A stretch of 63,893 nt of DNA, filler included, from Globobulimina sp. (lineage: Eukaryota): assembly GCA_003354225.1 (NCBI GenBank). It is 31 parts of 31 records of this genome, joined end to end, with 100 filler letters (N's around TTAATTAATTAA, not from the genome) between each part and the next. Parts side by side here need not be neighbours in the genome. Positions count along the whole stretch, not along the records: positions 49,558 to 51,520 come from PIVH01010164.1; 30 more parts are not named here. One strand, given 5' to 3'. The position numbers were made by a program, and so were the translations under genes. Shown piece by piece: positions 1 through 63,893 of the stretch. Each line of letters begins with the position of its first letter. The stretch's first letter is position 1. The notes under the pieces are model-generated. The model did no database searches, was not told where the DNA came from, and was given only the letters and a program-made list of their open reading frames with translations.

Positions 1-6
1 AATGGC

Positions 7-990
7 ATGGATCTAACCAACAAAGTAGTAGTTGTTAAAGGTGCCAATACAGGAATTGGTAAACCGACTGCTAAAACATTATTGTCCCACGGGGCCACTG
101 TGATAATGGCCTGTCTAAACCAGCAGAAAGCACTCAAAGCAAAGAAGGACATCATCGATGACATATTATCAGCTGGAAATTATAAAACTGACAGACAAAC
201 ATTGCAGCACAACTTAGATATTATATCGTTGGATTTGGCATCATCGCAATCAATCAATCATTTTGTGACAGAGTTTAAAAACAAATACAACACATTGCAT
301 TATTTGATATTAAATGCCGGACTGAATGCTGCGGAGTATAAAAAAACCACAGATGGCATTGAGTTAGATTTTGGAGTCAATCATATTGGACATTTTTATT
401 TAACCCAATTATTAACGGATTTGTTGGCCAAAACCGCATCTAAAATGAAGGCAGTTTCTGCCGTTACAGATAGGAAAATATCGAGAGTCATCGTGGTGGC
501 GTCATGGGCTCATCAATGGGGTTGGTATGGATTGAACGATGTTTTTCAAAACGAGACATTTATTCAAAATGAAAATGAATGGAATGGTATGCGAACATAT
601 GGCTTTTCCAAAGCGTGCAACATATTATTTGCAAACGAATATAATGAACGACATAGAAACGAAAACATTTATGCTGTTTCTATTCATCCTGGAAGTATTC
701 CAACAGAATTGGTGCGAGATCAACCTTTTGTGGTTCGATTTCTTTATAATAAGGTGATGGGAGCATTGTTTTTGAAGAGTATCGATGGCGGAGCGAGTAC
801 CACAATAAGAACGGTCAGTATTTCTGACCATGAATTTATTGCAAACGCTGGTGGATATTTTTCAGATTGCAATCCAGCACCAAATGATGTGCGAAGTGAC
901 TTATTTCCAGAAGGTGTAGAAAAGGATAAAATGCCTCAGAAACTGTTGTGGGAATTGACAAAAAAGATGATTGCTAAATATTATTTGTAA
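7..990 (+). CDS. Short-chain dehydrogenase/reductase, RDH12/WWOX-like
   Basis: GANTGIG Rossmann motif, LILNAG, FGVNHIGHF, catalytic YGFSK, HPG. Confidence 0.93.
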   Translation: MDLTNKVVVVKGANTGIGKPTAKTLLSHGATVIMACLNQQKALKAKKDIIDDILSAGNYKTDRQTLQHNLDIISLDLASSQSINHFVTEFKNKYNTLHYLILNAGLNAAEYKKTTDGIELDFGVNHIGHFYLTQLLTDLLAKTASKMKAVSAVTDRKISRVIVVASWAHQWGWYGLNDVFQNETFIQNENEWNGMRTYGFSKACNILFANEYNERHRNENIYAVSIHPGSIPTELVRDQPFVVRFLYNKVMGALFLKSIDGGASTTIRTVSISDHEFIANAGGYFSDCNPAPNDVRSDLFPEGVEKDKMPQKLLWELTKKMIAKYYL

Positions 991-994
991 AGTA

Positions 995-1966
995 CTATTC
1001 ATAATTTATATTAAAAATGCGAAGATTTTCAAAAGTTAAAAAGAACGCTTGTATGGTGAATGAGTAGTCTCTCGATGTCAATTTGGTGCATTGATGTCTA
1101 TGATTTGAGTTCCAATCTTTTTTCTGATGCTCTCTGGAACAATAATAAACCGATAAACATTGTCTACATTTCTGCAATTTAGCATCTTTCCGTTTGCATC
1201 TGCTAAGATTACATTCTTTTAAACCTGCAATATTTTGCAATATCTGAAAGTAACTCTCATTTTTAACATACGCAATCCAATGATGCACTGTACTCTCTCC
1301 AATATTTGTATGCGAAAAACGTTTATTCTCCGCAAAAAATGACAAACTGTGCATTTTCTTCCATCGTAGCACATTCATTTTTGTCTGTTTAAATTGTCGA
1401 TTCAATTGATTCAAACCTCTTATACGCTCCTTATGTTCTGCTTTGTGTATTTTTAAAGTGCTTCCAATCAAATTATACTTCAGCCTCAATTTACTTTGCA
1501 TTATAAGACAAGTTTTACATTCTTTAAACTTCGCTAATGACTTATTTGCCAAATACAACACGCCATAGGCATCAATTAAAAATTTGCTGCTCATCAAATG
1601 TTTATTTTGATGTCTAATCGCTTTCAATGCGTATTTCCGCGCTTAAAAACCATCAATTTCTCCATTCGAATTACAACAGCTCGTATAATACAGTCCCAAT
1701 AATATGACAGATCTAGTTTGCTGTTCACATGCCATGTATGCTGGAATTGTATGAAATGTTTCCATCAAACGTTTTATCAATGATCTATATCTCAGCTGGT
1801 ATTTACATGAAATACGAAAATCGTATTTTACCAAAATTTCCAAGCATTCTAACACAAATTCCAATCCATAGATAGAATCATACACAGAATATCCCTGCTG
1901 TTCATGTACAAAAAAGTGACAAGTCTTCTCTGCAAATTTGATACCGTCGTTAAAACGTCCGCGCCT
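995..1966 (-). CDS. MYND zinc-finger protein, 5'-truncated, with one in-frame TAA at 1643-1645
   Basis: CRQCLSVYYCSREHQKKDWNSNHRHQC; ORFs 1643..1885 and 995..1627 share a frame that stays open to the contig end. Confidence 0.75.
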
Positions 1967-2066
1967 NNNNNNNNNNNNNNNNNNNNNNNNNNNNNNNNNN
2001 NNNNNNNNNNTTAATTAATTAANNNNNNNNNNNNNNNNNNNNNNNNNNNNNNNNNNNNNNNNNNNN
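1967..2066. other. Artificial contig linker N44-TTAATTAATTAA-N44 (first of 30 identical copies)
   Basis: Identical 100-bp block recurs about every 2063-2066 bp; contig lengths fall monotonically from 1966 to 1962; the 12-mer gives stops in all six frames. Confidence 0.99.
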
Positions 2067-3917
2067 ATTTCTAATGAGAGCTAATCGAACATCCGCATCG
2101 CAGTCTCCTTTATTGATATCCAACCAGTCATTCATAATGATATTGGCCTCGGAGATGAATAAGTTTCTGAAGATGGAGGCATAGACACTGCGGGCTCCAA
2201 AGGGCAGTGGCAAAGAAGGATGAGTATAATATCCATCTCTTGCCATCTGATCCAAGGTATATTCCCATACTGAGACATCTTTAATGAATTTGGTATCAGC
2301 CACAATTCCATCCATTTCAATCTTAAACGCATTGGGAGAGAGAGGGGGGACACAAAAGAGAGACATAACGTCATTGAGGTTGACTGGCGATGTAAAATCA
2401 CCGTTATTGCTTCGTAAAATGGAGGCGGCGCCGCGTACTGTATTCATTACTTTGTTGTTGAAGGCGGTGGCTAACTCCTTCTTCAATTGTGCCGCAGGGA
2501 CGTCACGGATTGGTGTGCCGACACCAGGTTTTGATTGGAGTTGGATAATGAACTCTGGCCAACGATATTTGTTGTCCAATAATGTCACATTAACGACTTG
2601 GTTTTGATAGTACAGTGCGTCCCGTAGTTTTTTGCCGACCTCACAGCCATAGCCAACTAAAAACGGCACTGCACCTTCCGTGGAACTGAATGGATAATAC
2701 GTCATGCGGCCCATTCCTGGTACGAGCTCACCGCTTGTCGGCGTAATGAATGATAGGATGTTATGGGTGTCTCTGTCAATGGACTTTAATTTATGCCACG
2801 TGTTGCGGTATAATACGCCCATTGCGTCAATGCCTGGGCCTGAGAATAATATCGGACTGGGAATGATGATCGGGCTGTAATCACTGCGTTTGATTTGCTT
2901 CGGATACGCATCGAGTTTCTCCAATGCCTTTCGTAATACTTTGGCAGTGACATCTTGGGCGGTGGTGTAACTATCGATTAATAAATGGAATGGGGATCGG
3001 CTCACTGAATATTGCGTGAGTAATGATCGATGTTTGCGGAGATTATAACAGGCTGAGCCTCGAACTTTCTCTCTCTTTGCTTTGAAGGTGTTATTGTTAG
3101 GTCTGGCCGGTGGCGGTTTGACCACAGGCACAATTTTGCGACGTTTGGAGGTATGTATGGAATTAACTTTGTTCACAGCTCCTCTGATCTGCGATTTTGC
3201 GTTAAGAGGATGTATCGTTTGGTTTGCAGTGAAAATTTCAGAGAATTTTCTCACTGGTTTGCGCTTCAAAGCCGCTGTACGTACGACTCTCACCGAATTT
3301 TGGTTGAATAATATGTTATTGCCAGCCGCCTGCATTAAAATTGCTTGTACTCCATCGGCGTCTAACTTGACCTTCGATATGACCTTGCCATCCGGTGTCG
3401 AGATGCACGCTTCGACGAAGCCATCCTTTGCAACGGCGATGGCACTGTCATGGTTATTGTTGTTGGTGTTATTGCGATTGTTGGTATCGTCAAGGACACC
3501 GTCTGCAGTTTTAGGCACTGCGGAGCCATCTTGGATCACCTCTTTTGCTGCTACACCGTTTGGTGCGTCACTTCCATCATCACTTGTCATCGCCGGTGTA
3601 ACTGTTGGCGATTTCGCTGTGCTAAATTGCGGAGTGCGATTACGCGCATAATCCTCATTAGCAGTGAATGATTGGCCAAATGGAATCAGGCCATTAATGA
3701 CTGAATTGTCGTTATTGTCACTGTATTCTTCATGGTCCTCATCCATGCCGCGATTCTTTTGACTGTCACTAATATCGCTGAACGAGTAATCCTCAATATC
3801 TGCGAGGACATGACTTTTCACATTGCGATTGTTGCTATTGTCATCGACATTGATATCCATGTCCAATGGAGCTGATATTCTCGAATGGTGTTGAATTGTG
3901 TTGTCTGTCGCCGCCAT
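2067..3917 (-). CDS. Hypothetical protein, more than 616 aa, 3'-truncated; acidic/Asn-rich N-terminus, basic middle, globular C-terminal half
   Basis: Long uninterrupted ORF from ATG; no recognised motif. Confidence 0.7.
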
Positions 3918-4317
3918 TGTTCAAGTTTAAACGGGTTGGAGGAAAAAAGAAGGCAATAATCGAGAAGGAAGTTGGTTTTGCCAATGGCAAGTAGCTCGCC
4001 GTAATGATTGGTCTGTGATCCTATAGGTTGTGNNNNNNNNNNNNNNNNNNNNNNNNNNNNNNNNNNNNNNNNNNNNTTAATTAATTAANNNNNNNNNNNN
4101 NNNNNNNNNNNNNNNNNNNNNNNNNNNNNNNNACAATTAAAGTGTTTCTTAACTGAGTCAGATGTGGATGTTAATGAAACTATATTTATTTCAGTCGACG
4201 TAAGTTGTTAATATGGTAATGTTAACCGAATAAAATACCATAATATGTCCATATAAATAAAACATACCATTTTCTTTCAGTAAAAAGCAAAAAGTTTTTA
4301 TAGAGTTATATAATTAG

Positions 4318-5699
4318 ATGGCCTCGTTAGCAGAGTCAGTTTTACGCAAACGAAGTCTAGAGGTTGATGATGAAACAAATTTGAAGCAAACAGTACCTAA
4401 TAAAAAGCAAAAAGTATGTTAATCAATGACAGCAAAAGTACATTCTAATAATAAATAATATATAATGTTTAGATAGAATCATCATCATCGCTGATCAAAC
4501 TAAATGATAATAAATGCAGTATCTGGTTAACCAAAAAACGAAGGCAATGTCAACATGATTTAGTATCAGGAACAAAATACTGTCGATTCCATTTACCATT
4601 AAACACAGAAACAAACAGTCAACAAAACTGCATTGAATGTCAGTATTGCAAAACATTAATATTTAAAAAAAAAGGTAAACAAAACAACAATACAAATTTA
4701 TCAGGTCATTATAAACGATGTCCTGTGAAATGCAAACGTGATACACTTAAAAACCAACCATTTTATGCTGAAAACATTCATTTTTATGGTGATTATGATA
4801 ACAAACAACAAGAATTAAAAGAAAACAGAGCAGAGTCTCCAGCTCAACACAAAGAACAATTCATTGCCAAATTAAAGCAGATTTATTCCACTTTGACGCT
4901 GACTCAGATAACGGATGAAAGCAACAACTCGTCGTTCACTGAAATCCGTGATATTTATTTTAAATTCCATAAAAACAAAGAAAACCTGAAACATTGCACT
5001 CAAATCGAGTCAATTATTGCTAATATGAATAAACATTGCAATTTACGCAAACATTGCAATATTAAGCCATTAATTTTAGAGTTGGGAGGAGGCAAAGCAT
5101 CTTTTGGTACCATGTTACATTACTTTTATAAGGAACAATCAAAGTTTATTGTAATTGACATAACATCGAATTTTAGGCACAAAGAAGATAATCGTCTGGA
5201 GAATGTTGATAATATTTGTCGAATACAATGTGGTTTGCAACATTGTGAGCTGTCCAAAGTAAAACAAATTAACATTAATGAAGGGAAACGAAGGATGTTT
5301 GTGATCAGTAAACATCTCTGTGGCGCTGCGACTGATTTTGGATTACGAGCTGTTTTGAATGATAAATCTGTCAAGAATATGAATATTGGAATAATTGCCA
5401 TTGCGTTATGTTGCCGCGGTAAGTGTTCGTTGGAGACTTATTGCAATGTAAATTATTTCAAATCAATTGGGATCGAACAGTGTGATTTTGATTTAGTTCG
5501 CGGAATGGCGACATGGGAAATTGATGGAAATGCAAATGATAAAAATCATATGGAAATTGGTAGGATTTGCAGGCGTTTGATTGACGAGGGAAGGCTGCAG
5601 TTTTTAAAGCAAAATGGATTTGGCAATGTGAAATTGATAAAGTATGTTGCTGCCAATGTGACAAAAGAAAACATTTTATTGTTAGCTTCCAGAAACTAA
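4318..5699 (+). CDS. TRM13: tRNA:m4X methyltransferase TRM13 (intron 4414..4472)
   Basis: CCCH finger CSIWLTKKRRQC...YCRFH, second Zn finger, ELGGGKA, SKHLCGAATD, IALCC, RRLIDEGR, TKENILL; GT-AG intron keeps frame. Confidence 0.9.
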
Positions 5700-5729
5700 G
5701 TATTAATTATACTGACAAGTATTTTGATG

Positions 5730-6098
5730 TCATTGTTGATAACAACTGCCAGGTTTATGTGGAGGTTGTCCCGCCACCGCATTGCCTAAAGGCGCAGCAG
5801 CACCAATTCCTCGCCGCGACATTTGACATCTCCAAAATTCCAACCTTGATTGAGCACTGCCAACATTATCAATATTCCGATGACTCCATAACCTTTCTGC
5901 AATGGCAGAGGCTCTGGGCCACACCGATGCGTCTAAGCTGCTCAATTCCTCTCTTTCTCCCCACAAACATCCTTCACCGCCTAACACCAGTTTTTGTTGA
6001 TTTCCATCATTAATATATTGAAACGGCTCGTTTGTATACGCTTCCTGCCATGTTACCGACACATCACTCAAATACCACGCATTACTATTTGCTAAAAT
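5730..6098 (-). CDS. Beta-hexosaminidase (GH20), C-terminal fragment
   Basis: LVLGGEGCLWGE and VWPRASAIAERLWS. Confidence 0.9.
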   Translation of the reverse strand: MLANSNAWYLSDVSVTWQEAYTNEPFQYINDGNQQKLVLGGEGCLWGEREELSSLDASVWPRASAIAERLWSHRNIDNVGSAQSRLEFWRCQMSRRGIGAAAPLGNAVAGQPPHKPGSCYQQ

Positions 6099-6471
6099 NN
6101 NNNNNNNNNNNNNNNNNNNNNNNNNNNNNNNNNNNNNNNNNNTTAATTAATTAANNNNNNNNNNNNNNNNNNNNNNNNNNNNNNNNNNNNNNNNNNNNCG
6201 GCGGGACATGCAAAGGCTCAATATAGGGTTAGTTCATCGAAAGCCCTATACAAAACATATCGGAAAGCCCTATGAATAAATATGAAATAAATAACAATAA
6301 AAAAAATGATCGAATAAATAACATTTATTTTTTCTTTCTTTGTTTGTTTCCCTCTTGTTTTGGTTTCTTATTGTCAATCACTTTTCTAACCCAACGCACA
6401 AAACGACTTTTAAATTTTTTATTTGCTTGTGGGAACTGGGTGAATTCAGATGTTTTTGTAAAATCTATTGC

Positions 6472-6503
6472 ACTAAGTAACTAAGTAACTAAGTAACTAA
6501 GTA
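6472..6503. repeat. Tandem repeat (ACTAAGTA)x4
   Basis: Four exact copies ending 6 bp before the ATG at 6510. Confidence 0.9.
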
Positions 6504-6509
6504 GTCACC

Positions 6510-6895
6510 ATGGCAGCAGAAAAGAAAGCAATGAGCGTTTCCCTTTTACATCGCGCACACGGTAGTCATTCATCATTGCTAGAAGTTCCAGATGAATTTA
6601 AAATAACCATCACTATCCAAGGCCGCGGCATCAGACGGTGTAAATTCAGAGTTAAGAATTGCGCATGCTGTAATAATAAAATTAAAATTTATATGTAATA
6701 AATGATTAGACCATTTCGAAAGGCAAAAATTATAATTTTCATCAAATGGTCAAACATATTTATTCCTCAGCATTTAAGCAAGCATTCCAGAGTGTTTATG
6801 GAGATGTTTTTGAGGTATGCGCGGAAGGAAAGGAATATGATGAGTGGACGTTTGAAATAATGGATAAACTTTTGGCGGATCCCAGTCTGAGATGA
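6510..6895 (+). CDS. Small hypothetical protein (putative intron 6651..6709)
   Basis: GT..AG AT-rich intron joins two open phase-0 exons; no motif. Confidence 0.35.
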
Positions 6896-7004
6896 ATAAA
6901 TTGTTTAATTTTTAATTTGATATTTGCTTATTATACGTTCGTGTTTATTGTTTAATTTATAATTGGAGAGAATACAGTTTTCTAAATTCAGTAGACAAAA
7001 AAAA

Positions 7005-7772
7005 ATGACAGATCGACGACATCGACAACATCGACAAGAAACCAATAAGAACAATAGTAACATGAAAGCCATTTGCAAATTGTTAGGAATCCCAAGCAAA
7101 GTTTCCATAAATTTATACGGTTTTGGTACTCATTTAACCGTTTATGAGCAAATATTGCGTTTAGTTAAGATGGATGATGAAAATATAAGGAATAATGAAA
7201 TAAATGATTTGAATAGTTATAAATTGAGAGATATTCAAAGTAAAATAAAAAGTGAAGGAATATGTGGTAGAAAACAGGAAATGAAGGATGGAATTATTAA
7301 AAAAATAAAACAATTAAAAGTAAATTATGATAGCAGTGATGAACCGATATTGGCTCCAGCAAAAACGATGAGACTTGGCTCACCTAATGATATTGGACGC
7401 CAAATACAATATGATAATGACATTTATACCGATGAGTCTCATACTGAAGATACTGATTTCGAGAATAAGAATGAAAATGTAAGTTACAAAAAGGAAATAA
7501 ATTTAGACCCAATACAAAAGAAATTGATACAAGCTTTGCCGTCACTCTCAAAAACATTTAACGAGTATGACGGGCTGAATATGTACATAAAACAACTCGA
7601 AACTGTATTATGTCGAGGAAGTGACAATAATAATAACAATAATAATAATAACAATAATAATAATAACGATAATAATAATATTAACACTAATAACGATAAT
7701 AACGAGTTTGATGAACTGGATATGTACATAAAACAACTCGAAACTGTATTATGTCGAGGAAGTGACAATAAT

Positions 7773-7807
<35 letters not shown>

Positions 7808-7979
7808 TAATATTCCGCCAAAAATATATCGAGGAAGTGACAATAATATTTTTAATAATATTCAGTATCCATTAATAAACATTGCGAATGAATCAAGCGG
7901 TAAGGAAAAGAAGAAAAAGAAGAAGAAGAATGAGATTTTATTATTGGAATTCTTGTGCCGTATAAAATTTACAAAATGA
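7005..7979 (+). CDS. Asn-rich low-complexity protein with internal duplication; possible SAP-like motif
   Basis: ORF with (AAT/AAC)n tracts, MYIKQLETVLCRGSDN twice, poly-Lys near the end. Confidence 0.55.
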
Positions 7980-9974
7980 AACACATCTGGAACAGCTTCA
8001 TTAATGTTATATATTAGTTTCTTTTTTTAATTGCAATGCGTTCAAATCACTAGAATTTCAATATTAAACTCATTCGCGACACAATTATTGATACAAAAAA
8101 CCAAATCACCTTCTTTCATTATACGCTCCAATGGTGGTTGGTAATAGTATTAAATCAATCCTTCNNNNNNNNNNNNNNNNNNNNNNNNNNNNNNNNNNNN
8201 NNNNNNNNTTAATTAATTAANNNNNNNNNNNNNNNNNNNNNNNNNNNNNNNNNNNNNNNNNNNNAATTTAAATTTAATTACTATTATCTCTAAATTTAAT
8301 AACTATTTTCTCTATTTTGAAGATCTCTTAAAAATTTGCAAGAAAACTATAAAAATTATTTCACTCCATGCTTAAGAAGAATTGAGAGAAATATCATCTA
8401 CCCGACAATCGAATAATGAATTATATGTTTCGAAATTTTGACGGCACTATTATGAACAAATTCTGATCAAAAAAGCTTGTCATGCAGGGCATTTTTTCAG
8501 CCAATTTGGGCGTACTACGGACGGCAAAGTTTCTTTGGCAAGAAAATTCCTAATAAAATCCAAGTAAATATTGACGCGTTAAACATTAACATAATTAGTT
8601 TTACTGTATAATAATACTGGCTGAAAACAAATTTAGTTTAATTTTCCTCTATTATAGTACTATCTAGAGATTAAAAAGCTCGAAACTGAGAAAGTCGTTC
8701 AAATAAAATGTAAAATTTGTCTTATTAGGTGGTATATAATTAAATATAAATAGATGATAAATTGGGTAAGCTTGGCTTGCTAAATAAATTACCTTATTTG
8801 TATGTATGCAAGCAACTTGGAGAATTCATAGTAATTAAACTTACTTCATTTAATTCATAATCATAACCATAATGACAACAAAAAACTAACAATATGGTTG
8901 GTTAATATCAAAAGAGAGCCGTAAAAAGAGAGAGGGAGAGAGAGAGAAGATGAATTTATAAAATGCCACCTGCGCCAACTAGAAGTATTTTTAGCCAAGA
9001 GACGCCAAGTCCAGCCGAAAAACAGGTGGGCTTTTGGTCCTCGGATAGGATTACTTGAGGAGGGAGAGGGAGTCAAGGGTCAAAAGATCAAATTTCAGTT
9101 TAAATTTTCTCCCTCAAAACAACAGCTGCCGAGCCGACTGCACTCTGTTTGTTTGGTGACCCTATGTTAGGAGAACGTTTTCCTTCTGTTTTGTCATGTC
9201 TCCCTCACTTGTTCATTGTTTCGGTCAAGGTAATTTTAATTTTCTTTACTTTTTCGATGCCATATTTTCGAAACGCAAAATTAGTTAAAAGAAGTGCAAG
9301 TAAATTACCTAGTCATCCTACCTAATACAACTATTTATTAACTATTTTTAAAGGGCGATAAAAAATCATCCGTGCAGTTTTAAATGTTGAAGATAATTTG
9401 AATATTTTATTTCATCACAACCATGTGATTAGACATTCTAAAATGGAGGTTCGATGAAATCCTACCTGTTTTGAAATACTTAAAGGAGCAGTCCGGCTGG
9501 TCAATCAAATTTTCGTTTACATTTATTTTTTCAATTTTTATATCAAACGCCTAAACTTCGATTTAAATTTTGTCTATTGCTTATATTACCTTCGATTCCA
9601 TCAGGCGGGTAAATATTGCACAGTATGGACATAATTTATATATTATTTTGTAAAAATGGGATAACAAAAACACGTATTTTTACTATCCTTGAATAATTTT
9701 GTTTTATATTTTTTAGCATTTTATCAGAAAGAACTGACCGAAAACAACTATTATTGTGCCACAGTGCTAGTCAATCTTCAGAGTACGACCTACGTAAATT
9801 TAAAATCGTGGCGTACAATGAAATGACTTTAGTTCTTGCGCATATTCGACCAACACAAGTTGTTAAAACCTCAATTGTTGCATTTTAATTCGCGTACAAA
9901 GGTAGGTCAGTAGCATATTTTAAAGGTACACTATACATGCTAAGTGTCAACAATAGTGATAAGCGACGTTACTA

Positions 9975-10230
9975 AAAAAGGTACCATTCAATACAAGGCA
10001 TATTATATTTAGGTAGTTGCTAGGTATCAATGCAAGGGTACCATATTAACATACCTTAACGTACCTGAGTGGTGTCAATCAAAAGGGTAATATATTAAGG
10101 CACCTGAGTGGTGTCAATTAAAAAGGTACCATATTAAGGTACCTGAATGGTGTCAACCAAAGGGTACCATATTAAGGTACCTGAATGGTGTCAATCAAAT
10201 GGGTACCATATTAAGGTACCTGAATGGTGT
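9975..10230. repeat. 38-39 bp minisatellite GGGTACCATATTAAGGTACCTGAATGGTGTCAATCAAA
   Basis: About 5 recognisable units, decaying leftwards and running off the contig end. Confidence 0.9.
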
Positions 10231-10865
10231 NNNNNNNNNNNNNNNNNNNNNNNNNNNNNNNNNNNNNNNNNNNNTTAATTAATTAANNNNNNNNNNNNNN
10301 NNNNNNNNNNNNNNNNNNNNNNNNNNNNNNATTCCTGACATTAAGAATATTTTTATTGATATTATTCATCCGTTGATTTTACATTCACATTCAATCCCTA
10401 GGACTAGATAGCAAATAAAATTAATCACAGGTATGTAAAGCAAATCTGAACTTTGGCATCCATTGTACAGGAACCAACGCATCAAACAACCAATATTTGT
10501 CCACATATATACTGTTCATAGTTCAAAGAAACTATTCTCAATGACATAACTCAAAATTCCAACCCCAGGAAACAATTCACCCGTCATTGGTCGCAATTAT
10601 GAATGAAAACTCAGAAAGCGAAGAAATTAGTGTTGGAAATAAAGTATTGGATATCATTAAAAATAAACAAAATGCAGCTGTCGAAGCGTTGTCGAAGAGC
10701 TAAATCTGGCACACTGTATGAAAAATGAAAGAATTATTCAAATAAAGCTCTAAAATTATCCAATAATTATCATAATTCAAGAAATTAACAACAAACACTA
10801 AACATATTTAGCATCTTCATCTTTCTGCAACTCGTATAGTTAAATCAAAGAAAAGGGTAAACAAG

Positions 10866-11540
10866 ATGAACATTTGGTCAGATGAATATGTAAAAAGCAG
10901 ATTATTCAGACAATTGATGAAATCATCATGTGTTATTGCGTATCATTTAAATGCTTGGTCAATACCTTCTGAATTAGATGCAACTGCATTGATGACAACT
11001 GTATTGGAAGATTTAGGAGCTGGATTTTATGATTTTCTGTGCGATGACAGACCAGATCTAAAATTATTAAAATGGCTTACAAATTATGTAATAATTCCAT
11101 CATTTATTGTTTATTTCCATCTCATTTTAGGAGCATACAATAACGTCTTTGTAAGATTACACACTTCACTATGGATATTCTCATCTTTTATTTCAGGAAA
11201 ACTTGATACATTGGGTTGGAATATTATTGCAGTATCATTGTTAACAATAATTGCAATTTTTGAATATAAAAATGAATTGGAAATGATGTTAAAGTTATCA
11301 TCAATTGGTAACTTAGCAATGTGTTTATTCCATATTTTTATTCAGATTATTTATCAGATACTTTCCGAATATCAATGGTATCACAAATGGAAATATTCTT
11401 TTAATATTTTGTCTCGAATTCCTGATATTTATATTTGTTATTACCAGTTACCAATGTATCAATTAAAATATTTGTGTCATGTTGGTGGATATCATTTCAC
11501 CAAAGTCTTTTTGCATTTATTCGCAAAATCACATGGCTGA
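10866..11540 (+). CDS. Multi-pass membrane protein, unknown function
   Basis: 224-aa ORF with several hydrophobic segments. Confidence 0.6.
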   Translation: MNIWSDEYVKSRLFRQLMKSSCVIAYHLNAWSIPSELDATALMTTVLEDLGAGFYDFLCDDRPDLKLLKWLTNYVIIPSFIVYFHLILGAYNNVFVRLHTSLWIFSSFISGKLDTLGWNIIAVSLLTIIAIFEYKNELEMMLKLSSIGNLAMCLFHIFIQIIYQILSEYQWYHKWKYSFNILSRIPDIYICYYQLPMYQLKYLCHVGGYHFTKVFLHLFAKSHG

Positions 11541-12144
11541 TGTTTAATCTTAGAAGTTCTTTGTGTTTAATATCGATTTGTTCTTTGTATATTGTTTTTA
11601 ATCATGCAATTCTATTCAACGCAATACAGCATTTTTCATTGCTACAGTAATTTTGATATGCAGTCGGTATAATTCTTTTCATTTTTTCTACAAATATCTA
11701 TTACATAATGATGTTTAGTCTTATTGAAATTGCACTTGTGTACTTTCGCATTAGAATTTTCCTATTTAAAGTTGATTCCCATATACTCAACGACCATAAA
11801 ACCACGTAAATCCAACGCTGTTTTAATCAATATAAAATACTTAAGTTTCAATTATTTTCAATATTGCAGAAACGAGAGTATTTTTCTAAACCTAACTTAT
11901 CAACCTAGGTAATTCAATTATGCCTTGAACCTAAGTTTTTAAAAAGGTGTGACGAAGACAACTTGTGTTTTTGTTTCAACGCACTTTTTATGTCACAGAA
12001 AATAAACTGCGTTAGTAAAAGCTCTAAAAGCTGTCTCTTAAACCATGTGACATGGCGAAAAGCAAAAAAAAGATACGTTTTTATTAATTATTATGTTTTG
12101 TTTTGTTTTGTTTTGTGAATGTAATAATTAATATTATCAGAACG

Positions 12145-12296
12145 ATGGCGTTGCGGTGGATCGAATTGGTTGATAATAATAATAAATCCTATCCAGTGCG
12201 GACGAAGAGAAAGGCATTGTGCCCGCCGGCTATTTCACGCACGGACATACAATTGGCTGCAGATTGCAATTCGAATTTGGAAATGGAAGAATGTGG
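12145..12296 (+). CDS. N-terminal fragment of a hypothetical protein
   Basis: ATG-initiated frame open to the contig end, GC higher than flank. Confidence 0.35.
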
Positions 12297-12396
12297 NNNN
12301 NNNNNNNNNNNNNNNNNNNNNNNNNNNNNNNNNNNNNNNNTTAATTAATTAANNNNNNNNNNNNNNNNNNNNNNNNNNNNNNNNNNNNNNNNNNNN

Positions 12397-14142
12397 AAGT
12401 TTTGAATTGAATCAAGGGTTCCAAATCAATTGTCATTTCAATATCGTGAGCATTGAAACTTAGATTTTCTTTGATCCATTGAATATATTTACTTGGAGTT
12501 TTTATCCATTTGAAATTGGAACCATAATGTGTATAATCGAGAGATTCAGATTCAGATTCAGATTCTTTTCCAATTTTGATTATATAAAACAAAGACATTT
12601 GATTCTCCTTTGTTTCATGACAAGAATGAAATGTTGATCCACAATATGCAACACCTTCTCCTGATTTTAATGATATTTGACATTTACGAAAATATTGCCA
12701 TTCTTCAATTTGCTTCATACCTTTCCTCAAATCATCAACTTGGTTTAATGGCACATGTGATGACATATAAAAAACGTCTGCGCGAAATGGATCATTCATT
12801 GGATAACGCACTATTACATATCGAGAATAATCACATTTATCATCTGTGTGGAATAAATAAATATGATCATAATACACGAATATGATCACAATATATGGTC
12901 ATATAATATGATCATAATACACGAATATGATCACAATATATGGTCATATAATATGATCATAATACATGAATATGATCACAATATATGGTCATACGCTTAA
13001 ATGGTACACATTCATAATCAGTGTCAGGTTCTCTATGATCACTGCCTTTTAATAGGAGTACAACACCTGAGTCTACACAACTGACATTAGCTTCTCCGTA
13101 TACTGAACAGCATTCTTTGTAAATTCTTTGATCATATATTTTGAATGACATATACTTAATCCTCGAATCATTAATGAAGGGTTTGAAATGTATGATCACA
13201 TTGCGATCTGTTGTATTGCATGCTTCATCATCATCACCATCCATATGTTCCACATTTGTTCTATAAATATGAGATGCAAACTCTTGCCCAAAATCGACAT
13301 ATAATGATTTAAACAAAGGTGTATCTGTTGGTGCTTTAATATATGTGAATCCTAGACTGTGGATATGCCACAGCAATGGATTTTCTTTTGATGTGATCAC
13401 AACATTCCATCTATTTCTGCCATTTGTTATATAGAGATACCTTACAGCTTTACGAAATACTTTATAAAACGTTTCTCCATCTAATGTGTCTGTCTTAACA
13501 TTTCTGAAAAAAATCTGAGATAACATAAAGAATTTGGAATCAATACCATCTCTTTGATATTCATTTATATCTACAGGATAACTAAAAATATTGAATAAAT
13601 TATCATCATCGCAATTTAAATTAGTACGTTGTATATGATTGACTAAATCAACCTTTGCGAACCAGTCTCCAACCTCTGTCCAATTACGAATAAACCTGAT
13701 AAATCTCTCCTGTCCAGATTCATTTGCGATCCAATGTGTGAATTGGATATCTGCTTCTTGTTCATTTGATAGATCTATTCTCATGTATGTATGTATGTAT
13801 GTATGTATGTATGTATGTATACCAAGCATTTCTGTATCTGAGTCTTCTTCCTTTACTTCTTGTTTCGATTTAATTCTTTTGATAATTTCTTTGGGTATAT
13901 TTTTATATTTAAATATGGCAATGTCATCTAAAATCTCTATTGCTTTATCGAATGGAATTAATCTTAATGATTTCATTAAACGTTTATTCATTCTTCTTTT
14001 ACCAACACAACGTACAAAATTTTCCATTGCAACTAAAATAGGATCAGATTTAGTAAAATTCGCAGAGTCTAATAATAGATCTTTTTGTTGTGCTCTTTTA
14101 TATAAAGCGGGGAATCTATTCCGTAATTTTACTTCAATTTCC
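12397..14142 (-). CDS. Spliced hypothetical protein (introns 13775..13822 and 12844..12994); C-terminal part possibly a 2OG-Fe(II)/PhyH-like beta-helix domain
   Basis: Phase-compatible GT-AG junctions join ORFs 12957..14027 and 12341..12889; LKSGEGVAYCGSTFHS resembles the distal His strand. Confidence 0.6.
12860..12993. repeat. 45-bp tandem repeat x3 filling an intron
   Basis: Unit AATATGATCATAATACACGAATATGATCACAATATATGGTCATAT at 12860, 12905, 12950. Confidence 0.92.
13783..13820. repeat. (ATGT)n microsatellite in a 48-nt intron
   Basis: Direct reading; explains the IHTYIHTY stretch in the ORF track. Confidence 0.92.
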
Positions 14143-14636
14143 CTACAGTATAGATATAGATATGATCAAAATTGATATGATCATACTGCATCTACAGGAG
14201 TTGATCATATACCGAAATGATCAAAAGATATATGATCACACTGCATGTAGAGTCCCGGAGTGATCATATCTTGATATGATAAAAACTATATATATATCTA
14301 TATCCAGATATGATCAAAATTGATATGATCACACTGCATCAAAACAAGATATGATATAAAGGNNNNNNNNNNNNNNNNNNNNNNNNNNNNNNNNNNNNNN
14401 NNNNNNTTAATTAATTAANNNNNNNNNNNNNNNNNNNNNNNNNNNNNNNNNNNNNNNNNNNNTTTGCATTTCGCTTCTCATATATTCTTCGGATTTGTGC
14501 GGAGTCTAACAAAACAATTGGTAGATATCATAGCAATTTCCGTGCATGGCATATAATAATAATCCAGATTCCAGAACCATTTCGTTATTCTGTTAAGTAA
14601 AGTAAACCGTAAGTTTCACATTTATTTTTACTAAAC

Positions 14637-16428
14637 ATGGCACTTTGGACATGCTTCCTTTCATTATTGTTGCTGTTGACTACAGCAACACGCGCAGAAT
14701 TAATCCAACATATAGCAGCTGCAGAACTTGTTGACAGTGGTCACGCAATCCCTCACGATCGTTGTTCTGGAGATTTCTTCCACCACAATGAATCTTACAC
14801 GGAAGACGATGATGAAACACATAAACAATATCAATTCAATGCTAGCGATGCTTATTTTTTTCTATCATGGACCACATTAAATGATGACAAACACTCTGAA
14901 ATCGTAGGAAATATATATAATGTCCGAAATCCATACTTACCAATCGGTGATTTGAATAATTCATTTCTACCAATCCTCAGTCACAACAACGCCCAAAGTT
15001 ATAACCAAAATTATCATTATATATCAACATCAGATTTCCAATCCAAACCAAACGACATTGTCTTCTCATTTTACAATGAAAATTCCATTCAAATTCGTGT
15101 GTTTGGAGCCACCAAATCACATTTTAATCGCGATTCATTTCTATGGAGCCCACAAATACCAATCATGGGGAAAAAAATTAATGACTCGCAATACGACATC
15201 ATTCACCAAAATATCCAATGCATTGACGGAAATACTACAGAATTTATCATATTTGTATATGAGTCAAAATATTGGATAAATAATACAGAATATACCAACA
15301 TTTACAAAAGTAGTTTTAATAATAAATATGTCGTATCAAATGATAAGAAGCCCATTAACAACATTCAAGGCTCTATTTCCTATCCATTAGTGTATCAATC
15401 ATCGCTCTCTCAAAATGTAATCATTGCATACATTGCAAATCACGTATCCATTGCATACAAATTTTATTCCATCGCCGGAAACGATAAATTGGTACAATTT
15501 GGCAACGAATCCGTGATCGTTTCTGTAGCAACACCGAAAACAATAAAATATTATAATATTATACCATTATCAGTCGGTGGATATATGTTAATGTATACAA
15601 GTAATTACAATGCAATTTATATACTGTTAATGGGTGAAAATGGTGATAAATTATTCGCGGATACGTTCATCGGCTACGAGTCAAATAATACAGACTCGCA
15701 CGGCCAAATTATTGAATTGAGTCAAATATCAGACACAGAAACATATGTCTTTATAACTTTTGATATATTCGAAGGGAACAGGCACAAATTAGTGGGTGTC
15801 GTGTATCATATTAATATCAATACAGATACATTTATGCATGTCATTGGAGGCGATATGATTGAATTGAATTCATTTCCTGACATTGATATTGATGAAGATG
15901 CGGTACATCCAAATTTTATCTGTGCCAATTATGATATCAAAAGTAAGATGATTGTGGTTGGATGGATTAGTAATTATCATCAGTTTGTATACAAACCATT
16001 TTATTTTCATTTACCAGTAAATGACGAGATATTAAGCACTGAAACATCTGAAGAAGAAGAAGAGGAAATATTTAGCAGTACAATGCTGCGTTGGACAGCA
16101 ACACCGAATGTGTCATTGGGCGGTGATGCAGAAAGGAATGAATTATTAAAAGACGGCGAGTTGTCTAATGATATGGAGATTGTTGTTATTGTTTTATGTG
16201 TTTCTGGTTTTTATTGTTTGTTAATTGTTGGAGTAACGTTTGGTATTATTTATATGGTAAACACTGGAAAATTAAGGTTTGCGATCGGATATAAACATAT
16301 CCATAAACAAAACAATAAGAAAAATAAAAATGGATTTGATGAAGAATCGGATGATGATGGAGAAGATTTGGAATTAGGCGATGATGACAAAGGTGGTATG
16401 TTTGAGGATGATGAGCAAACTCCAGATG
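14637..16428 (+). CDS. Type I membrane protein: signal peptide, beta-rich ectodomain, one TM, acidic tail; 3'-truncated
   Basis: MALWTCFLSLLLLLTTATRA signal; IVVIVLCVSGFYCLLIVGVTFGIIYMV TM. Confidence 0.8.
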
Positions 16429-16863
16429 NNNNNNNNNNNNNNNNNNNNNNNNNNNNNNNNNNNNNNNNNNNNTTAATTAATTAANNNNNNNNNNNNNNNN
16501 NNNNNNNNNNNNNNNNNNNNNNNNNNNNAATGAATAACTCAAAGTCTTCCAATAAAAATGCAGGTGCAGCTTTACAAAATGAGTTTGATAATACACAGTT
16601 TTTTAAAGACAACTTTGGATTCGTTCTTAACGATGAAATGTTTGATGTTGGACGAGACTGGAGATTAGGCGGTGATTTTAATCTCAATATAATTTTTCAG
16701 AATGCTGAAACAAAAGATGATAATTCAACAATATGAAAAACGGAAACTTATAATTATAAATTAAATTTATTTAATAGCTATAGACTTTTATTAAACTTAC
16801 TTTGATTGCTTGATTGCACAATATTATATTTAATATTTTTTTAATTAGAGTTAGATGCATTTG

Positions 16864-17715
16864 TTATAAAGGAACAAAGCCAACGATAATTGATATTAGA
16901 TCTGTAGGGAGACATTTGCAGGTTTTTATACAGTTTTGCAGCTCAAGTTCTCTCTTGACATACGTCGTTTGCATAATGTTCAATACTTCTGAAATTACAT
17001 TAGCTTTTGAAGCAAAAAAAGAGGCGGGTACGCGACCAGCTGTTGCATGTGCCAAACGACTGTATTCTTCTTTTAATTGTCCACAATGTCCGACCATATC
17101 AAATCTTACTTTTTCTTCGAATTTATGACGGCTGCAATACAACGAATCATTGTCAGATTGCTCAGATTCATCATCTGTGTCGTCTGTTATTTGTATATTA
17201 GAGAGAGAAGATGACATTCGTTCATCGGTATATTGAGGATCATAATGATGGTCGAATGTGCAGCTACAATGTTTACATCTAAATGGTTGCGTAATTAAAG
17301 CGCCATTATCTAATAAACATTGAACTAAACGAGGCTCTTTCAGGGCACATGAAAATACTAATGGGCTATTTCCAAATTTATTTGTATCGTTTATATATAT
17401 GCCATGTCCTAATTTAATGAGTTCTGCGACAAGATACAATCGCAAATTTGTACATTCCTCGAAATATTGTGACCAGTGTATATGTTCAGATTTGGGATAT
17501 TTAAATTCAAGATATGGCAATAAAACATCGGACCCTTCGATTGCCAATGATATTGATGATGTTTTGGATCTATTTTTATTTGGATCTTCCCATACTTCTA
17601 ATAATTTTTTCAAACACGACTTTCTTATGTCATCTTCAGTGGGTGATAATATATTAAATTTGTATGTTTTTCTAAATATTGTAATTTGGAGTGGTTTCTT
17701 TAAATAGTCACGCAT
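16864..17715 (-). CDS. Ankyrin-repeat-containing protein with C-terminal F-box-like motif
   Basis: INDTNKFGNSPLVFSC...LVQCLLDNGA; ends in LPTDLISIIVGFV. Confidence 0.6.
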   Translation of the reverse strand: MRDYLKKPLQITIFRKTYKFNILSPTEDDIRKSCLKKLLEVWEDPNKNRSKTSSISLAIEGSDVLLPYLEFKYPKSEHIHWSQYFEECTNLRLYLVAELIKLGHGIYINDTNKFGNSPLVFSCALKEPRLVQCLLDNGALITQPFRCKHCSCTFDHHYDPQYTDERMSSSLSNIQITDDTDDESEQSDNDSLYCSRHKFEEKVRFDMVGHCGQLKEEYSRLAHATAGRVPASFFASKANVISEVLNIMQTTYVKRELELQNCIKTCKCLPTDLISIIVGFVPL

Positions 17716-18255
17716 TTCTTGCAGTGTTTGTTGTAATGAAGAATATTATTATGAGCGCAATCATGAGTTAATCTCATAATATAAGGGCTGTGAGATGGAT
17801 TAAGCCATTAGGGGATGTTGGTAAATTACGTATTTACAATTTGGCAATGTCCAAAGGAATTTGGAAGGATATGGAAGGATATGATATATCTCAGAAGTAT
17901 GGTGTGCAATTTGCTATTTTTAATATTGGTGACTGTGATGAATGTGGAGATTGCGTTGATATACAAATTCATCCATTACTTAATCACGCAATCATTCACT
18001 GCGTCATACCATTTAAATAAATTCTGTATATAATGATCCAATTAACTTTGCAGATTTTGATAATAATCGGATAACAAATAAAAATAAATCCGATAAAGTA
18101 GCAACATGATATTTAGATAATTGTATCGGTGTTAATTAATAACTGTGTATTTTCAATTGGTTTTTCGCAAACCCAATGCAAACTTTATATTTATCGATAT
18201 GTATCAAAACTAATCGTTAAAGATTTTTTAGCTGCAAATACCAGCAACTCAAAAA

Positions 18256-18494
18256 ATGTCGCGACCGAAAATGTCGAGATCAGCAACTCACGCAAGTACA
18301 TTCCAGGTTGGACAGCAGGTGAAAGCCCGAGATCCCTCCGTTAAAGATCCAGATGCATTTTATGCAGCTACCATTAAAGTTGTTCAATGGGTTAAAGTTG
18401 TCAAAGTGGGTTATAATGGATGGCCTAAACCTAAGTATGATCAATGGATATATGAACATGAGTTTGCTGATTATATCAAAATTGAAGCAGCGTC
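18256..18494 (+). CDS. Tudor-knot/chromo-barrel domain protein, N-terminal fragment
   Basis: FQVGQQVKA...FYAATI...VGYNGWPKPKYDQWI. Confidence 0.65.
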
Positions 18495-18594
18495 NNNNNN
18501 NNNNNNNNNNNNNNNNNNNNNNNNNNNNNNNNNNNNNNTTAATTAATTAANNNNNNNNNNNNNNNNNNNNNNNNNNNNNNNNNNNNNNNNNNNN

Positions 18595-19101
18595 CCCCTA
18601 CGATGAATATGGAAGCCATGAACGAAAACTAAACGCTGTATTTGTTTCATTTTCACCATCAACAATATCTTGGCCCAAATCATATTCTTCGTTGTTTATA
18701 GATAAAAATGAAGCATTATAATGAGATAAAACACAGTTTGGAATGTTGTCAACAATTGAATCATATCCAAATTCTTCCATAATTTCTGCAAATAATGATC
18801 CAATTTCAAATGTTTGTTGCATTCCAGCGACATGTGGCTTTGATGCAAATTGACGAGAAAATGAATAACAACTATCATTGGATGGAATCTCTAAGAATTT
18901 AGATTCGTAATATTCATTGGATTCTCTTTTATATTCATCATCATCATCGCCCAATGTTAAAATTACAACAAATATGATGATTGCGGTCAACACTAATAAT
19001 GCGATGGAAACATAAATAATCACTTTCTTTGTGGAAATTGAACTTTCCTTTTTTGTTTGCTTGGATTCAATCAGCAAAGCGCTCGTTTCTTTGTCTGCCA
19101 T
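18595..19101 (-). CDS. Glutamate carboxypeptidase II / transferrin-receptor family (M28B), N-terminal fragment
   Basis: Type II TM anchor then FLEIPS...SKPHVAG. Confidence 0.7.
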
Positions 19102-19419
19102 TAAATTATACTGTTTAATTTTGTAAAAGTTTTTTTCAACGAAACAAAGCAATAAAGATGAACTTGATTATTGATGGTTATATTAGAATGATGCAATACG
19201 AAGGAGATTGGTACTTTTCGTGAAAGTATGATGAGAAGAGGTCATTTGTTGCGAATATGCATACATAGCACTTTGAGAAAAAGTAGCCATCTCCTTTAAA
19301 TTGAGAATATCAATCTTATAATGTGTTACTATAATAGCGTTTGTTTCGGAGTTATTCATTGAAACAACTGCAAACTAATGAAAACTGTTCAAAATCCGCT
19401 GACCTCTGACACCAAAAGC

Positions 19420-20559
19420 ATGAAGAGTTTCTTTTGTTGTTTGTTATTTGAATGTATCATTCTCGCATCATCTATAAATGTATCATCTGTCCCACTCCCA
19501 CCTGAATTGTTGTGTGTGACAGCAACTTATTTAGATGACCGGAGTTATTGTTGTTTATCATCTGTATCATGGAATATGCATAACGCAATATCGCATGAAA
19601 CGACATCTCGAATGTTGGATGAAATCACATTGTTGGTCAAACGCAGTTTCTGTATGCAATTATCAAGAGCATCAGAACAAATTCCAACACTTTTGATGGC
19701 CATTGACGCCATTCATGAATTTAAAGGATTTGCAAAATGGAACATGGAACACGTTGATTATGGAATTATTATTGCCTGGTTATCAGATTTGGTGCACACA
19801 GATGATTTGTTAAAAAAAACATATTGGAAACCACAATGGGAAACATATTTTTTTAAGCAACAATTTTTTTTACATAATCAGCAAATATCGGAGAAATTAA
19901 ATGTTATTAAAAATGTATTATTAACACCATTGGAACGACACAAATTGCAACAGAGCTCATCTAAAATAGATAAAATGCTGAGTGTTTTGCAAGAATCTGG
20001 AAAGAATTCTTCTTCTCAGTTGTCACAGATATTAACTTTTCATACAGATATTGCAAATATGCTGCAACATGCAATGCACTCAATTTATTATGATTATGCA
20101 AATACACACAACATCACAAGAGATGAAAATGTCATTTTGGATGCATTTCGAGATTATTTGCTTCAAACTTGGCATAATGTGTTACATGCAATGTATCGCC
20201 AATTCCACCACGTTATGTGGGGAGAAACAGATGTTTTGCTGTTTCAAGATACTTATTGTTGGCAAAGCTTTTGGGAAATATTTCAGAGTGAACAGCTCAA
20301 TGAAAACTATTTAATAATCGCCACAAAATTAAAAATAAATGAAATGAAAATGGCAATTTTAGAAAATGAAGAAATTATGTTTTCCATAAAAAGTTTTATT
20401 CAGAAAGTTGATCAATTCATTTTGTCTCATTCTCAAAATATTGCCGAAATTATGAATTTTCAAACAAATAGCAAAGATCTTCATTATTCCGTTGAAGATA
20501 TTATGGCGAATATTGACAATTTCGTAAATATGACATATCGATTTCGTAAAATTGGTGTC
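19420..20559 (+). CDS. Helical protein with putative signal peptide followed by an F-box-like motif; 3'-truncated
   Basis: MKSFFCCLLFECIILASS then LPPELLCVTATYLDDRSYCCLSSVSWNM. Confidence 0.6.
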
Positions 20560-20659
20560 NNNNNNNNNNNNNNNNNNNNNNNNNNNNNNNNNNNNNNNNN
20601 NNNTTAATTAATTAANNNNNNNNNNNNNNNNNNNNNNNNNNNNNNNNNNNNNNNNNNNN

Positions 20660-20856
20660 TTTATTGTAATTGCAATATATTCCAATATTTCTTGTGGCCG
20701 CAATGCCTTATTTGGCTCACACAAACAATTTACTATAAATTGATAATCAGTCAATGCTTTGGATTCATCATTATCACTTTCATCATCTTTGTTTGTTCTT
20801 AATTTAAGTCGGGGATTGTTCTGTATTCCACCACTCTTTTTTTTACCAGCTTTCAT
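20660..20856 (-). CDS. N-terminal fragment of a basic, possibly winged-helix protein
   Basis: Lys-rich start then YQFIVNCLCEPNKALRPQEILEYI; open to contig end. Confidence 0.4.
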
Positions 20857-21290
20857 GCTCACGTCGACTGTGTCACTGTGTTGTTTTTTTAGTTGAAGAT
20901 TCAGCGATTTTCACTAAAACAAAACTGAAAACTTTACCTCTCATCATTCTGCAACGAACGCGTCGCAAACACCCTTGTTGAAGCCTCAAACACGTAAACA
21001 ATACTCTCTCCTCATTGTAAACCTCAAACACAGTCTTGCCACGACCCAATACGTCAATGAATGGGTTTGTTAACAAGTCTCTCTACCGCTGAATCGCAAA
21101 AAAAATATAAAAAAAATCAATAAAAATAAACACAACACAGTGAGTACGGTAATCAGCCATATGACTACGCACCGCATTCAACAGTTCAGTCCTCACAATA
21201 GTCACAGCCACACAGTCACCGTTGTTTATTTTTGTTTTTTTTTAAATACCACACTCTCTTTTTTTCCTATTCCAAAAAAAAAAAAACCAA

Positions 21291-22572
21291 CCTCATGATG
21301 ATTACGGTGCCTTACTAAATGACCACTATTACTCTCAAGAAAACAATCCAAGCAATCCCCAAACAAACAATTCCAACCAACAAGACGTCGCCAAAAAATT
21401 CCTATTCTCCGTCGAAGATTTCTTGGACACAGTCCGTAAACTAAAAGATGATTACGACTCAAACAACGGTACGTATTAATCCTTGCACTCCATCAAAAAC
21501 ACACACACTCTCAAAATAAACAATAGGCACATTACATAACATCGGCGTCGAACCCCGCGACTTATTCAACGACATCAAATACCACTTAACCAAACAAAAC
21601 CGCATAGCCCCCGACTCCTTAAATAGATTGCTTGACGGCGTGAAAATGTTAAAAAAATTGAAAACGCGCTGCGCCTCCGCCTTCACGCCCTGGTCCTCTG
21701 TGGATAATCTGATCCAAACCGTGGACGCCACCACCAAGGCACACCCCGACTTTAATGGCATCATCGCCCAAAGAGAGCAAGAAGCAAAGCAGAGATTGGC
21801 GTTCCTTAAACGGCAACAGATGCAAAAACAACAAGTTCGCATTTATAATCCCCCAAAACAACGCTTTTTTTTATACATGTTTACATATTTTACATAGCAA
21901 TCGGGGCCCTATTACAGCCATAATGAGCATAACAACTATTATAACCCAGGCGCGCCCCAACGAAATGACTATAATTATAACAACCAATCGCATGGCTATG
22001 GCGGCCACCCGTCGCGTCCCAACGCCCCGCCCTATCACGGCGGCCATCCTCCGCAGTCACACGGCGGCCACGGCCATTATCGTGGCCCGCCGCCCCATGG
22101 TCATCTCCATGCACACCACGGTCACGGCCACGGTCAAGGTCACCCCTCGCAGCAGTCGCATGACCGCCGAACGGTGTACGTCTACGGCTTTCCCCGCAAA
22201 TGGGGGCCCACCGAATTGCGCTATTTATTCGACTGCATCGGCGAGATCGAGGACGTCGACGTCTTGAAACGCAAAGGCGACACCGCCTTCATCCACTACA
22301 TATACCCCGGCGATGCGCGCGAAGCCGTGGAGCAAATGAACAATTCGTGCCCCTTATATTGCAAACGCCCGATCAGCGTGGAAATGGCCGACAAATCGCG
22401 TCTGGGCGTCGGAATGAGCAAAAGTGTGATCTGCTGGCTGTACAATCAGCGCACGTGCCAGTTGGGGATGACCTGCAACCGGCAGCATGTGTGCTTGTTT
22501 TGCAACGGCGGGCATCCACGCAAACAATGCATCGAAGTGGACAAACATTTCCGTAACCTGCGCAGCGACTAA
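21291..22572 (+). CDS. RNA-binding protein: His/Gly-rich linker, RRM, CCCH plus CCHC-like zinc fingers (two introns; start uncertain)
   Basis: TVYVYGFP (RNP2), KGDTAFIHY (RNP1), CWLYNQRTCQLGMTCNRQH, CLFCNGGHPRKQC; GT-AG introns at about 21468-21526 and 21835-21897. Confidence 0.8.
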
Positions 22573-22726
22573 TCGGACCCGTACTAAGGCGGCGACGGCG
22601 CAGCCATTTCTTTCCGTTGCAACANNNNNNNNNNNNNNNNNNNNNNNNNNNNNNNNNNNNNNNNNNNNTTAATTAATTAANNNNNNNNNNNNNNNNNNNN
22701 NNNNNNNNNNNNNNNNNNNNNNNNAC

Positions 22727-23067
22727 AGCTTGGGTTTTTGAATCTTGATTTGTACAGAATCTATGGCTTGTTTTATTATTTTTGTCTGCGGCTCTAAATA
22801 TCCCATCTATTACTTACATTACAAATCACTGCTTGAGACACAACTACTAATTTATTGTGGTGAGCAATCAACTCAAAAAGTTGAAGTCCGATCACCACAA
22901 TGAAAATTAGCTCAATAGTTGTGACTGCAGTGCGTTGTGAGTGCAGTGTGAGTGGTAATAGATGGGACAGACACTTTGAAATGATATCCAAAAAATCAAA
23001 TATGAATAGTCTAAATAATCAAACAAGCCATAGATTCTGTACAAATAAAGATTTGCAAAGCCAAGCT
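22727..23067. mobile_element. About 340-bp fold-back (MITE-like) element
   Basis: 22741-22781 pairs with 23013-23053 at 39/41; nested inner arms; centre TCAACT-CAAAA-AGTTGA. Confidence 0.7.
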
Positions 23068-23304
23068 ATACTTATGGGAACTCACAAAGCTATTTAAAAA
23101 TGGCATATCCAATTATACATCGAAAAGAAATCTATAATAAAAACATTCTTTTTTGAAACTAAAGAGGAAGTGATCACCATCTTCCATGTTCCAGTTTTCA
23201 TATTTATTATGTATACAGAAAGAGTAAACTGTAGGAAATATTCTTGCACTCTTCTTATGTATGAATGGTATCAGTTAACTTAAATAGAAAAAAAGGGAAA
23301 AAAA

Positions 23305-24518
23305 TCACATCAAATATTTAAATATCACTTTTGAATCAAGAAAATAATATTCAGATTTCTGTAGAATATTCTTTTTAATCCATGAATAAATCTCATCAAA
23401 TACAGTTTCCTCATGTTTTGTTAACTTTGTGTGGAATAATACTTTATTTTGATTTGGTTGCTTTTGTCTTTGCATCAATAACTTTTCCTGTTCCTTCCTA
23501 TCAAATAAAAACGCAAAATATCTCAACTGATCAAACAATTTCCCCGCAGAATAAGTCTCCTTCATCTTGGCGGTGCACCCAATCCTCGGACAAACATTTC
23601 CATTATGCGGCAATTGTTGCGTTGTATGATTGCATTCAATGTCAATACAAACATATTCCCGGCCATAATATTGATAAATAAAATGCCAAACCTGTAACGA
23701 CAATGTATTCTTTATCTTATTCAAATCCATGGCTTTGCCGTCCTTCTCAGAGCACACAATCCCTTTACACCCCGTCGTCGGGCAAATCAACCCGCATTTT
23801 GCCTCAATACTTTTAAAATTGAAAACGCCGCAAAAGTCAAAGGTAACTCCGCAATGTCGACATTTTATTTTCAGCGGCTCGCAGATCTCACTGTATTTCT
23901 GCAACGGGTTCACAATTCGCAATATTTTGTCATCAATGTCCTCCTCACCCAATCCGCCATGCTCCCCGCCATTATTTGTCTTAATATGGTTAAATTTGTT
24001 GCTGTCCAAACCCAGCGCATGTGCTAATTGCCCAATATCTGTCTCTTGGATGGGCTCACAATATCTGCCCACGGGCGGCAATATTTGCTGCGCCAAATAC
24101 CAGTCCCGGTCGACCTGCAGCACCTTCTCCGCCTCGTTCTGCTGCATTGATGTCTCAATCTCTTTGATATGGTAAGCTCTCTGGGCAATGGCCTTATTAT
24201 TTCCTGCCGCAGCTCCATCCCTCACTTGCTTGCAGACAATATATTCGATAAACGATCCCGTATCGACAAACAAGCCCAATTTCTGCATTTGCATCGCCAC
24301 CAAAACATGCGGCAACTTGTTGGGATCCGTATAGTCTTTGGGCTGTCGAGTCAGCTTTTTCGTGATTTTAAACTTATTTAACTCGATTTTATTCTCGTCA
24401 AACAACGTTCGAGTATTGGTCAACAGCTCTTGTATCCCGATGATATCGTCGATTTGAGAATATTTGGCTTCCCACGACAATATAATGTCCAATCTCTCCG
24501 CACCAAATCCAAGCCTTT
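23305..24518 (-). CDS. POLA1: DNA polymerase alpha catalytic subunit, C-terminal part with Zn-finger domain; 5' end disrupted
   Basis: ITKKLTRQPKDYTD...LPHVLVA, AQRAY, WYLAQQILPPVGRYCEPI, ALGLD, two Cys4 clusters, LFDQLRYF; KGLDLVRRDW in another frame at 24489-24518. Confidence 0.92.
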
Positions 24519-24520
24519 GA

Positions 24521-24689
24521 ATAATTATTGATGGATGGTCGGCGAGTACAAAAGCAATGCTTTGTTTTATGAATGATTGCAGGAAATCATTGGAACTATC
24601 AAAGCCAACAAAAGAAGATAAAAAATATTTCAATGTAAAATTTATTACAGTACACTATAATGGATGGCCGAGAGTGTTTGGTGTTACAT
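24521..24689 (+). CDS. Fragment with Tudor-knot/chromo-barrel-like motif
   Basis: FITVHYNGWPR; frame open from 24521 to the contig end. Confidence 0.45.
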
Positions 24690-24789
24690 NNNNNNNNNNN
24701 NNNNNNNNNNNNNNNNNNNNNNNNNNNNNNNNNTTAATTAATTAANNNNNNNNNNNNNNNNNNNNNNNNNNNNNNNNNNNNNNNNNNNN

Positions 24790-25157
24790 CCTAATACACC
24801 CTTTCCATTATAACCACAACATTCATATGTTTTATCATCAAAAACAATATATGCTGCTACAAAACCCCAACGACCACCACAAGTAACAATATTTTTTATT
24901 TGTTTTTTAAATGTTTTTATTTTTGTTATTTTTTTAATATGTTCGTTTCCTCCATTTCCTTGTTGTCCATATTTGTTGTTGCCAATAGAATATAATTCCA
25001 ATAGAATATGATAGAATGCATGAATGATATTAATAATATCTCTATGGATGTATTGAGAAATACCGTTTCTAACGTATCCAGTTACTAATAATTGTGACTG
25101 TCTTACAAAGGTTGACTTATCGGAGAGGCGTATTGCAGTATTTAATAGACAGCCCAT
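24790..25157 (-). CDS. RCC1-repeat protein, N-terminal fragment (MGC lipidation-type start)
   Basis: LYSIGNNKYGQQGNG, CCGYNGKGVL; LLVTGYVR...DIINIIHAFY leader. Confidence 0.75.
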
Positions 25158-25262
25158 AGTAACCGAAATGTTTTATGAGTGAACAGTACTTTGTGTCTGT
25201 GAGATAACTCAGATTGCAACGAAAAAGATGTTTATAACAAATAAAATGCTTTAACTTTAACA

Positions 25263-26336
25263 ATGGCCTCAGGTAAGTCATAAGTGTCCCATATTAAAAT
25301 TCAATTTGCTTTTAATTTGACATTAATAGAGAGGTTACCGTACGTTCAAGCACATAAAACGTTTTTTGTTGAGCACATTGATTGGATATTGTATGAATCC
25401 GATAATGACAATAATATTGGTTCTAGGTCAAAGCATCGAGATATTGTATTAAAATTGTGTGTGTTGAACAAATTTGTGATGGAAAATAGCAGGAAAAACA
25501 TTCCTGTTCAAGCTTCCGCTGCAAGCAGATGGGACAATGTGTACAGTGATAAGTTTTTAACTTTCCTGCTGAATGAAGAAAAGACATCTTTTCAAAAAGT
25601 TACATTGAGACAGTTACGGGTAAATTGCAAGAATGATGATTTTGGGCTTATGTCTCGAAACATGCTGAATGAGAGACATTGTTATATTATGTATTCATTT
25701 TATTATGAAATATGGGGTGCGATGTTTGCAGAATATGTTCATGCGTTTAACAATGCTTCTGACCGTATTGCAGGTACACGGACTGTTAACATTCAATTCC
25801 AATTTGCTGAATAATTCACTGCTGAGTTATTGAATTATATTCAATGGAAATTATGTTTGAATTATTCAGCTACGGAATTCTTGAATTTTGCAGTGCTAAA
25901 TAACGCCGTTGCTATGGTTACTTTGTTTTTTTTAACATTTGTAACTGGGCCAATTTATGTTTTATCACGGTTTTGTAACGTGTTATTACCATTATTTGTA
26001 CTTTGTTATTTATATATGGATGGTGGTATTATTTTGTTTCATGATATTAATGCGTTTCAAGTAATTATGTGGACAGTTTATGTGTTTATGCTGTGTGTTT
26101 GGTTTATTTTGTTGTACTTTATATCTGTGGATGAATATTATTTATGGCATATTTTACCAAATACAAATTATATAAAAGGAGGTGGGAATTATGTGGAAGT
26201 ATCCAATCAAATTAAAAATTGCTATTTTGAAATAAAAACTTATCCAGTCATTGAAATGTTAATTTATGATTATTATGGTTCTGATATTGGTCATATTGTA
26301 TTGCATTATTATAATGCTATCAAACTTAATGGATGA
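25263..26336 (+). CDS. Membrane protein, unknown (introns 25273..25329 and 25774..25869)
   Basis: GTAAGT and GTACAC donors with phase-matched AG acceptors join ORFs 25284 and 25830; about 3 TM helices. Confidence 0.65.
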
Positions 26337-26854
26337 TACTGTAATATCATATGCATAAACAACCGATGTGATGTGGTTTGTGGCAAGAAACTTTAGCAGT
26401 TATTGTTTGTTGCAGTCAGCAGTTTTTTAAGCTTGATCAAATTTTGCGAAAAACACTTTTATTGCTAAAATAGAAACGCCATAAAATATAAACGATAAAA
26501 CAAACAAATAAATAAATAAAATTGTGCAAAAATAACAAATTAAATAGAAAGGTTAATCATTTCAAAATAAAGGAAATTAAAATGACAATGATTCTGATTC
26601 TGATTCTGATTCCGATTCCAATGACTGTCTTCTTTTGCCGCTGGCTTCACTTCTTTGCTTTGCTGAAATAACTGTCTTTTCCCAGTTTGTTTTGAACAAA
26701 ATGGCCCAAATAAGGGAGAAACGTATTAAAGCAACCAAGACTCCAGCGGACCACNNNNNNNNNNNNNNNNNNNNNNNNNNNNNNNNNNNNNNNNNNNNTT
26801 AATTAATTAANNNNNNNNNNNNNNNNNNNNNNNNNNNNNNNNNNNNNNNNNNNN

Positions 26855-27316
26855 TGAAGTCGTACTGTTATAACATTTATTTGTTATCAATGTGGTGTCG
26901 CGGTATGCTGCATTATCATTATGTATAATTGCCGCATCAGTTATAATTTTATCATTGTTACTTAGAATAGTTCCGGTTGATAAACAGTCGTTATTTAGAT
27001 AGGTTTTGTAGGTCAGGTATGAGGGCGTGACGCATTCTGTATCATTGCAATTGAAATTCGACGGCAACTGATTTGTAATAACACTCGGTGCGATGCTATC
27101 ATTACATTCATGCGAATTGCGCCACCATTTTACTATGATCTGATCATTGTTTTGGTTGCATTCTATCCTATAGCTTGTTATTGAGCTATCTGGACCTCTT
27201 TCGCGTTGACAATATCGCAATGGCTGTAGCTCATCGTTAATAACTGCCCATCCACAATAATTTGGTTGTGATGAATAGGAACCAAATAATGTCAGAAACA
27301 GTAGAAACGACAACAT
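26855..27316 (-). CDS. Secreted Cys-containing protein, N-terminal fragment
   Basis: MLSFLLFLTLFGSYSS signal then spaced cysteines. Confidence 0.65.
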
Positions 27317-27474
27317 GAGTTGAGTTAGTTGACAGAATGCGTTTCCAGTTTTTGTTAAATCTGCTTCAGTCAAAATCCGAAACAATCCGCAAATTGCTTC
27401 AGACTGCTGAAACATCCCTGTGAGTTGAGAGGAAATTGCAAAGCTTTTATACTTAATTGGTGTTTGAATTGATT

Positions 27475-28819
27475 TTAGAAAATATTGTTTATTGCTTCTC
27501 TCATATTATACATGTATTTCGACAATTTCTTTCGCCAATTTCTCCGAATTAATAATGTATTTCGACAATTTCTTTTTTCCTCAATTTTAAATCCGATTTT
27601 TTCAAATTTCTTTTTATATTTACATAATGCAAACGAGCATATCAATGAATTTAAATGATACCTTCTTTTCTTGTCATCATATTTATTGCTTCCTGATTTT
27701 TCATATTTTCTCATTATATTATCATGGATGGCATACAATATTTCAAATTTTTGATAATTCTCAGAATCATACCACTTTAATTTTGAATTTAATTCTTTTG
27801 CAATTCGATCCATTCCCATTCCTGTTTCAATTTTTTCATCATCACTTTTATTCAGCGATATTATAATTTGTTCCAACTTTGTCATTTTATTCTTATTTCC
27901 TAAAAATTTCAAAATATCATCAAATATAATGTCACATAAACGTATATTTTCAATTGCCAATATTTCCAAATTTGGATATAGTTTATTTACCATATCAAGT
28001 TTTATCCATTCATATTTTGAATAATAAAACGGTTTAAAAATACCAATATCTTTATCTGTTACATTGTTTTTCAAATCAGAATTTCTGATTTCTGTATTTC
28101 GAATACAATGTCGATGAAATAACTGTTGATAGTCATTAATATCAGCAAAAGATGATGGAATTGGTTGATTTGATAGCTCTCTGGTTACCAATTCCCGCAT
28201 TAAATTCCGCGTTCCACTGCCAAAATAATGCCCATTATAACTCAAATTCCCAAGGAATAAACGGATTATCTCATTTTCCTTCCCACAATCTCGAATTATA
28301 AATATCTCTCCATTTACTGCAAAAATGAAAGCATTTGAATCCGCAAATAATTTACTATAATTTTCCACAGCTTCAGCAAATGGTAAGACACTATTTGCGG
28401 TGGTCTTGATACACAACTGTTTATAATTAAAATTATTATAACAATTTATTATTGTATCCATTATTAATGGGCATAAATTGATGTTGGATACGCTTATTTC
28501 TTCAATATTGGATACTAAATCATTTAAAAAACTCATATCAATCCATTCATAATTAATATTCGAATCAAAAAATAAGTCTTTTAAACATTCCTGTCTATGA
28601 ATCTTAATTGTTTTAAATTTTTGAACATATTTTTTGCATATTTGCGTCGCATATGGTGTAACTGTAGAAAATAATTTATATTTAGCTGCTGTTGCTGGTA
28701 ATTGATTTCTTAAAACAGCTCTCATCAAACATTGCATCGAATCTGTTACATTTAATGTTTCATTGTTTTCATCTACGGGCGCACTTATTACGTCTTTTAT
28801 ACTTCGCACACTATGAACC
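27475..28819 (-). CDS. Hypothetical protein with an internally duplicated domain, 5'-truncated
   Basis: YEWIDMSFLNDLVSNIEEISVSNINLCPLIMDTII versus YEWIKLDMVNKLYPNLEILAIENIRLCDIIFDDIL. Confidence 0.7.
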
Positions 28820-29273
28820 NNNNNNNNNNNNNNNNNNNNNNNNNNNNNNNNNNNNNNNNNNNNTTAATTAATTAANNNNNNNNNNNNNNNNNNNNNNNNN
28901 NNNNNNNNNNNNNNNNNNNCACATAAACTGCTTGGGCGTGAATGGATTGAATGCATGATAGGATGGCCAATAGTGAGATCATTGTTAAAATAATAGAAAA
29001 AAAAAACTTTATCTAAAGTTTTATGATGACAATCAGACCGGCCTTCGAGTTCACTATGTTTTATCGTTGTGACGAAACAGAGATTGAGTGCAAGGATATG
29101 AAAACATCGCAAAAACCATCTGAAATAAATATTAAATCGGAAATTTTATGAAATAAATAATTAATCACTATGATATTAATTCTGTAGCATTTTATCACAT
29201 TGGTTGATATCAGATATCTAGAGAATTTTAAAACAATTTGTTTGATTTGCAAGCATTTCAATGCATGTATTTG

Positions 29274-29820
29274 TTATTTTGATTCCGATGCGTATCTTTT
29301 TGTCCATTCCATCGCATTTTTATGTGCTTCCTTTAGATTTGATTTCCATAACGCGGCTACTTGATTATCCAATGGATCATCTGGATTTGGGTCCTATTCA
29401 TATTAATTAAAATATGTACATGATTATGTATTTATATATTATATATATTATATTAACCTGCATTAGAACTTGAATTGACAAACATAAGCGAGACACAGTG
29501 AGAGCGGGCGTCCATTTATCCTTCAAAACATCTAAACAAATTCTACCGACTTTGTCGACATTTGGATGATAGATTTTGGTTAAAAATCTACATTTTGGTG
29601 GTTTCATTGGATATTTATCGGTTAAAAACATTTCAATATGAAATACACCGCCTTCATACGATGTATCAACTGGTCCTTCTATCTCAATATCAAAATATCG
29701 GTAATTATCATCATGTGGTCGCACACTAATTCCTGTTGGACAATCTTTCTCCAATCTCATCAATTCTTTCTTTAATCGTTTTGGTAACCCTTTATATTTT
29801 TCATTATTATTCGACGACAT
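29274..29820 (-). CDS. UBC13: Ubiquitin-conjugating enzyme E2, UBC13/UBE2N-like (intron 29394..29457)
   Basis: [34 protein letters not shown]; exon 2 [17 protein letters not shown]...WTKRYA. Confidence 0.92.
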
Positions 29821-29889
29821 ACTTCAACCCAACGATGAAAAACTTCACTTCCAAACAAAACTTTTGCTCTCACACAGTCTAATAGCATA

Positions 29890-30628
29890 ATGTCAGTCAA
29901 TATACCGAAAGTATTTCGAATGCCACGGCCCAGACCTGGCGTAAAACGTGGATTCAAATACAATAGAAAAGTTCCTCGTGTTTTAGAACGTGTATTAAAG
30001 AAAAAAATGTTGGCCAAAGAGATTGCAGTCAAACGGTGGAAAGACAAAGTTGCTGAAAACGCATTGCAACCACAACCAGTGCCAGTTGATTCGAATGGAA
30101 TTCCTGAAGAGATAAAATATGGTAAAAACTTAACAATGGCTTATCGGGTCAAACAATATCAAACCGAATATTTAGATCCGACGCCGTTTATAACCGATCA
30201 AGTTTATTAGTATAATTCTCCTGAAATTTCTCAGTTATTTATAAAAAATTAAACATAAATACACATAGAAAGAGGGAGAGAAATGGTTTTTGAATAAGAT
30301 GGCTAAATTGAATGACTATCAACAGAATAGAAAGAAATGGAAAAGTTTTTTGAATTCCACAAGTTTGTCAACGCGAGTTGTTGGACATAATATTAATAAG
30401 ATACCAAATAATCAGGCGCCAATCACTAAATTCTGGAATAAACAAACTGTGGATTGGTTGTCTGATAATCGATGGAAGGAATTACATAGACACGGCATGC
30501 ACGGACAACACATATATGCCTATTTTAAAAAGTATGACAGATGCAATCAATATAGAGATTGGCCTGCGCACAATGAGGTTATTGCTACTATGCATTCAGC
30601 ACAGAAACAAAATGATAGAACCAAATAA
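29890..30628 (+). CDS. Basic hypothetical protein (intron 30202..30268), possibly mitochondrial RNA-binding or ribosomal
   Basis: Phase-0 intron joins ORFs 29890 and 30290; Arg/Lys-rich N-terminus. Confidence 0.65.
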
Positions 30629-30983
30629 GTCCGTCTCTTGTGAATAATTAATAATGTACTAATATTATTGAGCTTTGTTACGAGAATCAAATAGTGAATT
30701 TTTACTTAAAATTCAGCGACACTGTATCTAAAAACATTTATACTCCATCTTCACCTATTCAATCCATGCAGTATTAAATACAAACATTTATTTGTCCCTT
30801 GCAATACCTTTTGAGCAATAAAATGTATCTATCCTAGCAATATAGAGCTAGCAGCTGATCGGAAGTCTATATTTAGATCCTAANNNNNNNNNNNNNNNNN
30901 NNNNNNNNNNNNNNNNNNNNNNNNNNNTTAATTAATTAANNNNNNNNNNNNNNNNNNNNNNNNNNNNNNNNNNNNNNNNNNNN

Positions 30984-32821
30984 AGTAAAAGTAAAAAAAA
31001 GAAAGTGGCATACAGAGAGGAGGTGGATATCGAAGAGGCTGCGCAAGATATGCATACGTTGTATAATAGAATATGTATTAAATTCAACATTGTCAATGCG
31101 GAGACTGTACCGTTTATACCCAAAGCAAGCGAACAAGAAGTCCGCGATCGGAGGGATAGGAAATTAAATCCGTATAAATACCTAAAACAAGAAGATATGG
31201 CTGCCGATGTTGACAGTGATAGTGATGATGGTGACACTAAGGTATATATATTATACTGTTATATTAAATATTTTGTTAATATTTGTGTTTATCAAAGGTG
31301 CAATTAACAGTACAAGATTCAGAGAATAAGCCTTCTTTACGTCGCACTGACGTGAAAATGGGAGATAATGAATGCGAAGATAATGAATGCGATTCAGAAT
31401 ATGCATATGAACAAAAAAAAGACACACGAACGGAAGACAATTTCCAAGGTGCACTGTCATGCAGTTATTGGACGCCCGCAAATATCACCTTGCCCTATAA
31501 AATGGTGATCAAATCGGTGAGTTTAGGTGGTGCACATATGGTGGTTTTGGATATTCTTGGCCAGGTTTGGAGTTCTGGAACATTTATGAATGACGGTGTA
31601 CTGGGACACCATTGGGATGCTGAACGGAAATTAATTATACGTTATCAACGTACATTGCATCGTATCTCTAATATCGAGTCACATGATGATGGCCTCTATT
31701 CCCAGTCAAAAAACAAAAGCTTGCCCGAAATTGCTAAGATCGCATCCGGTGCCAATCATTTCTTAATGCTGGACACCAGCGGACATATATGGACTATGGG
31801 TGTGACTAAATTGGGCCAGCGATGGTGTCGGAGGAACATCAAAAAGTATCTCTGCCCGCAGCGGATCAGTGTGATTAACCACAACAAAGCCCTGCGCCCC
31901 AAACACCGCTCAAATGCCATCAGATTTCGCGACATTGCCTGTGGTTACCATCACAACGTAGCCATCTCAAAGGATGAGGGAGATTTGTATTCGTGGGGAC
32001 AGAATATATGGATCCAATGCGGCCATCCGCCCCCGAAATGTGGCTATTCGAAATATGGCAATGTGGTGGATCAGCCGCGGTGGGTCCCGTTTTTTAAAAG
32101 TAAACTGAACAGCAATGACAGCGAAGAGGAGGATGTCGTAACGGCATATGAGGATTATCCAAAGGTGAAGCAAGTGGTAGCTGGGGAACATATGACCGTT
32201 GCTTTGGACGAAAGTGGGAGAGTATGGACTTGCGGTCGTAATGCTTGCGGTGCGTTGGGGAGGAAGACTGAAGTTGAACCGGATATGATGAGGTGTGTGG
32301 AGGACTTCGCTGCGAATGTGTGTATTGATTGGATTGGCTGTGGCTCGGTGTTCTGGTTCGGCCATGATAAGCACACTGGGAATGTGTATACGTTTGGCGA
32401 TTCGTCGTCTGGTCGCGCAGGGATTGGACAGTGGAAGTATTCGGGCGGAAGGACTGTGTTTGATAAATATAATATGGATCTGAGCAAATATGAAATTACG
32501 TCGGCCAATGGCGGCTCGGACCACTCTGTGTTTACAATTCAAAGGAAAGCACCGGCGTTGTCGCGCAGACATTCGTCGATAAATTCGAATTCCAGTTCGA
32601 GGGAATCGGCGTTGACGTTGGATGAATCGATGATGAATTCGTTTGAAAATTTGGAAACAAACTTAAAGCCACAAGGTCTAAATCAGGATAAAAATAAGAA
32701 TAAGAATAATAAAACAATGCCAGCTACACATCAACCAAAAAGAAAAAATAAGAAAAGGAGATTTGGTGAGATCGAGTCAATTGTGGGCATTCCGGAGGAA
32801 CATGAAACAGTGGAAAATTAA
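30984..32821 (+). CDS. RCC1-family beta-propeller protein (intron 31242..31297), 5'-truncated
   Basis: VSLGGAHMVVL, IASGANHFLML, IACGYHHNVAI, VVAGEHMTVAL, GGSDHSVF; basic NLS-like tail. Confidence 0.9.
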
Positions 32822-33047
32822 TTTTTTGATTGGATGATTTCATTTTTGTTTTAGTTTTTTTTTTTATTTAAATGTTAAATATTTAAAATTCGTGACTATG
32901 GACACAATATCCGCGCCGAATAACTCGCTGTCGGTATAGATTATAGANNNNNNNNNNNNNNNNNNNNNNNNNNNNNNNNNNNNNNNNNNNNTTAATTAAT
33001 TAANNNNNNNNNNNNNNNNNNNNNNNNNNNNNNNNNNNNNNNNNNNN

Positions 33048-33625
33048 GCAAATCCGCTCCATGGGAATATGAGTATGATATCGTTACACACACAGCGGTT
33101 ACATCCCATACATTGGCCGAATTGAAAAGCTTTGTGACATTTAATGCACGCAACGTAACACAAAAAAGCAGTCAACAAATCCGATTGGAAAACAACACAG
33201 ATCAAATACAACCAATCAAAGTGTCTGGACAGCTGAGTCAATCTCCGCAGTGGTCCGATCCCAAAAAGATACACAAAGGCATCGAGTGGCTCAAACATGC
33301 TCCAATTTGTTAAGTTTATTTTTATGCCAAAATGTCATAATTTATAAGAATTTATAATTAAATTATATTTACAGTCGGTATTATTTTTGTATGCATTGGT
33401 CTCATGTTTGGAGCGTTGTTTATTGTGATTAAGAATTATTTGCTAATTGTACACAAGAATAAATGTGAAATTGATACTGTTATAAATAAACAAGATACAT
33501 TGCCAAGTATTACCGATAGATATTGTATTGAAACAGAAGCAGGATTTGAATCTCATCCAAACAAAATTTTTAAATTCGATGACTTTCCGAAAGAAAAAAT
33601 CAAAAATTTGGAGCGAACATTGTAA
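33048..33625 (+). CDS. C-terminal fragment of a membrane protein with a probable intron
   Basis: Two short ORFs separated by an AT-rich GT..AG segment at about 33309-33374. Confidence 0.35.
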
Positions 33626-33787
33626 AAACTCAAACAAACCTATATGTGGCCTTTATTACTCTTTACATCATTTTTATGACTCTTTCTTGAATATTATGTT
33701 CATTAGTATAATTTATGATTTGTCGATACGATGGCAGCACATTGCTATAACTGAAAACTCTGCAAAACTTTGAAAAATATTTTTACA

Positions 33788-34780
33788 ATGGCAGAGGAAC
33801 AATATTCCCAACTACAAGAAGTAGAGAAGATTTTTATAATTATTGGATTTTTTGTATTATGTCCAATTGGTTTGGTACTCTCCACAATGATGGTGACTGC
33901 CTTGGTTAAGCAGAGAAAACAAGACACAAAATTAAATACATTATATGCAAAACCAATGAAACCTGCAATAATATCTCTGACATTTTCGTTATTTGTATAT
34001 TTATGGACGATATTATTTTGTAGTGATGTGTTAATACCGTGGACCTTCACAGATAAAAATTTAAATTTTATATTTATCACAGATTCGTTGTTTACTGCAT
34101 TTTATTGTGTTGCAAAAATCTCATTCTATTTCAGTTTTTCATATTTTATATTATTGTTGTTTAACAAAAGTGGAAAAAGAGAATGTGTTATGCAGTTCAC
34201 ATTTATTGCATGTTTTAGTATAATTTTTTTGTGTGGTGCTTATTTGGTGGATGATATGATTGAAGATTCTTTGAAAGAAATTGGTTACATTGAATCTGCG
34301 GACATTAATATTCATGTTGTTATGATTTGGGGCCATGATGGGACTGATTTAGCTCAATGGTTTGCTTTAGCTCATTTTGTTGTGGATATGCTTTATTTCA
34401 TCATCTTAAATATGATATTTTTTGTGCGGTTACGAGAGATAGAAACTGCAGACAGAGCGGAAGAAGTAGTACCAATGTTCGATGTTGAAATTGGTATAAA
34501 AGGAATTGTTTTATTGCTGTGGTGTAGCTTAATATTTTGGATTGTTTCTACGTTGATATATTTTGGTACTTCATTGCGATGGATCGGTTATATTGATTTA
34601 ATAGTAAATAATATTTGTTTGTATTTGTTATTTAAAGAACAACAGGATAAATATAATAGATTTTGTAAAATATGTGATGTTGCATGTACTAAAATTATTT
34701 ATCATAAACAAAGATATGACGAATTGTCGCAATCTAATGATCAAACTGATGATGATATGTCAGATTTACGTGATTTGTAA
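33788..34780 (+). CDS. Seven-TM (GPCR-like) membrane protein
   Basis: About seven hydrophobic helices; ends DLIVNNICLYLLF...RFCKICD. Confidence 0.65.
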   Translation: MAEEQYSQLQEVEKIFIIIGFFVLCPIGLVLSTMMVTALVKQRKQDTKLNTLYAKPMKPAIISLTFSLFVYLWTILFCSDVLIPWTFTDKNLNFIFITDSLFTAFYCVAKISFYFSFSYFILLLFNKSGKRECVMQFTFIACFSIIFLCGAYLVDDMIEDSLKEIGYIESADINIHVVMIWGHDGTDLAQWFALAHFVVDMLYFIILNMIFFVRLREIETADRAEEVVPMFDVEIGIKGIVLLLWCSLIFWIVSTLIYFGTSLRWIGYIDLIVNNICLYLLFKEQQDKYNRFCKICDVACTKIIYHKQRYDELSQSNDQTDDDMSDLRDL

Positions 34781-34934
34781 TTATTGTAATATATTAAATT
34801 AATTTTTTTTATTATAATTTAAATTCCTTTGAAATCTGTTTACCATAAAGATAATTCAACGTACGATATATCCCATTAGATAACCCATGGCGATACTTTC
34901 CCTGTAGATTGGTTAAAAAGGATTTGGTTTCAGA

Positions 34935-34959
34935 ATATCCTTGCACTGCTGGAAGATGG
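34935..34959. repeat. Dispersed 25-mer ATATCCTTGCACTGCTGGAAGATGG, copy 1
   Basis: Exact match to 63692..63716 on another contig. Confidence 0.9.
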
Positions 34960-35111
34960 TGGTTCCATTATCACCATTCTAAAAAAACTGAAACGAAATC
35001 CTTTCGAACCANNNNNNNNNNNNNNNNNNNNNNNNNNNNNNNNNNNNNNNNNNNNTTAATTAATTAANNNNNNNNNNNNNNNNNNNNNNNNNNNNNNNNN
35101 NNNNNNNNNNN

Positions 35112-36680
35112 CCATCCGCAGTATGTTATTATAACTTATCATACGGTGAGATCGCAGACCACCAAGCTCGAAACAAAGAGGGCTTATTCGCCAACAACGG
35201 CGCCTTCGCAGTGGATACCGGCAAGTTCACCGGTCGCAGCGCATTGGATAAATACATCGTAGATCAGGAACCATCCACAGACAAAGTCTGGTGGGGAGAC
35301 ATCAACCGCAAAATGGACATATCCGTCTATAACAAATTGAAGGACCAAGTCATGTTTTATTACAAGAACAAAGTGGACCAAGTCTACGTATTGGACGCCT
35401 TCTGCGGCGCTTCCAAAACCGCAGCAAAAAAAGTGCGCTTCATAACGGAGAAGGCGTGGCATCACCACTTTGTTAAAAACATGTTCATCGAGGCCAAACC
35501 AGACGAATTGAAGGGCTTTGTACCCGATTTCACGGTGATTAATTGCTACGGCCTCACGGATGACAAGTGGCAAAAACATGGGCTGCACTCTGACGTCTAT
35601 GTCTCTTTCAGCATTGAGGAGCGCACCGCCATTATAGGCGGTGCCTGGTACGGCGGCGAGATGAAAAAAGGCATTTTTAGCATGATGCATTACTGGCTGC
35701 CACAGCAACACATTCTATCCATGCACTGTTCTGCCAATGTGGGCGATGCCGACGACGACGTTTGTTTATTTTTTGGCTTATCCGGGACTGGAAAAACTAC
35801 GCTATCCACGGACCCCTATCGCCGTTTGATCGGCGATGACGAGCATGGCTGGGACAATGACGGCGTGTTCAATTTCGAAGGTGGCTGCTACGCGAAAACG
35901 GCAAAGTTGTCTACGGAAACCGAGCCGGAAATCTATAATGCGGTGAGAAACAATGCGTTGTTGGAAAACGTGTGGATTGACCCCAATACGCGGGAAGTGG
36001 ACTATTTTAATATGTCGTTGACAGAGAATGGAAGGGTCTCATATCCGATTGAACATATTGAGAACCGCGAGGCGACTCTGTCCGGCGGACATCCATCGTA
36101 TATAATATTTTTGTGCTGCGACGCATTTGGGACATTGCCGCCCGTTGCACGGCTGTCTCCGGGCCAGGCAATGTATCATTTTATCTCTGGTTATACCGCC
36201 AAAGTCGCCGGGACGGAGCGCGGCATTAAGGAACCGACGGCCACGTTTAGTCCGTGTTATGGTGCTGCGTTTTTGACGTTGCATCCGATGGAATATGCGA
36301 GTTTGTTTAAGGAGAAGTTGGAGCAACATGAGGTGGACTGTTATTTGGTGAACACGGGATGGAGCGGCGGCGCCTACGGCATGGAGGGCGGCGAGAGAAT
36401 GAGTATAAAGACTACGCGGTCGTGTATTGACGCTATATTTTCGGGCGAGATCAAGAAGACACAGTTTAGGACGGATAAGGTGTTTGGCTTCGATGTGCCG
36501 GTGGCGTTGGCCGGTGTGGATGCCAATATTTTGGATGCTAGGAACACGTGGAAGGATAAGGATATGTACGATTTTAAATATCATGAGTTGGGCGAGATGT
36601 TTGCGAGGAATATTGATATGTATGCGGATCCGGAGAAATATAAAGAATTTGGACCAACAAGTAAAGGAATACAATTTTAG
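35112..36680 (+). CDS. pckA: Phosphoenolpyruvate carboxykinase (ATP), 5'-truncated
   Basis: TGKFTGRS, YGGEMKKGIFS, MHCSAN, GLSGTGKTTLS, LIGDDEHGW, FNFEGGCYAK. Confidence 0.98.
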   Translation, partial: PSAVCYYNLSYGEIADHQARNKEGLFANNGAFAVDTGKFTGRSALDKYIVDQEPSTDKVWWGDINRKMDISVYNKLKDQVMFYYKNKVDQVYVLDAFCGASKTAAKKVRFITEKAWHHHFVKNMFIEAKPDELKGFVPDFTVINCYGLTDDKWQKHGLHSDVYVSFSIEERTAIIGGAWYGGEMKKGIFSMMHYWLPQQHILSMHCSANVGDADDDVCLFFGLSGTGKTTLSTDPYRRLIGDDEHGWDNDGVFNFEGGCYAKTAKLSTETEPEIYNAVRNNALLENVWIDPNTREVDYFNMSLTENGRVSYPIEHIENREATLSGGHPSYIIFLCCDAFGTLPPVARLSPGQAMYHFISGYTAKVAGTERGIKEPTATFSPCYGAAFLTLHPMEYASLFKEKLEQHEVDCYLVNTGWSGGAYGMEGGERMSIKTTRSCIDAIFSGEIKKTQFRTDKVFGFDVPVALAGVDANILDARNTWKDKDMYDFKYHELGEMFARNIDMYADPEKYKEFGPTSKGIQF

Positions 36681-36906
36681 TTTTTTTGTGTATGTTATTT
36701 TTTGTGATTGAATTTTTTTTTGGTGATTGTAATTTTTTGTGTTTGTTATTTTGCGTTTGTCCTGTATTAGTTTAATAATCTACTCCTAATTACTAAATAG
36801 TAAATATCTAATTCTTCAAAACACTTAAACAGATAAACACTTAAACACTCATCGAAAAATAGGCAAAGCATTGCTATCATCATAGCAGTAAGACTAAAAG
36901 CGCAAC

Positions 36907-37051
36907 ATTGTGGCGTCGCACTTTTTCAATTTTCATGGTGAATTTCCATTTGAAATGATTCGACAATGAAATCATTTAAATAAAGTTCAAAGGTGTCACA
37001 ATTTAATACCATGCAATTGACATTTTTAAACAAAAACGCGACAGCCACAAT
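36907..37051. repeat. About 145-bp imperfect inverted repeat
   Basis: ATTGTGGCGTCGC / GCGACAGCCACAAT outer arms; TCAATTTTCATGGT / ACCATGCAATTGA; AAATGATT / AATCATTT inner arms. Confidence 0.7.
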
Positions 37052-37175
37052 CAATATTCTCATTCTTTTTACACCNNNNNNNNNNNNNNNNNNNNNNNNN
37101 NNNNNNNNNNNNNNNNNNNTTAATTAATTAANNNNNNNNNNNNNNNNNNNNNNNNNNNNNNNNNNNNNNNNNNNN

Positions 37176-39139
37176 TATAAAAGTATTTCTTTTCTTCTTT
37201 CTTCCCGATGGCATATAACGTACTGATCGCAGATAATTTCAATATATTCGCCACGCCGATCTTCTTGAATGAAATATCGCTCATCGCGTCTTTTTTGCGT
37301 GTAATATCATCCATTAATGTCAACAAAAAATGAGCTCGGCCATCCCAAGTCGCATAAAATACATTAAATGCATATTCAAAGATTTCCTGTGCATAATACT
37401 TAATCGCATTCAATGCTTGCACTTCAACCATATTTTCCTTTTTTTTATCCATATTACTGTCCACTGTATATGTCACCTCACGCAATAATTGAAATAACTC
37501 ATCCCCTAAAAACTTCATCTTCTCATTGGGCCCATTCACGTCCTCCACAATATTCATACCGCTCGCTTTCACACTGAACATCTTCACATTAAACGACAAA
37601 ATGCGAAATAACGCGATCAATAAATAAATCCGTGCGCGAAATATTTTATCCTCCAACGAATAACTCGCACTGTCTCGCAATATCCATATCTTACACAATA
37701 TATTCCACTGCGTCACGACAGACTTAATCAACGATTCAAACACATTCTTGTCACCGACACATAAACACCGCGCATATAACGTCAATGCTCGTTTATCCCC
37801 ACTGCCATAAAAATATTTATATTCCGCAATCATATCCTCATTATTCCAATATGGGTCTATCAATTTCGATTTGATCATCAAATCCACGCAAGCTATGAAA
37901 TTCACAGTGATGGAGATCAAGGACGAAGTGCCCTGTTTAATGCCATCACCATCTAATAAATAATCACTATGCGTCAAAAAATATTCACTTTCCCACGCAG
38001 CTCTATCTAAAAACTGCTCCAAATGTGCGCCATTTATCCATCTTTTCAACACTAAATTATCCGCTCCATAGTCACCTGCATACATTGACTAAACATTATG
38101 ATTATACGCATTGTAGGTAATATCAATCGGTTCTTCATCATCTGCAGTGTATACACTCTCACCCGACGCAAATATGCGATTATCACTCGTATCAATATCA
38201 TAGATTTGTATCCTATGCGCACCAGCTTCTCGCGACAAACAGCCAATTTTATGTGGTGCATTGTACCAACGCAATGAGTGTAATGTGTTCCTAGCAATGG
38301 CAGGGTCTCTATTTTCGGGGATGGCTAAAACATGATAATACCCCACGGCTAAACAGCGTATCTTCTCCTCATCAAAGCCATCGACAGTCACTTTTGCAGG
38401 CACATCCCGCGTAGTGGTATCGCCTTGGCCTTGTTCGCCGTAACTATTTGAGCCCCATATATAAACATCGCCAGTTTTGGTCAAACAGCCACTGAAAAAG
38501 CCGCCGCCTTGGATGAATTCAATGCGTTCGTCCTTTTTAAAGGACGAGATTGCCGTCGGTTTGATCACTCGTTTACGATGACCGACGCCTAACTGTCCAT
38601 TGTTATTGTTGCCCCACACATATATTTGTGTGCGATTCTCCTTTTTATGCTTAGCAAGGCCCATTGCGTGGTAATAGCCGGCGGAGATATCTTTCCATTT
38701 GTGCTCAAAGGGGATTTTGGTCCATTCCGTCTTACTTTGGGTACTGTCCAGGCCGAGTTGGCCATTGCTGCCATCACCAACGGAATAACAATCACCTTTG
38801 CTGTCCAATGCTATGCTGAACGAGTGGCCCATGTCAATTCGTACCAATTTAACCTACATCAAACATAAAAGCGTTGCTGGAAACGATTTATTTCTGAAAT
38901 GCAACAATACCTTCAATTTCTCCGCTAATTTCTTCTCCAACGTAGGATGTCTGAAACTCTGCTCATTGTCCAATCCCATGCTACGTCGATTGTTATTGCC
39001 CCAGCCGTACAACTCTCCATTCTTCGTCACCGCAGCCGTACGATTGGTGGCCGTCGCCACATCAATGAAAAACAGCCACTTCTTGCCTTTTTTTTTACTA
39101 ATTTTCAATAGCTCCTCGTCGTTATTAATGCAATACGGC
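37176..39139 (-). CDS. Large RCC1-repeat protein followed by a WD40-like blade and a helical region (introns 38854..38910 and 38076..38162); both ends truncated
   Basis: Repeated WGxNxxGQLG and AGYYH motifs; splicing gives KLK-VKLVRIDMGHSF and RIFASG-DYGADNLVLKRW. Confidence 0.85.
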
Positions 39140-39239
39140 NNNNNNNNNNNNNNNNNNNNNNNNNNNNNNNNNNNNNNNNNNNNTTAATTAATTAANNNNN
39201 NNNNNNNNNNNNNNNNNNNNNNNNNNNNNNNNNNNNNNN

Positions 39240-40489
39240 TCGGTTTTATTTTTGTTAACTGCTCATAAAATTGTAAATATTGTAAGGGCAGAGGAGCAGT
39301 TAATAAGGTTTTAGCATGATCAGGGTTAGATTTTAAGTTTTTAGGTGCAGTATTTCCGTCTGCGTTGGTGGTCACCATTGTGGATTATATGAGTAATATT
39401 ATTCTGGCAAACTCATTCGAACAAAAAGTGAAAGACAGATATGTGCAGCAATTGAACGACAGCGACTGCAAAGACCCAATAGATTTAGCGCCAGTTAACG
39501 TGGATGCGAATATGGAATTTCTTGCCTATGGCATTGCAAATTTATTTGGTTCCTTTTTCAGTTCGCAATTAATTTCGGCGAGTTTCAGTCGAACTGCATT
39601 GAATTATGAGATGAGTGGTCATACGCGAATTGCAGGGTTTATCCGTGCTTTTGTTTGCTTTTTATGTTTATTGTTTTTAATGCCCTTCGTGTCGCCATTA
39701 CCAACTTGTGTGTTGGCGTCAGTTGTTTGGACAGCGGTGTATCGCTTAATTCGCAGTGGTGTGATTGAGTGCAAATTCTTATATTTTGTGTCCAAATTGG
39801 AATTAATTGAGTTTATTGTATCGGTTATTGCGCCCTTGATTGTTGGCATGGAGATGGGTATTTTTCTAGCAATTGCTACCTCGATTATTATTAATTTATT
39901 ACGGCATACATTTGCAAATGTTATTTTTTTGGGCCGTTTGCAAACAAATAAGAAAGTGGGTGTCACCGAATACGTAAACTGCAAATTATTTAAACAATCG
40001 CAAATCATCCCACATGTGATTATTATTGAAATGAAGGCGGAATTGTCATTTTCAAATAATTCCCGTTTGGTGAATAAAATCCGTGAGTTATTGTGCGAAA
40101 ATGAGAAATATATAATTGTCTCTTTAAATTTAACATCATTTATTGATACAACCGCAATCCGACAGATTGTGACTTTATTCCAAGATGCTAAACATGCATA
40201 TATTTGCTTATCGCAATGTAGACCAAAAGTAATTGATTTAATTAGTCGCTACGAAGCACAAATTAATGATAGATTTCCATCAAATGTAAAAACTTTTGTT
40301 TCTACACATGATGCGGTCCGATATCTGCAAAAAATACGTGGTGAGATAACTGACGATATCGAGACTAGTTTTAGTAAAAATCAAAATAAAAAAGAAGTTG
40401 ATGATGAAAAAGATTGTTCAACTGAACAGAATTCTAAGTATATGTATAATTGCATTGAGTTATCTCATCTACAATTTATCGATATATAA
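39240..40489 (+). CDS. SulP/SLC26 anion transporter, C-terminal part with STAS domain
   Basis: DANMEFLAYGIANLFGSFFS, SFSRTALN, LSFSN, SFIDTTAI. Confidence 0.92.
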
Positions 40490-41092
40490 TTAATAATATT
40501 AATATATTATAATTGCATGAAGGACATTATCCAATTTTTGTTGTGTGAATTATTTTATCTTTTTTTGTTTTATTATTTTGTTTTCTCGTTGTTTGTTTTA
40601 TAAGCGACTGTTATTTAAACCTCACTTCGAGATTTATTCAGTTATTTAATTAAAGTGGAACTATTGTGATAATTACTTTTTTCGAAACCATATATTTAGT
40701 GAGAGCTTTTTTGACGTATTTTTCTGCTGATTTCAATGAAATGGTGATTTGCATACTCATTCAAAAGAAAAATGTATCTTGTTATATACCACAATGTAAG
40801 ATGTGAGTACAAAGTGCGATATTCCGTAATCCGTATGCCAGATTATTGTAATCAGCTGTACATATGTAACATTATGCGACAACTGTAAAACGATACACGA
40901 GAATTGTATTATTTGACAATCTAATAATCAGTAAATACCATTTAAACCTCTGTTCTTGATGAATACGTTATTATTGTTTTCACATTAAACTCCAGCTCTA
41001 GTCATCATGTCACGTAAACCCTCCCCCACTCAATCATCATGTTGCGAGTCAGTCCATTGAAGGGTTCTTTTACACATCGGCACCGAAGCACC

Positions 41093-41203
41093 TTACAGGG
41101 TGCCAAGTCCACTTCTCGATACCACCAGAGTACTGGGCCGCAGCTGGGCCAGCAGGTCAACCAGCAGGAGATCCCGGCGCAGAGGGACCATTATTCCCCC
41201 CAC
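41093..41203 (-). pseudogene. bioD: GC-rich fragment of dethiobiotin synthase
   Basis: VGGIMVPLRRDLLLVDLLAQLRPSTLVVSRSGLGTL then TAA; matches BioD GGxxVPL...LVxRxxLGT(L/I)NH. Confidence 0.75.
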
Positions 41204-41303
41204 NNNNNNNNNNNNNNNNNNNNNNNNNNNNNNNNNNNNNNNNNNNNTTAATTAATTAANNNNNNNNNNNNNNNNNNNNNNNNNNNNNNNNNNNNNNNNN
41301 NNN

Positions 41304-42899
41304 TCAGTACAATACAACTGACCAAACCAGATAGCGGATAAAATTCGATTAATATGAAGAGTTGGTCTGGAATATATGCACACGACAATCGCGTATATTG
41401 TCCGTCGGTAATTGGTCCATCAAAATCTGGATTCCCATAGCAATCATTTCCAATGTTGTTTTGCAACGCATGGTATTCCATCAAGACACCGCTGCCGCCC
41501 ATAAGTGTCCTGCTGATGGCTTTAACAATGGTTGGAATCAATATGTTGTACAAAATAAATACTCTGACGGTTCTTCCACGGCTTATATTGGCAATAAACA
41601 ATCCAACGAATGGAGACCAGGCAATCCACCAACCCCAGAAAAACACAGTCCATGTTGCCTAATATTAAGCAGTGCTACACACATATAATACATTGAAATA
41701 TAGTCAGTGGAGGCATACCATCCATGCGGAAGAGTTGGAATTGGAACCATCAAATCCAATTTGTTCGAATGAGTCAGTCACAGTGAACATCGAAATCAAT
41801 GTTTGACAATGGAAGCCTGTTCGTGATATATTGAGGTATATATTTGCATAAACAGTGCCATATATTCTATACATACCAATCATTTGTACGAAATAATTCA
41901 ACAAAAATGACTTGTCCCCAGCAAAAAACAAGTACAATAAAAATATCCATCCAAAGGCAAATGCAATTTGTGACAATATGCGAATGCCTTTGTCAATACC
42001 AGTCACGACAGAGATAGTCGCCATAATTGTCATCAGCCATATTATTATTATTTGTGATGTTTCATCATTTGATATTAAATTGGGACCAAATACTCTCTGC
42101 AACCCATAATTTATTTGAATCACACCAAGTCCTAAGGAAGTGGCTACACCGCACATAGTCTTTAATTCATCATGGAAAGCAAAATAAAATCAGTACAATT
42201 TATATTGTTACACATATATAACTAAACTGCAATTATGGCTGAAATATCAATAATATCGCCAATAAAACCATATATTTTGTTGCCTATTAATGGATAAAAG
42301 CAAGTTCTCATTGTCATTGGAAAGCCGTGCCGATGCGACAAATAGCCACAAGTTAATCCAATGACAGAGTATAATGCGAATCCGGCAAAGCCTGTGTGGA
42401 ATAAAGATAAGCTGCCTGCTGCGATGGCTTGTTGTTGCCTCGGCAAATATGAGTATCTGTTTGCTCCTTCTACGGAATCTCGGAAATGTAGTACAGTCTC
42501 AGCAACGCCATAGAAATAACTACCACCGGTGCCTGTACTCCACAACATAGCAAACCATGTAAACGTACTATATTTTGGTGTTTCATCATCTTTTCCTAGT
42601 TTCATCCCACCGTATTTTGGATGGAGAAATAAAAACATCATAAATATGAAAAAGCCAAACATTGCTCCAATATATAACCATGCAAAATTCTCAACGACCC
42701 AGGTTTGCCACTCAGTGATTGATATGGCTGCGTTAGCATCGACCAAACACCACAACACAAATGACCAAATAATAATCACTGAGGCTATAAATACAGTCGG
42801 ATTGAAATTATAATTGATGCGTCCACATATTACACCAATGCATGATGATGGCGATGAAGATCCTTTTTTGTTTGTCCTATCCAATTCTGTTTCCAACAT
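41304..42899 (-). CDS. BCCT (betaine/choline/carnitine) family transporter with three introns (42160..42227, 41817..41876, 41659..41718); 3'-truncated
   Basis: KLGKDDETPKYSTFTWFAML, TMCGVATSLGLG, GIDKGIRILS, WTVFFWGWWIAWSPFVGLFIANISRGRTVR. Confidence 0.95.
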
Positions 42900-43367
42900 A
42901 TAGTCATCCAGTGACGGGTTGGCTCAAAGTCACTATACTTTCATCAACAAATTGTTGAGATATAAAAGCATGGTTTTGACGCCGTTTTGTGTAAACAAAA
43001 AGAAGGGATGGTACCATAAAAATGTATCAAAAGACCATAAAAATATGTTTAACACACTGTACACAACTATAAATCTCAGAATGTAAACAAATAAAAAAAA
43101 AAAATCACAGATTGTATTACAATATCCAACGGTAAACAAGCATTTAAACAAAAAAAATGTGAGAGTAAACAGTATCATAACATATTTTTCCATCTAAGAG
43201 TATAAATCAAACTGAATTTGTAAATTACTTTAAATATGAACTGTAATTTGTAATTCGATTTATATCTNNNNNNNNNNNNNNNNNNNNNNNNNNNNNNNNN
43301 NNNNNNNNNNNTTAATTAATTAANNNNNNNNNNNNNNNNNNNNNNNNNNNNNNNNNNNNNNNNNNNN

Positions 43368-43661
43368 AATATATTCAATTTCAACAACATCATGTTTTGC
43401 TGGGATCCGGCCAACGCCCGACGCGATAATCAATATATTAATATATTTAGAATTCAGATTTGGAAACGAGACTTTTGCTCTTTGATTTTTTTTTACATTT
43501 ATAATATGTTGTGGTTGATTCACAGTAAACATTGAATTTCTGTGACATCCTCGTAAATCCTTCACTGATGCTGTTGAATGTGTTGTTTCTTCGAAAATGG
43601 AGGTGAAGGTTGCCTTTGCATTGCATTTTCTACGTTTCTTTTTGGAAAATATAACGCCCAT
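43368..43661 (-). CDS. Probable FKBP-type PPIase, N-terminal fragment with myristoylation-type basic start
   Basis: MGVIFSKKKRRK; IIASGVGRIPAKHDVVEIEY resembles the first FKBP strands. Confidence 0.55.
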
Positions 43662-43753
43662 ATTTGAGATACAACACGTTTCTCAGTTTGCAATGCCAAA
43701 AACAAATGAATGTTGAGAAAAATTGAGTGAGTTAGTGAACAATCATTCGAATA

Positions 43754-45082
43754 ATGAAAGTATTGAGTGAGACGCAATCGCGATCGATCTCAGTAGATGT
43801 TACAGATGACGAAACAGACACAGATCTCGATACAGCAACATATTATGATGAAGAGCATGAAGCATCATCAACGATGCAAGAATTATTGCTATCACGTGAG
43901 AAATTTGACACATTTGAATTGTTACCAATATGTACAGTCGCATTGGTTGGAATGATATTTGGTTTATGTTTAAATAAAGGCCGAATATTCGAACCAAATG
44001 TTATTGTCCAACAAATGACATTTGCTAGATTTATTATGTTGAAATTATTTTTGTCCGCAGCTGGGACATCAGCTATAATGCTCTCAATTTGTGCATATGT
44101 ATACAACGAACATTTCTTATTTGCGCGCTCAAAATACCGCAATAACTTTGGACTGTTACGGGTAATGTTTGGTGGATTTATGTTAGGCGTTGGCATCACC
44201 ATCGCAGGCTCATGCCCAGGTATTCAAATATGTCATGTATACAACGCAAACCACGCAAACCTTGCACAAATGCACATAAATACAGGTATGGTATTAGTGC
44301 AATGCGGTGCGGGCGTACCATATAGTTATATAACATTATTTGGCTTATTATTCGGCGCGTTTTTATGTGTATTAATGAAGCCGTTAATTGGTGGCTATGT
44401 ATATGATACAAAACCGTTTTTGACACTGTTTAATTATACATTTATTGATGAATATTTTGTAGAAAACGTGTATTTAAATTATCGTCTAATTTCTGCAATG
44501 TTTGGTACATTTTGCTGGATCATTGTGATAATATTCGAATGTCTTTGGCCATGGAAGTCGGAGCTAACCATAGCAAATGCAGCAAATTGTAATTTTCTGA
44601 CTTGCTCAGCGTGGCCACCACAAGCATCCGGTCTCATTATTGGGATATTACAGGTGCCGTTGCTGTCTGTTTTGGGAAACGCAATCGGGTGCTCATCATC
44701 GTATATTTGTGTGATGTCGCAATGGGTGCGATATTGCAATAAAAGACTGCACGAAATATTTATTATACATTTAGAAAGCGAGCTAAATAAATGGTGGCAA
44801 ATATTATTTATACTATTTATTGTATTTGGTTCGTGGATCGCAGTTTGTTTGACGCAGCCACAATCATTGAATGTTGTAAAATATCCATACGATAATATTG
44901 AAGGTACGAATGAATTGCGAGCATTTATCGGCGGAATGTTATTAATATTTGGTTCGCGAATTGCTGGCGGTTGTTCATCGGGGCATGGTTTGTCTGGATT
45001 CGCTTTGTTAGCCATTGATTCAATGTTTGTTATTCTCTCTATGTTTGTTGGTGGTATTCTCACTGCCTTTATTATACAATAA
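43754..45082 (+). CDS. YeeE/YedE-family sulfur-compound (thiosulfate-type) transporter (in-frame intron 44220..44285)
   Basis: GGFMLGVGITIAGSCPG and GGMLLIFGSRIAGGCSSGHG; about 9 TM helices. Confidence 0.88.
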   Translation: MKVLSETQSRSISVDVTDDETDTDLDTATYYDEEHEASSTMQELLLSREKFDTFELLPICTVALVGMIFGLCLNKGRIFEPNVIVQQMTFARFIMLKLFLSAAGTSAIMLSICAYVYNEHFLFARSKYRNNFGLLRVMFGGFMLGVGITIAGSCPGIQICHVYNANHANLAQMHINTGMVLVQCGAGVPYSYITLFGLLFGAFLCVLMKPLIGGYVYDTKPFLTLFNYTFIDEYFVENVYLNYRLISAMFGTFCWIIVIIFECLWPWKSELTIANAANCNFLTCSAWPPQASGLIIGILQVPLLSVLGNAIGCSSSYICVMSQWVRYCNKRLHEIFIIHLESELNKWWQILFILFIVFGSWIAVCLTQPQSLNVVKYPYDNIEGTNELRAFIGGMLLIFGSRIAGGCSSGHGLSGFALLAIDSMFVILSMFVGGILTAFIIQ

Positions 45083-46326
45083 ATAAATAATTAATTGTTA
45101 CTTAGTTTTTTAGTTTGTTTGTATTGTTTGTTTGACAATATTTTGTGTTACTAGTTTTTTTTCAATTATTATTTTTTTTATTTGATTTAATTTTGCTTTA
45201 ATTAAATTTATATAGAGTTAGTGCATTTAAGTGAAAAGAAAGTAAAATCGATAATTCAGTGCCATTTCATTCGTTCAGCAACGATATCAAGGTTTTCAAC
45301 TCAATTAAAAACTTAATGTGCTACAAAATATNNNNNNNNNNNNNNNNNNNNNNNNNNNNNNNNNNNNNNNNNNNNTTAATTAATTAANNNNNNNNNNNNN
45401 NNNNNNNNNNNNNNNNNNNNNNNNNNNNNNNAGGAATTCTGTTGTATGTTGGATATCGTGATTTGTTGTAAGTACTTGTAATGATACGTATGAAAAAGTT
45501 GCATCTGATCTCTGGTCTAAATATGGATCACTAAAACCAGAGTTGGAACCCGTACATTGTGAGGAGTCGAACACAATAACTGAACGCCAACGGAATTGCG
45601 CAATGCGGGGAATCCCAATCCAAATAATGCTGCCGCACTGAAGAACATGTTCACTTTTTTCATTCGAGTGTCGTCGTCTCTGTTATGCTTGAAATTGTGT
45701 CTCAATCATCATCCGCACAAAATTTTGTCAAAAAAGTGAACACGTTTTTTATGGTTTGTTATTTTGTGCATTGCAGAATGTGCTGTCGCTTCACTCTCCA
45801 AATACGAGTGGAAGTTTCAAGTTCGTGCAAAAATGGTTTTATTTGCAAACCTTTCGTTGATAATGACACGAATCTACACTCATATTTGGAAGCAGCTAAG
45901 CACGACGCTGTAACTTTTGAAATAGTATTTATTTTTTTTGTGTATAGTTTCTGTATTTGACGTTTATAAATTTATGTTGTCAATGCGTGCCGAGTTATGA
46001 TGCGGTGACTTTTTTATAATATCAAAATAACCATAATCTTAAATCAGATTCCTTTTGACTATGATGTTTTCCATATACCAATTTGGAATTTATTGCATGG
46101 ATCAGGGTGTGTACAGTCTGCAGATTGCAAACATACAATGCACAGTGCAAACACATCGCAAACCGAGGAAACAGGATTCGACTCTGCACATCGTCTTTGA
46201 ATTCAGAATTTTGACCGTTTCCAAAGGAGCAGATCGCATTGACTGTAGAAATAAACTATAAACGATACAAAACAAATGCACATTCACTAAAAGGATTACA
46301 CGAGTTATTACGGCGAGAATTATTTC

Positions 46327-47394
46327 GTGGATATGGTGAGCAAAGGATCGGCACTAAAAGTGAGATTTGAAGATAATAAGTTTGGTAATAATAGCATTGC
46401 GGTGACCAATTACATCCAAAGCAACGGACCAATCGACATTTTTATGAGTAATCAGACAATAAACTTTGACTCACAATTTTTAGTTTGCGTGGATCCGTTA
46501 AATGTTGTTGTTGAAAACCATTATTTTGGGCCGCAATTCCGAGAGTTGGCCATTTACATTAAAAGACAAGATATGATATTGACGCCGACCGCAAATATTG
46601 AAATTATTGACTCGCGTTTTGAACATACAAGCAATGAATATGAAATGTTGAAATTTGAAAATATTCAAGAAACAGATGACATTTTATTGGACAGAAATGT
46701 ATTTATTAAATCTTATATTTCTGTACATTATGGCGACGCCAATAATATTACTGATAATTCCTATTCATTCACCATTTTAAATTCAAGCTTTTCGCAAATT
46801 GCTGCAAATTCCATCTTTTCTATCACTGATACGTCGAATAAAAGTGTGGTGAATATGCATTTTGAGGATAATAGATTTAGCAATAATATTGGCAGTATTC
46901 CGGCATTGCTTTCCATGGATTTGATCAGCAAACAGAATAAACTCCGGTTTTATAACAATATATTTGTCAATAATGAGTTGTCGCAGTTAGTTTACATCAA
47001 ACACGTGAATTTATTTTTATTTTCCAATCAATTTCTCGATAATAATATATTGGATTCCATGGTGTTTTGTCACGAATTTGGTTTCATTCAATCTCAATCC
47101 AATCAATTTGTCGGTAATCATGTGTTTGATGCCATATTTGATCTCAACGATTGCGAGTTGGAATTGTCCGATTCGGTGATAAATAATCATAGCTTAATAA
47201 TTGCGGCAACCTCGGCCATTATCAATGTGTTTGATGTTACAACGGATGGCACGCAATTATTATATTTGAATGATAACAGGAGCACATTGTCCAATATTGA
47301 CATTTATCGGTCGTCCTTTGTAAACAGTGACAATTTATTTGAAGTATTTGTTAAACCATTTGATATCATACATATATTCAATGCCAATTTCAAT
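46327..47394 (+). CDS. Asn-rich right-handed beta-helix-like surface protein, internal part
   Basis: Repeated (N/S)xFxxN motifs: DNRFSNN, NNIFVNN, SNQFLDN, SNQFVGN. Confidence 0.6.
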
Positions 47395-47494
47395 NNNNNN
47401 NNNNNNNNNNNNNNNNNNNNNNNNNNNNNNNNNNNNNNTTAATTAATTAANNNNNNNNNNNNNNNNNNNNNNNNNNNNNNNNNNNNNNNNNNNN

Positions 47495-49457
47495 GGCGAT
47501 TTGCGCTTATTAGGTGCCACTGCAATACAGGACAAGTTACAAGATGGCGTACCCGAAGTCATTGCGAATTTGGCTGTTGCTGGCATTTCAATTTGGGTCT
47601 TAACGGGTTTGTACTTTCATATCCCCCACACAAACAACACTGGGACCCATTTACAATTATCTTTGTCAAGGCGATAAAGTAGAAACTGCAATAAACGTAG
47701 GCCGATCCTGTCGGTTATTGACAGCTGACATGAACCGCGAAGATGGCTCTCTATTCGTACTCGACCCCGATGAGAAGCTGCCGGACTATGAGTGTCAGGA
47801 CATTGTGTCCAAAGCCTTCAAAGCTGCCTGGAACTTCTTACAGCATCACCAGGACAACGACCCCAAGCAAGGCTTCGTGATATCCGGCAAGGCGTTGTCG
47901 TGCGTCTTCCCGCACCGCAAACACGACTCGAAAGGCAGAGAAATCGCGCCCACCCGAACCGAGGCTGTCATCGAGCAGCAATATCAAGAACAATTATTGC
48001 AGTGTTTGATTAAATGCCGCGCCGTGTTATGTTGCCGAGTGTCGCCGATACAGAAGGCGCAAATGGTGAGTTTGGTGAAGCAGAACATTGAGAATGTCAT
48101 CACTTTGGCCATTGGTGACGGCGCCAATGATGTGCCGATGATCCGGTCCTCGCATGTCGGCGTTGGCATTTCTGGCCAGGAAGGCTTGCAAGCGGTGATG
48201 GCGAGCGATTACGCCATCGGACAGTTCAGGTTCCTGCAGGATTTGTTGCTGATTCATGGCGCCTGGAACTATCGGAGAATCTCCATATTGATTTTATATT
48301 CGTTTTACAAAAATGTCATGTTGTCCATGACGCAGATTTTCTTCGGCTTTTATAGTGGTTTCAGCGGCACTTTGTTTTACGACGCATTCTGCGGCTCTTC
48401 CTACAATTTGGTGTACACTGCGTTTCCAGTCATGTTTGCTGCGGTATTCGACCGGTATTATTCCAAACAAATCGCCAGACTCTGTCCAGAATTGTACGAG
48501 AATGGGCTGGCAAACAAGTCATTCAACCTCAGATTATTTCGTTTTTGGTTTTTTGAGGGCTTATTGCATGGTTTGATCATCTTTTTGTGTGCCTTATATT
48601 TCATAGATTCCACTACGATGCAAACGGACGGAATGTTGGTTGGTTTTTGGGTCTCCAATACGTGTATGTTCACCTCCGTTATCACAGTGGCTACGTTTAA
48701 GATGATGCTTGAAACCAAAACATGGAATATCTGGAGCGTAATATTCTTTTTCTTGTCATATCTCGTGTGGTTTCTATTTAATTTGGTTTGGTCTGCGATT
48801 CCGGTCAAAGCAGGACTGCCTAACCAAGACATGTATGGTGTGGCGCAAACTGCGTTTGGTCTGCCGCAGTTTTGGTTTGTTGTCGTGCTGACTTTGGTGA
48901 TTTGTATGTATCCGGATATTTTGTGGAAGTTTATTCGCAAACTATGGAAACCTACGCGGTTGGATGTTGTCGAAGAGATTGAATTTATGAAATATGATTT
49001 GAATATGGCGCAATGTGTACGGGAGGATGTACGACAGCAAAGAGAGGAGTTTGTGGATGAAATGTTAAAATATGAGCAAGCGCTCAAGTTTCAAGTTCAA
49101 CCGCCTCAGCGGAAGGAGACTGGCGCGGATTTAGAGAAAGTGCCCTTTGCGACAACGGGGTCTGAGCAGAAAGTGTCGGGTGAGGAGGAACATATTGGTG
49201 GCTTAGCAACGCCTGCAAATTATCCGCTGTCTCCTCGGTTATCAACAAAATCTGATTTGGGATTTTCAGAGTTTCAGGTTGGGCCGGAACATAATGACTA
49301 TATTATGTCACAAGCAGACTTTATGAAATCCGCGATGATAAAAAAACAATTTAGTACGCGGATGGTGTCTGTGGCGGAGTATGAGCACAGTGATGGCGAC
49401 GATCATGGTTTAGAGGCAGTGGATGGAGGCAAAAGGGATAAGAAATATTTACGGATT
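47495..49457 (+). CDS. P4-type ATPase (phospholipid flippase), C-terminal half (intron 47607..47670)
   Basis: [64 protein letters not shown]. Confidence 0.97.
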
Positions 49458-49557
49458 NNNNNNNNNNNNNNNNNNNNNNNNNNNNNNNNNNNNNNNNNNN
49501 NTTAATTAATTAANNNNNNNNNNNNNNNNNNNNNNNNNNNNNNNNNNNNNNNNNNNN

Positions 49558-51520
49558 TTTGGTTCAAAGCTCTGTAGTCGACACAGAACCTTAGCGTATT
49601 GTCTTTCTTCTGGACCAGAACAACTGGACTCGCCCATGGACTGATTGATGGTCGGATGACCTTCTGTGCGAGCATTTTGTCAATGTGTTGTTTCAGAACT
49701 TCGCGCTGTGCAAATGGTACACGATAAGGTTTTTGATGTAATGGACCTTGACCTTGTGTATCAATTCGATGTTGAAGTACAGTACAGTGTCCAAGGTCTT
49801 TGTCATCTTTGGCAAAAACGGTATGATTCTGTATGAGCAGGTCACAAATCTCCTTCTTTTCTTGTTCAGAAAGATCTGAGTTTGTAAGGTCTATTTGTTT
49901 TATTAATTGTTCTTTGATGGAATCATCAGCTGTTGAATCTTCACTATAATTATGATCTTTTCTCTGATTTTTGGTCCATTTTGATGCAAGATTTCGGATT
50001 GGACATTTTCTTCTCCGTTTGGATTGTCTTCTAATCACATGACTATTTTGTTCAATAGTGGTATGGAAGATGTTGATCATTCTTTGAAATCCTTCAGCCA
50101 TTCCCAAGCGAGTTCCTCTAAACAGTCTTATTGGGGCTCTACCTGGGTTTAGTAGTTTAATTCGGCCATAGGATTGTCCGGCAGGAAGTATTATTTTGGC
50201 TGCAAACAATTGATATCTTTGTGACAGTGTCGGGTTTGGTTCAAAGATCAAATCTGGGTGTTCTGGATTTCCTTTAATTTGAGCTGACAAAATAACTTCT
50301 GATCTTGCTGGAATTATTTCATCATTGGCCAAAGTAACTTCCCACTTTTCATGAGAAGGTTGGGTGTTTCTGTTGTACAAGCCAATTGGTATTGCTTTAC
50401 CTTTTATGAACAATTTTTGTCGTGGAAAGTCAAAAGAAAATCGTCCAATCTGTTGTAGGAAGTCCAAACCAATCAGACATGCAAATGGTAATGTTGGCGT
50501 GACTAGAACTTGTTGTAATCGTGTATATGGTCCTACTCGGATTTCCAATGTGGTCATTCCAATAATGTTCACTTTTTCTCCATTAACTGAATTAGCTTTC
50601 TCATGTGATGGTAAAATTACCGGAACTGGATTCATCCTTTGTATTAAAGAATATCGTACCAATGTTGGTGTAGATCCTGTATCCAGCAGTACAACACGGG
50701 GAAGCCCTTGTATATGGGCCAGAATTGTTAGGTGCTCCATGGTAGCTTTTGATGACATTTCGTAATTGACATTACAAGTCAATTGAGGGTAAACACTCTG
50801 TGGATGGTATGTCACAATCTGACTGGCTGTGTTGGCTTGTATTGATTGTAATTCATCACGTGTGAGATATAGATTTCGTCTAATCCTATTCTGTGTCTGT
50901 CTGCGACTAGAAAGAGTTGGTCTGGGTGGTATTCTTGGAAGTTCTGTTCCATCTTCATCAACAACAGTAACCTGTGATCTTCTGTCCTCTTGCTCTGAAG
51001 CAATTCTCAACATTGGTGTTGGTTGACTTATGATTACTGTTGGTTCAATGGTAGGCAATGCTGGGCTTGGTGGATAAAACCGTTCATGCATTTGATGTCC
51101 CCAATTCCAGACCCCAGCTGCCATGTCAGGTACACTTGTTGCAAAGGCCTCGCGTTTTTGGACCGGGCAGCAATGTACTATGAACATTTGTCCATATACA
51201 TATACCACAGCAATGAAGATTATAATTCCTTTGATTCCAACTGGATAACCTGAGAGGAAACTGAACATGCCCTGGTCCACTATGTTTGTTGCTGTCTGTC
51301 TTGCTGCTTGACTTGGAGGTCCATTCAGTGATAATCCAAGTTCTTGGAGTACTTGTTGTTGTTGGTTAGCACTAGTCAATATGTCATTCAGGCTAATATG
51401 AGAGTCAAGTTCATTCCATCCATACATATGAATCTGTCTGAAAACTGTGTTTTCCTTTGGCATCTGTAAGGTCACGTTCCAGTGAAACATGTTTAATGGA
51501 ATTGCACTGCGAATTGGTTG
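49558..51520 (-). mobile_element. Ty3/gypsy LTR retrotransposon polyprotein fragment: env-like TM region, aspartic protease, degenerate dUTPase-like linker, start of RT
   Basis: Single frame open across the contig; LLDTGS (D at 50681-50683), LIGLDFL, KPYRVP, SPWASPVVLVQKKDNTLRFCVDYRALN. Confidence 0.93.
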
Positions 51521-51670
51521 NNNNNNNNNNNNNNNNNNNNNNNNNNNNNNNNNNNNNNNNNNNNTTAATTAATTAANNNNNNNNNNNNNNNNNNNNNNNN
51601 NNNNNNNNNNNNNNNNNNNNAAGAATATTAATTTTATTGTTGCAAAAATATAAGGCATAAATAAATAAAA

Positions 51671-52591
51671 CTATCTAATATTTTGAGTATCATTTGGATC
51701 AATTCCAGTCTCTGCTATTTGATAATCACCAATATCGCTATCATGATCAACATAATCATCCTCTAATAATTGTTTAATTTGTTGATATCTTTTCTTTGTG
51801 GAACAAACAATAATTTTTACACCAATATAAATTTTAACAAATACGACAGCAATAATTAAAAACTTTGCGTATCCAGAAGGTGAAAAAAATCCAGATTCAG
51901 CAAATGCAAACATAACAACACCAAATATAACAAATAATACAATTACGCAACAACACGCCATAACTTCTGCAGCTAAAATATAAGACGGCATAAATATAAT
52001 AATATTTCGAAATTTCAGAAATTTATAATGTTTTGGATCTGAACCGTACAACAAAAGGCGTACGGCAATAAATATTGACATTGTAAACGTAGCATCTGCG
52101 ATAGCGCTGCAATCAATTATTTCCAAACTTAAATATGTGGCATATAATTGGATATAATATCCGGTTGGGACCGATTTGCTTGCCGTTGTTTCATAAAACG
52201 ACCAATCATAACTCACTGCAACTAATGTAAGCGCGGGCAGTAAAATATACATTATACTCATCCAAATAATACACGATTTCTCCATCAAATAAATAAACAT
52301 TTCACCGACTGTGCCTTCAACGACATCATGTAACAGCGCTTCGAGTGCATATAATGCACATAATAACATTGGGAAAGATATCCAAAGACAAACAATTGAG
52401 ATTTCTGCTTTTTTACGATGACCAGATGATGATAATTCATTATGTAAAGCTATAACATCTTCCTCATTTCTTACATCATAAATTGGATAACTAATTGTGT
52501 TGAAAATCCATGCACAACAAAATAATAATTGCGACAATATCATACATATGCCTGCAATTCTTATTGTTATTCTTGACGGTAAAGCTGACAT
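51671..52591 (-). CDS. Multi-pass membrane protein, unknown function
   Basis: About six hydrophobic helices in a 306-aa ORF. Confidence 0.7.
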   Translation of the reverse strand: MSALPSRITIRIAGICMILSQLLFCCAWIFNTISYPIYDVRNEEDVIALHNELSSSGHRKKAEISIVCLWISFPMLLCALYALEALLHDVVEGTVGEMFIYLMEKSCIIWMSIMYILLPALTLVAVSYDWSFYETTASKSVPTGYYIQLYATYLSLEIIDCSAIADATFTMSIFIAVRLLLYGSDPKHYKFLKFRNIIIFMPSYILAAEVMACCCVIVLFVIFGVVMFAFAESGFFSPSGYAKFLIIAVVFVKIYIGVKIIVCSTKKRYQQIKQLLEDDYVDHDSDIGDYQIAETGIDPNDTQNIR

Positions 52592-52624
52592 TGACAAGCC
52601 TCGAAGAAAGTTTTTGTTTAAATT

Positions 52625-53215
52625 TTAATGAGGCAACAAAGTAACACAATCGCCTTGATTAAACATGCACACCGCAGCCCTATATTTACCACGTTCAATA
52701 TCATGAGATTTGCCGAAATCTTGTCCATTTATTTTAAAAAAGAGTGCTAAGTGCTCAAAATCCAATATCATTTCAATGATTGTTCCTGTTCTGCATTTAC
52801 ATACATCAAAAGAGAATGATTTATGTCCGAAATAAGTATCATTTTGTGGAGGGTCAGTTTTATTCCGCATTTTACAAATACCAATTCTAAGGTAACCAGC
52901 CCATGGTTGGCATTGTGTAATTTTAAATGACCACTCATGAACTCCATATTCCGCAATGCGCGCAAGATATGAGCTGGAAAATCAGACAGTAGTTACAATT
53001 ACAGAATCATCCATCAACTGCATTTTGGTGCCAATGTATTGTGTGTCCCATTCATCCACTTCAAATGTAAAAAACAATAAACACAGATCTGCAACAGCTT
53101 TGGGAGGATTGTAATTGACATTTGAGACTCGTGCTAAAGGACGAACATAACCATGTACAATATCCTTTTTTCTCTGCGGCATTTTGTTGAGTCTTTGTAA
53201 ATCTACAGCTGACAT
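52625..53215 (-). pseudogene. SPRY/B30.2-like protein with one in-frame TGA at 52982-52984
   Basis: IVHGYVR leader; GVHEWSFKI...LRIGI; GTIIEMILDF...FKINGQDFG...YRAAVCM in the same frame either side of the stop. Confidence 0.7.
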
Positions 53216-53683
53216 GGTGACAACTACAGCACCAAATTAAAAAACTGCCCTGTTTCAGTGACCATGGCGCATCGCAAGAAATCAAATTACTCCCAACGCA
53301 CCATGCATACCCAGCAAACCCATAAATCCATGACACGACAATCAAAACGAAAACGATATCCCAAACGTGTCCGTAATCCAAATACCCCAAAACAGAATCA
53401 TGGCCCTGTACCTCCTGCAAACTTTCGACAAAGTTCGTTACAAATACAAGATCACCACCACCATCACCAACATACAAGATCGCAATACTCTCATCACACA
53501 CACTCGCATTCTACCTTCGAACAAAGTAATTACAAACAATATAGAAAGAATCATGATTTGCTCTCAGACATTCCAAGCGATCANNNNNNNNNNNNNNNNN
53601 NNNNNNNNNNNNNNNNNNNNNNNNNNNTTAATTAATTAANNNNNNNNNNNNNNNNNNNNNNNNNNNNNNNNNNNNNNNNNNNN

Positions 53684-55645
53684 TGTCAGCATAACGGCTG
53701 ATGGTGATTATACACCTTTGTTGTATGAATTTGGATATAGAATGGCTGATGATGATGGCGATGAAATTAAATATTATTTACACGATGGATTATTATCTGA
53801 ATCAGTATTTTCTGACTTCTATTTACCGATTGGTGACTTTATTTTATTTGCACACGCATACGATTCTCAATCGGCAGTGGTTTCAGATGCAATGGAATGT
53901 TCACGTACTTTGACTTCGTATTCAGAATGTGACGATTTTACAGATTTATTGTTTCTGGACAATGCTCAATCTGAATCAGCGAAAAAACGGCATATTTTGC
54001 AACAAAGTATGATTTATTTACAATACTTAGATAAATATGACGGTGGCAATGAAGAATGCGTTGAACAACAATTAGTACATATTTTAGATATTGTGTATCA
54101 ATATTTTGTCGGTGAAAATGATGATATTTGTAATCAACATAAAATCATTGAATTAACACAAACAATGACGAGTTTATTATCATTAATGAACCAACAAAAT
54201 ATGGCAATGTATGCAGATGAGAGAGTATATGGTGAGATTACAGAGTTATTATTTATTGTATTAGATCCATGTTTATATATTATGGATGAGATTGAAAATC
54301 TGAAAGATTTAGTTATATCTCAAAACTCCGTCATTGCACAGATAGCAATCATTAAATATAATGATAATGATATCTCCACATATTTATCACCAATCATATC
54401 CGAGATCGCATGTCAAACGTTATTATTTCGTATGATATCATCAATTATTCCGATGATAAAATATTTAAACGACATAGAAATATATGAATTATTATCCTCG
54501 TCGATATACATTGCACAAATGGTTGACATTTCAGTCTCAATATCCGGGGAGAATAATCTTCGACAATTTGATTTATTTTCGATATATTCAGCCAGAATCT
54601 CGGGCAAAAGTATTAATATCGATGTGCAAAACATAAATGTTTATATTCCAACTGATGTCACAATGGTCGCTAATGATAATAACTCACCATTTGAAGGAAC
54701 GGATGTATTGATAACAGCACGTGATACATTAGCAAATAATGTGGTGGTAAATGCTGATAATGACGAGTTTGAAGGGCGAGTCTCTGGCAAATCAATATCA
54801 ATTACAGTATTATCAGAGACTGTGGATATATCAGATTTGCCATCAAATATTGAATTTACATTTGAATGTGAGGAGGAGGATGAAGACGTTTGTCAGTCAA
54901 TGCAATGTGTTTGGCATAATGAAGAGGACGATATTTGGTATAAGGATGGCTGTGATACAATTATTAATAGGGATGGTAATGACATCCAATGTTCATGCAA
55001 ACATTTAACAACCTTTGCTATCATTTATAATATGCAAGAAACAGAAACAAACACAAATGTATTTATTGACAATGAATCGTCACAAATTGATATATCTATG
55101 CATTGGATCTTAGCAGCAATGTTTTTAATGATAACATGTTATGTTATGTATCAAATCTATCCCTTTTTTGTCAAAAAAAGTCAATTAAATTGGAAACACA
55201 GAGCCGTTTTTGTGATGATGTTGGTTGGAATTACTGCGTTTTTATATTTTTTAATTTGTATGGAATATTTATTTTTTGCAGCAATGTCCATTCAAGTAAT
55301 GTCATTATTGTTATTATTGCCACATATTACATATCTATTGATATTTTCAGCATTATTTTTTACGTTGTTCACATTGGCACATTCATTTAATACAAATATT
55401 GAGTACATTCGTGATAAATTACGACATTATTTAATTGGGTTAAATGTTATTGTTATTTTAATGTTATTTATTTATTATATATTAATAGTTTGTAATGCGA
55501 ATGAAATCGTATTCAAAATAGCATCCTTTGCATGGTCCGGATTAACGACCGTCATAACAGTCATTATTACAATTTATGCCATAATACTCCGTGATATTCG
55601 TGCTTTGGAGCAGCAAATGGCAGATCAGCCATGCAGAAGATTTAC
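53684..55645 (+). CDS. REJ-like / GAIN-GPS / multi-TM receptor (adhesion-GPCR or polycystin-1-like), both ends truncated
   Basis: GPS: CVWHNEEDDIWYKDGC...IQCSCKHLTTFA; five TM helices follow; FYLPIGDFILFAHAYD resembles the REJ end. Confidence 0.85.
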
Positions 55646-55745
55646 NNNNNNNNNNNNNNNNNNNNNNNNNNNNNNNNNNNNNNNNNNNNTTAATTAATTA
55701 ANNNNNNNNNNNNNNNNNNNNNNNNNNNNNNNNNNNNNNNNNNNN

Positions 55746-57707
55746 TTGTCGACAAAAACGGTTAACGATTTTTTAGTGTATAACCAATTTAAGACACATT
55801 GAGAATCGGTCCATAGAGTTGTTTGAGCAATTGGAAGATGAAGTTGAGATGTGACAAATTTGAGAGCACGTACACCAATTAAGACAGCTAACAATTCTAG
55901 CCGAGGAATGCTTAATCCAATCTTAGGGGCTAAGCGACATTTAGAAAATATTAAATTACAAGTTGAACGATCCTTGGATACAACTTGTAAATAAATACAT
56001 GTAGCATAACTAATTGCTGATGCGTCACAAAAGCAGAGTAAATTGAAATTAGTTTCTGTTACGGTAGACTCTGCAATAAATCGTGGTATAGCATACTCAG
56101 CAATATTATTTAAATTTGTAGCAATTTCACACCACTTTGAAGTTAAAGTATTAGAAAGTACAGTATCCCATTCAAGTTTTTGTGACCATAAGGTTCGTAT
56201 GAAACCTTTGGCTTGTAAGGTAACCGGTGTAAAGAAACCTAACGGATCATAAATAGAGGCATGTGCTCGCATAACCTCTCTTTTTGTATTAGCATTAGAG
56301 AACTTTTGACTGTCGTAACCAGGAATATACATACAGTCTTTTTTAGTATCCCATTTTATACCCAGTACTTTAAATATAGTCCCATCAGCTCGATGAACTG
56401 CGGGAATTTTTTCCAAAAATTCCTCAGAATTTGAGCTCCATTCGCGCAAATTCAGAGAAACACTTGTAAATATTTTCTGTGCCTGCGTGTATAGTTCGAA
56501 TGCGGCTTCAATAGTTGCCGTACCAGTAACCAAATTGTCTACATAAATGTCGTTTTTTAGTAATAACGATATTTCGGTGCTATACTGTTCCAATAAATGA
56601 ATTATAACAGCCGCAAGTTTGAACGGGCTTGAAATAACACCGAAAGGTACTCGACAAAATCGATAAACTTGTAAATTGCCATCGATTTTGTGTAATTTAG
56701 CGTTAGCAAACCAGAAAAAGCGTATAACATCTCTGTCAGGTATTTGTAATCCAATATTTAGAAAGGCTTTTTCTATGTCTGCTAATATAGCTACTTTATG
56801 TAACCGAAAACGAAGTAATAAACCACATAAATCATTTAGTAAATTTGGCCCTTTATAGAGGCACTCATTTAGAGATTTATTACCCTTTTTAGTTTTAGCC
56901 GAAGCATCATACACAATACGTACCTTAGTAGTTGTTTTAGTTGGGGTTACCACTGCATGATGTGGAATATAATGCTTTATTGGACCTTCTTCTGTTGTTG
57001 AAGTCACTTTTTCAATTATTCCCAATTGTTCTTGTTCTTGAATAATTGCATCATATTTCTCCAGTATTTGGGGGTTGGGAAATAGTCGATTTTTGGCATT
57101 CGACTTGAAGCGACTTAGTGCGAGGCCTTTATTTTCGGGTAAATCAGGTTCCTTTTCTTTCCAAGGCCATTTTACCGAATATCGATTATCTTCAATTTTG
57201 ACCGTGTCATAAAAATTATCTAAAGCGATTTTATCATCCGGAAGTTTTGGGGGGTCGGTTATACCGATATTTTCGAGTTCCCAAAAGGTTTCGGTATCAG
57301 GTATGACCGGAAGTGAAAGTTCTGGAGCGGTCAAATAACTGTTTGGTAACGGCGAAGTGTTACCGTAAGTAACGCAAAAAAAATTGGTTTCGAACCCCTT
57401 ATAATTTTGGTCAGTTTCAATTTCGCCTGAAAGATACCAGCCAAATGTTGATTTTTGTAAAAATAAGTTTTCCGTTAATGCGATTTGTTCTAAAAGTAAA
57501 AATTTTAAGTAATAATTATTTCCTAATAGAAAATCAATATCGACATGTTCGATAGCCTCTGGACATGGATCTGCTAAAGTATTTCGTTCAACAGGTATAG
57601 GTACCGTAAGTGGTATTCGTGTCATTTGACATGTTGAAATATTAGGTACAATATACACTTTAATTGGCACTTTTGGGCCGTTTTTAGGAAAAACTATCAT
57701 TTTCGCA
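55746..57707 (-). mobile_element. BEL/Pao LTR retrotransposon pol fragment (RT and RNase H region)
   Basis: YIPHHAV, KVRIVYDAS, SLNECLYKGP, ADIEKAFL, RVPFGVISSPF, YVDN, YDPLG, FCDAS, SIPRLEL, WTDS. Confidence 0.97.
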
Positions 57708-57807
57708 NNNNNNNNNNNNNNNNNNNNNNNNNNNNNNNNNNNNNNNNNNNNTTAATTAATTAANNNNNNNNNNNNNNNNNNNNNNNNNNNNNNNNNNNNN
57801 NNNNNNN

Positions 57808-58041
57808 TTTAATAATTTTATCGAGGATGGCTATGAGGATATGCTTACAATTACAAATAGCATCAATGAGCAGGATTTAATCGATATGGCCATCCACAAA
57901 AAAGGACATCGCAAAAAAATTCTTATTTTCATTCAAAAATATAAACAGAATCAGAAAAATCCGCAAATTCCGCAATATTCACAAATTGAAGGCGGTATCC
58001 ATGCCATTGTTGCTCCGAATATTCAAGATACTGCTAAATAA
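57808..58041 (+). CDS. C-terminal SAM domain fragment
   Basis: FIEDGYEDML...EQDLIDMAIHKKGHRKKIL. Confidence 0.8.
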   Translation, partial: FNNFIEDGYEDMLTITNSINEQDLIDMAIHKKGHRKKILIFIQKYKQNQKNPQIPQYSQIEGGIHAIVAPNIQDTAK

Positions 58042-58273
58042 ATAATAATAATGTATTGTTTTGTTTTGTTGTCAAATAATTAGTTATAGATCTTTGTTTT
58101 TTTAATGGTCACATATTGGGACTGTTTCCGAACAAAATTATGGTCGGCGTTTCACGTACAATAACCTAGTAACGCTTAATTAAAAGATTATATATATATA
58201 AATACTGTATATGTCTAAGCATATATGTGGCCGCAATAAAAACACAGTGCAAGGAGAGAGGAAAATAATTATG

Positions 58274-59248
58274 TTAAACGTTTTGCTGATTGCTGATTTT
58301 TAATAACTCACCAAAATTTTGTCGAATTTTATAGATTATTTGCGATAAACCTGTATCGAGTGTCCTTGTTTGATCCATTGCTTCGATGCTATTTATCTGA
58401 ATTTGTAATGGATGCACATTTTGAAAATAAATATTGACATTATCCAGGTGGCCATGCTGTTGTTTTTTTGTCTTTTGGGAATTCCAGGTCAGGTTTGATA
58501 AATAATCGACAATCATTATGTTATTGTAAGCAGTCAAATTATATCCAAACCTGGTCAAATCCAGAAACGATTTCATCTTCATATCATTTCTCGCGATAAC
58601 ACCATCAAACTGAAATGTATTTGGTTCCTCATAACTTCCCGCTTCCCAATAATTATAATACATTTCCATAAATATGACCGATGGTAATACATAATGAGGA
58701 TATGTTTTTTCATAGATCACAATATCTGAATCATGCATTGTGTCTGCAATAAGATCCATTGCGCCATTTCTAACCATTGAAACACTGTCCAAAGTGACGA
58801 AGCCTGCTGCATTCCGCTCATTTTCCTGTACGATATGAGGCAAAAAAAACAATGATTGGCCTGGCGGCAAATGTAATGTGGCAGCGAGTATATGTTCTAT
58901 AGTTAACACCAATAAATTTGGAGATTGAGAATTATTCAGATTTCTGGTTGAAAATGTTCGGTCCGTCACACCAAGATAATTGTTTACATTGTGTGTATCC
59001 ATTAACTGGTAATATCTCAATGAACAGACAGTTTGTAATCCTCCGTCTTCGGCTTCATTTAATAAGGGTAATGACTGAACAATGTAAAAACAATCATTTT
59101 TGATTTGTGAATCTATGAAAATTCGTGAATCTTCCGAATCGGAGCTCGAGGGTTCGAATTCATGATTGGTTGTTTGCACTGTATTGCAATTGGTGTAAAT
59201 CCAACCGACACCCAATAAACAGGCAAAGCCAAGTGTAGCAAGCAGCAT
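58274..59248 (-). CDS. N-terminally anchored or secreted hypothetical protein
   Basis: MLLATLGFACLLGVGWIY hydrophobic start; 324-aa ORF. Confidence 0.65.
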   Translation of the reverse strand: MLLATLGFACLLGVGWIYTNCNTVQTTNHEFEPSSSDSEDSRIFIDSQIKNDCFYIVQSLPLLNEAEDGGLQTVCSLRYYQLMDTHNVNNYLGVTDRTFSTRNLNNSQSPNLLVLTIEHILAATLHLPPGQSLFFLPHIVQENERNAAGFVTLDSVSMVRNGAMDLIADTMHDSDIVIYEKTYPHYVLPSVIFMEMYYNYWEAGSYEEPNTFQFDGVIARNDMKMKSFLDLTRFGYNLTAYNNIMIVDYLSNLTWNSQKTKKQQHGHLDNVNIYFQNVHPLQIQINSIEAMDQTRTLDTGLSQIIYKIRQNFGELLKISNQQNV

Positions 59249-59643
59249 GTTTCAGTTTTTCGACTGAAGTGCGATGTTTTTTAAGATTAAAAACCTTAAA
59301 TAAATCTTTTTCCAATGAATAAATCAGATATCAAAAATACGTTACACCACACCCAGCCAAAATAAAACTGCTCGCCTTATTTTAGGTTGAATTCCTTGAT
59401 TCCATTAAAAATATAAAACTTTTCCATACATTATGGTCGTCGAATTTGCTCAAAATTTGCAAATAGACTAAACAGAACACAACGAACAACATACTAAGAG
59501 CAAACATACGGCACTCAAAGTGAACCAGGTTTTTGTACTTGGTTAGATATTCTTGTATTTTAATATTCTTTCTCTCAGTCTTCCTCACTCTCCAACTCCT
59601 TTCCACAACACCTTGCCTTTCACAACCAATCGTATTCAACAAC

Positions 59644-59769
59644 ATGCTTTATTGCATTGGATATAATGGGTGTGGTGAATTTGGTGATGGTGATACCAAA
59701 GAGATAAAACAATTAAGTGCACCAAATTGGAACCAAAACCTACGCATTGCACAGATTTATAATGGATAT
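59644..59769 (+). CDS. RCC1-repeat protein, N-terminal fragment
   Basis: MLYCIGYNGCGEFGDG. Confidence 0.6.
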
Positions 59770-59869
59770 NNNNNNNNNNNNNNNNNNNNNNNNNNNNNNN
59801 NNNNNNNNNNNNNTTAATTAATTAANNNNNNNNNNNNNNNNNNNNNNNNNNNNNNNNNNNNNNNNNNNN

Positions 59870-60302
59870 GTCGTTTTGGTACCGATACCGTCTCCTGGTG
59901 TTTTGCTTTGCCGTCCATGGCGATGGCGACGGACGACGTACAGAGCGTATTTGCTTGCATGTCTCTTTTTATTCCGTCGCGCCTCAAATATGTGTCTGCA
60001 TACCATGGTCCTTTCCCTCCGCTTATATCCGTACCATAATCACACAGTGTTCCATCAGTCCATTCAAAATTATCTGCTGCAGTTTCGTCAGTTAAACCAA
60101 TCCAACAATCTTTTGTTGTTGCATTGCATAGTGATTTGGCTTCCTCATTTTGTGTTGAATTGTGTATTGATGCCAAATGTGTATCGTAATAAAATAAACA
60201 TAAAGCATCTGCAGACCAAAACAATGCACTCATATCGTTCAGTATATAATTAGTTGCAAAGTTGACATGAATGATAACAAATAGCCATAGCATCAGGCAC
60301 AT
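59870..60302 (-). CDS. C-type lectin domain protein, incomplete domain
   Basis: Signal peptide; WSADALC, HLASIHNSTQN, CWIGLTD, FEWTDGT. Confidence 0.8.
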
Positions 60303-60653
60303 GTATAACAAATCAAGTTGACATGCTTAATTAAACGCAACTTAAAATCTTTATGCTTTATACTTTTGTTACTAGCTTTATGCTCACCGACTGCTTCAGG
60401 TAGGATTCCCTGATATTTATTGTGCAAATCCTGATATTTATTGTGCAAATCATGATACTTAAGCTACGAGCACATAAGGAAATATGAATGTAAAATATGA
60501 GGTGGATAATAATGAATAGTATAGTGCAACTGTTGCACACTGAATTTTTGTCGAAAAAATAAATTATTATTAGAGTATAATACGTGCATAAAATAAGAAA
60601 CATAATCAAAATCTCACTAAATAACGAAAAACAAAATTAATTTCTGATTATTA

Positions 60654-61831
60654 TCATGATGTTATTCCACCAATGTTTGTATTTGCTGTTTCTTTTTCCT
60701 CTTTAGTTTCAATGATATTATCATTCGCAGTAAATCCTGCTCCTCCGGCTGCCCTTCCTTTAGTTATTAACCGTTGCCTTTCATTCCCACTCTCCTCCGG
60801 CGTGTCCGCGACATCGCCCATTAAGCCCGCCGACAACAATGACGCCTCAATAATAATATGCTGAACATCATTAAATACCTTTTGTACATTATTCTGATCC
60901 GTGGCGCAGGTACAATGCGTATAAACTGTTTTTCTTTTTGGTTTCCGATTTAAACTCATAAACTGCGCCTTTATATAATCCGTGGTCTCGTCATATGACA
61001 TTTGATCGCCATTATAATCTTTAAATCTCTCACATAATGTTATTGCTTTATTATCTGTTATTTTCTCCACAAATAAGTCTTTTTTGTTTAGAAATAATAT
61101 CATTGAGGTCTTGTCAAAATATATATTATTACATATTTTATCAAATAGCAACAATGTGTCCATCATTGAATTTGTATCCTCGTCTTCGAACATTACTTCA
61201 TCGTAGCAACTAAATATAACAATTTTCACGCATATTTAACTCAAACTCTTTCCATATGCATAGGCATGCAAATTTTAAACGTTTTTGTGCAAATTTTAAC
61301 TGTATACAAACGTAGGCAAATACAGCGAATATGTATTATAATTATCTCACAACAGAATTATAATAATATTCGCATATGAAAATAAGCAAAATATGCATGG
61401 AAATTGCAAGTAAAATGGACCTCAATGAAGCAACAAAAATGACAGCAGTCACACCCTCAAAACAGTGAATCCATTTTTTGCGCTCCGATTTTTGTCCGCC
61501 AACATCAAATATATGAAATCGATTTTTTTGGATAGCAAACGTTTGTTCAATGACACCCGTTGTACGATATCGCACCATTAATATATCAGTGGTATCCGGC
61601 ACATATTGCTTATCCATAATAACATCAATTTTATCCCAAAAATACGCCGAGGAATCTTCAATTTTCATAGTTGCTCTGTGCTCATAAATAGATTTTATTA
61701 ATGCTTCGGCCCACAATGCTTTGCAGGCGTCGGCCATTCGCAATGTTAATGTATGATCTTTGTCGGATTGGATTATAGCAATTGCTTTTTGAGCGTTGTC
61801 TGATAATTCGTCAAATGGGTTTTGTCTTTTC
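60654..61831 (-). CDS. Heterotrimeric G-protein alpha subunit (intron 61210..61420), 5'-truncated
   Basis: RYRTTG, DVGGQKSERKKWIHCF, VASLS-CYDE, LFLNKKD, TCATD. Confidence 0.96.
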
Positions 61832-61970
61832 NNNNNNNNNNNNNNNNNNNNNNNNNNNNNNNNNNNNNNNNNNNNTTAATTAATTAANNNNNNNNNNNNN
61901 NNNNNNNNNNNNNNNNNNNNNNNNNNNNNNNACCATATCGTCATCGTCAACAACCTCAAATTCCTCATTT

Positions 61971-63285
61971 TCAATATATTCGTTTGGTGGACACTGTACG
62001 TGGAGTTAAAATAGTGTCACTATCAATCTCATTAACAATCAATTCATCATTGGTATTATTTATATTTTGGCTGTTAATATCTCCCTCTTCTGAGACTGAT
62101 AAACTCTTAATCCGCCCAAAATTCTTTGCATTCGTTAATTGTAAATCTGTCTCAATTTTATTGCTGTTAATAATTTGTTGTTGTTTTCCATTATATTGAT
62201 ATTTATCATGATTGTTTTTTCTGTTTTTTCTGTTTTTACATCTTTTAATAATAAAAATAAAAACTATACAAATTATAACAATGAATAAACCCATTGATAC
62301 TATCATCCATATCGAAACGTCAAATTCTTCCGATTGAACACTATCATAATTATCCTCTGATTGGCTCATTGTTGTATATATACTCTCTGTGCCAACAGCA
62401 GCTGCATTAGCTCCTTCCGTTGGTTGTCTTGTTGGAAATAATGTAGTTGGTTCTGATGTAGTTGGTATATCTGTGGTTGGTATATCTGTCGTTGGTACAG
62501 CCGTAGTTGGTATATCTGTGGTTGGTATAGCGGTAGTTGGAAAATCTGTGGTTGGTATGGCTGTGGTTGGTACAGCTGTGGTTGGTATTGCCGTAGTTGG
62601 TATAGCTGTGGTTGGTATAGCTGTGGTTGGCATAGCCGTAGTGGGTACAGCTGTGGTTGGTATTGCTGTGGTTGGTGATAACGTAGTTGGTTCCATAGTG
62701 GTTGGACTGACTGTTGTTGGTTCAGAAGTTGTTGGTGGAGCGGTTGTTGGATTGGTAGTCGTCACTCCAACATTATTACAACCATCTCCAGTGCAAATAT
62801 ATTGCGATGATAGGCGAGCATCAACGGTAACACTCGCGCAGCTATCTCCATAACAGTAAATCTGACAAATTCCAGTTCCACCTTCATTTTAGTACTAGTA
62901 TATAATATATATTAGAGATATATAGATAGTATAATATATCCTAACAATTTAGCGTCATCAGTTTGCACGTATCCCTGTTGCTACCTAGACAATTTACTGT
63001 AACATCTCTTACATTCTGAGCATACACTTTTAAACCCCAACAATCCCCAATATCATCTTCAGTGTTAGCTATACCACAATTTACAGTCAATGATGTTGCT
63101 TGTTCTGCATTGAGTGTGGCATGAAAACAAGTATCATAACCAATACAGGTGACATCACAGGGAAAGCCATCGGTACATGTTAATGTATCCTGTCTGCAAT
63201 CATCCATACCACTACAATTACATGGACAATTAATTGCTGCTGATGTAACAATAAAAATGCTGATAATGGCACAGAAATAAGACAT
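61971..63285 (-). CDS. Type I surface protein: signal peptide, Cys-rich region, (PTTxx)n mucin-like stalk, TM, tail (intron 62882..62945)
   Basis: About 21 PTT repeats with 15-bp period; phase-1 intron joins ORFs 62941..63285 and 61971..62765. Confidence 0.85.
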
Positions 63286-63691
63286 TTAGTGTTTTTGTTT
63301 AATCAATTAATCGTGATACTAGCATGGCGAAAGTTTTTCACTGAAGTAGAACATCACGTTTTAGCTCCTCAGTTGCATGGATCCAGCTAGTATGCATCAA
63401 AAACATTTATTAAAATTTATTAAAAATAAATATAAAAATGAACAACTTCAACCAAATTATTATAAATTGAATTAATATTATTATCCAATAACATGCAATG
63501 GCAGCACCACCATAAAAATTATCTGATCCTGTATCAATAATACGATTATCCGAAAAAGAGGTTACAGACTTACAGTTGCATCCGGTTTAACTTGCAATTC
63601 TGATATTTCGTCACCGCACGAGCAAATATTGAATACTATGATCATGAGAATGACTGTTGGGAAAGAAAATGCCATGCTCATAGGCACTGTT

Positions 63692-63716
63692 ATATCCTTG
63701 CACTGCTGGAAGATGG
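63692..63716. repeat. Dispersed 25-mer, copy 2
   Basis: Exact match to 34935..34959. Confidence 0.9.
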
Positions 63717-63782
63717 GTATATTTGGATTTTTTATGTTATAAATATAAAAAGAGCCTAGGTTTCCTAAATAGTTGCCGCGCA

Positions 63783-63866
63783 ACTATTTAGTTGCTATTT
63801 CAGACTATTTAGTTGCTATTTCAGACTATTTAGTTGCTATTTCAGACTATTTAGTTGCTATTTCAG
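63783..63866. repeat. Perfect 21-bp tandem repeat x4 (ACTATTTAGTTGCTATTTCAG)
   Basis: Four identical copies. Confidence 0.95.
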
Positions 63867-63893
63867 AATCCAACCCAATAATCGCCTGCAGTC

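Follow-up and report, generated by a model that had tools for sequence, protein, structure and literature searches.

Retroviruses are thought to have arisen through the capture of viral fusion genes by LTR retrotransposons. Tas of Ascaris, a BEL/Pao element, carries a gB-like Env, and env lies after pol in BEL/Pao elements of the Tas and Anakin types. In nematode endogenous retroviruses, a continuous gag-env-pro-pol-in ORF is reportedly described in the abstract of Sacco et al. The order GAG-ENV-POL, with an HSV/gB-type ENV, is known from Ty3/gypsy 'errantiviruses' of Nematoda, Bryozoa, and Platyhelminthes (Chary and Hayashi, eLife 2026, PMC13524379); for the nematodes, the accessible text of that paper refers to Sacco et al. 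2022 (J Gen Virol 103:1739), and it handles ENV and POL as separate ORFs and describes a search that tolerated gaps of up to 2000 nt. Mosquito 'Anakin' elements are described as BEL/Pao elements with a chuvirus-like G (Dezordi et al. 2020, PMC7642597), and infectious cell-to-cell transfer has been documented for gypsy and ZAM (PMC13524379; PMC10541861).

The window analyzed here (the whole 63,893-nucleotide stretch of DNA) consists of 31 contigs of 1962-1966 bases each with N/TTAATTAATTAA spacers between them, and the finding concerns exactly one contig, at 49558-51520. This contig is very probably an internal fragment of a Ty3/gypsy-type (Metaviridae-like) GAG-ENV-POL endogenous retrovirus with a class III, gB-like Env and with env in frame with pol. 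As far as the accessible text of PMC13524379 goes, its elements resemble the contig in their Ty3/gypsy pol, their class III gB-fold Env, the position of env upstream of pol, and a gag further upstream, which in our case is seen in relatives of the contig. The original prediction had presented the env-PR-RT order as novel, and this part of it has to be given up: GAG-ENV-POL Ty3/gypsy elements with a gB-type Env are already in print, so the architecture itself is not new. If the ORF of Sacco et al. 2022 is as reported, the Env-Pol fusion itself is also known. The words 'polyprotein', 'in-frame', 'single ORF', 'dUTPase', 'late domain', and 'ESCRT' are absent from the accessible text of PMC13524379; that text therefore appears not to discuss the joining of Env to the protease in one frame, the motifs of the tail, or the domain with the dUTPase fold. 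A literature search for fused gag-env-pro-pol returned nothing beyond PMC13524379, whose element tables could show such a fusion, and its preprint. What may be new is the dUTPase-fold domain, together with the late-domain-like motifs of the Env-to-protease tail and, in one relative, a 2A-like peptide.

Tas and Anakin are like the contig in being LTR retroelements with a gB/G-type class III envelope gene, but their pol is of the BEL/Pao type, whereas that of the contig is Ty3-like. A BEL/Pao identity was considered and rejected: no BEL/Pao family was found in the contig protein (P0001) or in the relatives scanned, and the closest solved structure is that of Ty3. Relatives carry RT_RNaseH_2 and Integrase_H2C2 without Peptidase_A17, and elsewhere in the window a genuine BEL/Pao pol was readily recognized. 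Drosophila gypsy and the insect errantiviruses share the combination of a Ty3/gypsy pol with an envelope gene; however, they have an Env of the F type (class I-like, like that of baculovirus F), which lies after pol and forms a separate ORF. The G proteins of Monjiviricetes (PF24664; Nyamiviridae, Chuviridae, and rhabdo-like viruses) are the nearest sequence family and provide the nearest viral models of the relatives, but they are encoded by stand-alone genes of negative-strand RNA viruses, whereas the env of the contig continues into a protease within a reverse-transcribing element. Herpesvirus gB matches in fold and in the order of ectodomain, membrane-proximal part, membrane helix, and cytoplasmic domain; unlike the present protein, it works with gH/gL and has no enzyme fused to it.

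On the minus strand, frame 1 of the contig has no stop in 654 codons, while the other five frames have 27-44 stops each; from base composition, the probability of no stop in 654 codons is about 4e-19. The stop-free frame expected across the whole contig was thus found, as was every string quoted in its support (WNVT, the hydrophobic stretch, CC, and LLDTGS). Judged from its sequence, the frame at 49559..51520 reads as an internal piece of an env-pro-pol polyprotein, with the domain order Env ectodomain end, transmembrane helix, tail, retropepsin, dUTPase-fold domain, and start of a Ty3-like RT. The Env end thus precedes protease-RT in one continuous frame, as had been proposed. Gag, fusion loops, the RT catalytic core, RNase H, integrase, and LTRs are all absent from the contig, which contains no noncoding sequence. 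Its features are as follows.

49559..51520, minus strand: single open frame of 654 codons (0 stops; P0003 BLASTP segment; cut at both contig ends)
51236..51520, minus strand: C-terminal end of the Env ectodomain, residues 1-95 (38 relatives, best E 1.1e-21)
51470..51478, minus strand: N-glycosylation sequon NVT, residues 15-17 (motif read; WNVT is residues 14-17)
51170..51235, minus strand: transmembrane helix, residues 96-117 (Kyte-Doolittle peak; model helix 96-117)
51164..51175, minus strand: HCCP, residues 116-119, at the cytoplasmic end of the membrane helix (CC is residues 117-118)
50780..51169, minus strand: cytoplasmic tail/linker, residues 118-247 (composition; pLDDT <50 over most of 156-243)
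50780-50791, minus strand: YPQL, residues 244-247, late-domain-like, ending the tail (motif read)
50372..50779, minus strand: retropepsin-type aspartic protease, residues 248-383 (Pfam and model; LLDTGS at 277-282)
50024..50362, minus strand: beta-barrel domain with a predicted dUTPase fold, residues 387-499, between protease and RT (VIA-align)
49775..50023, minus strand: basic, partly disordered linker and helices, residues 500-582 (model)
49559..49774, minus strand: N-terminal part of a Ty3/gypsy-type RT, residues 583-654 (PDB matches; the contig end cuts before the catalytic motifs)

Residues 1-95 comprise a helical arm followed by a membrane-proximal G.F.FL.G stretch, and the predicted structure places helices at 35-60 and 69-90. 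With residues 1-265 as the query, phmmer found 38 relatives (E 1.1e-21 to 5.7e-4), 13 of them at E<=1e-10. As the contig's Env piece has neither a Pfam match (E up to 10) nor a direct gB sequence match, its assignment to Env is transitive, via relatives of 16-45% identity. One of these, P0017, provides the connection to gB: its residues 419-535, the homologous part, match the contig at 51520-51164 by tblastn (E 7.7e-16) and fall within the range aligned to HSV-1 gB at about 665-795 (rows 6bm8_A and 9e3i_A). By this range, residues 1-95 would correspond to gB domain V and the membrane-proximal region. Residues G84, F88, G91, F102, L278, D280, and G282 are invariant in the 13 sequences of alignment A2. 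An N-x-S/T occurs at the position of the contig's sequon in P0002, P0003, P0006, P0009, P0013, P0015, and P0016 in the same alignment, which fits a luminal or extracellular side for the Env end. The hydrophobic stretch that follows, IKGIIIFIAVVYVYGQMFIV at 96-115, contains the starts of the top Kyte-Doolittle 19-residue windows (at 96-100), and together with the model helix it marks a single C-terminal membrane anchor after the ectodomain. Of the 42 other proteins scanned, 19 have HCCP at the corresponding position, exactly or with one residue changed, and alignment A3 shows no variation at H116, C117, or P119. We regard HCCP as a putative acylation site.

The fold of the ectodomain was examined on the predicted model of P0017 (pLDDT 75.5), which includes the part of Env that lies beyond the contig. 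In a Foldseek search with this model, gB was found throughout the matches listed (5v2s_A, E 8.5e-19), with low TM-scores of 0.35-0.42. VIA-align gave gB Z scores of 14.2-14.8 over about 400 aligned residues at 12-15% identity, followed by Chandipura G (7.7), the Bourbon and Thogoto Gp (5.8 and 5.7), and GP64 (5.1). The nearest viral models were those of a nyamivirus (Nyavirus) G (E 2.6e-26) and then of rhabdo-like, orino-related, and chu-like G proteins. Just upstream of the matched stretch, PF24664 (Monjiviricetes_fusion) was recognized in 17/38 relatives (15/23 and 2/15) at E<=0.01; six of the 38 exceed its gathering cut-off of 27 bits, and the remaining 11 of the 17 fall short of it. The contig fragment, which covers just the last part of this 653-position profile, had no match to it at E up to 10. 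A language-model lead from the Atlas gave two PF24664 clusters (0.90 and 0.89) and a gB fragment (0.88). In sequence, the Env therefore appears closest to the G proteins of Monjiviricetes (nyami- and chuvirus-like). When the family sequence profile was compared with the PDB, there was no gB among the 60 matches listed, all of which were proteases or Ty3 Gag-Pol. The gB resemblance claimed for the segment is one of fold, seen on the P0017 model, and the sequence profile did not show it among the matches listed. Taken together, these comparisons support the reading of the pre-protease segment of the contig as the C-terminal end of a class III, gB-fold fusion glycoprotein.

Downstream of the membrane helix, the tail has two short helices first and then a disordered part rich in P, R, T, Q, and S; at 9.6% P and 8.9% R, it is Pro/Arg-rich as predicted. 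The protease and gypsy RT expected next are likewise present. The protease matches gag-asp_proteas PF13975 at E 4.7e-7 (30.7 bits; cut-off 28.2) and PF13650 at 26.4 bits (cut-off 24.3), and its model, with pLDDT >90, aligns with the retropepsin domain of Ddi1 (VIA-align Z 13.5) and with the EIAV protease (Z 12.2). The RT start matches Ty3 RT (4ol8_A, E 6.4e-10), Ty3 Gag-Pol (7q5b_A, E 2.6e-9), and foamy virus PR-RT (7o0h_A, E 6.7e-8), and in P0009 and P0016 it lines up with the first part of RVT_1. In the linker ahead of the RT, the model has a helix at 479-500, pLDDT <50 over 485-530, and helices at 530-564; spumavirus PR-RT chains align from residue 544.

Between the protease and this linker, residues 387-499 are predicted to have a dUTPase fold. 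Compared as part of the longer modelled chain, the region gave VIA-align Z scores of 10.3 with human dUTPase 24ok (103 residues aligned, rmsd 4.6) and 10.2 with 3h6x, then 9.1 with EIAV dUTPase and 8.8 with M-PMV dUTPase; below the top two, the scores with many dUTPases and dCTP deaminases went from 9.2 down to 8.1. Pfam gave no match, dUTPase included, for residues 371-522 at E up to 10, and inspection of 387-499 by eye did not pick out the canonical dUTPase catalytic motifs. The region also aligns in P0003, P0009, P0029, and P0030.

Elements with env between gag and pol and in frame with pol indicate that capture can put a fusogen inside a polyprotein, and this placement poses the question of how a soluble replication complex is obtained from a membrane-threaded precursor. 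We propose that one polyprotein would be translated and would pass a single time through the ER membrane. An internal signal sequence, ahead of which one relative has a 2A-like (skipping) peptide, would start the Env ectodomain on its way across, and the membrane helix would halt translocation, so that the tail and the protease-dUTPase-like-RT(-RNase H-integrase) part would be cytoplasmic and tethered to Env. The retropepsin would dimerize and release Pol from the tail by cleavage, the late-domain-like tail motifs just ahead of the protease may bring in the budding machinery of the host, and Env would then permit cell-to-cell transfer. A further proposal, which we make tentatively and consider rather unlikely, is that in this lineage Pol enters the particle attached to Env on its cytoplasmic side and not as Gag-Pol: a single Gag-Env-Pol polyprotein would cross the ER membrane with protease-RT-integrase carried on the Env tail, and the pre-protease stretch would act as a p6-like late domain that drives budding. 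If true, this would be a mode of particle assembly in which Env, not Gag, brings both the enzymes and the budding signal. The features of the junction to which these considerations point are the late-domain-like tail motifs, the conserved HCCP, and the 2A-like peptide of the one relative.

Env and Pol may instead share a frame in the DNA without functioning as a fusion: a spliced or subgenomic message would yield Env, or some recoding event would end it, and Pol would be produced separately, so that Pol would never be tethered to the membrane. We consider this possible, if on the doubtful side. Retroviruses normally make Env from a spliced message, and ENV and POL are taken as separate ORFs in the accessible text of PMC13524379. 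However, the frame is open from the membrane helix to the protease both in the contig and in the 11 relatives with a Pfam protease, and the spacing from HCCP to D[TS]G is conserved, at 138-238 residues in the seven relatives with both motifs and 164 in the contig. Nor does the tail look like junk: PPxY, P[ST]AP, or YPxL occurs in 7/13 aligned tails, which are related sequences and not independent events, whereas the shuffle mean is 1.8 and 0/2000 shuffles reach 7.

It is improbable that the contig is a dead or domesticated remnant, either a piece left over from an old insertion or a host gene that arose from such an insertion. The 654 stop-free codons extend over five domains, and the active-site DTG and all seven invariant columns of alignment A2 are kept. 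What favors a remnant is that only 1963 bases are known, with no LTR, gag, or integrase among them, that tblastn found no second copy of the element in the window, and that decayed copies of this kind exist. One such copy is L001, a metagenome locus from the family-alignment search, which has a decayed gag-env-PR-RT order in its DNA. No LTR-sized direct repeat was found in its 5723 bases, and the protease alone was recognized by Pfam on its ORF pieces.

Still less probable is a free (exogenous or episomal) reverse-transcribing virus in the sample. An integrated element is expected to have relatives on longer contigs, such as the 31 kb contig of P0029, and decayed copies such as L001, and the depth of the element's own contigs in run X1 is low, at 2-6. 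The contig does lack host flank, and its G+C of 0.40 is above the 0.30-0.36 of most neighboring contigs; contigs of more than one composition class seem to be present in the assembly. The listing of runs with this sequence gave one such run, X1, and no RNA run. Five Logan contigs of run X1 cover 49603-50964 and 51295-51520 with one base different; X1 contigs over 50965-51294 (the membrane helix and part of the tail) were absent, as were any from X2 and X3, which is a blank and not evidence.

That the assembler joined a glycoprotein gene to a retrotransposon pol, as a short contig in a low-depth assembly might suggest, is scarcely credible: one BLASTP segment joins P0003, a protein of different origin, to P0001 over all parts (93-689 of P0003 with 9-643 of P0001, E 3e-79), so the contig is not chimeric, and P0009, P0016, and P0029 are also collinear with it.

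The endogenous retrovirus reading also agrees with the recurrence of the env-protease-RT order in independent relatives, P0003 among them, which the original prediction had named as a check. In P0016, one tblastn segment (147-489) runs through the tail into the protease, and RVT_1, RT_RNaseH_2, Integrase_H2C2, and rve follow in that order. A Pfam protease lies downstream of env in 11/38 relatives and in seven of the eight that have at least 250 residues past the membrane helix; P0033 has 340 such residues and no protease. P0029 combines Retrotrans_gag (118-212), a CCHC (376-392), env, and protease in one protein. The claim that no Gag zinc knuckle precedes the protease is correct for the contig, but this kind of element does have a gag, which lies upstream of env in P0029 and L001; the missing gag says nothing, because the contig begins inside env.

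The contig and its 38 metagenomic relatives enlarge a recently described group. The family-alignment search found no related loci in genome contigs or viral contigs, and tblastn against the phage collection gave no match. A word-index search with residues 1-260 against longer proteins gave 0/567 candidates; with the whole of P0001 there were four matches, all to pol parts, and P0017 matched itself alone. The sole labelled relative carries a bacterial MAG protein label.

The window's 63,893 bases comprise 31 contigs (1962-1966 bases each, size-sorted), joined by N runs around TTAATTAATTAA, and one of them, 49558-51520, coincides exactly with the finding. Because the window consists of separate contigs, the flanking pieces, which encode the C-terminal end of a flippase and, at the opposite flank, an unknown membrane protein, are unrelated and give it no context. 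A single open frame of 654 codons (product P0001) spans the whole contig on the minus strand, with 0 stop codons versus 27-44 in each of the five other frames; the chance of such a stop-free run is ~4e-19, as computed from base composition. This bears out the original prediction of a stop-free frame over the whole contig, and the strings quoted there (WNVT, a hydrophobic stretch, CC, a Pro/Arg-rich tail and LLDTGS) are all found in P0001, whose features, partly taken from a structure model (42-row alignment, mean pLDDT 68.3), are as follows.

Features of P0001 (residue numbers of P0001)
14-17, minus strand: WNVT, located in the sequence
15-17, minus strand: NVT sequon, with N-x-S/T at the same alignment place in seven relatives
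35-60 and 69-90, minus strand: helices in the model
96-115, minus strand: hydrophobic stretch, top hydropathy window
96-117, minus strand: membrane helix in the model
117-118, minus strand: CC, located in the sequence
Reaching to 148, minus strand: two short helices in the model
Most of 156-243, minus strand: disorder in the model
248-383, minus strand: retropepsin, confident in the model
277-282, minus strand: LLDTGS, located in the sequence
393-477, minus strand: beta domain, confident in the model
Last 72 residues, minus strand: start of RT, from the model and a match to the Ty3 reverse transcriptase N-terminus

The sequon and its partners in the seven relatives fit a luminal position. Directly after the membrane helix stands HCCP, found there identically or with one residue changed in 19 of 42 other proteins; in viral glycoproteins, cysteines at such a position are commonly acylated. 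The tail that follows contains 9.6% proline and 8.9% arginine. Protease followed by gypsy RT, as had been predicted, was recovered by Pfam PF13975 (retropepsin; E 4.7e-7, 30.7 bits against a cut-off of 28.2) and by the match of the last 72 residues to Ty3 RT 4ol8 (E 6.4e-10), with Ty3 Gag-Pol and foamy-virus PR-RT next. Between them, the modeled beta domain (387-499) matched no family in a Pfam scan at E up to 10 and is assigned a dUTPase fold by VIA-align (human dUTPase, Z 10.3; 3h6x, 10.2; EIAV, 9.1; M-PMV, 8.8). Gypsy elements with dUTPase domains are already on record, according to literature excerpts.

The passage from Env into protease recurs outside this contig. BLASTP aligned P0001 9-643 with residues 93-689 of P0003, a relative from another source, in one segment (28% identity, E 3e-79) that spans the Env end, membrane helix, tail, protease, following domain and RT start, and a single tblastn segment in the relative P0016 likewise connects the Env end with the protease. 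Invariant columns in a 13-sequence alignment (A2) lie both in the membrane-proximal part and helix (G84, F88, G91, F102) and in the protease (L278, D280, G282). Pfam places a protease downstream of env in 11/38 relatives; in an alignment of 37 relatives (A4, P0026 left out), 8 extend at least 250 residues past the membrane helix and 7 of these have the protease, P0033 being the exception. The in-frame order of env, then protease-RT, is genuine, and in this lineage, represented by 38 mostly metagenomic relatives, the fused order is the rule. A chimeric junction between membrane helix and protease is ruled out for practical purposes by the single-segment P0003 alignment and this recurrence.

Taken alone, the N-terminal part of P0001 had no Pfam match with E allowed as high as 10. 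Residues 1-265, searched exhaustively with phmmer, returned the 38 relatives (13 at E<=1e-10; best 1.1e-21), all of which were scanned against Pfam (23 + 15). PF24664 (Monjiviricetes_fusion, "viral fusion glycoprotein") appeared in 17 of them directly upstream of the window-matching stretch, in 6 above Pfam's 27-bit cut-off and in 11 below it at E<=0.01. A protein-language-model Atlas gave PF24664 clusters at 0.90 and 0.89 and a gB fragment at 0.88, with low recognition, which is the same lead as Pfam's and only a lead.

The fold was examined in P0017 (634 residues), whose ectodomain is the most complete among the relatives (model from a 39-row alignment, mean pLDDT 75.5). Foldseek listed only herpesvirus gB among its PDB matches (best 5v2s_A, E 8.5e-19, probability 1.00), in alignments of ~600-720 columns with low TM-scores (0.35-0.42). 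VIA-align, run independently on 48,161 chains, ranked gB entries in the top six places (Z 14.2, 13.1, 12.0, 11.0, 8.8, 8.4), followed by Chandipura G (7.7), Bourbon Gp (5.8), Thogoto Gp (5.7), GP64 (5.1) and rabies G (4.8). A second comparison (Z up to 14.8) placed model residues 1-430 on HSV-1 gB 114-670, and two full-length gB chains aligned on to model residue 534 or 566 (gB 795 or 859), these ranges being first and last aligned residues only. By range, the window-aligned part of P0017 (419-535) therefore presumably falls on the gB ectodomain end, membrane-proximal part and membrane helix, going by the usual gB domain boundaries. When the comparison was made with predicted viral structures, nyamivirus G (E 2.6e-26), rhabdo-like, orino-related and chu-like G, and some entomopoxvirus proteins matched best, with gB from rank 9 on. 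The family sequence profile had no gB among the 60 PDB matches listed, which were proteases only. Thus, the predicted gB-like fusogen stands for the fold, as modeled in P0017, but not for the sequence, whose family is the G proteins of Monjiviricetes.

In the comparison of model m5ef4b4c77ea2 with viral models, uncharacterized entomopoxvirus proteins (ranks 3, 6, 39 and 47) belonged to the best matches, in the company of nyami-, chu- and rhabdo-like G; most gB entries ranked below them. Furin-like R-x-[KR]-R sites lie directly N-terminal of the long central ectodomain helix in P0006, P0017 (site at 248, model helix from 263), P0019, P0029 and P0030, a region outside the window's Env fragment; some gB proteins are cleaved at the corresponding place.

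Relatives supply the rest of the element. P0016 runs on through the protease into RT, RNase H and integrase (H2C2, rve); P0009 combines a fusion domain with protease, RT and RNase H; and P0029 (1835 residues, from a 31-kb contig) carries the following in a single protein.

Features of P0029 (residue numbers of P0029)
118-212: Retrotrans_gag
376-392: CCHC knuckle
After the knuckle, before the fusion domain: internal hydrophobic signal-like stretch
962-1072: fusion domain
1097-1241: window-matching stretch
1416-1505: protease

L001, the only related locus that turned up in DNA, has decayed but keeps the same order: a gag-like piece (E 2e-8 to P0029 Gag), Env split across three frames, protease, then RT start. 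With gag upstream of env in both, gag is not missing from this kind of element, and the contig merely starts within env; the predicted absence of a Gag zinc knuckle before the protease holds for the contig but not for the element kind. In another relative, P0026 (1968 residues), D[TS]G also stands at 487 and 675, in two additional retropepsin-like domains (Pfam 661-746), and a very long stretch rich in Pro, Arg and Thr is inserted; these lie upstream of, or within, the Env region, and the usual D[TS]G (1925) comes after the membrane helix. In its source record, the eukaryotic-type Env-protease fragment P0015 is assigned to a Pseudomonadota metagenome-assembled genome (as a hypothetical protein), probably as a binning contaminant.

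One frame, the domain order and its recurrence are observed directly. In the most likely mechanism, a polyprotein would be made, and an internal signal sequence would direct its Env part into the ER; the membrane helix would halt transfer, so that tail and Pol stay cytoplasmic and membrane-tethered, and the retropepsin would next release Pol. Tail motifs may attract budding factors, and Env would carry out transfer between cells. The main rival is that Env and Pol are expressed separately though the frame is shared. Late-domain-like motifs (PPxY, P[ST]AP or YPx(1-3)L) occur in 7 of the 13 tails that were aligned over the stretch separating membrane helix from protease, including YPQL at 244-247 of P0001; shuffled tails gave a mean of 1.8 and 0/2000 shuffles reached 7, although the rows are related and not seven independent events. 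In P0006, alone among the three relatives that include this junction, DVESNPGP (197-207), which fits the 2A ribosome-skipping motif, stands directly upstream of the Env signal sequence; downstream of its protease lies an unassigned region with no RT.

Sacco et al. 2022 reportedly described a continuous gag-env-pro-pol-in ORF with an Env akin to nyami- and chuvirus G, which, if so, would match the contig's architecture. Excerpts of Chary and Hayashi (eLife 2026, PMC13524379) describe metazoan Ty3/gypsy elements whose ENV is of F type or of HSV/gB type, those of Nematoda, Bryozoa and Platyhelminthes having HSV/gB-type ENV only, arranged GAG-ENV-POL; they credit the nematode elements to Sacco et al. 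2022 and also note chuvirus-like gB-fold glycoproteins adjoining gypsy POL genes. "Polyprotein," "in-frame," "single ORF," "dUTPase," "late domain" and "ESCRT" are absent from these excerpts. Excerpts of Kojima 2025 (PMC12440569) and Dezordi 2020 give background on env capture by LTR elements. With GAG-ENV-POL and gB-type ENV in print (PMC13524379), the architecture is known already, and the original prediction had itself counted a prior description as refuting it. The feature is real and was correctly read from sequence; it adds to a group described only recently. What makes it of interest is the fine detail of how Env joins the protease, together with the 38 relatives, mostly from metagenomes, that show the fused order.

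Elsewhere in the window, contig 55746-57707 (minus strand) has an open frame from end to end (653 residues) and is a BEL/Pao pol fragment, with Pao retrotransposon peptidase PF05380 (E 2.7e-49) at residues 474-635 after 473 unassigned residues; LTR retroelements of two or more kinds are therefore present in the assembly. Contig 35112-37075 encodes an ATP-dependent PEPCK (PF01293, E 1e-205) at a G+C of 0.445, against 0.30-0.36 for most contigs. Animals generally rely on the GTP-dependent form, which may mean that more than one organism went into the assembly, or that its host is not a typical animal. This is despite the BEL/Pao elements and a GPS motif (53685-55643), both of which speak for a metazoan.
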